A DNA stretch of 64,000 nt from Bryobacterales bacterium (lineage in GTDB: Bacteria > Acidobacteriota > Terriglobia > Bryobacterales > UBA6623), in NCBI GenBank assembly GCA_965205085.1, contig OZ242039.1:254036-318035 (forward strand), in the 5' to 3' direction. A program made the translations under genes and the position numbers. Below the pieces are notes generated by a model. That model saw only the letters and a list, made by a program, of their open reading frames with translations. It was not told the DNA's origin and did not search any database. Of the stretch, positions 1 to 64,000 are shown piece after piece; the stretch's first letter is position 1; the number at the start of each line of letters is the position of its first letter.

Positions 1-550
1 GGAAGGAGTTCGCCGGCCACCCCCAGACCGCCACGGCGCTCCACGCCGACCCCTTCCTTGCCTGTCCCTTCCGCTCCTGCGAGCGGGACTTCAACGAACA
101 TAGCAACGTCCTGCTGCGCCAGTTCGTGCCCAAGACCGAGAACCTGCGCACGCTCCGATCCGCAACGGCTGCAGGTAGCGATTGACCGGCTCAACTCCCG
201 CCCACGCAAGGTGCCTGGCTACCGCCCCCCGTACGAGGTCTTCCGCGACGACTGGTTCGTGGCCGGCATCGACTCGCCGCCCGCAGTCCCGGACCCTTGT
301 CCTCGCTGATCGGGACCGAATCGCGGCCCCTCCCCGACGCACTTCCCCCTCTCGAGATGGCGGGCCCAGCCCGCCAGCGCACCTATGGTCCGGCCACTCT
401 ATTGGGGCCAACTCCCGCTGCCGTCCTCGCGTAGCGCCCCCGGAGTGTCGCCTTGACAGCCCCACCCCGCCTGCCGTACCCTGCCAGCAACTCAACCGCC
501 AACTGCATGGGCTTTCTTCCCAGTTGTTGCGTTTCGATGTGCGATGGGCG
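1..550 (+). mobile_element. IS30-family insertion sequence, copy A (3' part only, runs off the left window edge), degenerate
   Basis: Begins mid-transposase (KEFAGH). Shares the 3' module of copies C and D: hairpin 357-377, TTGACA 453-458 / TACCCT 477-482, and IR-like end GTTGCGTTTCGATGTGCGATGGGCG at 526-550. Confidence 0.8.
3..309 (+). pseudogene. IS30-family DDE transposase, C-terminal part, frameshifted
   Basis: Frame 3 reads KEFAGH..RSCERDFNEHSNVLLRQFVPKTENLRTL and then hits a stop. The rest (DPQRLQVAIDRLNSRPRKVPGYRPPYEVF) is in the frame of ORF 58..309, so there is at least one frameshift. Confidence 0.8.
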
Positions 551-921
551 TTTGATTATGGTACGCAATCACAGTCTGTCAGCCATTCTTCGATCTGCGA
601 ACTTCGGGTTAGGAATCCGCGCGGTGGCTACAGTTGTTACCCCCCACAATGCTGATATCGGGCAACGTCAGGCTGAGGAATCGTGACATTGTTGCGCGAT
701 GATGCACATCCATGAGCACCGGAAGGATCGCTACCACGACTGGACGGAGGTGGTGTGGGCTAGCTAATCTCCACTACGCCTGGTCTGAAGTTGGCGTGAT
801 GGTGGAACCTGATCAAGCCTGACGGCCTCTCGTGCCAGACGATGCCGTCCCCTGTCGGCATTCGTCAGGGCCTTTGCGGTTCCCAGCGCTCACTGAGTGT
901 AGCGGGCTATCCTTCGACCAA

Positions 922-1030
922 GTCTCACGAGCTGTCCGCCCGGGGGCTGGGACGCACCGAGGCGCTGAACCGCGTGTCTCTGGGCGTGCTGTGGTCTCAC
1001 GAGCTGTCCGCCCGGGGGCTGGGACGCACC
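922..1030. repeat. Two identical 37-bp direct repeats (922-958 and 994-1030) separated by 35 bp
   Basis: GTCTCACGAGCTGTCCGCCCGGGGGCTGGGACGCACC occurs twice. Each copy holds an imperfect GC-rich hairpin (GTCC-GCCC-GG-GGGC-TG-GGAC). The repeats lie just 3' of bioD. Confidence 0.85.
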
Positions 1031-1041
1031 TGCCTTTGTCG

Positions 1042-1719
1042 CTAGTCCGGAAGACTGGGCTCAATCGGCTTGCGGAGCTGACCGAAGCGTTCGGATAGCA
1101 GCTGTGACAGTGCACCGACTGTGCTCGCGTTCAACGGATCGAGTGTGCCTATCTCGGCGAGGACTTCCACCTGTCCACACCGCTCGATCGCATGGCAATT
1201 TTCAGCGTTCGGTGTTCCAACCATGACCACGCCAGTTACCGGTATCGACCGGGCTCGAAGCTCGGCGAGGGTGAGGAGCGTGTGGTTGATTGTCCCCAGG
1301 GTCGTTCTGGCTGTTACAAGCACAGGCAACTCGAGAGCGGCGATCAGGTCGGCGACCGTCTCACTCCAATTGAGCGGGACGAGCAGACCTCCTGCTCCCT
1401 CGACCACCCAGAACCGCTCCTCCGAGAAGCTCGATGCGATTGCCCACAGTTCCCGGATGGCGATGGAGGTGCCTGCCAGTTGTGCGGAAAGATGCGGTGA
1501 GAGCGGTCGCGGGAGCCGGACCCCCTCCTGGGCTACTTCCTCGGGGGAGCAGCCAGCCAAGCGACAGACCTCCGCCGTATCGTCGTCGCGTTCGATTCCC
1601 GTCTGCACGGGCTTCCAATAGCCGACTGGTCCCGAATGCCGTAGCGACGCCAGCGCGATGCCGGAGACCACAGTCTTCCCGACGCCTGTGTCTGTTCCTG
1701 TTACGAAGATGCCGTTCAC
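1042..1719 (-). CDS. bioD: Dethiobiotin synthetase
   Basis: N-terminus (V)NGIFVTGTDTGVGKT is the BioD P-loop. The GTG at 1719 overlaps the bioF stop by 1 nt. The longest ORF starts at 1752. Confidence 0.9.
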   Translation of the reverse strand: MNGIFVTGTDTGVGKTVVSGIALASLRHSGPVGYWKPVQTGIERDDDTAEVCRLAGCSPEEVAQEGVRLPRPLSPHLSAQLAGTSIAIRELWAIASSFSEERFWVVEGAGGLLVPLNWSETVADLIAALELPVLVTARTTLGTINHTLLTLAELRARSIPVTGVVMVGTPNAENCHAIERCGQVEVLAEIGTLDPLNASTVGALSQLLSERFGQLRKPIEPSLPD

Positions 1720-2885
1720 TATTGGATCCGCTTGAGGATTCCGCGCAGGCACTTGACGAAACCGTCAATCTCCCTATCGGTAAGATTCGCATGAAGGGAC
1801 ACCCGGAGACGGGCCGTTCCGGCCGGCACAGTGGGTGGACGGATAGCGCGAGCGTCGAATCCCGCATCGCGCAGCCGGTCTGCCGCAAGGACCGCCTTGT
1901 CGTTCGCTCCAAGAACGATGGGGATGATCGGCGAGTCCGCTCCCGGGAGACCCAGCGAGCCCCTGACGGACGATCCTAGTTGTCGGATCCGGCTTCGGGT
2001 GGCCGGTTCTTCGGCCAATACGGTCAGGGCCTCATCAACCGCTTCTGCGATGGCGGGCGGAGGCGCGGTCGAGAATATGAACGGTCGGGCCGTCTGGACA
2101 AGGTAGTCGATCGCCCATTCGGGGCCGCAGACAAAGGCACCGCCTACCCCGAGTGCTTTGCCCGCCGAGTTCATCGAGAGGAAGATGCCGTCCCGACATC
2201 CGCGTTCCTCGATAAGTCCGCTGCCAGATTCGCCGTAGATTCCGACTGCGTGCGCCTCGTCCACGATCAAGGCCAAATCGTACCGAGATTGCAGTGCCGT
2301 GTACTCGGTAAGCGGAGCCAGGTCACCGTCCATGCTGAAGAGCGACTCGGTCACGATGAACCTCTGACCGCTACACGGCTCCGAGGCGAGCAGTCTCGAG
2401 AGGGCCGTTGCGTCGCAGTGTGGAAAAACGACCTTTCGCGCCTTCGATAGACGGATCCCGTCGATCAGGCTTGCATGGTTCAGTTCATCGGAGAAAACCA
2501 TGTCTCCTTCGCGGGGAACGGACGAGAGCACCGCCAGATTGGCAGCCCATCCGCTACCAAGAAAAAGGGAAGCCGGGACGTTCTTGAAGCGGGCGAAGCG
2601 CCGCTCGACCGCCGCAAATGCTGATCGGTGGCCCCGCAGGAGACGGGAGCCAGTGGAACCCACCCCCAGAGATTGGGAAGCATCGGCGAAACGACATCGA
2701 ATCCTTGGATGCTGCGCGAACCCGAGGTAGTCATTCGAACACAAATCAATACCCGAGGGCTCCTCAAGTGCTCGCCTGAGGCCCTGCCGCTCCAGGGTGG
2801 TGAGCGATTCGTGGATGCGTCTCCTCAATCCGGTATTGGCGGTCACCATATCGGGCCGTGTCGGTTGTGTCGCTTTCTCGACCAT
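1719..2885 (-). CDS. bioF: 8-amino-7-oxononanoate synthase (PLP-dependent)
   Basis: 388 aa with SNDYLGF, LIVDEAHAVG and SMNSAGKALG (PLP lysine region). Sits between bioB and bioD. Confidence 0.92.
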   Translation of the reverse strand: MVEKATQPTRPDMVTANTGLRRRIHESLTTLERQGLRRALEEPSGIDLCSNDYLGFAQHPRIRCRFADASQSLGVGSTGSRLLRGHRSAFAAVERRFARFKNVPASLFLGSGWAANLAVLSSVPREGDMVFSDELNHASLIDGIRLSKARKVVFPHCDATALSRLLASEPCSGQRFIVTESLFSMDGDLAPLTEYTALQSRYDLALIVDEAHAVGIYGESGSGLIEERGCRDGIFLSMNSAGKALGVGGAFVCGPEWAIDYLVQTARPFIFSTAPPPAIAEAVDEALTVLAEEPATRSRIRQLGSSVRGSLGLPGADSPIIPIVLGANDKAVLAADRLRDAGFDARAIRPPTVPAGTARLRVSLHANLTDREIDGFVKCLRGILKRIQ

Positions 2886-2897
2886 CGGCCGAATCCG

Positions 2898-3932
2898 TCA
2901 AGGCACCGACGGGCTCGTTGTGAGGGGTTCCGAACTGAGGGTCATCCCCATCCGCGCAAGCAGCCGCTCGTCGTCGGAGGACCCCGGGTTCGGAGTCGTC
3001 AGCAGCCGGTCGCCCAGAAAGAGCGAGTTTGCTCCGGCCAGCAGGCAGAGGGCCTGCCCTTCGTCCGAGAGTTCGAGTCGGCCGGCAGACAACCGGACGA
3101 TAGATGCCGGCATGACGATTCTGGTTGTTGCGATCATCCTGGCGAAATCCAGGGGCGAAACCGGAGGTGCACTGTCGAGCGGGGTTCCTGATACCCGGAC
3201 CAGGCTGTTGATCGGCACGCTCTCCGGGTGAGGCTCCTGTCGGGCAAGTTGGAGGATCAGACCGAGGCGGTTGTCCAAGGTCTCGCCCATTCCAATGATC
3301 CCGCCACAGCAAATCGTAACGCCGCTCGCACGGACCCTCGCTAGTGTGTCGAGCCGCTCCTGGTACGTACGGGTGGTGATGATCTCGCCGTAGAATTCGG
3401 GGCTCGTGTCGAGATTATGGTTGTAGGCCGTCAGGCCGGCTTCGGCGAGTCGATCCGCCTGTTGCTGCGAGAGCATTCCCAGCGTGCAGCACGCTTCCAT
3501 TCCGAGCTCGCGCACTCCCCGCACCATCTCAACGACGCGGTCGAACTCCGGCCCATCCGGTGCTTGGCGCCATGCGGCGCCCATGCAGAAACGGGTCGCT
3601 CCGTTCTCGTGGGCCTGTCTCGCGATGGCCAGCGTCTCATCCACTCTGCGAAGGTCTTCCGCCACCAAGCCGGTGTCATACCTCGCCGATTGAGGGCAGT
3701 AGGCGCAGTCCTCCGGACAATGGCCGGTCTTGATACTGAGTAGGGCACAGCCTTGCACGGACGTTGGGTCGTGATACTGCCGATGTGCGGTCTGGGCTCG
3801 GAAGATTAGGTCCGGCAAAGGCAAGTTGTGTATAGCTCGGACTTCGCCGAGAGTCCAATCGTGACGCAACATTAGCTCCCTACTATCGTATCCGGTCGGG
3901 TGTCTTCGCCTAGCAGCCTGTTCGACATCCAC
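2898..3932 (-). CDS. bioB: Biotin synthase (radical SAM)
   Basis: [11 protein letters not shown] radical-SAM cluster motif; aligns by eye with E. coli BioB from WTLGEV. The start may be the internal ATG at 3872. Confidence 0.95.
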
Positions 3933-4124
3933 GAACCATGGCCAACGACCGGCTTAGAACGTCGGGCCTTGGCGCGAACCGGTTCACAGTCAAGGTCCGC
4001 CGATCCGCGGAGCCCGGAATGGGAGTGCGATCAGTGTGGCAAGCAGCGCCTGCTTGGCAGTTGTCCGACTCTGCAATCGGACTCCCCTTCAGCGCACACG
4101 GAGCATTCCTGTCTCGCTGAAAAC

Positions 4125-4400
4125 GGCGTTGGCACTGACAAGTGCGCAACGGAAGGGCCCACGGTCTGGATCGGCCTATCGTAGGGGAGAAACCGCCATG
4201 CCTCGGACTAGCCGCGATTGGCAGGTCCAGCAACTCGCCCAACCGCGACCGAATCAGGCCGTACAAGATCGGTCTGCGAAGGAGGACCGTGTCAGAGAGG
4301 TGCTCCAGGTGCGCGGGATCCGGGCAATTCGCTGGCCGCCGGACAGGGCTTCCAACGGAACGCACACTCTAAGCCTTGAACCGCAGAATCGAACCGTGAG
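4125..4400 (+). mobile_element. Diverged IS30-like 5' end remnant
   Basis: GTTGGCACTGACAAGTGCGCAAC...GGTCTGGATCGGCCTATCGTAGGGGAGAAACCGCCATGCCT resembles the left end and start codon region of IS30 copies B, C and D. The downstream sequence is not translatable as a transposase. Confidence 0.4.
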
Positions 4401-4692
4401 GGAGGTGGTGCTCGTCGGGCCGGGACGATCTTGTTGCGGATTGGGCAGGACAGTGCATTGTGGTCCTTGGTCAGGGTAACCAGGAGGTCGCTGTCGGTAG
4501 CCATCAGAAGGACGCAGACGCCCTGTTGATACGATGGCAATAGATTGCCGGCGTCCGGCGGACCGGTGAGGCTGGCTGAAAACCGGCTGGAGACGGTCTG
4601 CGTGTCCGGCAAGGCCGATGCGGACGGTCATTCAGCCTTCTCCGCTACTCCCCCCGACCTGCCCGGAGTGCCGGTATTGCAGGTGAAGACCC

Positions 4693-6417
4693 ATGCGAGA
4701 TGGCACAAACCAAGACGAGAGGCTTCCCGACAGCCTCGATGTGCGGTTGATCGAGGTCTTGAACGAATGGTCAGACCGTCGCAACACGCATCGCTTCTGG
4801 AGCCGCGATGCGTCGTTGTGGACGTCAGGGGACGAAGCGAACTGGCTCGGCTGGCTCACGGTGGTGGACCAGCAGGCCGAGAACCTGGAATCCCTCCGGG
4901 ATTTCGCGCGGGAAGTGGAGGGCCGATTCACTCACGCACTCTTGCTTGGAATGGGAGGTTCGAGTCTCAGCCCTGAGGTGCTGAGCCTGTGCTTCGGACA
5001 GCGGTCCGGATTCCCCGGACTTCGCGTCGTCGATTCGACCGTACCTGGAGAGGTCACGGCCTGCGAGGACTCTGTTCCCTTAGAATCGACGCTCTTCCTG
5101 TCCGCTAGCAAGTCCGGGTCGACGCTCGAGACCGCATTGCTCACCGACTATTTTCTGGAACGACTGTCGGCGCGGGTTGGTGCGAGGCGCGCTGCGCAAC
5201 AGTTTGTCGCAATCACGGATCCAGGATCGAGGCTCGAGGCGAAGGCCTCGGCCGCCGGTTTCCGGCAAGTATTCCACGGTGTTCCTTCCATTGGCGGCCG
5301 CTACTCCGCGCTGTCGAGTTTCGGGCTGGTCCCGGCCGCCGCGATGGGACTGGATGTGCAGCGACTCTTGGAAGGGGCCAAGGGAATGATGGCGGCCTGT
5401 GGTCCGAATGTGCTCGCCACCGACAACCCCGGTGTCCGCCTGGGGCTGCTGTTGGGGGCGGCCGCCGAAGCAGGGAAGGACAAGCTGACCCTGATCGCAT
5501 CTCCGGAAATCGCTCCCTTGGGGGCCTGGATCGAGCAACTCATAGCCGAATCCACCGGCAAGCTGGGCAAGGGAATCGTCCCCATTGATGGCGAGGCGTT
5601 GGACGAGCCGTCTCGATACGGCCCAGATCGAGTATTCGTAATCCTCGATCTGGAGTCGGGTAGGGCGGCAGCTTCCGAATCGGTGCTGGCGGAACTGGCG
5701 GCGGCTGGCCATCCGGTCGTGCGTCTGTCGGTTCCGAGTGTCGAAGACATTGGACGGGAGTTCTTCCGTTGGGAGGTAGCCACCGCTACGGCTGGGGCGG
5801 TGCTAGGCATCAATCCTTTCGACCAGCCCGACGTCGAATCTGCCAAGATTGCGGCACGGGAATTGACAGCGGCGTACGAGGTCCACGGCTCACTGCCGCC
5901 GGACGAAGCGTTCTTCACGGATGACGGAATCGGGCTCTTCGCCGGCCAGGCATACGCCGCCAGACTGGTTGCCGATGCCGGCTCCCAAACACTTCCTGCG
6001 CTGATCCGCGCACATCTTTCCGCCATCGAAGAAGGCGATTATTTTGCGCTGTTGGCGTTTATCGCCCGGAACCGGGAGACCTCCGAGGCGTTGGCGAGGA
6101 TCCGGCAGGCCGTACGGTCCTACTCGAGAACTGCTACGTGTTTCGGCTTCGGGCCGAGATTTCTGCATTCGACGGGTCAGCTGCACAAGGGCGGGGCGGA
6201 CAATGGAGTGTTTCTCCAGATCGGGTGCGCTGATGCTTCCGATCTGGAGGTCCCCGGGACGAACCTCAAGTTGGGTGTTGTTAAGACCGCCCAGGCACTG
6301 GGAGACTATCAGGTTCTCAGCCGCCTCGGGCGGCGCGTCTTGCGCGTCCAGATCAACGAACCTCTGAACGACGGCCTGAAGCGGCTGGAAGGGGTTGTCC
6401 GCGAGGCCGTCCGGTAG
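4693..6417 (+). CDS. pgi: Glucose-6-phosphate isomerase (stand-alone form of the type fused to transaldolase in some bacteria)
   Basis: 574 aa with LLLGMGGSSLSPEV, SASKSGSTLET and FWSRDASLWT..NWLGWL, all SIS/PGI-type motifs. Confidence 0.85.
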   Translation: MRDGTNQDERLPDSLDVRLIEVLNEWSDRRNTHRFWSRDASLWTSGDEANWLGWLTVVDQQAENLESLRDFAREVEGRFTHALLLGMGGSSLSPEVLSLCFGQRSGFPGLRVVDSTVPGEVTACEDSVPLESTLFLSASKSGSTLETALLTDYFLERLSARVGARRAAQQFVAITDPGSRLEAKASAAGFRQVFHGVPSIGGRYSALSSFGLVPAAAMGLDVQRLLEGAKGMMAACGPNVLATDNPGVRLGLLLGAAAEAGKDKLTLIASPEIAPLGAWIEQLIAESTGKLGKGIVPIDGEALDEPSRYGPDRVFVILDLESGRAAASESVLAELAAAGHPVVRLSVPSVEDIGREFFRWEVATATAGAVLGINPFDQPDVESAKIAARELTAAYEVHGSLPPDEAFFTDDGIGLFAGQAYAARLVADAGSQTLPALIRAHLSAIEEGDYFALLAFIARNRETSEALARIRQAVRSYSRTATCFGFGPRFLHSTGQLHKGGADNGVFLQIGCADASDLEVPGTNLKLGVVKTAQALGDYQVLSRLGRRVLRVQINEPLNDGLKRLEGVVREAVR

Positions 6418-6842
6418 GATTCGGTGGCCCACCTACCTTTAGGCCATGTGCGAGAAGGTGATGTGCGGGTAGACCGTAACGGGCCGGTTGGCTGCTAAGC
6501 TGAAGCGGTCAGCAAGATGGTCGCTCACTGCGATGCTTCGAGTGCAGGCAAGTCGATTTGGCAAGCGTCGCGACATAGTGTCGGCAGGGTCCGATCCATG
6601 CTGGAGCGCAACTACGATTCGTGGCTATCGAGTTCGCCGGCCAGCGTGACTGGCAGTCTCGAGGGGGAGTATCCGGGTGCCGGTCATCGTCTGCTCGGTT
6701 TCAGGTATGCAGGCAGGTCGCTGACGTCTGGCGAGTCGGACGGGAATCCGCTTTCCAGCTTGGCCCGGAAACGACGCGGCTACCTCCAGAAAGCGGCGTA
6801 CCGATCCAGATCTTGCACAATTGAGGACATAGGTTCAGGTTC

Positions 6843-8096
6843 ATGAACAAGTGGATTCTCGCGAAGCTCAACGAATTCGGCGCGTCTCCTGACCTTGCGC
6901 GCGGCTTGGCGGAGTGGGTAGAGGCCCTCTTGCTGGCTGGCCTGGCTTGTGTCGCTTACATCGTCGCTCGACGGGTGCTTGTGCGCGTGGTCCATGGGAT
7001 TGCGGAACGGACTCGTTCGCACTGGGACGACAAGTTCGTAGAGCGGCATGTCTTCCGGAGGATCTGCCACGTCGTGCCGGCCCTGGTGGTCCATGTCCTG
7101 GCACCGACCGTTTTCTCGACGGAAGCGTTCGTGCTGTGGGCTCGTCGTGGAGCCGGCATCTACGCCCTAGTCACACTTCTGTCAGCGGCCATCCTTGCTC
7201 TTACGGTCGCCAACGAGATCTACGACGAGCTCAAGGTCGCCCGCAGATTCCCCATCCGAGTGTATGTTCAGGCGCTCAAGATTCTGCTCATTGCAGGGGC
7301 AGTCATTCTCATCGTCGCGATCCTGATCGGTGAATCTCCCTTGCTGCTGTTGAGCGGCCTGGGAGCGATGACCGCAGTAATCCTGCTGATCTCCAAGGAC
7401 AGTATCCAGGGTCTGCTCGCAGGTATACAGCTGGTTGCCAATGACATGATCCGTCCCGGGGACTGGATCGAAGCGCCCCAGTTCGGCGCAGATGGAGATG
7501 TGGTGGAAATCTCGCTGCAAACGGTAAAGGTTCGTAACTGGGACAACACGCTCATGATGGTGCCGGCCTATTCGCTGGTATCCCAGAGTTTCAAGAATTG
7601 GCGGGGAATGGCTGAATCGGCGGGGCGGCGGATCAAGCGCTCGATTCTTGTTGACGTCTCGAGCGTACGCTTTTGCGACCAGCAGATGATTGATCGATTC
7701 AAGCAAATCGAGAGGGTGCGTGAATACGTCGAAGCGACTTGCTCCAACATTGCCGAGCACAATCGAGATCGTCATGTTGATGAGTCGGTTGAGGTAAACG
7801 GTCGTCGCATGACCAATCTTGGTGTCTTCCGCAATTACATGGTCAGCTACCTGCGAGATCATCCGATGATCAACCGCGAGATGACCCTCATGGTGCGGCA
7901 ACTCCAGTCGACAGAACACGGTATACCTCTTGAAGTTTATGCGTTCAGCGCCGACAAGAACTGGGTTCCTTATGAGGGGATACAGTCCGACGTCTTCGAC
8001 CATCTCTTCGCGGCCATGAAGGAGTTCGACCTGCGGTCCTTCCAGCGCCCAAGCGGGTATGACACCCAGACTTTCGCACGTCTCTTGCGGAACTAG
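6843..8096 (+). CDS. Mechanosensitive ion channel family protein (MscS-like)
   Basis: 417 aa with N-terminal TM helices, then ISKDSIQGLLAGIQLVANDMIRPGDWIE...GDVVEISLQTVKVRNWDNT, which is the MscS pore helix plus beta domain. Confidence 0.85.
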   Translation: MNKWILAKLNEFGASPDLARGLAEWVEALLLAGLACVAYIVARRVLVRVVHGIAERTRSHWDDKFVERHVFRRICHVVPALVVHVLAPTVFSTEAFVLWARRGAGIYALVTLLSAAILALTVANEIYDELKVARRFPIRVYVQALKILLIAGAVILIVAILIGESPLLLLSGLGAMTAVILLISKDSIQGLLAGIQLVANDMIRPGDWIEAPQFGADGDVVEISLQTVKVRNWDNTLMMVPAYSLVSQSFKNWRGMAESAGRRIKRSILVDVSSVRFCDQQMIDRFKQIERVREYVEATCSNIAEHNRDRHVDESVEVNGRRMTNLGVFRNYMVSYLRDHPMINREMTLMVRQLQSTEHGIPLEVYAFSADKNWVPYEGIQSDVFDHLFAAMKEFDLRSFQRPSGYDTQTFARLLRN

Positions 8097-8779
8097 TCGA
8101 GCGTTCATTCGACAGTTGACTCGGCTGCCGGACCGGCTTGTGATAGCGAAATCGACCTGCCCACTGCATGGCCGACTCGTATTGAGTTCCGGAGCCGTGA
8201 GCCGCAGCCCTATCGGGACATGGGCTGCCCTCGGCTCTAGTCGCGAGTGGGGCCGGAGACTGATATAGCCGGGTATGGGCCGTAAAACGCCCAGACCGGA
8301 CTCGGCATATACGCCCTCGGGGCATGTCTCCCGCGACGGTTGTCGAACCGTACACACCAATCCCGGCCATGAGTACCGATTCGCGGAGTTCGAGCTTCGA
8401 ATGTCTAGAGTCTCAGTGTCCCACGCTCCCACTTCCCACTGAACACGACCGTTGACTGAGAACCTCCGCTACAGACTGTGGCTGCTTCGCTATCCCGGGC
8501 CGATGCTCAGGCTGCAGCTCTCCCCGGTGGCCAGCCCGGTCGCGAGGTTACTGGCAAGTGTATCAAGGAGATCAGATCGGTGGACGCTGGGAGAGACAGC
8601 ACATGCTGGCCTCGTTAGGAACCATCGTGTCCAAACTCGACTCCCGTTCGCGACCAACTGCTGTGGATGGTCGAATCACGGTTGCCCAATAGGTGCGAGA
8701 ATGGTTCTGCGAGCGCCGCCTCAGACAACGGGCCGACGAATCGCGATTCCGAAAACGATGCCAGCCATGGGGTGGAAGC

Positions 8780-9598
8780 ATGACAGCAGTTAGCCTCGTC
8801 CAGGTCCTCGAAGCGATGTCCGGGTGGGTCCGGAATGTGGCCCCCCGATTCCTGATTGCCGCCGCTTGGCTATTCGTGGGGTGGATCCTGGCTCGGATTT
8901 GCCTTCTGGTCGTCAAGAGGATTGTCGGGTCGACATTGAGACGGGTCGAGGCGCGCATCCAGATGCGAGGACCGATGAGGACAGCAGGCCTATGGCGGGT
9001 TTCTCCGAAGGTGATTGGGGAAGCGGTCTACTGGACCGTACTGCTGTGCTTTGCTGCGGTGGCCGTTCAAGAGCTGTCGCTTCCAATTGCCGCGGCATTC
9101 ATCCAAGACTTCACGTACTGGCTGCCCAAGGTTGGTCTGGCGTTAGTTCTTACGTTTGTGGGAGCCAGTCTTGGCGGCCTCGCATATCACTGGATAACTG
9201 AGATTGCGAGCATGGCCGGAGTATCGAACTCCGGCTTCCTGGGACGCACGGCTCAGGCCGGGATCATCGCCGTCACGATGATTGTCGGCATGCAGCTGGT
9301 CGGTCTTGATGAGAGTATCTTCGTATCGATCATGACGGTTGTTCTTGCGACGACCCTCGGCGGAATGGCCTTGGCATTCGGATTGGGTGCAGGTCCGGTC
9401 GTCTCCAATATCATGGCGTCATACTACGCATCGAAAGCCTTAGCCGTAGGTAACTCGGTCCGTATTGGGGGGGCTGAGGGGATCGTGCACGAGATCACTG
9501 CCACCTCGGTCGTTGTCGATGCAGGGGGCGACCGCATTCACGTACCGGCCAAGAAGTTCTGTGAGGAGGAGTGTGTGGTGTTCGGGGGTAGCCAGTGA
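8780..9598 (+). CDS. Multi-pass membrane protein with an MscS-like C-terminal beta segment
   Basis: ATG at 8780 inside ORF 8693..9598. Several TM helices, and the C-terminus GNSVRIGGAEGIVHEITATSVVVDAGGDRIHVPAKKF resembles the MscS beta domain. The stop overlaps the next gene's start (GTGA). Confidence 0.55.
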   Translation: MTAVSLVQVLEAMSGWVRNVAPRFLIAAAWLFVGWILARICLLVVKRIVGSTLRRVEARIQMRGPMRTAGLWRVSPKVIGEAVYWTVLLCFAAVAVQELSLPIAAAFIQDFTYWLPKVGLALVLTFVGASLGGLAYHWITEIASMAGVSNSGFLGRTAQAGIIAVTMIVGMQLVGLDESIFVSIMTVVLATTLGGMALAFGLGAGPVVSNIMASYYASKALAVGNSVRIGGAEGIVHEITATSVVVDAGGDRIHVPAKKFCEEECVVFGGSQ

Positions 9599-10452
9599 TC
9601 AATGGGAGGCTCAAGCTTGCGCTCGTCCATCTCCAACGCAATCCGGCTGAGGCAGCCACGATTCTCGAGCGGGCCCCGCCAGTCGCAGTCGCGCGCTTGC
9701 TGGCCGGCGTACCGGCCGCGACCATTGCGGCCCTGTTTGCTCACCTGTCACCGATCCAGGCGAGCGTCTACCTGGAGCGGCTAGACTGCGCACTGCGAGA
9801 CTTGGTTCTTGAGGCCTGCCATCCGCCACGGGCCGCTGTCGTGTTGCGCGCAGTCCCCGAACCGTCAAGGAGGTTCATCCTCGAGAGTCTTTCTGGTCCG
9901 GTGCGGGAAGGGATCGAACGCGTACTCAGGTTTCCGCCTGCGAGCGCGGGAGCCTTGGCCGACCCCGGTGTGCGTGTGCTGCACGATGACGTTCCTATAG
10001 AGCAGGCCATCAGCCGGCTTCGCATGGACCCGGTGCCAATTGCCTCCGTTCTGGTTGTGATCAGCCGACAGGGACGGGTGCTAGGCACCGTGAGCGCCGC
10101 CCAACTCCTCGGTGCCGATGGCACACAAATGATCGGCTCGCTGGAGTTGGCCAGAGCCAGGACGGTGACGCAGGGCGTGCGCCTGTCGAGCCTCATTCAG
10201 GACGGATGCCATCCCGCTGGCCCGGTGGCGGTTGTTGATCCGTCGGGTGTCCTCGTAGGGGTGCTGAACGAGGAAATCGTCTGGGGCTTGAAGAAATCCA
10301 GAAGCCCGAGACGTGTGGCAGACTTGGCCGGCACCATGGGAGAAGTGTACTGGAGTGGGATGGGCAGGCTACTTGCAGAGGTGGTCTCTGCTGCCCGCGC
10401 GACCGAGCCGAACAGAGATGCGAACCGTGTCGAACCACAATGTCGACATTGA
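9595..10452 (+). CDS. Soluble MgtE-like protein (MgtE N-domain plus CBS pair, no transmembrane domain)
   Basis: 285 aa. Its helical repeat N-domain and two CBS-like stretches parallel the cytosolic part of the downstream MgtE. It ends where MgtE would enter the membrane. Confidence 0.6.
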   Translation: MINGRLKLALVHLQRNPAEAATILERAPPVAVARLLAGVPAATIAALFAHLSPIQASVYLERLDCALRDLVLEACHPPRAAVVLRAVPEPSRRFILESLSGPVREGIERVLRFPPASAGALADPGVRVLHDDVPIEQAISRLRMDPVPIASVLVVISRQGRVLGTVSAAQLLGADGTQMIGSLELARARTVTQGVRLSSLIQDGCHPAGPVAVVDPSGVLVGVLNEEIVWGLKKSRSPRRVADLAGTMGEVYWSGMGRLLAEVVSAARATEPNRDANRVEPQCRH

Positions 10453-11737
10453 GACACTCCTTGCGCACGACTTCCTAGCGCGACACGGCGGCGAGGCGGC
10501 GGAGTTGCTGGAGGCGATGGCTCCTCAATTGGCGGCCGATATCGTGGCGGGGATTGAGCCCCGAACCTGTGCGGCTGTGTTCGGACAACTCTCCCCTGCA
10601 TCTGCACTGGCGATTCTCTCGGTGGCTGAGGCGCAGGCTATGGGGCCGCTCCTGCTTGAGCTTGCTCCGGCGAGAGCTGGAGCCCTACTCTTCGGTCTGA
10701 CCGAGACCAGGCGCGGGGAAATCCTGGAACGGCTGTCGGCGGGTGATGCCAAACAGCTCCAAGTCCTCGCAACGTATCCTCCGGACAGCGCCGGGCGGCT
10801 CCTCGATCCGCGGATTTCGGTCTTCCGGCCGACAACGACGGTTGCCGCTGCTTTCGAGCACTTGAAATCCGTGCACAAGGGCAGGCCGTTGCTCAGCCTG
10901 CTGGTCGTCGACGATGAGGGCAGTTTGGCCGGTACCGTGCCATTGCACCAGGCGGCTCTGGCTGAGCCGACGGACTTGTTATCGTCCCTCGTACAGCAGC
11001 CCGCAGTCGCGGTCTCCGCGTTCGCGCCCCGGTCCGAGGTCGTGGAGACGATGCAGCGTCTCAGGCTTGCCGCACTTCCCGTCGTTGGAGCGCACAACAT
11101 CCCGATTGGCATTCTCCGGCTCAACGATCTGATCGAGGAGGTTGGCAAGGAACTTGGTTCGGATATCGTTACCATGACCGGTGCGAGCAAGGAGGAAGGC
11201 GCACTGTCGGGTCCGGGCCTTGCGGTGAGAAAGCGTCTGCCGTGGCTACTAGTCAATCTGGCCACGGCCTTCCTCGCAGCCGCCGTTGTGGGGCTGTTTG
11301 AAGGCACGATCGCACGGTTCACGGCGCTGGCCGTGCTGCTGCCTGTCGTGGCGGGCCAGTCCGGCAATACGGGAAGCCAGGCGCTGGCTGTCGTGCTGCG
11401 CGGACTCGCGGTGCGGGAGATCACCCGCCGCCAGTTGCCGAGGGTTGCATGGAAGGAGTTTTTCGCAGCGGGATTGAACGGGGTCTGCGTTGCAGTCGTT
11501 GCGTGCGCCGGTGTCTATGTCTGGAGCAGGTCTGCAGGTCTGGTTCTGGTTATCGGCATCGCAATGGTTGCCGCAATGGCAATCGCGGGCCTAGCCGGGG
11601 CGGTGATTCCGATCGTGCTCGACGCTCTCGGATTCGACCCGGCGCAGTCTTCCTCGATCATGCTCACGACTGTGACCGATGTCTTCGCGTTCTCGAGTTT
11701 CCTCGGACTCGCAGCGCTTCTCTCGGAGTTTCTCTAG
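10418..11737 (+). CDS. mgtE: Magnesium transporter MgtE
   Basis: Internal ATG of ORF 10313..11737. Has MgtE_N, a CBS pair and a TM domain with LLPVVAGQSGNTGSQALAVVLRGLA and IMLTTVTDVFAF. Confidence 0.92.
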   Translation: MRTVSNHNVDIETLLAHDFLARHGGEAAELLEAMAPQLAADIVAGIEPRTCAAVFGQLSPASALAILSVAEAQAMGPLLLELAPARAGALLFGLTETRRGEILERLSAGDAKQLQVLATYPPDSAGRLLDPRISVFRPTTTVAAAFEHLKSVHKGRPLLSLLVVDDEGSLAGTVPLHQAALAEPTDLLSSLVQQPAVAVSAFAPRSEVVETMQRLRLAALPVVGAHNIPIGILRLNDLIEEVGKELGSDIVTMTGASKEEGALSGPGLAVRKRLPWLLVNLATAFLAAAVVGLFEGTIARFTALAVLLPVVAGQSGNTGSQALAVVLRGLAVREITRRQLPRVAWKEFFAAGLNGVCVAVVACAGVYVWSRSAGLVLVIGIAMVAAMAIAGLAGAVIPIVLDALGFDPAQSSSIMLTTVTDVFAFSSFLGLAALLSEFL

Positions 11738-11831
11738 TGCTCCGTAACACGATGCCGGTTGCACTAGGAAACGCAACAACGGGTGGATGAGCCTAAGGTC
11801 CTGATTGGCCCATCCTATGGGAGAAACTGCC

Positions 11832-12631
11832 ATGCCTCACAAGTTGTGCCACCTGCAATACGACGAGCGCTGCCAGGTCCAGGCCTTGTACCAACGGAGA
11901 TTCTCGGTTACCGCCATCGCCAAGCAACCCCAGCGCCACAAGTCCACCGTCTGTCGCGAACTTCGGTGCAACGCCGGCCCTCCGGCTATCACCATGAGCA
12001 GGCCCAGCAACTCGCTCGGCAGCGCCGCCACCGGGTCGGGACGGTGTCGGTTAGCTTCTCGTGGCTCTACCAGCGGATTCGCCAGGACCGAGCCCAAGGC
12101 GGCTCGCTGCACACCTACCTGCGGCAGCGCTGCAAGGCCAGCCGCGGCTGCATCTCGGGCCGCAGGGACATCAGCGAACGCCCCGCGATCGTCGACTCGA
12201 AGCAGCGCAGCGGGGACCGGGAGGCCGACACGATCGTGGAACGGAAGTCGAAGTACCTGCTTGCTCAAACTGTTAGCTGGAAGACTGCCGCCCTAGTGGG
12301 CGACGCGATGCAGCATCTGCTGCGGCTCTTCCCGGCCCTCGTCCTGACCCTGACCTGCGACAACGGGAAGGAGTTCGCCGGCCACCTCCAGATCGCCGAG
12401 GTTCTCGACACCGACATCTTCTTTGCCCGACCCAACCGCTCCTGCAAGCGGGGTCTCAACGAACATACCAACGGCCTGCTGCGCCAGTTCGTGCCCAAGA
12501 CCGAGAACCTGCGCCCGCTCGACCCGAAACGGCTGCAGGAAGCCATCAACTGGCTCAACCACCGCCCCCGCAAGGTGCTTGGCTACCGCACCTCGTATGA
12601 GGGCAGACACTCGTTCGGCACGTCAGGGTAA
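11832..12631 (+). pseudogene. IS30-family transposase, frameshifted with an internal deletion
   Basis: MPHKLCHLQYDERCQVQALYQRRFSVTAIAKQ..STVCRELR is in one frame, while ..WLYQRIRQDRAQGG..TCDNGKEFAGH..RSCKRGLNEHTNGLLRQFVPK..LNHRPRKVLGYRT is in another. Confidence 0.85.
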
Positions 12632-12652
12632 GCTATACTTGACGGGGAACTT

Positions 12653-13220
12653 ATGGAAGAATCGCTCCCATGGCCCTCAATCATCCCGATCGTCCTCTCG
12701 CTCGTTAGCTCGATCATCATGGTTACCTGGATGTTAGGGCGTTGGAAAGGCTCGCTCGATGAACGTCTCAAACCGCTGACCGGGTTCAGCGAATGGAAGG
12801 GGACGGTCAACTCCAAACTCGATCAACTCGCCACCAGCATGGCCGATCTGCGGACGCAGGTCTCGGATCTCTTGCGCGAGTTCCCGAAGGTCACGGTTGG
12901 CAGCAAGAGTCCGACGAGCCTCACGGACATCGGAGCAAAGATCGCGGTCGAGCTTGAACGCGCAGAAATGGGCCGAGGACTTCGCGGTCAAGCTGGAGGA
13001 CGATGCTGCGGTTCGGGGAATCAAAGAGGCGTATCAGGCCGACGGCGTCGCCTTCGATTTGGTTTTCAGGGAAATGACCCACCGCGATGAAGAGATGTCG
13101 ATGCGTGCATCGAGGTGTGCGTACCGAAGGGAGCTCAGCCGGAACAGCGTGCTCGCGGTCCTGCAGGTCGTCCTGCGTGACGTGCTGATCAACCAGTTGC
13201 AGCTTGACGACTACGCCTAA
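12653..13220 (+). pseudogene. Hypothetical N-terminally membrane-anchored protein, interrupted by a +1 frameshift near 12955
   Basis: ORF 12653..13090 (TM helix WPSIIPIVLSLVSSIIMVTWML, then a coiled region up to IGAKIAVEL) continues sensibly only in the frame of ORF 12897..13220 (NAQKWAEDFAVKLEDD...LRDVLINQLQLDDYA). GGGGA lies 7 nt before the ATG. Confidence 0.45.
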
Positions 13221-13474
13221 CTCCGCCCACCAAGCCCGGTCCGCATCACGCAGAAGAATGATCCGCCACTCTACGAGTGGGATACTCTCGGTGCGCCAAA
13301 GTCGTTGTTGGACCGGACCCTGCTAGCAACTTAACCGCCAACTCCAGGATCTCTTTTCCCCGCTGTTACATTTCCCAGTGCAACCGGCATGACGTCTTCC
13401 CGGCACCGGGCAAGACCCAGTTCTCGCTGCACAGAGCTGCTGACTGGCCTTCCACCATCCGATCTTGCAAGTGA

Positions 13475-14866
13475 ATGGACCGTTTATACTCGCAGTTTAT
13501 GGCTTCGACGACTGCGGCCCGGGATGTTAGCAGCGTTCTGCACCCGTTCACTAACCCGTCTGACCACGAATCGCAGGGACCGCTAGTCATCGTGCGGGGA
13601 GACGGCGTTTGGGTCTACGGGGAGGATGGCAGGGCTTACCTGGAGGCCGCCTCCGGACTCTGGTGCGCTTCTCTGGGCTTCAGTGAGAAGCGTTTGGCAG
13701 ATGCCGCCTATCGGCAGCTCAAGACGCTCCCCTTCATGCATCTGTTTACGTCGAGGAGCCATACGCCGGCCGCTGAACTGGCCGAGCGGCTCCTACGGTG
13801 CGCCCCTGTACCCATGTCGAAGGTGTTCTTCGCGAACTCCGGATCCGAGGCTGCGGATACGGTCGTGAAGATCGTATGGTTTTACAACAACGCCCTCGGC
13901 CGCCCCAACAAGAAGAAGATCATCGCCAGAGTTGACGGGTTCCACGGCTCGACGGTTGCGGCCGGCAGCCTGACCGGCATTGTTCGGAATCACAGGAAGT
14001 TCGACCTGCCCATCGCCAACATACTGCACGCTTCTCGTCCGCACTACTACCGTGGCGGGCTTCCCGGCGAGTCGGAAGAGGCGTACTCGTCGCGCCTCGC
14101 CACCGAGTTGGAACAGCAGATCCGCGACGAAGGCCCCGAGACCGTCGCCGCGATGATTGCTGAGCCCGTGATGGGTGCCGGGGGGGTCCTGGTGCCTCCG
14201 AAGGGTTATTTCGAGAAGGTCCAGCGCGTCGTCGCCAAGTACGACGTGCTCTTCGTCGCAGACGAAGTGATATGCGGTTTCGGGCGTACCGGGAACATGT
14301 GGGGCTCAGAGACGTTCGGCATGCGACCCGACATGCTGACGACCGCCAAGCAACTCTCCTCCGCGTACGCTCCGATCTCTGCGGTCATGGTCAGCCAGCC
14401 GATCTACGAAGTACTTCAAAAGGGCAGCGATGAGGTGGGCACGTTCGCTCACGGCTTCACGTACAGCGGCCACCCGGTCAGCACCGCCGTTGCCTTGGAG
14501 TGTCTCAAGATTTACGAGGAGAGGGACATCGTGGAGCGTGTCCGGCAACTCGGGCCGAGACTGACGGAAGGACTCAGGGACCGATTCGGGGATCACCCGC
14601 TGGTAGGAGAGATTCGCGGTGTGGGCCTCGTGGCCGGCGTTGAACTCGTGGCAGACCGGCAGACTCGCAAACCCTTCGATGCGAGCCTGGGGGTTGGATC
14701 GTTCTGCATGCAGCGGGCGATCGCCCACGGGGTGGTGTTGCGGGCTCTCGGCGACACGATCGCTTTCTCGCCCCCGCTGATCGTGACTGAAGAACAGATC
14801 GAACTCATCCTTGACCGCTTCGACCTTGCACTGCAGGACACGACTGATTGGCTCTCTGGCCAGTAG
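13475..14866 (+). CDS. Class III (omega) aminotransferase, PLP-dependent
   Basis: 463 aa with FANSGSEAADTVVK, LFVADEVICGFGRTG, TTAKQLSSAY and HGFTYSGHP. Confidence 0.9.
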   Translation: MDRLYSQFMASTTAARDVSSVLHPFTNPSDHESQGPLVIVRGDGVWVYGEDGRAYLEAASGLWCASLGFSEKRLADAAYRQLKTLPFMHLFTSRSHTPAAELAERLLRCAPVPMSKVFFANSGSEAADTVVKIVWFYNNALGRPNKKKIIARVDGFHGSTVAAGSLTGIVRNHRKFDLPIANILHASRPHYYRGGLPGESEEAYSSRLATELEQQIRDEGPETVAAMIAEPVMGAGGVLVPPKGYFEKVQRVVAKYDVLFVADEVICGFGRTGNMWGSETFGMRPDMLTTAKQLSSAYAPISAVMVSQPIYEVLQKGSDEVGTFAHGFTYSGHPVSTAVALECLKIYEERDIVERVRQLGPRLTEGLRDRFGDHPLVGEIRGVGLVAGVELVADRQTRKPFDASLGVGSFCMQRAIAHGVVLRALGDTIAFSPPLIVTEEQIELILDRFDLALQDTTDWLSGQ

Positions 14867-14916
14867 GGATTCACTGGTCCGGCGGGCATGACCTCGTCCA
14901 GCCCCTGTCCGCTTGA

Positions 14917-15960
14917 CTAGTCGGCAACCTGACGCCGCGTTAGCGTCGGCCGCTCGCCTGGTTCATCTTGGTCGGATCCCGGATCATCGGGGAGGATCGG
15001 CTCATCGTTCACCGCCCGCTTCAATGTGGGCCGGTTGGGGGCCCGTCCGGTGGCCTTGCGGTTCGCATTCAGAGCCTTCACACGGTCCTTCACGACGTTG
15101 AATTCGCTGGTCGAATCCGCGTACGCTGCACGTTCCGGCAAGAGTTCATCGATGACCTTCTGAACGCTCTTGATGCGGCTCTTGGTCATCGGAGGCGAAC
15201 TGAATGCCCAGGCCCGGAAGTTCTTCTTCTGCCTCGCCTTGAGTCGCTCGAAGAACTGCATTATCGACGCGGGGTCGTAGCCGGCCTTGTAAAGATACTG
15301 GACACCGAGAACGTCGGCTTGCCCCTCGAACTCACGCGAAAACCTGAGCATTGTCATCGGGACCGCGAAGTTCGCGGCCTGCTGGATGCCGTAGCCGGCC
15401 CAGCCGCCGATGAACAGGAGCGGGATCGAGGCATACTGCATCAACTGCCCGCCTGTCGCATTCCGTGTACCATGTCGCGCGGCGACATGGGCGATCTCGT
15501 GGGCCATCACGCCGGCCAGTTCGGCCTCGTCCTCCGCCATCTCGATCAGGGCCGTGTTCACGCAAAAGAAGCTGCCCGGCAGGGCGAAGGCATTGACCTC
15601 GTCCGCGTCAAGCACCTTGATCGTGAAGGACACCCTGGCATCCGAGTTCCCCACGATGTTCTGCCCGATTCGGTTGACATACTCGGAAATCACCGGATCG
15701 TCCACGATCTTCGCCGTTTTCTCGATTTCCCCGGCCAGCTGTCGGCCCAGCGCTATCTCCTTTTCCAGGCTGTAGAAGTTGACCCCGTTACCGACGCCGC
15801 GGTCACCGATCCTGGAGACGTCCTCATTCGCGCGCCGGGGGACGGGCCCACTATGCTCGATCGGACCAGTCGGCTCGGTGGCCGGCGCGAGTCCCGCTGC
15901 CAGCACCAGTGCGACAGGTGATTGGTTGCATCTCCCGGTGGGCACAGGGATGAACCGCAA
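14917..15960 (-). CDS. M48 family zinc metalloprotease, secreted
   Basis: VNAFALPGSFFCVN...MAHEIAHVAARH (HEXXH). The long ORF to 16314 overlaps the divergent gene. A TTG at 15960 or a GTG at 15945 precedes the signal-like VALVLAAGLA, so the start is uncertain. Confidence 0.8.
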   Translation of the reverse strand: MRFIPVPTGRCNQSPVALVLAAGLAPATEPTGPIEHSGPVPRRANEDVSRIGDRGVGNGVNFYSLEKEIALGRQLAGEIEKTAKIVDDPVISEYVNRIGQNIVGNSDARVSFTIKVLDADEVNAFALPGSFFCVNTALIEMAEDEAELAGVMAHEIAHVAARHGTRNATGGQLMQYASIPLLFIGGWAGYGIQQAANFAVPMTMLRFSREFEGQADVLGVQYLYKAGYDPASIMQFFERLKARQKKNFRAWAFSSPPMTKSRIKSVQKVIDELLPERAAYADSTSEFNVVKDRVKALNANRKATGRAPNRPTLKRAVNDEPILPDDPGSDQDEPGERPTLTRRQVAD

Positions 15961-16023
15961 GCGGGCTGGACTTGGTCCGACAGAACCCGTGGTCGTCCCC
16001 AATAATGAGTACTGGGCCTGCGG

Positions 16024-18435
16024 ATGCTCGCACGGATCGTCGTAGCCATCTTCCTGACCGCCGTGGGTCTCGGCGCCGCCCAAGGGGCGGAGGATCTCCA
16101 ACGCATCAAGTCGCTTGAGCTTGATCCCGAGCGCTGTTACCGAGTGCGTGACGTCTTCGTGCAGCGAGAAGACGTGAAGCTGTTCTTCACGGACGGCTAC
16201 TTGATCTTTGCCAAGCCCGTGCTCGGCAGAACCATCGCAGCGATGTTCGTTGCCACGGAGCATGCCGATGTGGGGGAAATCCTCCTGATTCCTCCGACAC
16301 CAGCCGAGCGTCAATCTGTTGCCCGCTTTCTCGGGGAATCGATCCTCAACGAGAAGTTTCGCAACGCGATGATGTTTTTCACCGACGACACTGCGGAGAT
16401 CCTCGAAGACGCACTGCAGAGTGCCACCCTCCAGCGCCTGGACCAGAGCGAGGGAGCCCGGATCGCTCCGCGATGGTCCGTTGTTCTGCGAAACCTCATC
16501 GAAGGGTCATCCACGCGAGTACTGCTCGATCTGTACTCCGGGCGCGGACGTGATCATGGCTTCTTTGTCGCCGCGATTCGAGGGAACCAGCACGGCCGTT
16601 TCGATGTGGTTGTGGATTCAACCAAGGCGGAACAGATCGTGGCTGGCCAACTGGTCCGATCCGAGGGCAAGACGTACTACGAGATCTGGACACGGTTCCA
16701 GTCGGGCTCCATTCGCTCAGGGCAGCGGACAAGGTCGCTCTCGGTCGCCCGTCTTGATGACTACCACATTGTGGCCCGACTAGCGACGGACCTGCGTATG
16801 TCCGTTCGAGTGTCAGCGACGTTGCATCTGATCCAGCCGGAAGCGCGAGCCGTAGGGTTCGAGATCTCCAGCCGACTGAACGTAACCGCGGTTAGGATCG
16901 CGGGACGCGAGGTGGAGTTCCTCCAGGAGAGAAGGCCGGTGCCGGGGCGGCGACACGGAAACGACGACCTCGTCATTGCCGTCCTGCCGACCCCGCCGCT
17001 GGGAGCAGGCAGCCACCCGATCGAATTCGAATACGAAGGTAAGGTCGTGACCGACGACGGTTCCGGAGTGCACTTTGTCGCTGACCGTACGAACTGGTAT
17101 CCGCACATCGGCTACGGCAAAGCACGGTATCGGCTCACGTTTCGCCATCCCAGAAACCTGGACTTGGTGGCGACCGGCAACCCGGTCGGGAGCCGCGACG
17201 ATGGTGATTTTCGGATTTCTGAGTTCGATAGCGTGAAGCCGATCCGCCTGGCCGGGTTCAACCTCGGAGACTACGTCTCGGCGACCAGAGACGTCGATGG
17301 TTTTCTGGTGGACGTGAGGGCGACTACGAACATTGAACGTCGGCTGCGGCCCCCCAGGGCTTCCCTGATCCTTCCACCGGTACCTGTACCGGGGCGCAGG
17401 CGGTCGCGGAGTGGATCGCCGGTGCTGATCCCCCCCGAGCCGACCCCCGTGAACCCGGCCGGGAGGATCGAGCGGATCGCCGACGAGAGTGCGGATGCGT
17501 TCCGATATTTCAAGGGCCAGTTCGGGCCTCCCGCCATGCCCGTCACGGTCATCTCCCCAGTGCCCGGAGAGTTCGGTCAAGGATTCCCTGGACTGGTGTA
17601 TGCATCGACGCTCAGCTACTTCGAGCGTGGCGACCGTGTGATGGAGGACCTGTCCCCCAGTAACCGGCGGTTCTACTCCGACCTGCTTCGTCCGCACGAA
17701 ATCGCGCATCAGTGGTGGGGCAATGTCGTGGACTCCGAACTGGACAGGGACGCCTGGATCATGGAGGCGCTGGCGACATACTCTTCCCTTCTTTGGCTGG
17801 AGGAGCACGAGGGGGTGGAGGAGCGGAACCGAGCTTTGGGGGAGTTTCGGGACAACCTGCTGCGACGATCCGGAGAGGAGACCGTTGAAAGCGCCGGCCC
17901 GATCATCCTGGGTCGGCGGCTACAGACATCCAGGCTGCCGGAGGCGTATCGAGTGATCGTTTACCAGAAGGGTGCCTGGATCATACACATGCTGCGAGGG
18001 ATTCTGGGTGACGAGCGATTCTTTGCGATGTTACGTGAACTGTGCGAAGAGCACGCCGGGGAGCCGCTGACCACTGAGGGACTGCGGACAGTGGCGGCGA
18101 GCCATGTACCGGATGGTCATCGCGACTCGGACCTGCGCGATTTCTTCGATCAGTGGATCTACGGCACTGGTATTCCGGAGATTTCCGTGACATGGAGCCA
18201 GACGTCAACAGGCGGTCGCCATCGGTTCCGATTGCAACTGGACCAGCAGGGCGTGCCTGACTACTTCCCGCTCAGTGTTCCGATTGAAGTGCATACGATC
18301 CCTGGTCGATCGCTGGTGAAGGAAGTCCTGGCAGGAGACGGGTCCGAGGATTCGGGCTTCATGGTTGTACTCCGAAATCCGGCGTCAAGGGTAGTGATTG
18401 ATCCCGAGGCCCGTTTGCTCACCGCCAGACGCTGA
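16024..18435 (+). CDS. M1 family (gluzincin) aminopeptidase-like protein, secreted
   Basis: 803 aa with signal peptide MLARIVVAIFLTAVGLGAAQG and HEIAHQWWGN followed by E 19 residues later (HEXXH-X18-E). Confidence 0.8.
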   Translation: MLARIVVAIFLTAVGLGAAQGAEDLQRIKSLELDPERCYRVRDVFVQREDVKLFFTDGYLIFAKPVLGRTIAAMFVATEHADVGEILLIPPTPAERQSVARFLGESILNEKFRNAMMFFTDDTAEILEDALQSATLQRLDQSEGARIAPRWSVVLRNLIEGSSTRVLLDLYSGRGRDHGFFVAAIRGNQHGRFDVVVDSTKAEQIVAGQLVRSEGKTYYEIWTRFQSGSIRSGQRTRSLSVARLDDYHIVARLATDLRMSVRVSATLHLIQPEARAVGFEISSRLNVTAVRIAGREVEFLQERRPVPGRRHGNDDLVIAVLPTPPLGAGSHPIEFEYEGKVVTDDGSGVHFVADRTNWYPHIGYGKARYRLTFRHPRNLDLVATGNPVGSRDDGDFRISEFDSVKPIRLAGFNLGDYVSATRDVDGFLVDVRATTNIERRLRPPRASLILPPVPVPGRRRSRSGSPVLIPPEPTPVNPAGRIERIADESADAFRYFKGQFGPPAMPVTVISPVPGEFGQGFPGLVYASTLSYFERGDRVMEDLSPSNRRFYSDLLRPHEIAHQWWGNVVDSELDRDAWIMEALATYSSLLWLEEHEGVEERNRALGEFRDNLLRRSGEETVESAGPIILGRRLQTSRLPEAYRVIVYQKGAWIIHMLRGILGDERFFAMLRELCEEHAGEPLTTEGLRTVAASHVPDGHRDSDLRDFFDQWIYGTGIPEISVTWSQTSTGGRHRFRLQLDQQGVPDYFPLSVPIEVHTIPGRSLVKEVLAGDGSEDSGFMVVLRNPASRVVIDPEARLLTARR

Positions 18436-18908
18436 CCCGGCCGGGAATTGCGCTCTCGAGTCACAGCGTACGGCGCATTGCCGCCTCGCCCCAGACGTCC
18501 CTAGCCGGCCCGGATCTGGAGACCCGTGAACAGCCATTCGGTCGCGACGGATCTAGCCCGCCTCTTGAGGCCAGCGGCAGCTTGGCAGGTGGGAACATCC
18601 CGGAGCCTATCCGACGCGTCCAAGGCCGTCGGAGGTGACAGATTCACGAGCAACAACTGCATTTGGGGCAAGGGCTGATCGAAGACATCCAACTGGACAC
18701 GCAGAGCCTCCATGAGATGACGGCCATCCGGCGCGGTCTGTACCACACCGGATGGCCGGTAAAGGACTTGTGGCAGGTTCTGGTGTCGGGTGGCAGCTAG
18801 CAGGGCCTGCACCTGGATTTCGATCCCCTCGAGGACGGGGCCAACCAGCACAGGGCGGTGCGGGAGAGGCTCGGCCACGGCCTTGCCGGCGAAATCATCT
18901 GCAGGGTG

Positions 18909-20105
18909 CTACGCCGGATGGACACCGTCTCGCTGCCCCCGCCGCCGTTGCTGCGACCCTATCTGCCTGGCAAGTGAGTCTCTCCTGGCCTTGGCCTTGG
19001 AGACGTCGGAGCTTGTCATGGTCCCCTCCGCATCGTGGATCCGGGCCTTTGTGTCCCTCGACCCGGACAGCAGAGCGATATGCATCCATGCCAAACCTTC
19101 CACCGGATCACTCCTAACGCCCTCTCCCTTCAGATACATCTCGCCCACCTGACGCTGGGCATCGCCGAGCCCTTGTTTTGCGGCATTCAGGAGATTCTTG
19201 AACGCTACTTGCTCGTTGACCGTAACTCCCTCTCCGTTCCGATAGATCTCGCCCAAGGCCAACTCAGCCGAGGCCACACCCTTCCTCGCGGCCTCGCGAT
19301 ACCAAAACAGAGCCTCGTTCCAGTTCTGAGGAATGACCGTACCACTGAGGTACATTTCGCCGAGCTTTGCACAGGCATCGGCAAACTCGGAGTGGCTCAT
19401 GCGACCTCGGATCGCCTTCCAACCCGCTTTGGCCTTCGCACAACCTTGCTTGTCAGAGACTCGGTACCAAACGAACGCTACGATCCTGTCCAGCCCTTCA
19501 TAGAACTTGCCCAGCTCCATCTGTGCATCGGACTGTCCGCGGCTCGCCGCTTTTCGGAACCACTTAACAGCTTCTGACCGGTTCGTCCGGACTCGTGTGG
19601 AGTCTTGAAACATCGATCCGATCAGATATTGGGCGTCCGCCAACCTGTCTAACCCGGACAGGGCTTCCGTGATTCGATCTGCAGCCATGGTTGCCCTGGG
19701 ATGCCCGTTGCACGCTGCAGCCTTATACCATACAAGTGCCTGAACAGGGTCTCGAGGTAAACCCAATACACCGAACTCATAGCCCTGCGCAAGTTGAAAC
19801 TGCGAATTCTTGTCCCCCCGTTCCGCGAATTCCTTGGAGTATTGTTGCGGCGAAGGCTCCACAACGTCGAAATCCAAAGTGAGCTGCTGGTCGCCCCCTG
19901 GTTCGTTGATGTCGGATTTCGTTGCCTCGCCCGATTGATTCGCCGGTGGGGCATTGGATGCAGTGTTACACATTGGGCGAAGGTCAGAATCTGGCAGGTT
20001 GTCGGGTCCTATAGAGACCAACTCGTTGCTCGATCGCCCAATATACACCGAAGTGCGACACCTGCGGGATCTGAGTCTTGGAGTTGGTGGCCTGGGCTTT
20101 GGCAT
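18909..20105 (-). CDS. Sel1-like repeat (SLR/TPR) protein
   Basis: Repeated A.YL.G..Y..G.GV..D...A..W(Y/F)(R/K)KAA..G units, for example EAVKWFRKAASRGQSDAQMELGKFY and ALFWYREAARKGVASAELALGEIY. The start may be the ATG at 19973. Confidence 0.8.
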   Translation of the reverse strand: MPKPRPPTPRLRSRRCRTSVYIGRSSNELVSIGPDNLPDSDLRPMCNTASNAPPANQSGEATKSDINEPGGDQQLTLDFDVVEPSPQQYSKEFAERGDKNSQFQLAQGYEFGVLGLPRDPVQALVWYKAAACNGHPRATMAADRITEALSGLDRLADAQYLIGSMFQDSTRVRTNRSEAVKWFRKAASRGQSDAQMELGKFYEGLDRIVAFVWYRVSDKQGCAKAKAGWKAIRGRMSHSEFADACAKLGEMYLSGTVIPQNWNEALFWYREAARKGVASAELALGEIYRNGEGVTVNEQVAFKNLLNAAKQGLGDAQRQVGEMYLKGEGVRSDPVEGLAWMHIALLSGSRDTKARIHDAEGTMTSSDVSKAKARRDSLARQIGSQQRRRGQRDGVHPA

Positions 20106-20526
20106 CGCACTGTGGAGTTGGGCCAGGTATCAAGGGTGTGGTGCTTGTCCAGGAGCATCGCGGGAAAGCTGTCTTTGGAAAGGCAGCTGAGCCCACCGCC
20201 TGAATGGATGCTGGGTTGCAGCCCTGTCACGGAAGGGTCAGATTCCGGTATTGGGAGGGAGAACGCCTCTCAGGGCGGAGGTGGGAACGCGCTGTCGGGT
20301 AGGCGAGCTGCGTGGTAGAGAGGAACTCGGCCCGGGAGATCGCCCCGTTGCCAGGGTGACGGAGAGAATGGTTAGGCGGTCACGGTATTGGGCCTGCTCC
20401 AGGTGGAGGCGCAAGGCCTGTCTGTGGCTGGCTGGCACCCGGGACGCCGATTAACTGGACTGCAGGTACTCAGGACCTCGGGTCCGCGTATGATGGGGGG
20501 CATTGGCCTGTCGCAGCGCCAAGCTA

Positions 20527-22313
20527 GTGTCTGCCAGAAAACCCTTTTTGGGCACGAGGTCTCGCTCGAAGGTGAAAACAATATCGATGACAAATGGTTG
20601 GATTAGGCCTGATTAGGTCCGTCTGAGTGCCTGTCACTTCACCTCAAGGCCGCATTTGCAGCCGTTCTGAGGGCTCTCAACCGCCGCTTTGGCCGATCAG
20701 ACACAGCTCCCCCTGCCGGGCCGTGGCCCGGCTCCCGGCGGGGTGCCCGAAACCGCTTCAGGCCGCCAGGCTGCACTGGGCAGCCTCGCGGTCCGCTTGC
20801 AGCAGGACCCGTCCCAGGCGGTGCAGGTTGGCCCCCAACACCGCCAGCGCCACGGTGCGCTCGAAGCCTGCCTTGCCCATCGTCCGCACCCGGTCCAGTC
20901 CGTGATGCTCCAGATGATTGATCGCCGCCTCCACCGCCGAGTGCTGCCGCCGCGCCTTCCGAAACGACTCCTCGGCCTCCCGCTCCCGCTGGGCCGCGCT
21001 CAACTTGCCCTTCGCCGGTAGCGCATTCAGATCCAGCAGCTTGTCCAGCTTGATCCGATTCTCCGGACTGTGAAAGTTGCGGTCAAAACTGCACGCCCGC
21101 AAGTCCGGGAACAGCTCCTGCGTCTCCTCGATAATCGGCTCCGCGATGTCCACGTCGCCGCCTTCCCACAGCACCTTGTGGTGCAGCAGAAACTGGTGCT
21201 GGTCCTCGACCACGCAGACCGGCACTCCCAGCTCCACCGGACAGCCGGCCTTGCCCTTCGAGATCCAGCGCGTGTGCGGCTCAAAGATCGAGAACACCTT
21301 CTCCTCCTGCGGAATCTTCTCGCCTTCCAGCAGCCGCCGCTCGGACTGGTCGATCTGACGCTCTGCATGGGCAATCAAGTCCTTGATTTGCTGGATCCTG
21401 GACTTCTTCATTCCTGCCTCCTCCAAGGCCTTCAGACTGCTCTTGGCGCGGCTGACCAAGTCCTTGCAGGTGCGCAGATAGGCCACCACCCGGGGACGCG
21501 TGGCCCGGCGCGTCTGCCGCACCGCATGGAACAGTGAGCGCACCTTGCGGGCCTGCTTCTGCCACTGCCGCCAGCCCGTCACGCCGTGCGGACCGGCCTG
21601 CCGCCCCAGACACTTCAGCAAACATCGCATCGCATCCCACAACAGCGAGACGTCGGTCGGATAGTGCACGTCGGTCTCGGCCACGAACGAGTCACACCGC
21701 CCGCGCAAGGCCTCCCCCGGGCTGTGGTCCAGGACCGTGTGGCCCTCCTGCACCAGAACCTTGTTGATCGCGGCCAGCAACTCCGGCGTCAGCAGGGAGA
21801 CATTGTCGAGCAGGCGCTGATGCTTGTAGCGGGTCTCGTCGAACACGCCGTGGCCCAGCATCTGGCGCACCTGGTCGTGGTGATTGGCCAGGTTGCGGAG
21901 CCGGTCGAAGTCCAGGTTGAGACCCTCCTTGAGCAGCCCCAGCACCAGGATCTGCCAGAGGTCCAGCCCCGGTCGACCGACCCCCCGCTTGACGTGGGCC
22001 AGCAAGTGCTTCTCCAGCAGGCCCATCACCTGGGTGTAGACCGCCGGCGTACAGAACAGATGCTGCAAACCGCGCAGGACCGCCGTCGTGTCGTCGCGAC
22101 AATCGAGTTCGATCTCCATCTTCTCGATCGACACCTGACCGATCTGCAGTTGTCGTTGGTGAATTTCGCGCATCAGGGTTTTCCCGTCCTCTGAAGATGG
22201 GCCGTTTCTGGCCCGATTCAGCCCCCAAGCGCCTGAAAACCGCTTTCTTGGGGCCGTCAAATCACTATTATATCACTGATATCAAAAGATTTCTAGGGTT
22301 TTCGGGCAGACAC
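20527..22313 (-). mobile_element. Apparently intact 1787-bp insertion sequence (DDE transposase; ISNCY/ISDol1-like by memory)
   Basis: Terminal inverted repeats GTGTCTGCC(A/C)GAAAACCCT at 20527-20545 and 22295-22313, flanked by a perfect direct repeat AAGCTA (20521-20526 and 22314-22319). Confidence 0.85.
20758..22173 (-). CDS. DDE transposase (IS4/IS5 superfamily; ISNCY-like)
   Basis: Uninterrupted 471 aa from MREIHQRQLQIG. Motifs DSFVAETDVHYPTD, CSFDRNFHS and C-terminal RQHSAVEAAINHLEHHGLDRVR..G...F are typical of this transposase class. Confidence 0.85.
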   Translation of the reverse strand: MREIHQRQLQIGQVSIEKMEIELDCRDDTTAVLRGLQHLFCTPAVYTQVMGLLEKHLLAHVKRGVGRPGLDLWQILVLGLLKEGLNLDFDRLRNLANHHDQVRQMLGHGVFDETRYKHQRLLDNVSLLTPELLAAINKVLVQEGHTVLDHSPGEALRGRCDSFVAETDVHYPTDVSLLWDAMRCLLKCLGRQAGPHGVTGWRQWQKQARKVRSLFHAVRQTRRATRPRVVAYLRTCKDLVSRAKSSLKALEEAGMKKSRIQQIKDLIAHAERQIDQSERRLLEGEKIPQEEKVFSIFEPHTRWISKGKAGCPVELGVPVCVVEDQHQFLLHHKVLWEGGDVDIAEPIIEETQELFPDLRACSFDRNFHSPENRIKLDKLLDLNALPAKGKLSAAQREREAEESFRKARRQHSAVEAAINHLEHHGLDRVRTMGKAGFERTVALAVLGANLHRLGRVLLQADREAAQCSLAA

Positions 22314-22522
22314 AAGCTAGCATTGCTCGATGCGACCCTCGCCTCGCATCGCTGCCCGCGCCGGCTCGATACCCGCCGGGGCGAGGGGCGCAATTGGCCT
22401 CCTGTCCGGCTGTTGGACGCCACCGCATTGATGCTCCGCATTCAGCGGTTCAGCCCACAGCAGTCGGCGAAGTTGTCGGGCGCTTGAACCACTACACTGG
22501 ATGGCTGACGTTGGCCTCGTCT

Positions 22523-23938
22523 ATGCCGTTGCTGCTGGGTCTGATCCTCCTCCTGCCGATAGCCGCCGCCCAGCGGCCCAACATCGTGCTCGTTCTAGCC
22601 GACGACCAGGGCTGGGGGGAGACCGGCTACAACGGCCACCCGCACCTCAAGACCCCAATTCTCGATGAGATGGCATCGGCCGGACTGCGGTTCGACCGCT
22701 TCTATGCGGCAGCTCCGAATTGCTCGCCCACCCGGACCTCGATCCTTACCGGCCGGCATCCGAATCGGTCCGGTGTGTTCGCCCCCAACCACACCACACG
22801 ACCTCAGGAGATCACAATCGCTCAAGTCCTGCGGGAGTCCGGTTACCGGACCGGGCACTTCGGGAAGTGGCATGTCGGGGCGGTGAAGGCCGCCTCGCCG
22901 ACGAACCCTGCGCGGCTGGGCTATGACGAGTACCTGGCCCACGACAACTTCTTCGAGTTGGACCCTCCGATGAGCCGCAATGGAGCGCCCCCACAGGTTG
23001 TCCGGGGCGAGAGTTCGGAAGTCTGTGTGGATGCCGCCGTGTCCTTCCTGGAATCGGTTCTTTCTGAGGGGTCTGACCCGTTCTTCGTAACGCTTTGGTT
23101 TGGCTCTCCCCACAGTCCATACCGAGCCTTGCCGCCTGACACCAAACTCTATCGACATCTTTCCGGTGTTGATTTGGCGAACCGCTTCGCGGAGATTACA
23201 GCGATGGACCGCGCCCTCGGTCGCTTTCGCCGGTGGCTGCGCGAGCAAGGTGTCGCCGGGAACACACTGCTTTGGTTCATGTCGGACAACGGCATTACCG
23301 TAGAGGGGATTCCGGAAGACCAGCGTGCCGGGCTCCACAACGGGGGATGGCGCGGCCACAAAGGCTCCCTATACGAGGGGGGCCTGCGTGTCCCCGCAAT
23401 CATCGAGTGGCCCTTGGCCATCAAGGCACCGCGACGAACCTCCGTTCCGGTCGTGACGAGTGACATTCTTCCAACACTGCTGGGCCTGGTCGGCCTCGAC
23501 CATCCTGCCCCGCAGCGCCCGCTGGACGGCATCGATATCACCGCTCTCATCGTGTCGAATGAGCTGGAGGAGCGTCCGGAACCGATCGGTTTCTGGCGTT
23601 TCGATCGGAGTACTGAGGTCGAGAACGGTCGCTGGATGGATGCCGAGCTAACGAGGGGAACGACGCCGACAACTCGGAATCCAGGCATCGACTTCGTGAA
23701 TTTCAAGCATCCTGTGGCCCGGATCAAGGATTTCGGCGGTGTTGCGGCGTGGATGGATGGACGGTACAAGCTGGTTCGAGTAGCAAGCGAGGAAACTGAA
23801 CTGTACGATCTTGTTGACGACCCCAGAGAAGAGACCGACCTGGCTGCGAGGATGCCGCTCCGCACCGCCTCCATGGTTAAGGATCTCGAGTCTTGGCAGC
23901 GCTCAGTGGAACGGAGCCTGGCGGGCGGAGACTACTGA
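22523..23938 (+). CDS. Arylsulfatase (Cys-type, formylglycine-dependent)
   Basis: PNIVLVLADDQGWGETGYNG...CSPTRTSILTGR (C-x-P-x-R) after signal peptide MPLLLGLILLLPIAAAQ. The ORF opens at 22394, so the start is uncertain. Confidence 0.9.
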   Translation: MPLLLGLILLLPIAAAQRPNIVLVLADDQGWGETGYNGHPHLKTPILDEMASAGLRFDRFYAAAPNCSPTRTSILTGRHPNRSGVFAPNHTTRPQEITIAQVLRESGYRTGHFGKWHVGAVKAASPTNPARLGYDEYLAHDNFFELDPPMSRNGAPPQVVRGESSEVCVDAAVSFLESVLSEGSDPFFVTLWFGSPHSPYRALPPDTKLYRHLSGVDLANRFAEITAMDRALGRFRRWLREQGVAGNTLLWFMSDNGITVEGIPEDQRAGLHNGGWRGHKGSLYEGGLRVPAIIEWPLAIKAPRRTSVPVVTSDILPTLLGLVGLDHPAPQRPLDGIDITALIVSNELEERPEPIGFWRFDRSTEVENGRWMDAELTRGTTPTTRNPGIDFVNFKHPVARIKDFGGVAAWMDGRYKLVRVASEETELYDLVDDPREETDLAARMPLRTASMVKDLESWQRSVERSLAGGDY

Positions 23939-25327
23939 ACATCGATGGGGCTCTCCAACTGATCCGAGCGCGCCCGCCGTGAACGAGTGCTGGGAGCGGA
24001 AGAGCAGCCGTACGGAGTTGGAATTCCCCAATGCGAATCTGGCAGCAGCCGGTCCTGCCGGTGACTTGCCTGCCCGGAGTTCACCCTTCGAGTGGCCCAG
24101 TACTTCGTCGATCGCAACATTTTTCGTGTATCGCGTTTCAAACCGGGAAACCACCCAAGCCGCGGTTCAGGAACCGTGATGAGAAACGCCAAGCGGCGAT
24201 GGCAGCTCGAGTTCGTGCAGCCGGGAATCTCCCCGTGACACGGCACGAGCGCGGTTCGCGGTCGGGAACACGAAGGGTTGCACCGGAGTTTCACTGGTCG
24301 CACATCGCGGACTCGACGTCCTTCAGAGGACAGGATGTTCCCATGCTGAGATTCTCTAGTTTCTTGCTGTTGCGGCCGATTAGACTTGCGGAGGGCACTG
24401 GCTCTTGCCGACTAGATTCTGTCGGCAACGCTTCGTCGGGCGGCTCTACCCGCCCCCAAACTCACGCTATGGGTCCACTCGCCTCCCCCTCAATCGCACA
24501 GCCCCCAGCGTGGGAAAGTCCTGTTCAGGGGATGACAGTGCTTAGGTGCTTTCCGAACTGTCGAACAGGCCAGGCACAACTCGAGCGTCGAGGGGGCGAC
24601 CTCCACACGGTTTCAGGTGCTGAGGGGTAAGGAGCCGTCGCCGGCGACGTTGCAATCGACGACCTTCCCGCTACGATGCCTGTGACGGCTTGAAGGAATC
24701 TCCGACTCGATTCCGGCCTTCTTGAACCTGCCTCCCAACAACGTTCAGAAGCTTCTAGCAGAGCGGCTCGGTTTGACCGCCGCAGCACCACATCCCGGAT
24801 ATCTGCCACGAGTGCGCCCTGACAGCCCTTCCACACCTCCACATCTGCCAACAGGGACTCCAGATCGTCGGTCGACACCTCTCCGTCTCCAGTGCTCTCG
24901 AGTCCATCAGCGCGTGGCCGTTACCGATTCGTGCCTGTCTTGGGCGACGTCCCCCCAACCGGATCCTGTTCTCTCGCAGTCCGGGTGTTTTCTCTCCCCG
25001 AGACTGTTCCCTTGTGGAGGGAGAGTGGACCGGGAAGGCAGTCGCCAATGCCCTCAGGCCGTCAGCAGCGGTCCCGTTCTCAGTGGGTAGACATGGGTGC
25101 ACCTTCGATTGCAGAATTCCTGGTGAAACTCGGTACCAGGCAGCGGAAGCAAGTGCACCAGCTTGGCGGAACTGGCGAATGCCAGTTGGCGATGCCCACC
25201 GAAATCTTGAGCACTGGCCTGAGAATGACCGAATCCCGGAACCCTAGGCTGAGTCGCTGGAAGTCATGTCCGGTTTCGACGGTACGGGTTGCGGGACGTG
25301 ATACTATTCGGCGTAGGAGATTTCCCG

Positions 25328-26284
25328 ATGGATCGTCGCAACTTCCTTGGTAGTGGCTTGGCCAGCGCGTCGCTGGCTTCAGCGTCCCCGCTAGCTGTAG
25401 CGTCAACCAGGGGGGACGTTCCTATGCGGGTCTTCGGACGGACTGGCGAGCGCCTGACTGTGCTTGGTCAAGCTGGCGGTCGCTTTCCGCTTTGCACGTT
25501 TGAACAGGCTAAAGCGGTTACCCTTCGGGCTTACGATCTCGGGATCAACTATTTCGACAATGCCCACAGCTATTGGGGTGGCAGGTCAGAGGAAGTCTTC
25601 GGTGAGGTTCTCCCCCCGTTTCGCAAGGAGGTGTTCATCACCACCAAGAGCACGGCCCGGTCGCGTAAAGAGGCCGAGGCGGAACTTCACCTTTCCCTCA
25701 AACGTTTGAAGACGGACTACGTCGATCTCTGGCAGATTCATGCCGTAGGCGAAATGGACGAGGTCGACCAGATCTTTGGCCCGGACGGGGCAATTGAGGC
25801 GTTCGAAGCTGCCAAGAAAGCGGGAAAGTGCCGGTTTCTCGGATTCACCGGTCATCGAGATCCCCATGTACACATGGCCATGCTGGAACGGTATGACGGG
25901 TACGACACGATCCTGATGCCGCTGAACGCTGCTGACCCGTCCTACTTGAGCTTTGAGAACATCGTGTTGCCTGAAGCGCAACGACGAGGACTGGGAATCC
26001 AGGGCATGAAGAGCCTTGCCAATGCCAAGCTGTTGCAACGACTGAGCGTGAGGCAGTGCCTTCAGTACGTTCTGAGCCTTCCTATTCACTGCTTGGCGGT
26101 GGGATGCACGACCATAGGCCAAATCGAGGATGATGTGCGCGTGGCGAAGGAGTTCGGTAAGTTCGGCGAATCGCAGATGAGTCGTCTCAGAGACCGTGTG
26201 AAGGAGATTGCTGGAGCTTCGCTTGAGGACTGGAAGCGAGATCTCACTCAGGCTTCGAACTCGCCCGCTTACAAGGGGGCTTGA
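25328..26284 (+). CDS. Aldo/keto reductase with a twin-arginine signal
   Basis: MDRRNFLGSGLASASLASA (Tat motif), then the AKR core (INYFDNAHSYWGGRSEEVFG, VDLWQIHAV, GFTGH). Confidence 0.85.
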   Translation: MDRRNFLGSGLASASLASASPLAVASTRGDVPMRVFGRTGERLTVLGQAGGRFPLCTFEQAKAVTLRAYDLGINYFDNAHSYWGGRSEEVFGEVLPPFRKEVFITTKSTARSRKEAEAELHLSLKRLKTDYVDLWQIHAVGEMDEVDQIFGPDGAIEAFEAAKKAGKCRFLGFTGHRDPHVHMAMLERYDGYDTILMPLNAADPSYLSFENIVLPEAQRRGLGIQGMKSLANAKLLQRLSVRQCLQYVLSLPIHCLAVGCTTIGQIEDDVRVAKEFGKFGESQMSRLRDRVKEIAGASLEDWKRDLTQASNSPAYKGA

Positions 26285-26899
26285 TCGGTGGCCAGGGCCC
26301 CGCAGTGTGTAGTCTCGGACCAACTCCGGCACACCCCCTGCAAGACGTGGGAATGAACAGCCCGTCTGCCGTCGTTGGTACCACCACTCGGTACTAGAAT
26401 CCCTTGAATCTAGCCGGCTTGCGGCTCGGTACTTGATGGGGAATCGCTGGCCTGCACTTTGCGCCCGTCTGCCGGGATCCGGAGGCCAGGACGGTACTCC
26501 CCCCGGCCATCACCATGCCGTGTCCACTGTCACTGCGGTCGACGCTTGGCGGACAGGAACAGTCGCAAATGGGTCGTGCCCAGGGTCACCCCACTCGAAG
26601 CGCCGGACGTCCCTCGCCTCGCAGCCGCAACAGTCGGCCTCGCCCTTCAGTTTCGCTACAGGCTGATTCTGGGGTTGTGTGGACTTGGGTATAGCGCGTT
26701 GAGTGGTAGTGCTCGACGCCAACAGCAGCGGCCAGCGCGGCAGTTCTTGACGCAGGTTGCGATGGACGGTACGTGCATTCTCGGAATCCGTCTCGGAAGA
26801 CGGTGCTTCGGGGCTCCCTCCATAGCAACCCTCGGCCAACCTGTGTTCCCATGGTGAGGGCCTCGGGCCCCAAGAGAATCAACCAGGAAGAAATCGATC

Positions 26900-27200
26900 A
26901 TGCGCCTGTCGGAGGCCGAACGCCAGCGCTGTTGGGAGAACGTCGCCCAACAGCCGGGCAAGCGCCAGGAAGCGCCTCGCGCGCGCATCCTGCTGCGAGT
27001 TGATGCAGACGGGCCCAACTGGCCCGGCTGTCGTGTGGCGGAGGCCTGCGACTGCCGGGTGCGGACGGTCGAGAACGTGCGCAAGCGCAGAGTGCTGGAA
27101 TGCTTCTAGGTGGCCCTCAGCGCCTCGCCTCGACCCGCACTCTTGGCCTCCAAAGCGACTGAATGGGTGCCAGGAAGCCGACCTGATTGCGCTGCTACGG
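26900..27200 (+). pseudogene. IS630-family transposase N-terminal (HTH) fragment, frameshifted and truncated
   Basis: LSEAERQRCWENVAQQPGKRQEAPRARILL...CRVRTVENVRKR, then in another frame PRLDPHSWPPKRLNGCQEADLIALL. Both resemble IS630 ORF N-terminal regions, and no DDE part follows. Confidence 0.6.
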
Positions 27201-28211
27201 CCCTCCCAGGATTTCCCCGTGCGCCTTTCCCTCGGCTAATTCTGCAAACCGCACACGCACCTGCTCGGGAAATCGGCTACCGTCACCGACCCACTTGCTG
27301 ACGTTATTCGAGAGGGTCACTGTCGTCTCGACTCCGACACCGTCCTTGACCGTGACAAGGTCGTCGAGTTGGATGCCGTTGTTGAATGCCTCTCCCACCG
27401 TAGCATTGATTTCCTGGAAAAACTCCCGCTGCCCCTCCGCGATTTCTCGTCCGCCGTGCGGGCCGTGACCTGGTAGCAATGTTTCAAAATCCAAGTCGAG
27501 TGCCTTGGTTACGACGTTCGGCCAATTACCCGTGTTGCCGTCGCCTGTGTAGTTGAACGGGCCATTGACAATCGCATCGCCCGTGCAGAGAATCCTCTCC
27601 TCAGGAAGGAATACCATGCCGTCGCCACGCGTATGGGCCCAGCCGAAGTGGTGAAACTCAACCCGACGGCTGGTTCGTTCCAGTATGTGCGGGAGCTCCG
27701 TGAATGTCGTCTGGGGCGGCTCGACCGAGTCCCCGCCGACCGCCGCTACGTCCTCACGGTTGCTGGCAGCCGCTTGCCACCGCTCCGGTTCGTATCGCGC
27801 CATCTCCTCGGCAACTCCGACAAAGGCCAACGTTTGAGCACCGGCCCGCGTCCATAAGGCGTTTCCGTATGCGTGGTCTCCGTGGTGATGCGTGTCGAAG
27901 ACGTGCGTCACGGGCTTGGCGGAGACGTGCTTGATGTCGTCCATCAAGGCTTGGGCTCCACTGGGGAAGTTGGCATCGACTACCAGGAGCCCGTCCCCAA
28001 TGTCTATGACCACGTTGTTGCAGTGTCCGTGCTCCCGTTCGCCCAGCCGGAACCAGACGCCGTCTGTTATTAGCATCAGAGTCTCGGTTTCTGGTGGTAG
28101 AGGTGGGGCGGATGTACAGGTCCATGCTGCACCAAGACCGATGATCGCGAGAGTGACGAGCAAATAGCGCAAGTGCTGGTCTCCAGAGGCCCGGCATTCG
28201 GAGCCGAGCAA
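27195..28211 (-). CDS. MBL-fold metallo-hydrolase, secreted
   Basis: HVFDTHHHGDHAYGN (HxHxDH) plus a downstream GWAHTRGD; hydrophobic N-terminus. Confidence 0.85.
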   Translation of the reverse strand: MLGSECRASGDQHLRYLLVTLAIIGLGAAWTCTSAPPLPPETETLMLITDGVWFRLGEREHGHCNNVVIDIGDGLLVVDANFPSGAQALMDDIKHVSAKPVTHVFDTHHHGDHAYGNALWTRAGAQTLAFVGVAEEMARYEPERWQAAASNREDVAAVGGDSVEPPQTTFTELPHILERTSRRVEFHHFGWAHTRGDGMVFLPEERILCTGDAIVNGPFNYTGDGNTGNWPNVVTKALDLDFETLLPGHGPHGGREIAEGQREFFQEINATVGEAFNNGIQLDDLVTVKDGVGVETTVTLSNNVSKWVGDGSRFPEQVRVRFAELAEGKAHGEILGGP

Positions 28212-28239
28212 TACGATTATAGTGTGGAGCGATCAACCC

Positions 28240-28408
28240 AAGTCCGCAGCATGTGTGGTTGCTGCCTGGTCTGCGTCGTCGGTCATCCGGTTCTACGAGC
28301 GGATTCGCCAGAAGCGCGCTTGCGGGGGTGGGCTCGCTGTACACCTGCCCGTGGCAGAGCGGCAAGGCAACCCGAGGAGCGCCGGCCGCTGCCCTGGACT
28401 CGCCCGGC
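28240..28408 (+). mobile_element. Internal fragment of the IS30-family element
   Basis: TCTACGAGCGGATTCGCCAG...GCTCGCTGTACACCT...AGCGCCGGCCGC matches the WLYQRIRQDRAQGGSLYT..GSAGRG region of copies B, C and D. It is fused to the higB remnant. Confidence 0.7.
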
Positions 28409-28536
28409 TACCGGGTTCATCCGCTGAAGGGCCATCTCAAGGGCTGCTGGAGCATCTCCGTTTCCGGGAACTGGCGAGTGACCTTTCGCTTGAGGAAGGC
28501 AATGTCTAAGATGTCGATCTGATCGACTGCCACTGA
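28400..28536 (+). pseudogene. higB: HigB-type (killer protein, RelE/ParE superfamily) toxin; only the C-terminal ~45 codons remain, with a frameshift and an internal stop
   Basis: PGYRVHPLKGHLKGCWSISVSGNWRVTFRL, then after a frameshift [13 protein letters not shown]. This matches the HigB C-terminal consensus (..LKGdlkG.wS..vn..WRv.Fr.e.g..ydvd..DYH). Confidence 0.75.
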
Positions 28537-28547
28537 CAGGAGGTACG

Positions 28548-28865
28548 ATGATGGCGGTGATGAATCCCCCGCACCCTGGACGCAGGATCCGCGAGAACTG
28601 CCTGGAGCCGCTCGGGTTGAGCGTGACCGAAGCGGCGCACATGCTGGGCGTGGCCCGTCACACGTATTCCCGGGTTCTCGATGGCCGCGCGGGAATCTCT
28701 CCGGAAATGGCGATCCGGCTGGAAAAGGCGGGCTTGTCCAATGCCGAGTTCTGGCTTCGCCGCCAGACGACCTACGATCTCGTGCGGGCGCGCACCCGGG
28801 GAGACAGCCTCCACGTGCGGGAATTGGCCAAGAACCTCCTGATCCCAGCCGTCGGCTCACCGTAG
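28548..28865 (+). CDS. higA: HigA-family antitoxin (XRE-type HTH)
   Basis: 105 aa. [57 protein letters not shown] is the classic HigA layout. AGGAGG lies 6 nt upstream of the ATG. Confidence 0.8.
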
Positions 28866-29194
28866 GCAGCCTGCATTGAATCAGGGTGTCCGCCGACTCT
28901 CCGCGCCGCATCGCCACTTTGCTTGGCTGAGGTGGCCGGGTGGGCAATGTTCGATGACCGTCAGGTTCAGGGCCTATCCATTGGATGATCCGTTAGTTCT
29001 CCGTGATCAGGCAATCAGGGTTGCCTCGCTGAGCCGTGCCCGCCCAGACCAGGGTCGGACAAGCCGTTTGGGGACGCTGGAGCCCTGCCCACAGGGGAGC
29101 GGCATCCGCGCTCCTTTCGAGTGGTTTTCAGTGGGTACGCTCCCGACCGGCCAACCAGCGACAGGGACGGTGGGGTATGCCACACTGGCTCTGC

Positions 29195-32125
29195 ATGAAG
29201 CTGTGGCCTGCTTACACTAGGTGTGTGGAAGTGGAACGTGGGATCCCGAGGGCCTGCGGAATCGTCGCAATGTTCGCCCTGGCGGGTGCTGCATGGGCCC
29301 AGAATCCCGCCAGTCCGCAAGATGGTCGACCTGATGCCGACACGAAAGCCGACGTCCGGCCCAGGGACCGGCCGGAACTAGAGCAGGTCCGGCGTGCCGT
29401 GCAGGCATTCCGCCGGGTCACAGCCGAGGGCAACCTTCGGCCCGGTCAGCAGACGGTCCGCTCGGCCACGGCCTTGAAGGCACGAGGTGCCCGCCCGTGG
29501 CATGGCCGGATATTCGAATATTTTCGTAACGACGTGCTGGATGCAGTTCCGCATGAGGTGGTCCAGCGCGGAGGGGAGCGCAACCTCCGTCGCCGGAACC
29601 AGTTCGGCTTCACCGTGAACGGTCCGGTGGTCGTGCCGAGGCTGTACAACGGCCGTGGTTCCAGTTATTTCACTTTCTCCTACGAGGGGACGCGGGAGCG
29701 GGTCGGACGGTCGTATCTCTACTCGTTGCCGACTGTGCAGCAGCGCAGCGGGGACTTCTCCGATCTCGTCAATCGGGCCGGCCGGCCGTTGGCAGTCCAT
29801 GATCCCGCTTCGACCAGACGGAATCCCGTCCACGACCCTTCCCGCAAGGTCAGCCGAGCGAACCTCGAGTTTGTCCGCGACCCGTTTCCTAACAGTCGAA
29901 TCCCAGCTACGATTCTGGATGCCGTCGCCCAGGCGGCCGTCCGCGACTACACGGACCCGAACACGAACGTTGGCCCCTACCTGAGGAACAACTATTGGAC
30001 GAATCCCTCGGAGCGCAACACGCCCGACGGCTTCATTCTGCGGCTTGATCACAATCTCGGGGACATCCAGAAGATTGCTGTCTCGGCAAACGCCTCCAAC
30101 GGATTCGAGAACACGCCGGACTTGCTTCCAACCGTGGCCAATCCGGGGCGGCCGGACCGGATGTTCCGGAACCGGAAGGTCACAATCTCGGATACGGTGA
30201 ACCCGACACCCAGGCTCACCTATAGTGGCCGATTCGGGGCGAACCTTCATGTTATTGACACGCTCTCGCTGGCCCCAGCGGAGAATTTTCCGAAGTCGCT
30301 GGGGCTGGAGGGTGTTAGCGGTTCTGTGTTTCCGACGTTTCGCTTCCGGGGTTATCTCGGCATGGGGCCTTCCTCGCGATCGTATCTGAGGAACGCACTG
30401 ACCGACTACCGGTTTGATAACTCTGTCGTCGTTCGCCAGGGAGACCACACCTGGACTGTTTCGAGTGATGCCGTGCTCGTCCACTGGAACACACTCGAGC
30501 TCGACGCTCCGTCCGGAATCTACTCGTTCGATGATCGAATCACCGGCCTTCCTGGAGTCACCAACACGGGGGACAGCTTCGCGACGTTCTTGCTCGGCCA
30601 AGCGCACAGCGCCGAGGCCACCGATCAGCCCCATCCCGCCTACTTGCGTCGGAGCGGTTTCGAGAGTGCGGTCTCGAACCAGTGGCAGGCGACTCGGGAC
30701 CTGACCCTGTCGATGCGGTTCAATGTAGTCGTCGGCAGCCCACGATTCGAAAAACACTACCGGCAGTCGTCGTTCGACCTCGACGTGCCCAATCCAGCGG
30801 CCGGCTCGAACGGAGCCATGGTCTTCGCCGGTCATGACGGCACACCCGAGGCATTCCAGCCCTGGCGGATGCGCCTCGCGCCGCGCTTTGCCGTCTCCTG
30901 GAGCCCGACACAGGCCCGGGACACAGTAGTTCGTGGGACGGTCTATCGCTCTCACAGCACTGTTGGACTCAGAACGGGCCCGTTCGGCACACAGGGTTTC
31001 TCTGGGCGCCGGTCCCCGCTGTCGGCGAATCGCCAGTTGCTTCCTGCAGTCAAGCTGGACGCTGGTTTTCCGGCACTGGTCCGGCCGCTGCCTGACCTGC
31101 GGGGCGACTTTGCGAACAACACGGATGTGGACATGGTCCCGCGCACCGCTGCCCAACCGACCTACAACCAGGCGAGCCTGGAAATCGAGCACCGGCTTGC
31201 CGAGAGCCTCACACTGCGAGCGCGGGGGCGCACGATTCGTGGTCGGGATCTGTTGATAGGTGGACACCTGGCGGGCATCAACGCGATTCCGGTGACCGCC
31301 CTGACGTATCGGGACCAACTCTATGATGAGGGGTTTCGACGGAATCTGCGGCCCTTTCCGCACGTGCAGCAGGTGCGCATGAACTACCAGTATCCGGGTG
31401 GAAGGTACCGTTATGACGAAGGCAGGATCACGATTCAGAAGCGCGCCGGGGACGGCCTCAGCATGGACTTCGAGTACGCCTATCGAAAACGGCTGGACGA
31501 TTACTCGGGCCCTGGGATACAGGACCGGAGCGACCGTCGAACCGCATGGGGAATCTCTCGGGGCTTCCGGCCACAACGCCTTTCGTTATCCTACACTTAC
31601 GAGTTGCCCATAGGCCCCGGGAAGGTCATTCTGCCCGAGCGAGGCTTCCTGTCAAGGGTTCTCTCGGACTGGTCTGTCAGCGGGTACACCTCGTGGCTGA
31701 GCGGTGACCCGGTAGCGCTGGAACCTCTCTTCAACAACACCGGAGGCGTGGTCCCGTACCTGCGTGTGAATGCGGTCGCCGGAGTGGACCCACACGTGCC
31801 CAACCCAGGGCCAGAAGCTTGGTTCAACCCCACTGCATTCGTGGACCCGCCGGATTTCTCCCTCGGTACCGTTCCGAGAACCCATCCTACGCTGCGGAAT
31901 CCGAGTTTTTCCAATCACGACATCGCGATCACCAAGCGAGTTGCTGTCGCTCGCGATCAGAGCGTCGAACTGCTGGTGCAGAGCTTCAATTTTGTGAACC
32001 AGGGAAATTGGAACGATCCCGATCCCGAGATCGGCCCCACTCATGCCCGCAATGCCAACGCGGGCAAGATTATCGGGTCGCGCGGGGGGCGGGTCCTCCA
32101 GCTCGGACTCCGCTATCACTTCTAA
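29195..32125 (+). CDS. TonB-dependent-receptor-like outer membrane beta-barrel lacking recognisable CarboxypepD_reg and plug domains
   Basis: HGRIFEYFRNDVLDA, RRNQFGFTVNGPV and YFTFSYEGTRE match the post-plug region of acidobacterial TBDRs, and the protein ends LQLGLRYHF (terminal aromatic). Candidate starts 29177-29270 precede MFALAGAAWAQ. Confidence 0.7.
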   Translation: MKLWPAYTRCVEVERGIPRACGIVAMFALAGAAWAQNPASPQDGRPDADTKADVRPRDRPELEQVRRAVQAFRRVTAEGNLRPGQQTVRSATALKARGARPWHGRIFEYFRNDVLDAVPHEVVQRGGERNLRRRNQFGFTVNGPVVVPRLYNGRGSSYFTFSYEGTRERVGRSYLYSLPTVQQRSGDFSDLVNRAGRPLAVHDPASTRRNPVHDPSRKVSRANLEFVRDPFPNSRIPATILDAVAQAAVRDYTDPNTNVGPYLRNNYWTNPSERNTPDGFILRLDHNLGDIQKIAVSANASNGFENTPDLLPTVANPGRPDRMFRNRKVTISDTVNPTPRLTYSGRFGANLHVIDTLSLAPAENFPKSLGLEGVSGSVFPTFRFRGYLGMGPSSRSYLRNALTDYRFDNSVVVRQGDHTWTVSSDAVLVHWNTLELDAPSGIYSFDDRITGLPGVTNTGDSFATFLLGQAHSAEATDQPHPAYLRRSGFESAVSNQWQATRDLTLSMRFNVVVGSPRFEKHYRQSSFDLDVPNPAAGSNGAMVFAGHDGTPEAFQPWRMRLAPRFAVSWSPTQARDTVVRGTVYRSHSTVGLRTGPFGTQGFSGRRSPLSANRQLLPAVKLDAGFPALVRPLPDLRGDFANNTDVDMVPRTAAQPTYNQASLEIEHRLAESLTLRARGRTIRGRDLLIGGHLAGINAIPVTALTYRDQLYDEGFRRNLRPFPHVQQVRMNYQYPGGRYRYDEGRITIQKRAGDGLSMDFEYAYRKRLDDYSGPGIQDRSDRRTAWGISRGFRPQRLSLSYTYELPIGPGKVILPERGFLSRVLSDWSVSGYTSWLSGDPVALEPLFNNTGGVVPYLRVNAVAGVDPHVPNPGPEAWFNPTAFVDPPDFSLGTVPRTHPTLRNPSFSNHDIAITKRVAVARDQSVELLVQSFNFVNQGNWNDPDPEIGPTHARNANAGKIIGSRGGRVLQLGLRYHF

Positions 32126-32128
32126 CTC

Positions 32129-33013
32129 ATGAGAGCGGTCATTCTTGTTGCGCTCTCGCTGTGGCTTGCGCCCGTCGGCTGGTCGGTCGGCTTCAAGCTG
32201 CCCGTTTGGGGGGGAACGCGACTGGCCAGCTTCGATGTGGCGGTGAACGGAGACACTGTGTCCGTCAACTCGGTCCAGACCCCGGACGACAAGCTCATCT
32301 TGCTCCTGGTGTCCGATACGGTGCGGTATCCGGACAGGGTCGACGTGGCGCGGAAGGCGCTGCTCGCCAAACTGACCGAACTGGGTGCGAACTACTACGT
32401 GGGAATATTGACCGCGCAGGACGGGCTTTTCGTGCGACAAGATCCGGTCCGCAACCGGCGCAAGCTCGCGGAGAGACTGGAGTCGATTGAGGTGCGCGGG
32501 GTGCCCGGGCTCCTTGATGTGATGGTGGAAGTCTCGCGAGTGGCCGACGCCACGTTACGGGCGGCGCAGATCCGTCTGGCTGTCCTGTTCCTTACCGATG
32601 GGGAGATCCAGGACTATCGTGGCGACTACACAATTCCAGTGATCAATCCCAGCGACCGCAGCGATTTGAGCCGCCGGTTCGGAGCGCAACTCATCCTGGA
32701 GCGGATCCGGATGATCGTGAACTCGCTCGAGTCAGTCCAGGCCCCATTGTTCTTTATCCATCTGGCGAGACAGTACGACGACCTTAACGAGGTGTACCAG
32801 AACGGCATCAGCGAGTTTGCGCAGGTTACGGGAGGGCAGGCCCTGTTCGCCCAGGGGCTGCAGGAAATACCGGCCCTGGTCGGACAGGCCCTGGACGAGA
32901 TTGCGAGCCACTCTGTCATAACGCTGGATATCCCTTGCCGGGGTTCCCTTCGATTGCAGGTCAGCTCGGGCGGAACCCGGTTGCGCCATCGAGACACGTT
33001 CCGATGCCCTTGA
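32129..33013 (+). CDS. Secreted hypothetical protein, possibly VWA-like
   Basis: Signal peptide MRAVILVALSLWLAPVGW. ILLLVSDTV and LAVLFLTDGE occupy positions like the beta strands of a VWA fold, but there is no clear DxSxS MIDAS motif. Weak call. Confidence 0.4.
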   Translation: MRAVILVALSLWLAPVGWSVGFKLPVWGGTRLASFDVAVNGDTVSVNSVQTPDDKLILLLVSDTVRYPDRVDVARKALLAKLTELGANYYVGILTAQDGLFVRQDPVRNRRKLAERLESIEVRGVPGLLDVMVEVSRVADATLRAAQIRLAVLFLTDGEIQDYRGDYTIPVINPSDRSDLSRRFGAQLILERIRMIVNSLESVQAPLFFIHLARQYDDLNEVYQNGISEFAQVTGGQALFAQGLQEIPALVGQALDEIASHSVITLDIPCRGSLRLQVSSGGTRLRHRDTFRCP

Positions 33014-34026
33014 GAGGTCTCTTAACCCCAACCAGCTACGCCTCCGGGCGAGGGCGGCATCGCCGGGCTGTACATTCGTCGGGGGCGGGGAACGTTGGTA
33101 CGTGGCATCGCACGGTCGCAGGATGCCTGTTGGTCGTCGCAACCATTTCGATCGCTGTGGGGCAGCAACCCGGCCCGACCGGGGAACGGCGTCTGCCCCC
33201 CGGAGTGAAGAAGCATGCTGACTTGGTCTACGCGATGGTCGGCAAGAGGGCACTTCACGTCGATGTCTATGCTCGCGTGGATAAGCCGGACCCGCCCATC
33301 CCGGTCATCGTGTGGGTGCATGGCGGCGGCTGGCGAGGTGGGAGCAAGAATGGAATCGGAAGGGCTGCAGCGCTGCTTGCACGGGGCTACGGTCTGGTCT
33401 CCGTCGAATACCGTTTGAGTGGAGAGGCAGTCTTTCCGGCAGCAATCGCCGACGTGAAGGCGGCGATTCGATGGGTACGGGCCAACGCCTTGCGGTTCGG
33501 GTTTGATCCGAACCGAATTGGGGCGTGGGGCTCCTCGGCCGGAGGCCATTTGGTGGCGCTGCTGGGGACGGCTCATGAGATTTCGGATTGGGATCGCATG
33601 CACGAGGGGAACAGTGGTGTTTCCTCACGACCGGACGCCGTGTGCAACTGGTTCGGACCGACCGACTTTCTGCGGATGAATGACTTTCCTGGACGGATTG
33701 ATCACGATGCAGCTGGCTCGCCCGAGTCGCGTTTCATCGGAGTGGCCATCCAGGAGAATCCGGAGCGGGTGCAACGGGCGAACCCGATCCGCTACATCAC
33801 CCCTGACGACCCGCCGATGCTTCACATGCATGGCGAAATGGACCAGTCTGTGCCGTACAATCAGAGCGAACTGCTTCACGGAGCACTGCAAGCTGCTGGA
33901 CTTGATTCCTCCCTGTACATGGTGAAAGGTGCGGATCACGGATTCCGTCAGATGACAGAAGACACGCCCGAAACGCTTCTCAATCGAGTCGTGCGGTTCT
34001 TCGACCGTACGCTTGGCAAGCACTGA
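33004..34026 (+). CDS. Alpha/beta hydrolase (esterase/lipase-like)
   Basis: VWVHGGGWRGGS (HGGG oxyanion), GAWGSSAGGHL (GxSxG), C-terminal GADHGF. ORF opens at 32935, so the start is uncertain. Confidence 0.8.
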   Translation: MPLRGLLTPTSYASGRGRHRRAVHSSGAGNVGTWHRTVAGCLLVVATISIAVGQQPGPTGERRLPPGVKKHADLVYAMVGKRALHVDVYARVDKPDPPIPVIVWVHGGGWRGGSKNGIGRAAALLARGYGLVSVEYRLSGEAVFPAAIADVKAAIRWVRANALRFGFDPNRIGAWGSSAGGHLVALLGTAHEISDWDRMHEGNSGVSSRPDAVCNWFGPTDFLRMNDFPGRIDHDAAGSPESRFIGVAIQENPERVQRANPIRYITPDDPPMLHMHGEMDQSVPYNQSELLHGALQAAGLDSSLYMVKGADHGFRQMTEDTPETLLNRVVRFFDRTLGKH

Positions 34027-34082
34027 TCCACTCTAATGGGGAGGGACCGTCGCCGATCGTTCAACTGGTCGTAGTTGACAAT

Positions 34083-35238
34083 TGCCGGTTGCACTAGGAA
34101 GTGCAACGGCGGGCGGAGGGGTCTAAGGTCCTGATTGGCCTATCGTAGGGGAGAAGCCTCCAAGCATCGGACATTCTGCCATCTGCCATTCGACGAGCGC
34201 TGCCCGATCCGCGCCTTGCACCAACGGGGAGCCTCGGTCAGCGCCATTGCCCCTCAGCTCCAGCACGACTGGAGCGCCGAGCAGGTGGCTGGTTACCTGA
34301 AGCGGGTCGGAGCGGTGTCGGTCAGCTTCTCGTGGCTCTACCAGCGGATTCGCCAGGACCGCGCCCAAGGCGGCTCGCTGTACACCTCCCTGCGGCAGCG
34401 CGGCAAGCCGCGCCGCTGCAAGGCCAGCCGGGGCAGCGCCGGCCGCGGCTGAATCCCGGGCCGCAGGGATATCAGCGAGCGCCCCGCGATCGTCGACTCG
34501 AAGCAGCGCTGCGGGGACTGGGAGGCCGACACGATCATCGGCAAGGCCCATCGGGGAGCCGCCGTCACGCTGGTGGAGCGGAAGTTGAAGTACCTGCTTG
34601 CTCAGACAGTTAGCCGGAAGACCGCCGCTCTGGTGGGCGACGCGATGCAGAACCTGCTGCGGCCCTTCTCGGCCCTGGTCCTGACCGTGGACTGCGACAA
34701 CGGGAAGAAGTTCGCCGGCCACCGCCAGGCCGCCGAGGCGCTCGACACCGACATCTTCTTTGCCCGGCCCTACCGCTCCTGCGAGCGCGGCCTCAATGAA
34801 CATGCCAACGACCTGCTGCGCCAGTTCGTGCCCAAGACCGAGAACCTGCGCACGCTCGACCCGCAAAGGCTGCAGGAAGCCATCAACCGGCTCAACCACC
34901 GTCCCCGCAAGGTGCTTGGCTACCGTACCCCGTATGTGGTCTTCCGCGCCGACTGCCTCAAGGCCGGCATCGACCCGCCACCCGCAGCCCCGGAACCCTC
35001 TCCTCTCTGGTCGGGGCCGCAACGCGGCGCCTCCCCGACCCACTTCCCCCTTTCGAGCTGGCGGGCCCAGCCCGCCAGCGCCCCTGTCGTCCGGCCGCCT
35101 TATCGGGCCAGCTCCTGCTGCCGCCCCCCCCCGGAGCGTCGCCTTGACAGCACCCCCGCCTGCCGTATCCTGCTAGCAACTCAACCGCCCACTCCAGGGG
35201 CCTTCCTCCCGACCGTTGCGTTGCGATGTGCAATGAGC
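34083..35238 (+). mobile_element. IS30-family element, copy C, degenerate
   Basis: Left end TGCCGGTTGCACTAGGAAGTGCAAC at 34083, hairpin 35058-35078, TTGACA 35144-35149 / TATCCT 35166-35171, IR-like end at about 35215-35238. Confidence 0.85.
34135..34950 (+). pseudogene. IS30-family transposase with a ~55-codon internal deletion and an in-frame TGA at 34450
   Basis: HLPFDERCPIRALHQRG..[deletion]..WSAEQVAGYLKRVG..GSAGRG*IPGRRDISERP..CDNGKKFAGH..RSCERGLNEHANDLLRQFVPK..LNHRPRKVLGYRTP. Confidence 0.85.
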
Positions 35239-35767
35239 GCCCTCTGGTCTAGAGTTCTCGCTAGGAATGACGAACAGCATCTACATGGGATGTTCGGATG
35301 AAAGCAGCCCGAATGCGTGACATCTCCACCCCAAGGGCACGTTGGCAATGTTCCTTCGGGCGCTCAACAGCTGCCTTGGCCGACTAGCCACAGCTACCCC
35401 GGCCGGGCGGCGCTCGGCTGTCTGACCGGGTTGGCCCCCAGGACCGGCCAGCGCCTCGGTGCGGTCGAAGCGGGCCTTGCCGCAAACACGCGGTCCAGGC
35501 CGCGATGCCCCAGGTGATGGACCACCGTCTCCACACGGAATACGGGCAATCGGGGCGCGATTCAGGGCGGGTGGTCAGGAAATGCCTTGCGTCGAATGGC
35601 CCACCGAACGGTCACTCCGGCTGGGACGTGGACCCTCGGACGAGACGCGGCGAATCCATCCAATGGTATTCCCGGTGGTTGGGGCGGGCATGAACCGGCC
35701 GTTGTAGCGCCACCCCGCTGAGAGCGGTGCCGGGTTGGAGGTCGCCCCTCCCCGCGGAACGGGACGT

Positions 35768-37414
35768 TCAGCGATCATTGATGACAAGCCCGGTCCGGCG
35801 GGCGTAGTCGTCCCAGTTGGAGGCGAGGCGACGCACAATGCCCGGGTTCTGGCCTGCTACGTCGGTCGTCTCACTGCGGTCATTCCTGAGATTGTAGAGT
35901 TCCCATCGGATTTCGTGTGGCATGCGTTTGCCCCAGACAGCTTTCCACTCGCCCTGGATCACTGCCCGCGCACCTTGATGCTCGAAGTACAGCGTGCGCT
36001 CGGGCAGACGCTCGCCGTCGAACACTGGCAGCAGATTCACGCCTTCTTCCGGTTCGATTTCACGGCCTGCGAAATCGGTGGGGTAGGCGGCTCCGGCTGC
36101 GGCCCTAAGCGTCGGCATGATGTCCATGATGTGGCCGCGTTCCCGCACCCATTGGCCGCTGTGCTCAATCCCGGCCGGCCAGTGGGCTATGAACGGGGTG
36201 TTGGTGCCACCCTCGTGGGTGAAGTGCTTGTAGAACCGGAACGGCGTGTTGCCCAGATTTGCCCAGGCGCTCCCATAAGAGTGATACGTTCCAGGGCCTC
36301 CCATCGCTTGCAGTTTCTCGCCGGTGTGCAGAATGGTGACCCCCTGTCGACTGCGCCCGTCGAAGCCGAACGGGCCCCATTCGTAGCAGGCACCGTTGTC
36401 ACTCAGCATCATGATCAGCGTGTTGTGGAACTGTCCGGTCTGCTTGAGGTGCTCAACGATCATTCCGACGCCTCGGTCGACATGCTCGACCATTGCTGCG
36501 AACAAGGCCATTCGCCGGGCGAGGTCCGTCTGGCGCGGTTTGTCGATCGAGGTCCAGGCGGGGTTGGGCTTGCCTGAGAACCCGTTGGCGATGTCAGCCC
36601 GATCGACTGGAACCAGAGAGCGGTCGGCGAGTTGCCAGTGACTGCCGTCGAGCAGTCCGATTCGCTTCATCCGCGCGAAGCGCTCCGTCCTCAGGGCGTC
36701 CCATCCGCGCAGGTATCGTCTGAAGTACTTGTCTGCGCCGCTCGCTGGAGCCTGGAGCGGGAAATGCGGCGAGGAGTGTCCCAGGAAAACGAACCAGGGC
36801 TTGTTCCGCTTTTGGCCCTGCTTGATGAACTCCAGTGCGTATTCATTGAAGACGTCGGTTGCGTAGAACTCGCCCTGAGGAGGGTCGATCTCTTTCTTGC
36901 GACCCGGTGGCATCCGCTGGTAGTAGTTCCCGTCCCATTGGTCGTGCGAGTGGTCGAAGGCGTAGCCGTAGAACTCCTCGAATCCCCGGCTGGTCGGACC
37001 CGTCTCGTCGTGCAGATGCCACTTCCCGACGTAATAGCAGCTATAACCGGATTGGCCCAGCACCTCACCGAGAGTGACGCATCGGTCGTTGAGACGGCCG
37101 TGGTATGCGGGTCCCCGCGAGGGATGCGGGTCGCGGGTAGTGAAGCTTGCGATTCCGGCCTGGGGAGGATAGAGGCCGGTCATGAGCGAGGCGCGGCTGG
37201 GGCAGCAGCGGGCTGAGTTGTAGAAGGACTCGAATCGGATGCCCCCTTTGGCCAGGGCGTCGATGTTGGGGGTGTCGATTTCGCCGCCGTAACAGCCCAG
37301 GTCCGAGTACCCGAGGTCGTCAAGAAGGATAACGAGGATGTTCGGCCTGTCGGCCGCAACAGCGAACGGTAGCGTACCGATCACGAGCGAGAGGATTGCC
37401 GCGCTTCGGATCAT
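35768..37414 (-). CDS. Arylsulfatase (Cys-type)
   Basis: Signal peptide MIRSAAILSLVIGTLPFAVA, then PNILVILLDDLGYSDLGCYGG...CCPSRASLMTG. Confidence 0.9.
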   Translation of the reverse strand: MIRSAAILSLVIGTLPFAVAADRPNILVILLDDLGYSDLGCYGGEIDTPNIDALAKGGIRFESFYNSARCCPSRASLMTGLYPPQAGIASFTTRDPHPSRGPAYHGRLNDRCVTLGEVLGQSGYSCYYVGKWHLHDETGPTSRGFEEFYGYAFDHSHDQWDGNYYQRMPPGRKKEIDPPQGEFYATDVFNEYALEFIKQGQKRNKPWFVFLGHSSPHFPLQAPASGADKYFRRYLRGWDALRTERFARMKRIGLLDGSHWQLADRSLVPVDRADIANGFSGKPNPAWTSIDKPRQTDLARRMALFAAMVEHVDRGVGMIVEHLKQTGQFHNTLIMMLSDNGACYEWGPFGFDGRSRQGVTILHTGEKLQAMGGPGTYHSYGSAWANLGNTPFRFYKHFTHEGGTNTPFIAHWPAGIEHSGQWVRERGHIMDIMPTLRAAAGAAYPTDFAGREIEPEEGVNLLPVFDGERLPERTLYFEHQGARAVIQGEWKAVWGKRMPHEIRWELYNLRNDRSETTDVAGQNPGIVRRLASNWDDYARRTGLVINDR

Positions 37415-37615
37415 CGGAACGCGACTGGAGGTTGGCTGGGCGCGTCGTTCCGGCAAGTTCCCATCGGAGCACATCAGGTTATGCCGACTCGGACCGACGC
37501 ACATTCACCCCAAGGCGTTTCAGGTTCTCCCGACGATGCGGCCCGATGGTCAGGATGGTGGTGCAGGGAGCCTTCCCCATGATATTGGACGCAAGAGAGA
37601 CCCTCGACGTCGCCA

Positions 37616-39232
37616 TCACCTGTCAGGCAGGTTGTTCGACAACTCGCTCAGTCGTTCCGGGTCTTCCACAACAAGGAACTGCCCCATCATTCCGTTGTCC
37701 TCGTGCTCCATGATGTGGCAGTGGTACATGTACGGATTGTCGGGGTCGGCATATCCCTCGAACGCCATGATGATCCGTACGAGATCGCCCGGGGGAACCA
37801 GAACAGTGTCTTTCCAGCCGAGTTCGGCCCCGGAGGGCAGTTGGCCATTGCGGTCGAGAATCTGGAACTGTACCAGATGTACATGGAGGGGGTGGGGCTG
37901 CGCACCACGATTGCTCACTTCCCAAATCTCAATGTCTCCCAGCCGTACGACCTCATCAATCCTCGCCATATCCATGACCTTGCCGTTGATCGGCGGTCCC
38001 CGCAAGCCACCTCGTCCACGCCGTCCACCGCGTCCTCCCTGAACGGGACCCGCCAATACCATCGGCCGGCTCTTGGCCGCGCTTGCCTCGTCAATGCGAG
38101 TGATGGTGTTGAGCCGGTCCGGCAAGGAATGAGATGGCCGACTTGCCGGTACAGGAACGATTCCCAGCAGCTCCATGTGTCCCGTCCCGATGCCCGCCAG
38201 GGCAGCCTCGACCGTCTCCAGCAATCCGGCTTCCGGAAAGCCCTTCAGTACCGTTTCAGCCCCATCGCTGAAGTCAACCAGGATCTCGGCCCGCTCCCCC
38301 GGGGCGAGAACCACCCGGCTGGTGAGCAGTGGTGTCTCGAGGAATCCGCCGTCGGTGGCGATCTGATGAAAGCCTCGGTTGTCATCGAACCCGACGTGGT
38401 AGATCCGTGCGTTCGAGCCGTTCAGCAGTCGGAGTCGAATCCGACGTGCCTCAACCTGCAGAAACGGATTCCAGGTTCCGTTGACCAGCACAGTGTTCCC
38501 GTAGACAGCCCCTTCATTGACGTTGAACAGAAACGCTCCGTCGCTGGCGAACTGCCGGTCCTGGATCACGACGGGGATGTCGTCGATGCCGTAGGTCTTG
38601 GGAAGGTCCAGCGCATCGCTGTTGTCGTCGTCGATCCACAGGAGACCGCTGACTCCCCGATAGACCTGCCGTCCGGTATTGCCGTGAGGGTGTGGGTGGT
38701 ACCAAAGTGGAGCGGCCTGTTGATCGACCCGAAAGCTGGCCGTCCACGATTGTCCCGCCTGGATCGTCTGATGGGGTGTTCCGTCCATCCGAGCCGGAAC
38801 GTGCATGCCGTGCCAGTGCATGGTCGTCGTTTCGTCCAGATGGTTGTGGACGATTAGATCGACGTCCTCTCCGCGACGAAGTCGCACGGTCGGCCCCAGA
38901 TACGGGCCGTTGACACCGGCAGTCGCCGTTTGCAGTCCGGGCAGGAACTCGCGACTTCCCTCGGCTACGGTTAGAGGGATCTGCCGCCGACCGTCGATGA
39001 CGGTTCCAAGGATCTGGTCGGGAATCCGCAGTTCGTTCTCAAAGGTTAAACCCCCGTTGCCCACCCGCATGAACGTGAACCAGTAGCAGATCACGGCCGA
39101 CAGGAAGAAGACTGCCAACAGACCCGTCGCCGTCCGTCTCGCCCGGGTCGGCAGCCGTTTCCAGCGGCTGCCGGCTCCGACTCTGCCTGGCCTGGTTCGG
39201 GACGTTCGCGCGATGGTCTGCCTCATGATCAC
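37616..39232 (-). CDS. Multicopper oxidase (three cupredoxin domains), N-terminally membrane-anchored
   Basis: Copper ligand motifs HWHGMH, WYHPHPHG, HPLHVHL and HCHIMEHEDNGMM. Its ATG overlaps the stop of the upstream permease (ATGA at 39229-39232). Confidence 0.9.
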   Translation of the reverse strand: MIMRQTIARTSRTRPGRVGAGSRWKRLPTRARRTATGLLAVFFLSAVICYWFTFMRVGNGGLTFENELRIPDQILGTVIDGRRQIPLTVAEGSREFLPGLQTATAGVNGPYLGPTVRLRRGEDVDLIVHNHLDETTTMHWHGMHVPARMDGTPHQTIQAGQSWTASFRVDQQAAPLWYHPHPHGNTGRQVYRGVSGLLWIDDDNSDALDLPKTYGIDDIPVVIQDRQFASDGAFLFNVNEGAVYGNTVLVNGTWNPFLQVEARRIRLRLLNGSNARIYHVGFDDNRGFHQIATDGGFLETPLLTSRVVLAPGERAEILVDFSDGAETVLKGFPEAGLLETVEAALAGIGTGHMELLGIVPVPASRPSHSLPDRLNTITRIDEASAAKSRPMVLAGPVQGGRGGRRGRGGLRGPPINGKVMDMARIDEVVRLGDIEIWEVSNRGAQPHPLHVHLVQFQILDRNGQLPSGAELGWKDTVLVPPGDLVRIIMAFEGYADPDNPYMYHCHIMEHEDNGMMGQFLVVEDPERLSELSNNLPDR

Positions 39233-40962
39233 GTGACATCAACGTGGATCGTCACGATGTCTGCGTTGTGGTATTGCTGGTGGCGCACGGACGAAGTGAA
39301 GTGCCGCAGCAGCCGCAGTGATGTCCTCTGATCGACATCCGGCCGTGTTGGCTGGTCTCCCAGCAGGGCGATGGTGTCCTGAAGATTCTCGTCGCCGAAA
39401 CCGGCAAGAAACTCAAGGACTGCCCGTCCGTCCTGCTTGCGTGCTGTAAGCACGAGTCGCCGGTCCTCGAGTTCCTTTTCCACGTGCAGGATCGTCAGAA
39501 GCGTCTCTTCGGCTGCCGCATCAAGCCGCTCTGCCGCCGAGTCCTTCCAGCCGTGGTGCCTGGAGAAGTCGGTAAGGAACGCCGAGATCTTGGGCAGGGC
39601 CGAGATGTCCGCCGGCATCTCGATCTTGCGGCTGCGGGACTGCGTCGCCTCCGAGAACAGGGTCAGGAACATGGCAACCAGCCCGCCGGCCGTCATGCCG
39701 TTCTGGAGGAGACCGCCCGCGAATTCGGAGAAGAACTCGGGGAAGATCACTTGATTCTGGAATCCGACGCCAATCCAAAAGGCCACCCCCACGATCAGGC
39801 CTTTCCGGTAGTCGATTTGGTCGTTGACCACGATTCTCATGCCGACCGCGAACAGCATCGCCAGCAGCACCGTGACATAGGCCGCCGCGACAGGGCCGGG
39901 GATAGCGAGCACGATCGCGAGGACCTTGGGGAGAAACGCGAATGCGATGAAGACCAATCCGACTGCCACTCCGACTGCCCGGGAGGCGACACCCGTGAGT
40001 TCGGTCACGGAAACACTCGTTGAGTAGGTTGTGTTCGGTACCGTCCCCATCAGGCCGGACAGCAGGTTCCCCACACCGTCCGCGGTTACCGCTCCTTGCA
40101 CCACGCGGTAATCGACCGCCCGTTGCTTGCGCCATGAAACGCCCTGGATCGCGATTGCGTCGCCGATCGTCTCGATGGCACCCACCAGCGTGACGAAAAC
40201 GAACCCTGGAAGCAGGTACCAGAATGCGGGCCCGAAGCTCAGGTCGAGGCCCGGCCACGGCCCTTCAGGGCCGCCGACCCAAGCCGCTTGCCTGACCCGC
40301 TCCACATCGTAGATGCCGAAGTGACCGGCGACGACGGATCCTGCCACGATGCCAATCACTGGGGCCCACAGGCGGAATGTCCCCGTCGCCCGCAAGGCGA
40401 TGGGAATGATGACGGCCAGCGTCGCCAAGGCTGTCAGGCCGGCTGCCGCCGGAGAGGTTCCCTCCGGGACATCCTTGAGCATGTCAAAGACAATGGGCAT
40501 CACCGACACCGGAATCAGCATGATCACGGTCCCGCCGATGCTTGGAGTCAGAATTCTCCGAAAGGTCGAGAGACGCGCTGACAGTGCGAACTGAAACAGG
40601 GCTGAAATGACAACGAGGGTGGCGAGCAGGCTGGGGCCGCCCGCGACCAGCGCGGCAATGCAGACCGAGATGAACGCCCCGGATGTACCCATCAGCAGAA
40701 CGTGGCCTGACCCGATTCGGCCCACTCGTCGGGCCTGGAGCACCGTCGTCGCCCCGCTGATGAGAACAGCGGAGAATACCGCCCACGAGAGAAAGGCTTC
40801 TGAGTCTCCGGCGGCTCGGACCACGATGGCGGGGGTGATCACGATTCCGGCGATGCACAGGACTGCGAACTGCAGGCCGAGTCCCACAGTCATAGCGAGT
40901 GGCGGTTTGTCGTTCGGTTCGTATCGGATGCTAATGCGGGGCTGTTGCGTGTCGTTGGGCAC
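39229..40962 (-). CDS. NCS2 (xanthine/uracil/vitamin C) family permease with a ~135-aa cytosolic C-terminal extension
   Basis: Multi-TM core with GTVPNTTYSTSVSVTELTGVASR (compare UraA PNTTYGENIGV). The soluble tail starts at about KIEMPADISALPKISAFL. Confidence 0.85.
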   Translation of the reverse strand: MPNDTQQPRISIRYEPNDKPPLAMTVGLGLQFAVLCIAGIVITPAIVVRAAGDSEAFLSWAVFSAVLISGATTVLQARRVGRIGSGHVLLMGTSGAFISVCIAALVAGGPSLLATLVVISALFQFALSARLSTFRRILTPSIGGTVIMLIPVSVMPIVFDMLKDVPEGTSPAAAGLTALATLAVIIPIALRATGTFRLWAPVIGIVAGSVVAGHFGIYDVERVRQAAWVGGPEGPWPGLDLSFGPAFWYLLPGFVFVTLVGAIETIGDAIAIQGVSWRKQRAVDYRVVQGAVTADGVGNLLSGLMGTVPNTTYSTSVSVTELTGVASRAVGVAVGLVFIAFAFLPKVLAIVLAIPGPVAAAYVTVLLAMLFAVGMRIVVNDQIDYRKGLIVGVAFWIGVGFQNQVIFPEFFSEFAGGLLQNGMTAGGLVAMFLTLFSEATQSRSRKIEMPADISALPKISAFLTDFSRHHGWKDSAAERLDAAAEETLLTILHVEKELEDRRLVLTARKQDGRAVLEFLAGFGDENLQDTIALLGDQPTRPDVDQRTSLRLLRHFTSSVRHQQYHNADIVTIHVDVT

Positions 40963-41003
40963 AGTGCGACTCTGAAGCTGTCGGGGAAACTTGATGATAC
41001 GGC

Positions 41004-42053
41004 ATGCGGACAGACCGGGGAGTTTGCGGACCGTGCCGGGAGAGATGCTCCGCTGGATCGCGGTACAATCTGCAAGCCTTGGCAGATCACGCCGCGAAGT
41101 CCGTCAGGCCTCGGTTGCCGAACCGCCGGGCGTTGGTCGTCGCTGCCTCCGGACTGCTGGTCGCCGCCAATCCTGCCGTGTCCGAGCCAGACGAAGACCT
41201 TCTCCCAATCAAGATCCTGATCGTCGACGGGGTCAGCAATCATGACTGGCGCAAGACAACCGCCTTCATCAGGGCGACCCTGACGGGAACCGGCATGTTT
41301 GCCGTGGACGAGGTGACGACGCCCAGCGAGCCCGACCACCCCGCCTGGGGAGGGTGGCGTCCGACGTTCTCCGACTACGACGTGGTGGTCCTGAACTGGA
41401 ACAACATCCGGCAACCCGATCTTCGATGGCCACGGCGGGTGGAGCGAGACCTGGAGGCTTTCGTGCACGACGGAGGCGGACTGCTGGCTTTCCACTCGGC
41501 CAACAACGCGTTTCCGCATTGGCCGGAATATGAGCGAATGATCGGTCTGGGATGGCGCGACAAGGACCGGGGTTTCGCCCTACAGCTCGATGCTGGAGGC
41601 GAGATTCGTCGCATTCCGCCCGGGGAGGGCCAACGGACCAGCCACGGCCCGCGTCAGGATACCGTCGTGATCCGGCTCGGCGAACATCCGATCACGCGAG
41701 GCACCCCGCCACGATGGAGTACCCCGGACATCGAGGTGTACACTTTCGCCAGAGGTCCAGCCGAGCAACTGACGGTCCTCACCTACGGCCTTCACAAAGC
41801 GACCGGCACTTACTGGCCGCTCGAATGGGTCGTATCTTACGGCCAGGGAAGGGTCTACAGCTCTTCTTTCGGACACATCTGGGAGAGTGATGTCGGAATT
41901 CCCGACCGGGTTCGCTGCGTGGGCTTCCAGACAAGCCTGGTTCGAGCGGCGGAATGGCTCGCAAGAGGCACGGTAAGCTACCCGGTCCCCGGTGATTTCC
42001 CCGCCGAAGGCTCCATCGTACTCCGGGCCGGCGAATCGGTTGCCGGTCACTGA
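41004..42053 (+). CDS. ThuA-domain protein, exported
   Basis: ILIVDGVSNHDW...DYDVVVLNWNN...FVHDGGGLLAFHSANNAF matches the ThuA layout. An RRALVVAASGLL signal-like region precedes it. Start uncertain. Confidence 0.72.
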   Translation: MRTDRGVCGPCRERCSAGSRYNLQALADHAAKSVRPRLPNRRALVVAASGLLVAANPAVSEPDEDLLPIKILIVDGVSNHDWRKTTAFIRATLTGTGMFAVDEVTTPSEPDHPAWGGWRPTFSDYDVVVLNWNNIRQPDLRWPRRVERDLEAFVHDGGGLLAFHSANNAFPHWPEYERMIGLGWRDKDRGFALQLDAGGEIRRIPPGEGQRTSHGPRQDTVVIRLGEHPITRGTPPRWSTPDIEVYTFARGPAEQLTVLTYGLHKATGTYWPLEWVVSYGQGRVYSSSFGHIWESDVGIPDRVRCVGFQTSLVRAAEWLARGTVSYPVPGDFPAEGSIVLRAGESVAGH

Positions 42054-42482
42054 GGATTCTCCAAGGTCCTGGGCAGCAACGACGCCGGGCGGACGAGAGG
42101 GCGGCGCCCAACGGACCCCCGTCGAATCGCCAGGTGAGAACTGTTGCGCCCTGATGGGGGTACAACAATATCCGTGCCCGGTTTGCAGGGTCCCTGTCTG
42201 TTTCGTGCAGGCTGTCGAGGCGCATTCCGGCGTGTTGTCGTCAGCCTCTTCTGGTGGGGCGTGAGGCCGTCGGAGCCTACACTGCCCAAGGCCAGGCTGG
42301 TGCTCCAGTCGCGTCACGGGCGGATCAAGGCCAACCCGGCGGTCCCGAAGGATCCAGAGTGGCCATCCGTCGCCGCTTGCAGACAAGCCAGCCGAGCTGG
42401 CTGACTGTATTATCCTAGGTCTCTGCTGGCCGTCGCAGTTGGGAACGGCGGATTTTCTCAGGGAGAACGTTTGGGAGGGATC

Positions 42483-43232
42483 GTGCGTACACCTGTCGTA
42501 GCCGGGAACTGGAAGATGCACAAGACGGCGGGTGAGGCCGTCGCTTTCGTAGAGGCGGTCAAGCCCTATCTGGATGGTGGTACGAATTGCGAGGTCGTGG
42601 TTGCGCCGCCCTATCCGGCATTGGGTGCCGCGATTGAGGCGGTCGAGGGAACGTGCATTCGGATCGGTGCCCAGAATCTTCACTGGGAGCCGAAGGGAGC
42701 CTACACCGGAGAGGTCTCGGCCGACATGCTTGCCTCAATCGGCTGCAGCCATGTGATTATCGGCCATAGCGAGCGTCGACAGTATTTTGGAGAAACCGAC
42801 GGCACGGTCCACCTCAAGATCCTCGCTGCCTTGGGGGCGGGGCTCACGCCGATCGTTTGCGTGGGGGAAACGCTACACCAGCGGGAGGCTGGCAACACGG
42901 AAACCGTGCTGGCAGAGCAGTTCACCGCAGGCATGGGGGCGTTGCAACCGGAACAGTTCGGCAAACTGATCCTGGCTTACGAGCCGGTCTGGGCGATCGG
43001 TACGGGCCGGACCGCGACACCGGACATGGCCGAGGATGCCCATGCCGTCCTGCGTGCGCTGGCTGGCGAATCGTTTGGCGACGCCAGGGCGCAGGCCTTG
43101 CGGATCCTGTATGGTGGCAGTGTCAAGCCAAGCAATTTCTCGGGCTTGCTCGAGCGTGACGGGATTGACGGGGGATTGGTCGGTGGAGCAAGCCTCGATC
43201 CGGAATCCTTCGGCGCGCTCATCCGTGCGTAG
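42483..43232 (+). CDS. tpiA: Triosephosphate isomerase
   Basis: [37 protein letters not shown] at 42483 follows GGGAGGG; the ORF opens at 42471. Confidence 0.95.
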
Positions 43233-43263
43233 TTTCTGATGTTGGGGGCATAATGGAAGAGAG

Positions 43264-43623
43264 ATGGTGATTCTGCTGACGATCATTCACGTCCTCGTGA
43301 GCTTCTTCCTGATTATCGTTGTGCTTCTGCAGAGCGGGAAGGCGGCGGATCTCGCCGGGGCGTTCGGCGGGATGGGTTCCCAGACTGCGTTCGGGCCTCG
43401 AGGGGCCGCGACCGTTCTGTCGAAGGCCACGACCACTGCGGCCGTGCTGTTCATGCTGACCTCGATCACACTGGGTATCTGGCAAGGACGCAATGTTGGC
43501 GGTCAGTCCGTGATAGAGAGCACGGGACTGGTGTCAGATGTCGAGGAGTCGAGCCCCACTACGTCGGAATCCCCGTCCGAGACGACTCCATCCGGGGCTG
43601 GGCAGGGGGAGAGCGAACAGTAA
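43264..43623 (+). CDS. secG: Preprotein translocase subunit SecG
   Basis: LLTIIHVLVSFFLIIVVLLQSGKAADLAGAFGG..SQTAFG is the SecG signature. In the conserved position after tpiA and before tRNA-Leu. Confidence 0.9.
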   Translation: MVILLTIIHVLVSFFLIIVVLLQSGKAADLAGAFGGMGSQTAFGPRGAATVLSKATTTAAVLFMLTSITLGIWQGRNVGGQSVIESTGLVSDVEESSPTTSESPSETTPSGAGQGESEQ

Positions 43624-43679
43624 GGTTCCTGGAATCAGTTGTTGTTCGCAGTTGACGTGGACCGGGTACGGCCTAGTTT

Positions 43680-43766
43680 GCGGAGGTGGCGGAACTGGCA
43701 GACGCGCTAGCTTGAGGTGCTAGTGGGAGCAATCCCTTGGGGGTTCGAGTCCCCCTCTCCGCACCA
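43680..43766 (+). tRNA. tRNA-Leu (anticodon GAG), encoded CCA
   Basis: Acceptor GCGGAGG/TCTCCGC, anticodon stem CTAGC/GCTAG with loop TTGAGGT, long variable arm, T arm GGGGG-TTCGAGT-CCCCC, then A-CCA. Confidence 0.9.
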
Positions 43767-43832
43767 AGGTTGACACCGGTGCGGCGAACAACGACCTGCC
43801 GACCCGCCAGGCAACCTGTGACGGAACACTCG

Positions 43833-44890
43833 TGTTCTGTTACTTGAGACGCACAGGGCGACGCGTTGCGGCGACCAACTGCCGTTGCAGAACCTCTACT
43901 GCTCGGTGGGGCGGAGGCTCGGGGCCAAGCCCGGCCGCTCCAGCGGGGCAGCCGGCCCTTGGAGCAAGATCTCGATCGGCTCCGTCCGTGCTTGCGCGCC
44001 GTCGACAGCACACTGCGCAGCGTGGCGAAGTTCTGGGCCCCTTGCAGCGAGCGGAACCCTCCCGAGATCTTCATCCTGCGCAAGTCTTGCTCACCTTGGT
44101 GGTTGGTGAACGGCACTCGTCCATCAAACAGATAACGCACGACGGAGGCTCGTCTCCGTCCCAGCCGTCAAGCCAGATGATGGCCGGGCCGACGTTTGTT
44201 GCGGCCCCGCCGGCCTGTCGGCAACGGCGGCAACCCCTGGTGATAGGCCAAGGCCTCCTGCACCCACTCGTCGTAGCGGCGCTCCAGCAGCTTCAATAGC
44301 GGCGACGACACCACCCCGTCCCGTCTGCAGCCACGCTCCGCCACTCGCTTGGCCAGCCGCAGCCAACGCTGCATGCGCTCGGCCCAGACTTCCCCATTGA
44401 TCTTCACCAGGGCGTCTCACTCGCGCAGAGGATGGGCGTTCCACGTCGTGTGCAGCACGTCCGGCCCCTGGAAGTACCGAGCCCAGTGATCGTGGAGCAG
44501 GATCTCTCGCGGCCCCGGCAATACCCCTCTCCGCTTCTCGCTGATGCGGCGGTGGGTCAGCAGCTGGGTGCTCATTCAGCCACTCTGCCCGTCCCCTGAC
44601 CCGCCAACCGGTCTCGTCGAGGTGCTTCAACCCGGGCAACTGATCAGGTGCTCCCGGACCCCTTCGACACAAGGTTCCCAGACCTCCGCAGCCTTGCGGC
44701 GCAGGTGGGTCAGGGTGCCGGAGTACAAGCTCATGCCGAACCCGTCCCGCAGGAGTTCCATCAGCCGCTCCTCGGGCAGGAACGGGGCGTTCTGTAACTG
44801 GACCACCGTGGCCGCAATGCGCGGCCCGTACTGCACCGGTGCCGTCAAGTCCTCCGGAAAGGCGGCTCGCGTAGACTGCGCATGCTACGG
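43833..44890 (-). pseudogene. IS66-family (single-ORF, ISBst12-like) transposase remnant, multiple frameshifts, N-terminally truncated
   Basis: Pieces in three frames: VQYGPRIAATVV..LPEERLMELLRDGFGMSLYSGTL, LKHLDETGWRVRGRAEWL, YDEWV..GRRGRNKRRPGHHL, and FDGRVPFTNHQGEQDLRRMKISGGFRSLQGAQNFATLRSVLSTARKHG. Confidence 0.75.
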
Positions 44891-45054
44891 CTTCTCCCCC
44901 CCCAAGTTCAGTGTCGGTCCGCCTGCTGATCGTTGTCCGGCATCCAGAATACCTGGGCAGTTACCTTGTTTCTGTTATTCTCGATATTACACTTGAGTGC
45001 AAGCTGGCACACCGCCATTTGGACCCTTGGCCATTGCAAGAAAGGAGGATCTGG

Positions 45055-45510
45055 ATGAGCAACGCTACCGACGCAGTGGATCTCGGACACCGTCTTCCGA
45101 CCCAAGACGAGATTGCTTGCGCTGCACAAGCGGTAACGGCCCTTGCCGACGTGCGGGGCGGGAACGGCGTCCTCGCCATTCACCGTGAAGACGGCGAGCC
45201 CGTTCGTCTGGTGCCCGCGATCGCCGCCCTAGTGCTCGATCTTCTTGACGGCGTTGCGGCGGGCCATACAGTCACGCTTGTTCCGGCTGGCGCGATGCTA
45301 AGCACGCAACAGGCGTCCGACATCCTCAGCGTCTCACGTCCGCACCTCAGCAGACTGCTCACGTCGGGCAAGATCCCGTTCGTTTCGGTCGGGGCCCACC
45401 GGCGCGTCATGCATGCCGATCTGATGGCTTACATTGACCGTCACGCCGCCGCGCGCCATGCGGCGCTCGACGATCTCGCCCGGCTCGGTCAGGAGTTCGA
45501 TGCGTCTTGA
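45055..45510 (+). CDS. Excisionase/MerR-type HTH protein, putative antitoxin of the downstream PIN protein
   Basis: ATG at 45055 is preceded by AAAGGAGG. LSTQQASDILSVSRPHLSRLLTSGKIPFVSVGAHRRV is an excisionase-family HTH. Its stop overlaps the start of the next gene. Confidence 0.7.
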   Translation: MSNATDAVDLGHRLPTQDEIACAAQAVTALADVRGGNGVLAIHREDGEPVRLVPAIAALVLDLLDGVAAGHTVTLVPAGAMLSTQQASDILSVSRPHLSRLLTSGKIPFVSVGAHRRVMHADLMAYIDRHAAARHAALDDLARLGQEFDAS

Positions 45511-46109
45511 TACAGCTTGGCGACCGTCGTGTCGCCCTGTTGGATGCGAACGTCCTGTTTCCGTTCCGCAAGCGAGACATTCTCTTGCGCTTCCACCATG
45601 CCGGATTATTCCGGGCACGATGGACGGAGCAGATTCTTGACGAGTGGACACTGAACCTCCTCGAACAAAAGCCGCATCTGGAATCGAGCGTCCGCTCCCA
45701 GCGCGATGCCATGCGCGAGTATTTCCCGGAGGCGCTGGTCACCGGATACGAGCCATTGATCGCGACGCTCAAACTTCCGGATGCCGACGACCGCCATGTT
45801 CTGGCGGCCGCGGTTCGCTGTGGCGCACAGTACATCATCACAGACAACTTGGCCGACTTTCCAGCTGAAGTCCTCGATCGGTTCGACATCGTGGCGATCG
45901 ACGCCGACGGGTTTCTGTCTCGGACGGTTGAACTCTATCCCTCCGAAGCGTTTGGTGTGCTGCGCGCCCTTCGGGAGGCCTACAGCAATCCGCCCTTCAC
46001 TCCGTCGGGGTTCGCTCGCGACCTGACGGCCAAGGGGCTAGCCCGGCTGGCTGCGCAGATACGCGAGCGTCAGGACGAGCTTGAGGGGAAAGCGCCCTGT
46101 CCCGGTTAA
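45507..46109 (+). CDS. PIN-domain protein (VapC-like toxin candidate)
   Basis: TTG start overlaps the upstream TGA. Acidic PIN positions are LLDANVL, DADDRHVLAAAV and IITDNLADF. Confidence 0.78.
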   Translation: MIQLGDRRVALLDANVLFPFRKRDILLRFHHAGLFRARWTEQILDEWTLNLLEQKPHLESSVRSQRDAMREYFPEALVTGYEPLIATLKLPDADDRHVLAAAVRCGAQYIITDNLADFPAEVLDRFDIVAIDADGFLSRTVELYPSEAFGVLRALREAYSNPPFTPSGFARDLTAKGLARLAAQIRERQDELEGKAPCPG

Positions 46110-46115
46110 TTATGT

Positions 46116-46175
46116 TGCCGGTTGCACAAGGAAGCGCAACAGCGGGCGGAGGGACCTAAGGTGCTGATTAGCCTC
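46116..46175 (+). mobile_element. IS30-family left-end remnant
   Basis: TGCCGGTTGCACAAGGAAGCGCAACAGCGGGCGGAGGGACCTAAGGTGCTGATTAGCC is nearly identical to the left end at 62684. Homology then stops. Confidence 0.8.
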
Positions 46176-46373
46176 TTGCCGTGCCGGTCTGCCCATGCGT
46201 GTGAAGGGCAGTCGGGACGATTCTGCTCGCTAGGGAGCCCCCCACTGGAACGTCCCTTGGAGGAACTGGGACGAACCGTGACTCGTACTGTCTGCGTGCG
46301 CTCCACGAAACCCATGCGGCACTCTCGCTACCGGCGGTCTGCCCTGCCGGTTTGGGCACTATTTCATATGATC

Positions 46374-47079
46374 GCCCTTGGTGTGCCTCGCCAGAAATGC
46401 CTTCACCGTAGGATTTCAGTGACTTCAGGATATCGTCAGCGCTCTGGGTCCAGAGAAAGGGTTGGGGGTCTTCGTTGTCGACCGGCAAGGACTCCCTGAT
46501 GGCCGCTTCCAGCACCTGAGGGCTGCGAAACGTTCCGCGCCGAGTCCGCCGCCGCGTGATCTCGGCCAACCAACGTTCCACCGGATTCCACCACGAGGCA
46601 CGGGCCGCCGCATCTCGTTGGGGATCCGGGCTGTCTTTTGGGTCCCTTGGTGGTCGAGGATCCGATGCCCATCGTGGATCCCTGGCACCGACTTGTCCAT
46701 CCGCGCCAGGAAGTTCTTGAACTTCACGGCCCGGGGTGCCGGTAGCCCTTGCCGGTCTCCTCACCGGTTGCGATAGGCAGGGCCGCGAACAGGGAGGTCG
46801 TCCCCTTGCGCTGGTCGTTGTGTGTCTGGTGCTCGGGTATGCAAGCTGCCTGCGGCTTGCTGATCGCAGTGGCCTTGGGCCGACTGGAAGATGATCCGCC
46901 CCCGCAAGGCCAGCGCCTGCCAGGTCTTGTGCCGCCGCAGCCAGCGTTCCAGTTCCTGGCGCTGCGGGCCCGAAACTAGGGGAAATCCTCGCGTATGTTG
47001 ATTTGCTATCCCTGTCTCCCGAGTCTGCAGTGACGCTACCAGAACCCCGATCTGCCGTCAAAACACTTCTGACGCTGCA
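46374..47079 (-). mobile_element. IS630-family element, heavily deleted and frameshifted copy
   Basis: Minus-strand fragments NPVERWLAEITRRRTRRGTFRSPQVLEAAI...DPQPFLWTQSADDILKSL. The 5' end near 47079 matches the 5' end of the copy at 62750 (..GATCGGGGTTCTGG..). Confidence 0.75.
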
Positions 47080-47209
47080 CGCTAGGATCAACAAAGGGGT
47101 AGTTCCCTATCCATATCGTCAGGACTTGCCCGGGTACCGGAACCTATTGTACGGGTACTGGCACTGTTCGTTCTCGCTGTCCGCAGGGACGGGGCCCGGT
47201 TTGGGGGCG

Positions 47210-48481
47210 TCAGATGAACGCCACGGAGCCATCGGCCCGGAATCCCGTCGTCCTCTTCCAGTGCCTGGGCGGGTAGTGCTGGAACGCCTCTTCGTTCAGT
47301 TCGACGCCCCAGCCCGGCTTGTTCGGAATGTCTGCATAGCCGTCATGCACCATCGGCGGCTCGTCGAGAACGTCACGCCGGGCGTCGTCCACAGGGGCCC
47401 GGTACTCGAGAATCAAGAAGTTGGGTGTGGACGCAGCGAAGTGGATGTTGACCATCGTCGCCAGTGGGCTCATCGGGTTGTGCGGGGCCACCATCATGTA
47501 CTGCGCCTCCGCCATGGCCGCGATCTTCTTCATTTCCATGATCCCGCCACACACGCAAACGTCTGGCTGAACGACATCAAGTGCCTGGATGTTGATCAAG
47601 TCACGGAACTCGTACTTCGTGTAGTTGCATTCGCCGGAGGCCAGCGGGATGTTCACATGATCGGCCAGTTTCTTCATCGCCTCGGGATTCTCCGGCCGAA
47701 TCGGCTCCTCCAGCCAGAACGGGTAGTAGGGCTCGATCTCCCTGGCAACCCGGATTGCGCGCTGGACCTCGAAGTAGCGGGCATGGATGTCCACGGCGAT
47801 GTCGTGGTCGGCTCCGACGGCTTCGCGAACGGCGCGGACGCGGTCCCCCGCGATTCGTGTCACCTCGTTGTAGGGCATCTGGTTGTCGCCCGGATTGTGT
47901 GGGGACATCTTGCAGGCGTTGTAGCCGAAGCGCTCGCGAAGCTCGACCGCGTTGTCCGCCGCTTCCTCCGGGCTTGAGCCGCCAATGGACTGATAGAGGC
48001 GGACTTTGTTGCGTACGCGGCCACCCAGCAGCGCCCACACCGGCAGCCCGACCGCCTTGCCCGCGATGTCCCAAAGCGCATGCTCAATGCCACTGATTGC
48101 GGAGTTGACCACGGATCCGCCCGGGAACCGGGTCGTGTTGTACATGTAGTCCCAGAGGTGCTGGATGTTGCGCGGATCCTGGCCCACGAGCCATCTCGCG
48201 TAGTCCTCGATGACCTTCACTGTCGCCTCATCGGGACCGCAGGAATAGGCTTCTCCGATTCCGTGAATCCCCTGGTCCGTGAGAACTTTCACGTACACCC
48301 AGTTGCGGCCACCGATGTTCCCGCTCCCGCCTTGCTCTCCTCGCGTGCTACCCACGAGAAAGGTCTCGATCCCGGTGATCTTCATCAAGGGGTGGTCCCC
48401 GATCTGTGCAGGGGCCTGGAAGGGCATGGCCGCTGCAGATGCTGCCAGCCCGCCTTGGCGTAGGAATGAGCGACGTCTCAT
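47210..48481 (-). CDS. Enolase-superfamily (mandelate racemase / sugar-acid dehydratase-like) enzyme with a twin-arginine signal
   Basis: MRRRSFLRQGGLAASAAAMPFQAPAQ, then MKITGIETFLV..NWVYVKVLTDQGIHGIGEA and AVDIHARY..LEEP..ASGE, a metal-ligand pattern of the MR/MLE family. Confidence 0.85.
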   Translation of the reverse strand: MRRRSFLRQGGLAASAAAMPFQAPAQIGDHPLMKITGIETFLVGSTRGEQGGSGNIGGRNWVYVKVLTDQGIHGIGEAYSCGPDEATVKVIEDYARWLVGQDPRNIQHLWDYMYNTTRFPGGSVVNSAISGIEHALWDIAGKAVGLPVWALLGGRVRNKVRLYQSIGGSSPEEAADNAVELRERFGYNACKMSPHNPGDNQMPYNEVTRIAGDRVRAVREAVGADHDIAVDIHARYFEVQRAIRVAREIEPYYPFWLEEPIRPENPEAMKKLADHVNIPLASGECNYTKYEFRDLINIQALDVVQPDVCVCGGIMEMKKIAAMAEAQYMMVAPHNPMSPLATMVNIHFAASTPNFLILEYRAPVDDARRDVLDEPPMVHDGYADIPNKPGWGVELNEEAFQHYPPRHWKRTTGFRADGSVAFI

Positions 48482-48827
48482 GATCTAGGAGTGTGCCGAA
48501 AGCCCGGCACCGTGTCAACACTCGTCGCCAGACCCGGCGAAATCGATCGAAATCTCTACCTTCCGTCCGGAGCATTGCCCGGAGGTTGGTGGGTTAGCGT
48601 TGGGAGCCGGACGCTGCGAGGGAGCTCTCGAGTGCAACTTGCAGGAGACGGTCCGTATCCGATTGAGGGGATGGGCTTAACCCCACCTTGAAATTCAGAA
48701 TTGAGGTAGCCTGTACCATACAAAGACGATGCCCCCATTGGGGTGACTATCACTATCCGGCCGTTGGCGATGCGGGATCTGTGCCGTTCAGCCGGAAGAA
48801 CCAAGGAACGAAACAGGAGAAGGCGCT

Positions 48828-51662
48828 ATGAGCTCTCGATGCCACAGTCGGTGGATCAGCATGGCTGACCTGCCCAGGACAGCGTGTCATGCACTGATGA
48901 TTCTTGGGCTTTTTCTGGTACCGGCAAGCGCTCAAGACGCTCAAGACTGCCTCGCAGTCAAGGTGCTGGATCCGGCCGGGGCCGTGGTCCCGAACGCTAC
49001 TGTGTCGATTGGAGGGCAGAGCCAGCCCACCGATGATGCGGGCACGGCGAGCTTTTGCGGGCTCGGCACCGGTCCGCATACGGTGACGGTCGAGGCTCCA
49101 GGACTGGCTGCCGGGTCGAGGGAAGTTTCGGGACCCTCCGGGTCGATAGTCATCAGGCTGGAACTGGAGGCTTTCGCTTCCGAAGTGGTCGTGGTGGGGA
49201 CGCGGGCCGAAGGCCGGGATCCGCTCGAGTCCCCTGTTCCCGTCGAGCTCGTGCTCGGCGAACGGCTGCTCAACTCCGGTCATGTCGAGACCGGCAGGGC
49301 CCTGCAGATGCTCGCCCCCTCATTCAACTTCCAGAGTTCCGCCGTCACGGACGGAACGGATTCGGTTCGGCCTGCGACACTCCGGGGATTGGGGCCAGAC
49401 CAGGTCCTGGTTCTGGTCAACGGCAAACGCCGACATAACAGTGCGCTCCTGCACGTGCTCGACACCGTTGGCAGGGGAACGGCCGGAACCGACATGAACT
49501 CCATTCCGATCGGGGCGATCGAGCGGATTGAAGTGCTACGCGATGGGGCTGCCGCCCAGTACGGATCCGACGCGATTGCCGGTGTCATCAACTTGGTGCT
49601 CAAGAAGGATCCAGGGTTCAGTCTGGTCCAGAGTTGGGGCCAGACCTATCGTGGGGACGGTGACGTCTCCACCACCAGCCTCAGTGGTGGATTTGCCAAT
49701 GATGACGGGGGATACCTCCATCTGGCATACGAATTGAGAAACCGCGGCCACACCAACCGGGCGGGTGCCTGGGGCTGGCCATTCTACAACCCGGTGGAAT
49801 GTGGTGCCGGTCAGCAGCCGAGTTCGACCGGTTTCTGCCTCGACCCCCGTGAAAGCACCGTCGATCGCCACATCATCCAGCTCGGCGACGCCGATTCCGA
49901 GCATCACAGCATGTACTACAACGCCGGCATGCAGTTGGACCGACGGGTGAACTTCTACTCGTTCGGCGGGCTCTCCTACCGGGATAACAGCAGCCCCGGG
50001 TTCTACCGTGTGCCATTCGTCTTCAACGAGCGAATCGTGTACGAGTTGCATCCAGAAGGATTCCTGCCTCACATCAACACCGACGTGGATGACCTCTCGG
50101 TCTCTGCCGGCATAGACTGGACGACTGATTCGGCCTGGAATTTCGACCTGAGCGTAACTCACGGCCGCAATGCATTCGACTTTCTCGTCACAAACTCCAA
50201 CAATGCGTCCTATGGAGTGTCAAGTCCGACTGAGGCGGATGCGGGCGGACTCGGGTTCGACCAGACCACCTTCAATTTCGATGTCTCGCGCCTTTTCGAG
50301 TACACGGGAAGGACGATGAATCTGGCTTTCGGCGGCGAATTCCGCAGGGATGGGTTCGGCATCCGCGCAGGTGCCCCGGTCTCTTACCTGCATTGCCTGG
50401 ACGATCCGCAATCCAACAAGGCCGACTGTCGGTCCAATGCGCCACCCGGCATCCAGGTCTTTCCGGGCTTCCGCCCGAACGACGCAGTGGCGGCAAGTCG
50501 CACCAACGCGGCGGGCTACGTAGACCTCGAGTGGATATTCGGGGGCAAGTTCCTGGTCGGTGCCGCCGGCCGCCTCGAGCGGTACTCCGACTTCGGTGCC
50601 ACCCTCACCGGCAAGCTGTCGTTGCGCTACGATTTCTCACCGATGTTTGCCCTGCGGGGCGGGGTCAACACGGGGTTCCGGGCCCTCTCGCTCCACCAGT
50701 TGCATTACAGCAAGATCGACACGCTGTCGGTCGAATCGGAAGACGGCAACTCGGTGCTCGCGGAAGTCGGAACGTTCCCGAATAGCAGCCAGATCGTCCA
50801 GGCGCTTGGTGTTCCGAGCCTTCAGGAAGAGACATCCCTGAATTTCACCGGTGGGGCCGTGGTCAGGATGGGGCAGACCGCGTCGCTGACCGTCGACGCT
50901 TTCCGCGTGCATGTCGACGACCGGATCGTATTGAGCGCGAACTTCACTGCGGCCGATGTAGGAGAGGCTGCACCGGAAGTTGCCCGGGTCATGCAGGACA
51001 CCCGGATCAGCGGCGCACAGTTCTTCGCCAATGCGGCCCAGACAGTCACGAGCGGTGTCGAGGTCTCGTTTAGCAGCGTCCATGCGACCCGGAGCGGCGG
51101 AGTGCTGGACTGGGGGGTGTCGGGCTCATACTTCGACACGGTTCTCGATCCGCAATTGCGTTTTCCCGGTTCACTGGAGTCGATCCAGAGCATGCTGTTC
51201 GGTCCGGCCGATCGGGCCATCATTGAGGATTTCCAACCCAACTCGAGATTGCAAGGGACTGGTGAATACCGTATCGGTCGCATCAGGTTCGGAGGCGGCT
51301 TGCGATATTTCGGCAGCTACACTCTGTGGGACGCACTGGGCCTGATCAGCAGGAGCCAGAACCAGACGTTCGGGGGCGAATGGGTGACTGACGTCCATTT
51401 CGGCGTCCGGATATTCAAGGGTGCAGAACTGCTCGTGGGTGCTCAGAACCTGTTCGACGTCTACCCCGATCGGAACCGGTTCAATACGCTGTTCGGCACC
51501 TATCTGTCCGGAATTTCCGGGGCGCCTCACAGCAACATCACGGACCGAAACGGGAACATCATTCCCGGCACGGAATCGGAAGGGATATTTCCGTATGCCC
51601 GAACATCGCCGTTCGGCATTAACGGGGGATATTACTACACACGACTCAGCTTCCGTTTCTAG
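48828..51662 (+). CDS. TonB-dependent receptor with an N-terminal CarboxypepD_reg-like domain
   Basis: Signal peptide, an Ig-like region (LAVKVLDPAGAVVPNATVSI..HTVTVEAPG), a plug (TLRGLGPDQVLVLVNGKRR, IERIEVLRDGAAAQYGSDAIAGVINLV), a barrel, and C-terminal YYTRLSFRF. Confidence 0.9.
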   Translation: MSSRCHSRWISMADLPRTACHALMILGLFLVPASAQDAQDCLAVKVLDPAGAVVPNATVSIGGQSQPTDDAGTASFCGLGTGPHTVTVEAPGLAAGSREVSGPSGSIVIRLELEAFASEVVVVGTRAEGRDPLESPVPVELVLGERLLNSGHVETGRALQMLAPSFNFQSSAVTDGTDSVRPATLRGLGPDQVLVLVNGKRRHNSALLHVLDTVGRGTAGTDMNSIPIGAIERIEVLRDGAAAQYGSDAIAGVINLVLKKDPGFSLVQSWGQTYRGDGDVSTTSLSGGFANDDGGYLHLAYELRNRGHTNRAGAWGWPFYNPVECGAGQQPSSTGFCLDPRESTVDRHIIQLGDADSEHHSMYYNAGMQLDRRVNFYSFGGLSYRDNSSPGFYRVPFVFNERIVYELHPEGFLPHINTDVDDLSVSAGIDWTTDSAWNFDLSVTHGRNAFDFLVTNSNNASYGVSSPTEADAGGLGFDQTTFNFDVSRLFEYTGRTMNLAFGGEFRRDGFGIRAGAPVSYLHCLDDPQSNKADCRSNAPPGIQVFPGFRPNDAVAASRTNAAGYVDLEWIFGGKFLVGAAGRLERYSDFGATLTGKLSLRYDFSPMFALRGGVNTGFRALSLHQLHYSKIDTLSVESEDGNSVLAEVGTFPNSSQIVQALGVPSLQEETSLNFTGGAVVRMGQTASLTVDAFRVHVDDRIVLSANFTAADVGEAAPEVARVMQDTRISGAQFFANAAQTVTSGVEVSFSSVHATRSGGVLDWGVSGSYFDTVLDPQLRFPGSLESIQSMLFGPADRAIIEDFQPNSRLQGTGEYRIGRIRFGGGLRYFGSYTLWDALGLISRSQNQTFGGEWVTDVHFGVRIFKGAELLVGAQNLFDVYPDRNRFNTLFGTYLSGISGAPHSNITDRNGNIIPGTESEGIFPYARTSPFGINGGYYYTRLSFRF

Positions 51663-52223
51663 AGGAGCGAAGCATGGGTGGGGTCCGACAGGCGCGGGGT
51701 GCGCAGGGTGACCTGTGACGGCCGGTTCAGACGCAAGCTGTCATGTTCCGCCGATTGAAACGTTGCCGGGTTGATTTGTTCCATAAGTGAGGGCTGTGCG
51801 GCCCGGGGAAGAGGGGCCGTGATGACGGTTGCCGATGCTGGCTGCAGATCCAGGTCCATCCACCCAGAAATGCTCCCCGGGACGGACGCCAGTCCTGTCA
51901 TGGTCACCGTTTCGGAGCCCGAAGACCTTGCGGGATCCAGCACTTCGGCTGTGCAATGCCGGTGGCCCGACAGCCACTGACAGGGTCCCCGGTCCCTGGA
52001 GCGTTGCATCCGGAGTTTCGGCGGGTGTCTGTTGTGGTCAGGGACTTCGAGCCTGATGGATTTCCGCGGGCGATCGAGGCTGGTTGCTCGTGGTGCTGTT
52101 CCCTCGGGCCTGTCCACCGGGCGGCCAGCCCTGGCAGAAGGAAGATCCGGGTTGGGAGCCAGGCCGGGAAACGTTCGAGCCTCGTGTTCGATGCCCCTTC
52201 CGGGGGAAGCCTCCAGTGGTTTC

Positions 52224-54002
52224 TCAGGGCACTGGGTCGGCTAGGATCTGGTTGTAGGTACGCTGTCGCATGGGTATGGCTTCCAGTTGCGGCAAGGCCC
52301 CGTTCTTGTGGGCCTCCTCCCACCATAAGTCCTGTAGTTCCCGGAGTTTTTCGGGGTGCCGGCTGGCCAGATCGGTCGTTTCGGTGAAGTCTGCCTCGAC
52401 ATGGTAGAGTTCCCAGTGGTCGGACTCGAAATCGGTCCCCGGGGTATGGAACGCCACCGCTTTCCAACCCTTGCTGTAGATTCCGCGGCTGCCCCACAAC
52501 TCGAAGAACTGTGTGTCGCGGGGAGCGGGGGCTGTGGCGTCGTCGAACACTGCCCTCATGCTCTTGCCGTGCAGGGGCATTTGGCAGACGCCGTCGAAGA
52601 CTTCCGGGACCTTGATTTCCAGATAATCCAGAACTGTCGGTGTAACGTCAATGACATCGACGAATTGCTCCCGCAACCCGGTCTTGCGTATGCGTTCGGG
52701 CCATGAGATGACCATCGGGGTGCGCACGCCACCGTTGAAAGGCCACAGCTTGTAGTACTTGAACGGTGCGCTCGAGGCCATCGCCCAAGGCCGGGGGTAG
52801 AGCGGCTGTGTTTCGGGGCCGCCCAGTTCGTCGATCCGCTCGTACATTTCAGCAACGGTCGTGGGGTCGCCGTACGAGCGTGCGAAGTTCCCCTTCACGC
52901 CAGCTTCCGGAGCGCCGCCGTTGTCCGAGATCAGAACAACCAGCGTGTTCTTGAACTGATGCCTCTCCTTCAGGAAGTCGGTCAGCCGGCCGATTTGGTG
53001 GTCCGTGTGCTCGGTGAATCCGGCGTAGGCTTCCATGAAGCGGGCGTAAACCCTGCGCTCCGTCTCGTCGAGGTCGCTCCAGGCCGGGTCGTCCGGGTTG
53101 CGTGGCGGGAGCCTGGCTGTGGGCGGGATGATGCCGAGTTCCACCTGCTTGCGGTAGCGCCTCTCGCGGACGGCGTCCCACCCTTCGTCAAAGGCACCCT
53201 TGTACTTCTGGATGTAGCGCTTGGGTACCTGGATTGGTGCATGCGTAGCCCCGAACGCGAGGTAGAGGAAGAAGGGTTTCCCCGGGTCGGCTTCCAGCTT
53301 TCCCGCCAGCATCGTGATCGCCTGGTCCACGATGTCCTCCGAAAAATGGTAGCCCGGTTGTTCGGGCACGGGGACCGAGTGGTTGTCCACCACGAGATCC
53401 GGCCGATACTGATCGGTCCAGCCGGACAGGAAGCCGTGGAAGCGGTCGAAGCCTTTCTGCAGTGGCCAGTGCGTGCGGTCACCGGCTGGCGTCATGTCTT
53501 CGCGCGGTACCAGATGCCATTTCCCGACGGCGAATGTGCTGTAGCCGTTGCGGCTCAGAATCTGTGCGATGTTGGCTGCCGACGCAGAGACGCGGCCGCG
53601 TGTATGGGGGTATCCCTGGTCTCCGCCCGGGAGTTCCTTCATGCCGACCGCCTGGGCGTTGCGTCCTGTCAGAAGCGAAGCCCTGGTCGGAGAGCAGACC
53701 GCCTTCGACTGGAAGTTGTTGAACAGCAGGCCGCCTTCGGCGAGGGCGTCGATGTTGGGAGTCGAAACCGAGGAGCCGTAGCAGCCCAGGTCCCCGAAGC
53801 CGGTGTCGTCGAGGACGATGTACACAATATTCGGACTGTGCGGTGCCGGCCACGCCGGTTGTAGCGGGGAAGGAGTGGAATCCCGTGCCGTACGACCGAT
53901 GACACCCTCAAACCTCGGTGTGAGTGCCGTCTCGCAGGTTTCCTGGGCATAGGTGGCTGGCGCGACGGTCCAGAGGAAAACGGCGGCAAGGACTTGTCTC
54001 AT
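52224..54002 (-). CDS. Arylsulfatase (Cys-type)
   Basis: Signal peptide MRQVLAAVFLWTVAPATYAQ, then PNIVYIVLDDTGFGDLGCYGS...CSPTRASLLTG. The ORF opens at 54101. Confidence 0.9.
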   Translation of the reverse strand: MRQVLAAVFLWTVAPATYAQETCETALTPRFEGVIGRTARDSTPSPLQPAWPAPHSPNIVYIVLDDTGFGDLGCYGSSVSTPNIDALAEGGLLFNNFQSKAVCSPTRASLLTGRNAQAVGMKELPGGDQGYPHTRGRVSASAANIAQILSRNGYSTFAVGKWHLVPREDMTPAGDRTHWPLQKGFDRFHGFLSGWTDQYRPDLVVDNHSVPVPEQPGYHFSEDIVDQAITMLAGKLEADPGKPFFLYLAFGATHAPIQVPKRYIQKYKGAFDEGWDAVRERRYRKQVELGIIPPTARLPPRNPDDPAWSDLDETERRVYARFMEAYAGFTEHTDHQIGRLTDFLKERHQFKNTLVVLISDNGGAPEAGVKGNFARSYGDPTTVAEMYERIDELGGPETQPLYPRPWAMASSAPFKYYKLWPFNGGVRTPMVISWPERIRKTGLREQFVDVIDVTPTVLDYLEIKVPEVFDGVCQMPLHGKSMRAVFDDATAPAPRDTQFFELWGSRGIYSKGWKAVAFHTPGTDFESDHWELYHVEADFTETTDLASRHPEKLRELQDLWWEEAHKNGALPQLEAIPMRQRTYNQILADPVP

Positions 54003-54278
54003 GATTCGATGGGGTGCCGGGCCGACTCGCTGCCGAGCCGTCGCGTACCGATATAGCGTAGTAAAGCTTGGATTGCCGTGCCGGTCCGCTATCGGCCGCA
54101 CACGGTGAGAGCCCGTGAAAAAGTGTGGTTTCGCGGTTGCGGGTTTGGTCCGCAGAATGCAAGTGATGCATGGGCCGTCGGTGGCTCGACTGTTCCGCGG
54201 AAGAAAACAGGAGCTTATGCAAGCTTGCCGGTGGGCAGGTGGAAAAATCAGTATAATAATAGAATAAAAAGCGAATAT

Positions 54279-55010
54279 ATGAACCAGACAGCGAATTCCC
54301 CCGGGAACATCGAGGCGATTGAGGCATTGCTTCGCAAAAATGGATTCGGCCAGACCCTGTCCGGGCAGGGAAAGCCGCGCTGTTGCGCTGTACCGAGTGG
54401 AATCGAATGGCTGGACGCCCGCCTGGGTGGCGGCCTGCCGCAGGGCGCTATCAGCGAGATCATCGGGCCGTGCTCGTCCGGTCGTACGGGCCTGGTGCTG
54501 GCCGTTCTCGCGCGGTTAACCCAAGCCGGCGGGACCGCTGCGTACATTGATGTGACCGACTGTCTGGACCCGCGCTCGGCCGAGGGGGCCGGGGTCATCC
54601 TGGAGCGGCTGCTATGGATTCGCTGCGGTGCAGGGCAGGGAACCGGCCCCGATCGGTGTGTGCAGAAGCTGCCACCCATGGAGGAGGCGTGGCAGACGAC
54701 GAATCTGGCGGCCTCGGGATCTGGTTTCGGTGTGGTTGCGGTCGACCTGGGAGGCCTTTCGCTACACCAGCTGGGTGATTGGCAGAAGAGGGCTTGGATA
54801 CGGCTCAAGCATGCCGTGCGGGGCTCACAGACGGCACTGGTCGTGCTCGCCGAAAAGCACTTGGCTGGAAGTGCGGCGGAAATGGTGCTGGAACTGCGCC
54901 GGGAGGCAACCGAATGGAATGGCCTGCTGGGGAAGATCGAAATTTCCGCGAGAATCCTCAAGAACAGGGCGCAGGGGATGGATTGCTCCAACGGGGAACG
55001 TGCGGCATGA
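54279..55010 (+). CDS. imuA: ImuA-like (RecA/SulA-fold) mutasome component
   Basis: SGIEWLDARLGGGLPQGAISEIIGPCSSGRTGLVLAVLA (degenerate RecA-like P-loop). Directly upstream of imuB, with an ATGA overlap. Confidence 0.7.
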   Translation: MNQTANSPGNIEAIEALLRKNGFGQTLSGQGKPRCCAVPSGIEWLDARLGGGLPQGAISEIIGPCSSGRTGLVLAVLARLTQAGGTAAYIDVTDCLDPRSAEGAGVILERLLWIRCGAGQGTGPDRCVQKLPPMEEAWQTTNLAASGSGFGVVAVDLGGLSLHQLGDWQKRAWIRLKHAVRGSQTALVVLAEKHLAGSAAEMVLELRREATEWNGLLGKIEISARILKNRAQGMDCSNGERAA

Positions 55011-56596
55011 CCGGGCCGCCAGCCGGTGGAGTTGCTCGCGCTCCCGCCCTGTATGCCTCCCTGCACGTGGCGGATTTTCCGGTTGCCGTGCTGCGGGCGG
55101 ATGACAGGCTTCCGCAACCGACGGTGGTTGCTTGCGGGGAGCCTCCCAACCGGCTTGTCTACGCTGCGGACGTCATGGCCAGGGAAGGCGGTGTACGCGA
55201 GGGCATGGCGCTGGCAGCGGCCCAGGCACGTTACGGTTCCGCAGGGATGGAACAGCCCTTGCAGGTCCTGGACCGCAGTCCGAGAACCGAACGGCAAGTG
55301 CGGGCACGGTTGCTGCAACTGGCGGAGAGCGTGACTCCATTGTTCGAAGACGTCGCACCGGGGCTGCTCGCACTCGATTTCACGGGCTTGCGGGATCCGT
55401 ACGCCTCAGCGATGGATCTGCTCTCGGGAGCGGAGCGGTTTGGACTTAGAGCCAGTGTTGCCGTTTCCCGGAACCGGTTGGTCGCCTTGTGCGCGGCACG
55501 TACGCAGCGGGGAATCACCCACGTGTACCCGGGGCAGGAGGCCGGCTTTCTGAAGTCGTTGCCGCTTGATGTGCTGCCACTGGACAGCGAGTCCCTCCAG
55601 AATCTCCGGCGCTGGGGGTTGCGCCGGGTTGGCGAACTGGCACTCCTGCCCCTGTCCAGAATGGCCGAGCGGTTTGGGGAGCGCGGAGTGCGCATGGTCC
55701 GGCTGGCGCGTGGCGAGGCGGACTCGCAACTGAGTGCGCACCAACCCGAACCCCAGTTGGATCTGAGCCGGGATTTCGATTGGGAGATCGGGGAGGCCGA
55801 GCCGCTCGTGGCGGCGATTTCCGGGATGATCGAGCAGCTTTGCGACCGGCTGCGGGGTCTCGATAGGGCCGTGGCGAGCCTCACCACCCGGTTGCGGCTG
55901 GCTGGTGGGGGCGTGTTCGAGAGAACCATCAGGCTGCCGTATCCGCTGGGCGATTCGCGCACGCTCGTGACCTTGGTGCGGATTGATCTGGCAGCGCATC
56001 CGCCAGGAGACGCGGTGTCGGGTGTGCGGGTATCGGTTGACTGCGCAAAGCGTCGGCAGGTGCAGACGCACCTGTTCGAGCCGGATCTGCCGGATGTCGA
56101 CAATATGGTCGTAACGCTGGCCCGCCTGGTCTGTCTGGTTGGAGAGGAGAAGGTCGGTGCTCCGGTAGTTCTGGACACGTATCGGTCCGGGGCGGCCGCT
56201 CTCGAACCATTCCGGGTGGTGACGCGAGAGGGCGGGGCAGGGCGCAAGAAGGGCAAGGGGGGAGCCGATGATACGGTTCGGCCCCAGCAGGAAAGTTCCC
56301 GGCCGCGACGCTTGCGGCCAGCCGCGCCCCCTCGGAGTTTCCTGGTCTTTCGCTGCTTTCGCCCTTCCCGTCCTGCCACAGTGACGTTGCACGGGGGGCA
56401 GCCCCTGTGCGTCGAGTCACGCGGGGTGCGAGGTGCGGTGACCGCATGTGCCGGGCCCTGGCGTGTCTCGGGTGAGTGGTGGACCCCAGGCGGCTGGCAA
56501 TACCAGGAGTGGGACCTCGAGGTTGCCGGGCACCTGTACCGGGCCTGCTGCGAGAGGACGACGGGGGAATGGTTTTTGTCAGGCGAGTACGATTAG
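55007..56596 (+). CDS. imuB: ImuB, Y-family DNA polymerase-like protein
   Basis: LYASLHVADFPVAVL...VVACGEPPNRLVYAADVMAREGGVREGM (UmuC/DinB-like N-terminus). Lies between imuA and dnaE2. Confidence 0.8.
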   Translation: MTGPPAGGVARAPALYASLHVADFPVAVLRADDRLPQPTVVACGEPPNRLVYAADVMAREGGVREGMALAAAQARYGSAGMEQPLQVLDRSPRTERQVRARLLQLAESVTPLFEDVAPGLLALDFTGLRDPYASAMDLLSGAERFGLRASVAVSRNRLVALCAARTQRGITHVYPGQEAGFLKSLPLDVLPLDSESLQNLRRWGLRRVGELALLPLSRMAERFGERGVRMVRLARGEADSQLSAHQPEPQLDLSRDFDWEIGEAEPLVAAISGMIEQLCDRLRGLDRAVASLTTRLRLAGGGVFERTIRLPYPLGDSRTLVTLVRIDLAAHPPGDAVSGVRVSVDCAKRRQVQTHLFEPDLPDVDNMVVTLARLVCLVGEEKVGAPVVLDTYRSGAAALEPFRVVTREGGAGRKKGKGGADDTVRPQQESSRPRRLRPAAPPRSFLVFRCFRPSRPATVTLHGGQPLCVESRGVRGAVTACAGPWRVSGEWWTPGGWQYQEWDLEVAGHLYRACCERTTGEWFLSGEYD

Positions 56597-56615
56597 CCGT
56601 CGCGAGAGTCGAGGC

Positions 56616-59600
56616 ATGTACGTCGAACTGCACAGCGCGTCGGGATTCAGCTTCCTCGAAGGAGCGTCGGCTCCGGAGGACCTGCTCGGCGAGGCTGCGA
56701 ACCTGGGCTACGAGGCCCTGGCGCTATGCGACCGCGATTCGGTTTCCGGCGCACCGCGTTTTTTCCAGGCCGCACGCTCGGCAGGTGTGCGTGCACTGGT
56801 TGGGTGTGAGATCTCGCTCGACCAGCCGGGTATTCGGAAGGGTACCCCGAATGCGGTTCTGGACCGCAGACTGACCGTTCTGGTCGAGAACAGGGAGGGA
56901 TATCGCAACCTCTGCCAACTGCTTACACGAGTGAACCTGCGTTCGCCGAAAGGTGAGGGCCGCGCGCGCTGGGAGGACATGGACAACTACTCTTCCGGAC
57001 TCGTGGCCCTGCTGCACGACCTTCGGGATGAGGATGCGGTCCGGGGAATTTTTGGTCCGCGGAATGTGTATGTGGAATTGCAGCGCCACCTGCTGCGGGA
57101 GCAGGAACGCGACAACCGGGAGCGGGTCGCCTTCGCCCGCGCACATGGCCTGCCGCTGGTCGCCACGAATGGCGTGCGCTACGACACGGTGCGTCACAAG
57201 CCCCTTTACGACGCCCTGACCTGCCTGCGCTTCAAGCGCACACTCGACAATGCCGGTCGCCTGCTGGATGCCAACGCCGAACGTCACATCAAGCCCCCCG
57301 CAGCCATGGAACGGCTCTTTGCCGATTTGCCGGAAGCGATCGGGAATGCCGACGAGCTGGGCCAGCGCCTCGGGTTCACGCTGGAGAGGCTGGGATACGA
57401 GTTCCCGCGCTATCCCGTGCCGTCGGGAGAGACGGCCACCTCCTACTTGCGCAAGGAAACCCTGCGCGGAGCGGTCGAACGCTACCGCGGGTTACCGCAC
57501 CGCGAGAAGGCGTTCCGCCAGATCGACCGGGAACTCGACGTGATCGCAAAACTCCAGATGGAAGGCTACTTTCTGATTGTCTGGGACATTGTCGAGTTTG
57601 CCCGTCAGAACGGCATTCTCTGTCAGGGGAGGGGGTCGGCGGCCAATTCGACGGTCTGTTACTCGCTTGGCATTACTGCGGTCGACCCAGTCGGGATGGA
57701 CCTGCTCTTTGAGCGGTTCCTTTCCGAAGAGCGTAGCGAGTGGCCCGACATCGATGTCGACCTCCCGTCCGGGGCCCAGCGCGAGCGCGTGATCCAGCAC
57801 GTCTACGAACGATACGGAAAGCGCGGGGCGGGGATGGCGGCCAACGTCATCACCTACCGGGGCAAGAGCGCCGTGCGGGAGATGGGGAAGGTGCTGGGAT
57901 TTCCTGAAGAGATGATCGGACGACTGGCGAAGGGTATCAATGGATTCGAGTACGTAGATGACACGGACGACCTGCTCTGTCAAGCGGAGGAGGCCAGCCT
58001 TGATCGCAGCGACCCGCGAGTCGTCCACTGGCTGCGTCTCTGCCTTGACGTCCAGACATTGCCGCGCCACCTCGGGCAGCATTCTGGCGGCATGGTCATT
58101 TGCCAAGGCGATCTCGACGCAGTGGTTCCGCTCGAGAATGCGCGCATGCCGGGCCGGGTCGTCGTGCAATGGGACAAGGAAGACTGCGCCGATCTCGGCA
58201 TCATCAAGGTGGATCTGCTCGGGCTCGGCATGATGGCCGTGCTGCAGCAATCCACAGCGCTCATCCGGTCGCGGGGAGGATCGTTTGATCTGGCGAGGAT
58301 TCCGCCGGGCGATCCTGCCACGTACCGCATGATTCAGCAGGCGGACACGGTCGGGGTGTTCCAGATCGAGAGCCGAGCCCAGATGGCGACACTCCCACGG
58401 ATCAAGCCGGCCTGCTTTTATGATCTGGTCGTTGAGGTGGCCATCATCCGACCGGGCCCGATCACCGGCAACATGGTGCACCCCTATATCAACCGTCGCC
58501 TCGGGCGTGAGCCAGTCCGGTATGCGCACCCGTCGCTCGAGCCGATTCTCAAGCGCACCCTGGGCGTGCCACTTTTCCAGGAGCAGTTGCTGAGGATGGC
58601 GATGATCGCGGCGAAGTTTACAGGTGGCCAGGCCGAGCAGCTTCGGCGTGCGATGGGGTTCAAGCGCTCGCATGAGCGCATGAGCGAGCTAGAGGGGAAG
58701 CTGCGTACAGGCCTGTCGGAGAATGGTATTGAGGGGGACGCGGCCGAGGAGATCGTACGATCCATCAAGTCGTTTGCGCTGTACGGCTTTCCCGAGTCGC
58801 ACTCGGCGAGCTTTGCACTGCTGGCCTATGCCAGTTCGTACCTGAAGGCGCACTATCCGGCAGAGTTTCTGGCCGCCTTGTTGAACTGCCAGCCGATGGG
58901 GTTCTATTCGCCAGCGGTGCTGGTCAAGGATGCACAGCGACATGGAATGCGGGTGTTGCCGGTCGACGTGAACGAATCGGCCCCCCACTGCACGGTCGGA
59001 GACAGGCCCGGAGTTTCAGCGGGTCTTGCGTCGTGCGCTGCCTCGTTCGTCCGGCTCGGGTTGATGTACGTGGGCGACCTGCGGGCCGAAGCGGCCCGGA
59101 GGATTGCAGCGGACCGCGAGCGGGGGGGCCGGTACCGGTCGATCGAGGAGTTCGCCCGGCGCGTACGGCTCCAGAAGCACGAACTCGATGCGTTAGCTGA
59201 GATCGGTGCGCTCAATGCCTTGGGAAAGGGCATGCACCGGCGGGAAGCGCTTTGGCAGGTTGAGAGCGCGTGGCGGCCGAGAGGGCCGCTGTTCGACAGA
59301 CAGGACGAAACGCTGCCTGAGACGGGTCCGCTGGCACCGATGAATCCGTTCGAACGGCTCGAAACCGATTACCGGGTGATGGGGCTAACGGTCGGGAAGC
59401 ATCCGATGCACTACTTGCGCAGAGAGGTGTCGGGCATGGGCGCACTGTCTTCGCGTGAAATCGAGAGTGCAGCCAACGGTCAGCGGGTACGGGTGGCGGG
59501 TGCGGTGATCACCCGGCAACGGCCCGGAACAGCGAAGGGATTCTGCTTTGTCACCCTGGAGGACGAGATGGGCACTTCGAACCTGGTCCTGCCTCCCCAG

Positions 59601-59756
59601 GTGTTCGAAGCCTACCGACTCCTGGTGATGCACGAGACGTTCCTGCTAGCGGAAGGCGTGCTGCAGAACACTGACGGGACGGCGGCTGTCAAGACGGAAA
59701 GCCTGGTCCGCTTGCATTCGCCTGTGCTGGGGATGGGGTCGCACGATTTCCATTAG
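56616..59756 (+). CDS. dnaE2: Error-prone DNA polymerase III alpha subunit DnaE2
   Basis: 1046 aa with PHP N-terminus MYVELHSASGFSFLEGAS, GRGSAANS, KVDLLGLGM, IRPGPI and LFQEQ. Confidence 0.95.
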   Translation: MYVELHSASGFSFLEGASAPEDLLGEAANLGYEALALCDRDSVSGAPRFFQAARSAGVRALVGCEISLDQPGIRKGTPNAVLDRRLTVLVENREGYRNLCQLLTRVNLRSPKGEGRARWEDMDNYSSGLVALLHDLRDEDAVRGIFGPRNVYVELQRHLLREQERDNRERVAFARAHGLPLVATNGVRYDTVRHKPLYDALTCLRFKRTLDNAGRLLDANAERHIKPPAAMERLFADLPEAIGNADELGQRLGFTLERLGYEFPRYPVPSGETATSYLRKETLRGAVERYRGLPHREKAFRQIDRELDVIAKLQMEGYFLIVWDIVEFARQNGILCQGRGSAANSTVCYSLGITAVDPVGMDLLFERFLSEERSEWPDIDVDLPSGAQRERVIQHVYERYGKRGAGMAANVITYRGKSAVREMGKVLGFPEEMIGRLAKGINGFEYVDDTDDLLCQAEEASLDRSDPRVVHWLRLCLDVQTLPRHLGQHSGGMVICQGDLDAVVPLENARMPGRVVVQWDKEDCADLGIIKVDLLGLGMMAVLQQSTALIRSRGGSFDLARIPPGDPATYRMIQQADTVGVFQIESRAQMATLPRIKPACFYDLVVEVAIIRPGPITGNMVHPYINRRLGREPVRYAHPSLEPILKRTLGVPLFQEQLLRMAMIAAKFTGGQAEQLRRAMGFKRSHERMSELEGKLRTGLSENGIEGDAAEEIVRSIKSFALYGFPESHSASFALLAYASSYLKAHYPAEFLAALLNCQPMGFYSPAVLVKDAQRHGMRVLPVDVNESAPHCTVGDRPGVSAGLASCAASFVRLGLMYVGDLRAEAARRIAADRERGGRYRSIEEFARRVRLQKHELDALAEIGALNALGKGMHRREALWQVESAWRPRGPLFDRQDETLPETGPLAPMNPFERLETDYRVMGLTVGKHPMHYLRREVSGMGALSSREIESAANGQRVRVAGAVITRQRPGTAKGFCFVTLEDEMGTSNLVLPPQVFEAYRLLVMHETFLLAEGVLQNTDGTAAVKTESLVRLHSPVLGMGSHDFH

Positions 59757-59758
59757 CG

Positions 59759-59845
59759 GCCAGTTGCACTGGGAAGTGCGAAGTCGTGTATGGAGCCCCA
59801 GGGTCCGGATTTGGCCCATCGCATGGGAGAAACCGCGATGCCTTA
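59759..59845 (+). mobile_element. Older, diverged IS30-family left-end remnant immediately 3' of dnaE2
   Basis: GGCCAGTTGCACTGGGAAGTGCGAAG...TTGGCCCATCGCATGGGAGAAACCGCGATGCCTTA parallels the left end through the ATG of the IS30 copies. It is interrupted by copy D at 59863. Confidence 0.7.
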
Positions 59846-59862
59846 GACCGGGTTTGACATGG

Positions 59863-61207
59863 TGCCGGTTGCACTAGGAAATGCAACAGCGGGCGGAGGG
59901 CTCTAAGGTCCTGATGGGCCTATCCTAGGGGAGAAATCGCCATGCCTCAACAGTTCCGCCACCTGCAATACGACGAGCGCTGCCAGATCCATGCCTTGCA
60001 CCAGCAGGGATTCTCGGTCACCGCCATCGCCGCTCAACTCCAGCGTCACAAGTCCACCGTCTGTCGCGAACTCCGGCGTAACGCCGGCCCTTCCGGCTAT
60101 CACCATGAGCAGGCCCAGCAACTCGCTCGAGAGCGCCGCCACCGGGCCGTCACCGGCCCGCGCAAGCTCCAGCCAGCGATCTGGAACCTCATCTCTGACT
60201 GGCTCCAGCGCGACTGGAGCCCCGAGCAGGTGGCTGGTTCCCTGAAGCGGGTTGGAGCAGTGTCGGTCAGCTTCCCGTGGCTCTACCAGCGGATTCACCA
60301 GGACCGCGCCCAGGGCGGCTCACTCTACACCTACCTGCGGCAGCGCGGCAAGCCGCGCCGCTGCAAGGCCAGCCGGGGCAGCGCCGGCCGCGGCTGCATC
60401 CCGGGCCGCAGGGACCTCAGCGAACGCCCCGCGATCGTCGACTCGAAGCAGCGCTGCGGGGACTGGGAGGCCGACACGATCATCGGCAAGGCCCATAAAG
60501 GAGCCGCTGTCACGCTGGTGGAGAGGAAGTCGAAGTAGCTGCTTGCTCAGACAGTTAGACGGAAGACCGCCGCTTTGGTGGGTGACGCGATGCAGAACCT
60601 GCTGTGGCCCTTCTCGGCCCTGGTCCTGACCGTGACCTGTGACAACGGGAAGGAGTTCGCCGGCCCCGCCAGACCGCCGAGGCGCTCGACACCGACCTCT
60701 TCTTTGCCCTGCCCTACCGCTCCTGCGAGCGAGGCCTCAACGAACATACCAACGGCCTGCTGCGCCAGTTCGTGCCCAACTCCAAGAACCTGCGCACACT
60801 CGACCCGCAACGGCTGCAGGAAGCCATCAACCGGCTCAACCACCGCCCCCGCAAGGTGCTTGGCTAACGCACCCCGTAGGAGGTCTTCCGCGACGACTGT
60901 CTTGCTGTCTTGCGGCCGGCATCGACCCGCCACCCGCAGCCCCCGACCCCGGTCCTCTCTGATCGGGGCCGCAACGCGGCCCTCCCCGACGCACTTGCCC
61001 CTCTCGATCTGGCGGGCCCAGCCCGCCAGCGCCCCTGTGGTCCGGCCGCCTTTTCGGGCCAGATCCTCCTGCCCCCCTCGCGTAAAGGCCCCCGAGCGTC
61101 GCCTTGACAGATCCACCCCGCCTGCCGTACCCTGCTAGCAGTTCAGCCACTTACTCCAAGGGCCCTCTTCCCCGCTCGCTGTTGCGGTTCGATGTGCAAT
61201 GGGTGCC
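59863..61207 (+). mobile_element. IS30-family element, copy D (most complete, 1345 bp) but non-functional
   Basis: Left end TGCCGGTTGCACTAGGAAATGCAAC at 59863, hairpin 61009-61029, TTGACA 61104-61109 / TACCCT 61128-61133, IR-like end GTTGCGGTTCGATGTGCAATGGGTGCC up to about 61207. Confidence 0.85.
59942..60870 (+). pseudogene. IS30-family transposase with a TAG at 60536, a 1-nt deletion after KEFAG, and further stops
   Basis: MPQQFRHLQYDERCQIHALHQQGFSVTAIAAQLQRHKSTVCRELRRN..WLYQRIHQDRAQGG..VERKSK*LLAQTV..TCDNGKEFAG(frameshift)..LNHRPRKVLG*. Confidence 0.88.
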
Positions 61208-61326
61208 CTGCCGATCTGGGCACTATTGCATAGAATCCCCGCTAGGATCATAAAGTGGATAGTTCCCAATGAGAATTGCGGCACTGCCGGGCGGCAACTT
61301 GACACGGATGGTATACTCATTTACCA

Positions 61327-61797
61327 ATGGGGATCATGGGTGTCAGCACTGAGCAGACGCCTGTTGCGGCGTTGATCGTGGCGAAGCACATTCTGCTACT
61401 GCGGGATAGGGTCGACACCACGCCCATGCATGTGCTCAAGCTGGTATATCTGTGCCATGGGTGGATGCTGGGAATCCACGACACTCCGCTCATTGCTGAG
61501 CCTGTGGAGGCATGGCCGTACGGTCCCGTCGTGCCGACGGTGTACCACCGATACAAGAGGTACGGTAATGGGATCATCGTCGAGAGCGTGGCGGACCGAA
61601 GTGAGGACTTGACGCCCACGATGAGCGAACTGATCAAGTCCATAGAAGGTGTATACCGCCCATGTTCGGCTTTTCAACTCTCCGCTCTGACCCATCAGCC
61701 TGACACACCTTGGGACCTCACGCGCCGTGAAAAGGGAATTGGATCAGTGATTTCGAATGAACTGATCCGAGACCACTATCGGGGCCTGCTGGAGTGA
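61327..61797 (+). CDS. Panacea / DUF4065 (SocA, GepA-like) domain protein, putative antitoxin
   Basis: 156 aa. TTPMHVLKLVYLCHGWMLGIHDTPLIAEPVEAWPYGPVVPTVYHRYKRYG matches the DUF4065 core pattern (KL.KL.Y...G..L......L......AW..GPV....Y) as I remember it. Confidence 0.72.
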   Translation: MGIMGVSTEQTPVAALIVAKHILLLRDRVDTTPMHVLKLVYLCHGWMLGIHDTPLIAEPVEAWPYGPVVPTVYHRYKRYGNGIIVESVADRSEDLTPTMSELIKSIEGVYRPCSAFQLSALTHQPDTPWDLTRREKGIGSVISNELIRDHYRGLLE

Positions 61798-62039
61798 TAA
61801 ACCCCATTGAGAGAGCCCGGCAAGCACTTGAAGAAGCGTTACAGCGCCTTCCGGGCGAACCCGAAGGTGCTCATTTTACAATCGAACAGCTCGACTTAAT
61901 GGTTGCGGAAGCGGTTTCCCGGGAACTTGACAAACGCAGTAAGGAGCGCTGGGAGTTTGTCTGGAAGATGATCCAGCGCACAGGATGGATCATCGCTCCC
62001 ATTGCCGGCTCTGCCGTGATTTGGCGCACCTGCGCATGA
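61794..62039 (+). CDS. Hypothetical 81-aa protein with a hydrophobic C-terminal segment, candidate toxin partner
   Basis: GTG start overlaps the upstream TGA (GTGA). The N-terminal part is charged and helical-looking (ERARQALEEALQRL..ELDKRSKERWEFVWKMIQR); the C-terminal segment TGWIIAPIAGSAVIW is hydrophobic. No family recognised. Confidence 0.4.
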   Translation: MINPIERARQALEEALQRLPGEPEGAHFTIEQLDLMVAEAVSRELDKRSKERWEFVWKMIQRTGWIIAPIAGSAVIWRTCA

Positions 62040-62044
62040 GCACT

Positions 62045-62330
62045 TCAGATCGCCCAACTGGCCGACAGAACTTCGGCCTGCACCAGAACGGTCCGGGTCG
62101 CCGACTCCTGCTTGTCCTTGTCCGGCGGATAGCCGTGCCTCTGGAGGACGCGCTTCCCAAGGCGGCGGAGATTGGCGCGGACATTCAACCGTCGCGTCTA
62201 GTTGATGGTGACGCCCCCAAGTCTGTGCCACCGCCGATAGTTCGCAAATGCAGCGCAACTCGCAGGATCCGTCTGGGAGGGAATTCTTCCGGAACGATCA
62301 AGGGTCCATGGCCGCCGGTGCGATTGCACC
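62045..62330 (-). pseudogene. hsdR: Type I restriction enzyme R subunit (HsdR) C-terminal fragment
   Basis: Minus strand reads ..[55 protein letters not shown], matching the HsdR C-terminal (DUF3387-type) consensus ..IDWT.RE.VRA.LR..VKR.L.K.GYPPDK...A...VL.QAE.L. It has an internal stop and upstream frameshifts. Confidence 0.6.
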
Positions 62331-62683
62331 TGTCGTGACCAAGGGAAGTGGTCGGGCTGGAGGACAAGACGGCCCGTGTCCCCGGACACGCTCGACGCCG
62401 TTTGCGAAGTCCGCTTCCGGATCGACCGGCGTAGGCCCCTGCCGAGTCGCAGTGGCCAGCCACGCCAGCCGGTGCTGAACTCTGGCCTACCAGCTCCGTG
62501 GCAGTGTCAGCCGGCGGCGATCACAACCCATTCCAGCCTCTCGCTGACACGGATGCTGGACCCAGGCACCAACGTGCGCCTCGTCTACGAACCCCCTCCT
62601 GCCGCCCCGAACGGACCACCCGCTAGTTTCGCGGACGCTGTCGGTTCCTCCGAACAGCGACATCCATAAAGTGGTCAATCCCT

Positions 62684-62749
62684 TGCCGGTTGCACAAGGA
62701 AGCGCAACAGAGGGCGGATTGGGCCTAAGGTCCTGATGGGCCTATCCTA
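62684..62749 (+). mobile_element. IS30-family left end, interrupted by an IS630 element
   Basis: TGCCGGTTGCACAAGGAAGCGCAACAGAGGGCGGATTGGGCCTAAGGTCCTGATGGGCCTATCCTAG. Homology to copy D stops 11 nt before the position of its ATG. Confidence 0.8.
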
Positions 62750-63880
62750 GTGTCTACCGTTAGAAATGTGTTGACATCGGATCGGGGTTCTGGCACCGTC
62801 GTTGCAGACTCGAGAGGCAGAGATGGCCAATCAACCTACGCGAGTATCCCCCCAAATTGCGGACCCGCTACGCCAGCAACTGAACCGCTGGCTGCGACGG
62901 CAGAAGACCTCGCAGGCGCTGGCCTTGCGGGTGCGCATCATCCTTCATTCAGCCCAAGGCCACAGCGATCAGTGAGTCGCAGACAGATTGCATCCCACCC
63001 GCATCACGGCCGGGAAATGGCGGCGACGGTTCCTGGAGCACGGCTGCGACGGCTGGCTGGACAAACCCCGCTCAGGTGCGCCGAGGACGGTGACGGATGC
63101 CGATGGGGAGCAGGTCGTGGTACGAACCTTGCAGACACGTCCCCGAGGGGCAACCCAGTGGAGCCGCAAGTTGATGGCCCAAGCCTCCGGACTGAGCCCC
63201 TCCACCCTCGGCCGCATCTGGCGTGCATTCGGGCTCCAGCCACATCGGAGCGAGACATTCAAGTTGTCGCAGGACCTGCAGCTTATGCAGAAAGTGCCGG
63301 ATATCGTGGGTTTGTACATCCATCCGCCCGAGCGCGCAGTGGTGCTTTGTGTGGATGAGAATTCACAAATCCAGGCCCTGGACCGCACCCAGCCGGTCTT
63401 GCCGATGCAACCGGGAGTCCCCGAGCGGCAGACCCACGACGACCAACGCAAGGGGACGACCTCCCTGTTCGCGGCCCTGCATATCGCGACCGGTGAGGGG
63501 ACCGGCAAGGGCTATCGACGCCACCGCGCCGTGGAGTTCAAGAAGTTCCTGGCGCTGATCGACAAGGTGGTGCCAGAGACCCACGATGGGCATCGGGTCC
63601 TCGACAACTACGGGACCCATAAGTCAGCGCAGATCCAGAGCTGGCTGCGGCGGCGGCCGCGCTACCACCTGCACTTCACGCCGACTAGTGTTCTGTCACT
63701 GTCGAATTCGCGGGTAGGGCTTGGGTCGGTGCAGCGTGAACGGCGAAATACCAGCTGCCGATAACAGTTGTACGTCCGCTGCCGTTAACTCCAAGATCAA
63801 CCTGTGACGGAACACTAGTGCCTCGTGGTTGAATCAGGTGGAGCGTTGGTCTGCCGAGATCACGCGGCGGCGGATTCGCC
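62750..63880 (+). mobile_element. IS630-family element with a pseudogenised transposase (ATG 62823; in-frame TGA; MITE insertion; 3' truncation)
   Basis: MANQPTRVSPQIADPLRQQLNRWL..ALRVRIIL..SDQ*VADRL..TAGKWRRRFLEHG..LDKPRSGAPR..VLCVDENSQIQAL..GTTSLFAAL..VLDNYGTHKS..HFTPTS[MITE]ASWLNQVERW. Confidence 0.82.
63689..63814. mobile_element. 126-bp MITE-like element inserted in the IS630 transposase gene
   Basis: Terminal inverted repeats TGTTCTGTCACTG (63689-) and CCTGTGACGGAACA (-63814), flanked by CTAG at 63685-63688 and 63815-63818. Removing it restores the frame ..HFTPTSASWLNQ. Confidence 0.8.
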
Positions 63881-64000
63881 AGGACCGCGCCCAAGACGGC
63901 ACGCTGGACACCTACCTGCGGCAGCGCTGCAAGGCCAGCCGCGGCTGCATCCCGGGCCGCAGGGGCATCAGCGAGCGCCCCGCGATCGTCGACTCGAAGC
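63871..64000 (+). mobile_element. IS30-family internal fragment, runs off the right window edge
   Basis: RIRQDRAQDGTLDTYLRQRCKASRGCIPGRRGISERPAIVDSK matches copy B, C and D coding sequence. It is joined to IS630 within CGGATTCGCC. Confidence 0.8.

Follow-up and report, generated by a model that had tools for sequence, protein, structure and literature searches.

The locus at positions 61327-62039 of the window (the whole stretch of DNA analysed, 64,000 nucleotides from a Bryobacterales bacterium) raises the question of whether two small, overlapping genes form a toxin-antitoxin pair and, if so, of what kind. A first-pass annotation, made from the letters alone, had read them as a candidate pair of the PanA type, in which a Panacea-domain antitoxin precedes a small toxin of no recognised family with a hydrophobic C-terminus. 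PanA is the textbook "hyperpromiscuous" antitoxin, and because 88 partner clusters have already been catalogued, another partner family was to be expected and is not surprising.

The panA gene and its overlapping partner

The first gene, panA (61327-61797, plus strand), encodes a standalone Panacea/DUF4065 antitoxin-type protein of 156 aa. The Panacea-like core proposed for it was recovered by profile search, in which Pfam model SocA_Panacea (PF13274) matched residues 37-129 with 60.2 bits (E = 4.5e-16) against a gathering cutoff of 25.7. With WP_000287252.1, the E. coli PanA that was shown by experiment to neutralise a membrane toxin (PMC8832971), the protein shares 39% identity across 129 aligned residues (E = 1e-27); its identity to the PanA of Burkholderia phage phiE52237, likewise validated, is 35%. 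The two most conserved motifs of this PanA, WPYGPV and LTHQP, contain an invariant Tyr (Y65) and an invariant His (H123), respectively. Comparison with the PanA of a metagenomic relative (L001) gave a dN/dS of 0.20. An ATG at 61336 lines up with the start of the L001 protein, and the true start may therefore be 61336 rather than 61327, which would shorten PanA to 153 aa; both ORFs of the first-pass annotation are present as drawn, with the 5′ end of panA possibly set three codons too early.

The second gene, the candidate panT (61794-62039, plus strand), encodes an 81-aa helical protein that belongs to a rare, unnamed family, here called family A, and is the presumed toxin. Its GTG start overlaps the TGA stop of panA in the sequence GTGA at 61794-61797 (plus strand), just as had been read at first pass, and this overlap suggests translational coupling of the two genes. 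Between the small ORF and that of L001, whose protein is 81% identical, 28 of the 45 nucleotide differences fall at third codon positions, and pN/pS, at 0.20 in the coding frame, rises to 0.31 in the antisense frame that shares third codon positions with it and to 0.9-2.6 in the four other frames. A chance ORF was ruled out by this frame-specific purifying selection together with conservation across the family, and the substitution pattern marks the small ORF as a real gene under purifying selection.

Family A and its pairing with PanA

Family A comprises 14 proteins among 5.8 billion searched, all from metagenomes and none of them named, and its members are 29-81% identical to the 81-aa protein, so that the small ORF is conserved in relatives. 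The expectation that such homologues would recur beside Panacea genes was borne out without exception: in 19 of 19 other loci inspected (14 metagenome contigs, together with five MAG loci of Vicinamibacterales and Ca. Marinacidobacterales), PanA is encoded directly upstream of the family A gene, the two genes being separated by -8 to 0 nt. Of the 14 relatives listed, 10 have the -4 overlap (ATGA or GTGA), the remaining gaps being -8, -1, or 0 nt, and family A is paired with two PanA lineages. The outer flanks differ in every locus (transposases, terminase, ParAB, methyltransferases), and no third gene is conserved beside the pair in the loci inspected. The boundary of the module is marked by these differing flanks and by the DNA match to L001, which ends with the final conserved codon of the small ORF. 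In one locus (L041), an insertion of IS630 type truncates the candidate toxin gene within its apolar tail, with PanA left intact; loss of the candidate toxin with retention of PanA is the order of decay expected for a toxin-antitoxin pair.

The in silico definition of PanAT given by Kurata et al. (2022; PMC8832971) calls for a Panacea/DUF4065 domain in one gene, a second gene on the same strand within 100 nt, relatives of the toxin that also lie beside PanA, and a conserved neighbourhood of no more than three genes. At this locus, these correspond to the PF13274 match, the 4-nt overlap, the 19 paired loci, and the divergent flanks, and the block at 61327-62039 is probably a PanAT-type toxin-antitoxin pair, as judged from its sequence and that of its relatives. 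All of the computational checks suggested with the first-pass annotation went its way, and nothing arose that would have refuted it in silico.

That the small protein belongs to no recognisable family, as initially claimed, also held up: no match was found in Pfam (searched with the single sequence and with all 14 members), NCBIfam, PADLOC, or PHROGs, nor in the PDB, either by profile sequence search or by Foldseek of an AF2 model. Searches of other collections with the small protein returned only noise from plasmids (tblastn, E ≥ 0.4) and nothing from viral contigs (pattern scan). A pattern scan of species-representative genomes was also empty because back-translated patterns are limited, though relatives exist there, and these were recovered only through a PanA scan followed by hmmsearch.

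The same PanA clade precedes other small proteins as well. PanAs 37-58% identical to the one described here lie upstream of proteins of family B (17 loci) and family C (34 loci), both from MAGs, which resemble family A in PanA clade, gene position, and overlap, in their size (∼85-125 aa), and in combining a charged N-terminal part with a hydrophobic segment. Homology of family A to families B and C was rejected (hhalign probabilities of 0.6% and 2.7%), as was homology to the validated toxin of cluster T3, WP_000019185.1 (0.2%). Identification of family C with published cluster T3 found no support either (0.8% against WP_000019185.1); a family C profile search returned only unnamed metagenome proteins, and in the mapping of family C to T3, neither a Marinobacter locus searched by blastn in E. 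coli genomes nor tblastn against plasmids gave a match. The clade carries small-protein partners of at least three kinds (families A, B, and C) that are unrelated to one another, and family A is credible as a new family of PanT in an already established kind of system, with T3 being the one published T cluster to which its sequence was compared.

The hydrophobic tail and the proposed mode of action

The small protein ends in QRTGWIIAPIAGSAVIWRTCA, in agreement with the charged N-terminal part and hydrophobic C-terminus first described for it, an architecture that is also that of validated membrane-acting PanT toxins (PMC8832971). Charge counts and the alignment define a basic stretch at residues 47-62 (KRSKERWEFVWKMIQR; 61932-61979, plus strand), in which W57 is invariant and Q61 nearly so; in family A members, basic residues contribute +4 to +7 in the 15 positions just ahead of the apolar segment, a count that omits the repeat-disrupted row of L010. 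The apolar segment itself, identified from the alignment, hydropathy, and the AF2 model, spans residues 63-77 (TGWIIAPIAGSAVIW; 61980-62024, plus strand), is rich in Gly, Ala, and Pro, and shows a conserved G64-x3-[A/G]68-x3-G72 pattern together with Pro69. The AF2 model (pLDDT 73.6 and pTM 0.33, of moderate confidence) predicts a short helix (residues 4-18) that a loop joins to a single long helix (30-80), with the apolar segment at the end of the latter.

As a transmembrane helix, this tail appears marginal. Family A typically has 15 uncharged residues in a row, whereas families B and C have 22-residue uncharged segments with clear transmembrane scores. The maximum Kyte-Doolittle value over 19 residues is 1.11 here, the lowest in family A, against a family median of 1.59, a classical threshold of 1.6, and values of 2.31 and 2.62 for families B and C. 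On the Hessa scale, a simple 19-mer sum is positive for the small protein and below zero, the favourable sign, in only one of 14 family A members, compared with 10 of 17 in family B and 32 of 34 in family C. The first-pass reading of a membrane-type small toxin was upheld with a reservation: the hydrophobic C-terminal segment is present, but because it is short (∼15 uncharged residues) and marginal, the case for membrane action is weaker than had been implied, and such action is plausible from the sequence, with about an even chance of being correct.

The toxicity of the small protein, its direct neutralisation by PanA, and a membrane target are what we infer, and together they give the following account, in which the pair is a type II PanA-PanT cassette with a membrane-inserting toxin sequestered by PanA. 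PanA would be translated first and the 81-aa protein, as the toxin, by coupling through the GTGA overlap. PanA would bind the toxin directly in the cytoplasm and render it harmless, most likely through contact with the N-terminal part of the toxin and the helix before its tail, as for the standalone PanA of Bartonella. If PanA were lost or triggered, free toxin would insert its tail in the inner membrane with the N-terminus inside, oligomerise through the G-x3-A/G-x3-G face, and dissipate the membrane potential, upon which growth would stop. The cassette would be mobile as a self-contained two-gene unit, found here between two IS30 copies and beside a restriction-gene remnant. We assign this account as a whole a probability of roughly 60%.

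The strongest competitor keeps a PanA-neutralised toxin but has it not span the membrane, its tail serving as an oligomerisation or PanA-binding surface or as a peripheral anchor while the N-terminal part acts on a cytoplasmic target. Besides the marginal tail, this would fit the N-terminal 45 residues, which are as well conserved as the tail (T29 and E31 are invariant, within the pattern LTxEQLDxMI), and the variable 8-residue repeat linker that L005, L010, and L012 tolerate between the N-terminal part and the tail, as expected of two separable modules. However, tail anchors typically show a basic flank, an apolar helix at the very C-terminus, and a Gly-x3-small-x3-Gly pattern, as this protein does. 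In this PanA clade, the remaining small partners all possess clear transmembrane segments, and the N-terminal part matched no enzymatic or nucleic-acid-binding family. We consider this alternative unlikely. It is also doubtful, to a similar degree, that family A is a mechanistically distinct PanT class. In that case, its conserved tail of ∼15 residues, kinked by Pro and bearing the G-x3-A/G-x3-G pattern, would be too short and too polar for an ordinary transmembrane helix, and the protein would act only as an oligomer that forms a glycine-zipper pore, or else its conserved N-terminal helices would have a target outside the membrane.

A second competitor does away with toxicity and makes the small protein a membrane-tethered partner or adaptor of a PanA that acts as a sensor, for example in signalling or phage sensing, with the effector encoded elsewhere. 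Ernits et al. (PMC10440598) hypothesised that the Panacea domain may act as a sensor and not merely as a neutraliser, strict co-occurrence speaks for partnership and not for toxicity, and a classic pore former would not be expected to be so weakly hydrophobic. The lack of a third conserved gene and the different flanks at each locus nevertheless weigh against this reading, and the antitoxin-first, two-gene, mobile, and IS-flanked layout with its 4-nt overlap is that of validated PanAT pairs (PMC8832971). The only disrupted copy found, moreover, is the one in L041 that lost the tail of the small gene and kept PanA. A non-toxic partner is therefore judged quite improbable, and the sequestered, membrane-inserting toxin remains the preferred reading.

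Genomic setting, known systems, and significance

The lower GC content that had been noted by eye was confirmed by count: the two-gene block has 56.4%, the whole window 62.3%, and the upstream dnaE2 gene 63.4%. The bracketing IS30 copies were likewise recovered. Copy 1 (59863-61207, plus strand), recognised by repeats and by HTH_38 in the ORF at 59942-60538, has its transposase split over several frames and lies 120 bp upstream of the cassette; its right end at 61207 is that of the initial sequence reading, and the independent contig described below begins at 61178. Copy 2 (62684-64000, plus strand), recognised by repeats D1-D5, is in the same orientation, is interrupted by an IS630-type element, and runs off the window. 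The left end of the element (59863-59928) recurs at 62684-62750 with 89-100% identity and internal sequence (60289-60449) recurs at 63870-64000, and there are therefore two real IS30 copies in direct orientation. Copy 2 contains ∼750 extra bases with an IS630-type ORF (DDE_3/HTH_32) at 62988-63764, a feature not remarked on at first pass. On the other side of the small ORF, the convergent hsdR fragment is a degraded remnant (62045-62197, minus strand) from the C-terminal part of a type I restriction gene; it matches profile positions 285-327 of 329 of PF11867 (T1RH-like_C; E = 4e-9), contains an in-frame stop, and ends 5 nt from the stop of the small ORF.

This setting invites the view that the cassette is a silent passenger, intact but unexpressed, with an IS30 copy on either side, inside a restriction-modification locus that is decaying. 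The hsdR gene is reduced to its stop-containing remnant, both IS30 copies look broken or interrupted, a promoter and terminator scan found no sigma-70-like promoter or terminator on the plus strand, and a single RNA-labelled run yielded no contigs matching the locus; the upstream IS30 copy may have removed the native regulation of the cassette. Against this, both ORFs are full length relative to their families with no frameshift or stop, an independent short-read contig reproduces 61178-62741 with zero differences, and the changes relative to L001 are mostly synonymous, which makes a silent passenger improbable. A TTGACA at 61299-61304 and a TATACT at 61312-61317 were rejected as a canonical promoter, being only 7 nt apart. 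A type I toxin-antitoxin system was also rejected: Rfam gave no match at E ≤ 1 in 61100-62700, no known antisense or regulatory RNA is present at the locus, and the partner is instead a protein.

The resemblance to SocAB of Caulobacter, a type VI system, lies in the shared antitoxin domain PF13274, which was named after SocA, a Panacea-domain protein. A SocAB-like arrangement, with PanA as a proteolytic adaptor delivering the toxin to ClpXP and not sequestering it, is very improbable here, since the best NCBIfam model for PanA is indeed SocA_antitoxin (NF047745) but its 77 bits fall far under that model's equivalog cutoff (190), no annotated family, SocB among them, resembles the small protein, nothing indicates adaptor-mediated degradation, and for the PanA antitoxins examined in published work, pull-downs and mutagenesis point to direct binding (PMC8832971; PMC10440598).

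Two validated PanAT systems are closer to the sequestering PanA-PanT cassette proposed here. The E. coli STEC pair, identified by its RefSeq accessions (WP_000287252.1 and WP_000019185.1; T3; PMC8832971), is also a two-gene mobile cassette with a standalone PanA first, and its PanT is likewise small, charged in its N-terminal part and hydrophobic at the C-terminus; however, that PanT has 182 aa and two clear C-terminal transmembrane segments, compared with 81 aa and one 15-residue apolar tail, and its gene lies 22 nt after panA, whereas the two genes here overlap by 4 nt. In Bartonella apis/choladocola (PanT T12, NetFlax node D11; PMC8832971; PMC10440598), the small toxin has a charged N-terminus and a C-terminal transmembrane segment and is neutralised directly by a standalone PanA, which is predicted to contact its N-terminal region and pre-transmembrane helix; mutagenesis (Y56A and H120E) supports this contact (PMC10440598). 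Y65 and H123 of the PanA described here may be the equivalents of Y56 and H120. A search for literature after 2023 on Panacea and PanAT returned nothing beyond Ernits et al. The cassette is, on sequence grounds, a further example of an already described and tested type of system and not a new type.

For annotation, 61327-61797 is panA and 61794-62039 a putative panT. Family A is invisible to annotation libraries and found only in uncultured Acidobacteriota-type MAGs and metagenomes, and it extends the PanA partner catalogue to lineages unsampled by published surveys. Its unusually short tail offers a test case for whether all "small hydrophobic PanTs" disrupt membranes. A compact natural set for the study of specificity re-wiring is formed by a PanA clade whose small partners fall into three unrelated families and a small-protein family that occurs with two PanA lineages; this clade, which comes chiefly from uncultured MAGs of Acidobacteriota and several further phyla, would be a natural series in which to follow the re-targeting of a single antitoxin fold to new toxins.

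The panA gene and its overlapping small ORF

The product of the 156-aa plus-strand ORF at 61327-61797 (PanA, gene panA) matched Pfam PF13274 (SocA_Panacea) with E=4.5e-16 and 60.2 bits (gathering score, 25.7); the match spans residues 37-129, nearly the entire model, bearing out the Panacea/DUF4065 core proposed in the first-pass annotation, and the protein carries no additional N-terminal domain. The first codon of panA in the closest relative (L001, below) lines up with an ATG at 61336, which may be the true start here and would give 153 aa. The panA TGA stop is overlapped by the GTG start of the 81-aa small ORF (61794-62039, plus strand; the candidate panT) in the bases GTGA at 61794-61797, as had been read from the sequence, and the lower GC content of the two-gene block, previously judged by eye, was measured at 56.4%, compared with 62.3% for the whole window and 63.4% for the adjacent dnaE2.

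Judged by its substitution pattern, the small ORF is a genuine gene. A word-indexed search returned one relative of its product, 81% identical, on a 1,080-bp JGI metagenome contig (L001), which carries a panA gene as well. Third codon positions hold 28 of the 45 differences between the two small genes (234 nt aligned). The annotated frame had a pN/pS of 0.20; the value was 0.31 for the antisense frame that shares third codon positions with it, and 0.9-2.6 in the four other frames. Over their full lengths, the small gene and panA had dN/dS values of 0.145 and 0.20, respectively.

The cassette and an hsdR remnant fill 61208-62683, between two direct IS30-family copies. The first copy (59863-61207) has its transposase split over several frames; the second (62684-64000) is interrupted by an IS630-type element with a DDE_3/HTH_32 transposase ORF at 62988-63764, because of which the IS30-internal repeat offset is ~750 bp larger. 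The left end at 59863-59928 recurs in direct orientation at 62684-62750, so the bracketing claimed at first pass holds, as does the convergent hsdR fragment: the 3' end of a gene for a type I restriction R subunit lies on the minus strand, ends 5 nt past the small-ORF stop, and matches PF11867 (profile positions 285-327 of 329, E=4e-9) with an in-frame stop. Nothing recognisable was found further upstream of this remnant. Short-read contigs of independent runs match 61178-62741 with zero differences, and the cassette sequence is therefore reliable; contig depth is 14.8 over the unique cassette vs 200-2900 over the IS flanks, so the IS30 element is at very high copy number in the sample.

The placement of the cassette between two direct IS30 copies resembles a composite transposon, and an error-prone polymerase/mutagenesis cassette of imuA-like (RecA fold), imuB (IMS family), and dnaE2 genes (54078-59756) lies directly upstream of the first copy. 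A 28-nt stretch just upstream of panA (61300-61327, TGACACGGATGGTATACTCATTTACCAA) is repeated at 75% identity at 62545-62572, within degraded sequence that lies upstream of the hsdR remnant; the repeat may be chance. A second toxin-antitoxin-like pair occurs at 44911-46109 (plus strand), where genes for an HTH_17 protein (44911-45510) and a PIN_3-domain protein (45507-46109) overlap by 4 nt.

A rare family paired with PanA, and other partners

Scanning all 1.84 billion cluster representatives with HMMER added eight more clusters (78-112 aa, 40-55% identity), and a profile search of 5.8 billion proteins brought the family, here family A, to 14 members. Each comes from a metagenome assembly of ENA, JGI, or Logan, and ‘hypothetical protein’ is the only name that any of them has. 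Neither the single sequence nor all 14 members matched Pfam, and the small protein had no match in NCBIfam, PADLOC, PHROGs, or, by profile, the PDB, in agreement with the initial failure to recognise a family. By these searches, family A is real but rare.

Homologue loci were inspected on 14 contigs for nine proteins from the HMMER scan and word-indexed search and three from the profile search, and a PF13274 gene lay immediately upstream, on the same strand, of every small-protein homologue. A PanA-alignment scan of species-representative genomes yielded 80 loci, with the best matches in MAGs labelled Vicinamibacterales and Candidatus Marinacidobacterales, and an HMM of family A placed it downstream of PanA at five of them (L010-L013 and L041); the suggested coupling to Panacea genes thus recurs in both sets. 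Ten of the 14 relatives listed have the same -4 nt spacing of panA and the small gene as the window; it is -8, -1, or 0 nt in the remaining four. Outside the pair, neighbours differ from locus to locus, without exception among the loci inspected (IS1595, IS110, Transposase_31, terminase, ParAB, methyltransferases, sulfatases), and the window and L001 cease to resemble each other at the DNA level after the final conserved codon of the small ORF. On both counts, the pair is a mobile, self-contained unit of two genes. A Panacea domain, a spacing of ≤100 nt, presence in at least two species, reciprocity, and the lack of a longer operon define PanAT loci in the published in-silico scheme, and all were found for the window pair.

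Most of the 80 genome loci have a small ORF directly downstream of the related PanA gene, and clustering gave three main partner families: A (15 loci, window counted), B (17 loci; ~70-115 aa, mostly 85-100; a C-terminal TM follows a motif like RERVxxLE..KHxATKxDV..VKxW), and C (34 loci; ~110-125 aa; a central TM is followed by WHxLxPxxWHWL...LFSG). Families B and C (among L014-L089) are unnamed small membrane proteins, and smaller partner groups also exist, for example at L072 and L084. Homology of family A to B or C was rejected (profile-profile probabilities of 0.6% and 2.7%, respectively), and one PanA clade therefore has several unrelated partners. In a neighbour-joining tree of PanA domains, twelve PanAs with family A partners cluster together and those of L007, L009, and L041 are placed elsewhere, among C-type PanAs; a single putative toxin family thus occurs with two PanA lineages, and partner swapping of this sort was described by Kurata et al. 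(PMC8832971).

Relation to validated PanAT systems

A tblastn search of phage genomes with the window PanA (136 records) included matches in Burkholderia phage phiE52237 (35% identity), whose PanAT is experimentally validated, and in E. coli phage 1720a-02 (39%). A search of 5,426 complete E. coli genomes located the E. coli PanAT cassette in 79; in strain STEC1588, two genes 22 nt apart are annotated with the exact accessions of the validated pair, PanA WP_000287252.1 and the membrane-depolarising PanT WP_000019185.1 of cluster T3 (PMC8832971, Table 1, Dataset S1). The window PanA is 39% identical to this PanA over 129 residues (E=1e-27), whereas the E. coli PanT (182 aa, its N-terminal half acidic and two clear hydrophobic segments near its C-terminus) has no similarity to the family A profile (probability 0.2%), and families B and C likewise did not match it. 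The validated pair lies at a prophage end (L095/L096, in phage 1720a-02 and STEC chromosomes), adjoining a PrtN-family gene and a truncated tRNA-dihydrouridine synthase gene; phage record KF030445.1 leaves the panA gene itself unannotated.

Shape and proposed action of the small protein

An AlphaFold2 model of the small protein (10-sequence alignment; moderate confidence, with pLDDT 73.6 and pTM 0.33) has two helices, one at 4-18 and a continuous one at 30-80, separated by a loop of low confidence, and had no Foldseek match in the PDB. Across family A, the N-terminal helix is conserved (ARQALEEAL), T29 and E31 are invariant inside the pattern LTxEQLDxMI, and a basic stretch (RRKxRW...W57...Q61R) precedes an apolar tail with the consensus G64-x-V-I-A68-P-L-A-G72-L-x-V-I, often then W-R-x-C, whose spacing, read as G-x3-[A/G]-x3-G, is reminiscent of the packing face of a glycine zipper. 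Across the family, +4 to +7 basic residues were counted in the 15 positions preceding the tail, excluding the L010 row, in which an Ala/Pro-rich repeat displaces the measured run; this pattern fits an N-in, C-out tail anchor. In the family A proteins of L005 (4001-4339), L010 (2935-3321), and L012 (2917-3279), 3 to 5 copies of a tandem 8-residue repeat, (A/E)LPAAVA(R/E), form a linker of variable length that joins the conserved N-terminal helices to the basic/apolar tail.

The charged, helical N-terminal part described at first pass is thus recovered at the model's moderate confidence, and the hydrophobic C-terminal segment is present but marginal. The tail typically has exactly 15 uncharged residues, and the best 19-residue Kyte-Doolittle average is 1.11 in the window protein, the lowest in the family (median 1.59), against medians of 2.31 and 2.62 in families B and C. 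A simple Hessa-scale 19-mer sum, with no position weighting, was favourable in 1/14 family A proteins vs 10/17 and 32/34 in the other two families.

The best-supported reading, with a probability of about 0.8, is a type II PanAT module in which panA and the small gene would be co-translated via the GTGA overlap, PanA would sequester the small protein, and the free small protein would be toxic. Sequestration is adopted from Ernits et al. (PMC10440598), whose mutagenesis demonstrated direct neutralisation of a small membrane toxin by a standalone Panacea domain, with a predicted contact through the toxin N-terminal region and a short helix preceding the TM; PanA would contact the small protein through the same parts. 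The tail of the free toxin would then enter the inner membrane and oligomerise. Given its architecture and the company it keeps, this is the most likely mode of action, at roughly even odds because the hydrophobicity is marginal.

A PanA-neutralised toxin with a target other than the membrane would sit more easily with the marginal tail and less easily with that architecture and company, and is considered unlikely. Less likely again is a non-toxic small protein serving as a membrane-tethered partner of a sensor-type PanA. The L041 cassette is 100% identical to that of L009 over 843 nt, panA included, and from ~3193 an IS630-type element interrupts its family A gene inside the apolar tail, leaving panA intact, an order of decay expected, in this single case, if the small gene were the harmful partner. 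Slightly less probable still is a cassette that is intact yet silent in this genome. A SocAB-like adaptor mechanism is very improbable: PanA scored 77 bits on the NCBIfam SocA_antitoxin equivalog model, far under the cutoff of 190, and with PF13274 above its cutoff it is a Panacea-domain protein, not a SocA orthologue.

The kind of system to which the preferred PanAT module belongs, pairing a standalone PanA with a small downstream protein charged at its N-terminus and hydrophobic at its C-terminus, is already established and experimentally validated. Family A appears unrelated to the partners with which it was compared, namely the T3 toxin and families B and C. What is new, judging from the records searched, is this partner family itself, unannotated and confined to uncultured lineages, which a specialist would regard as useful and unsurprising.
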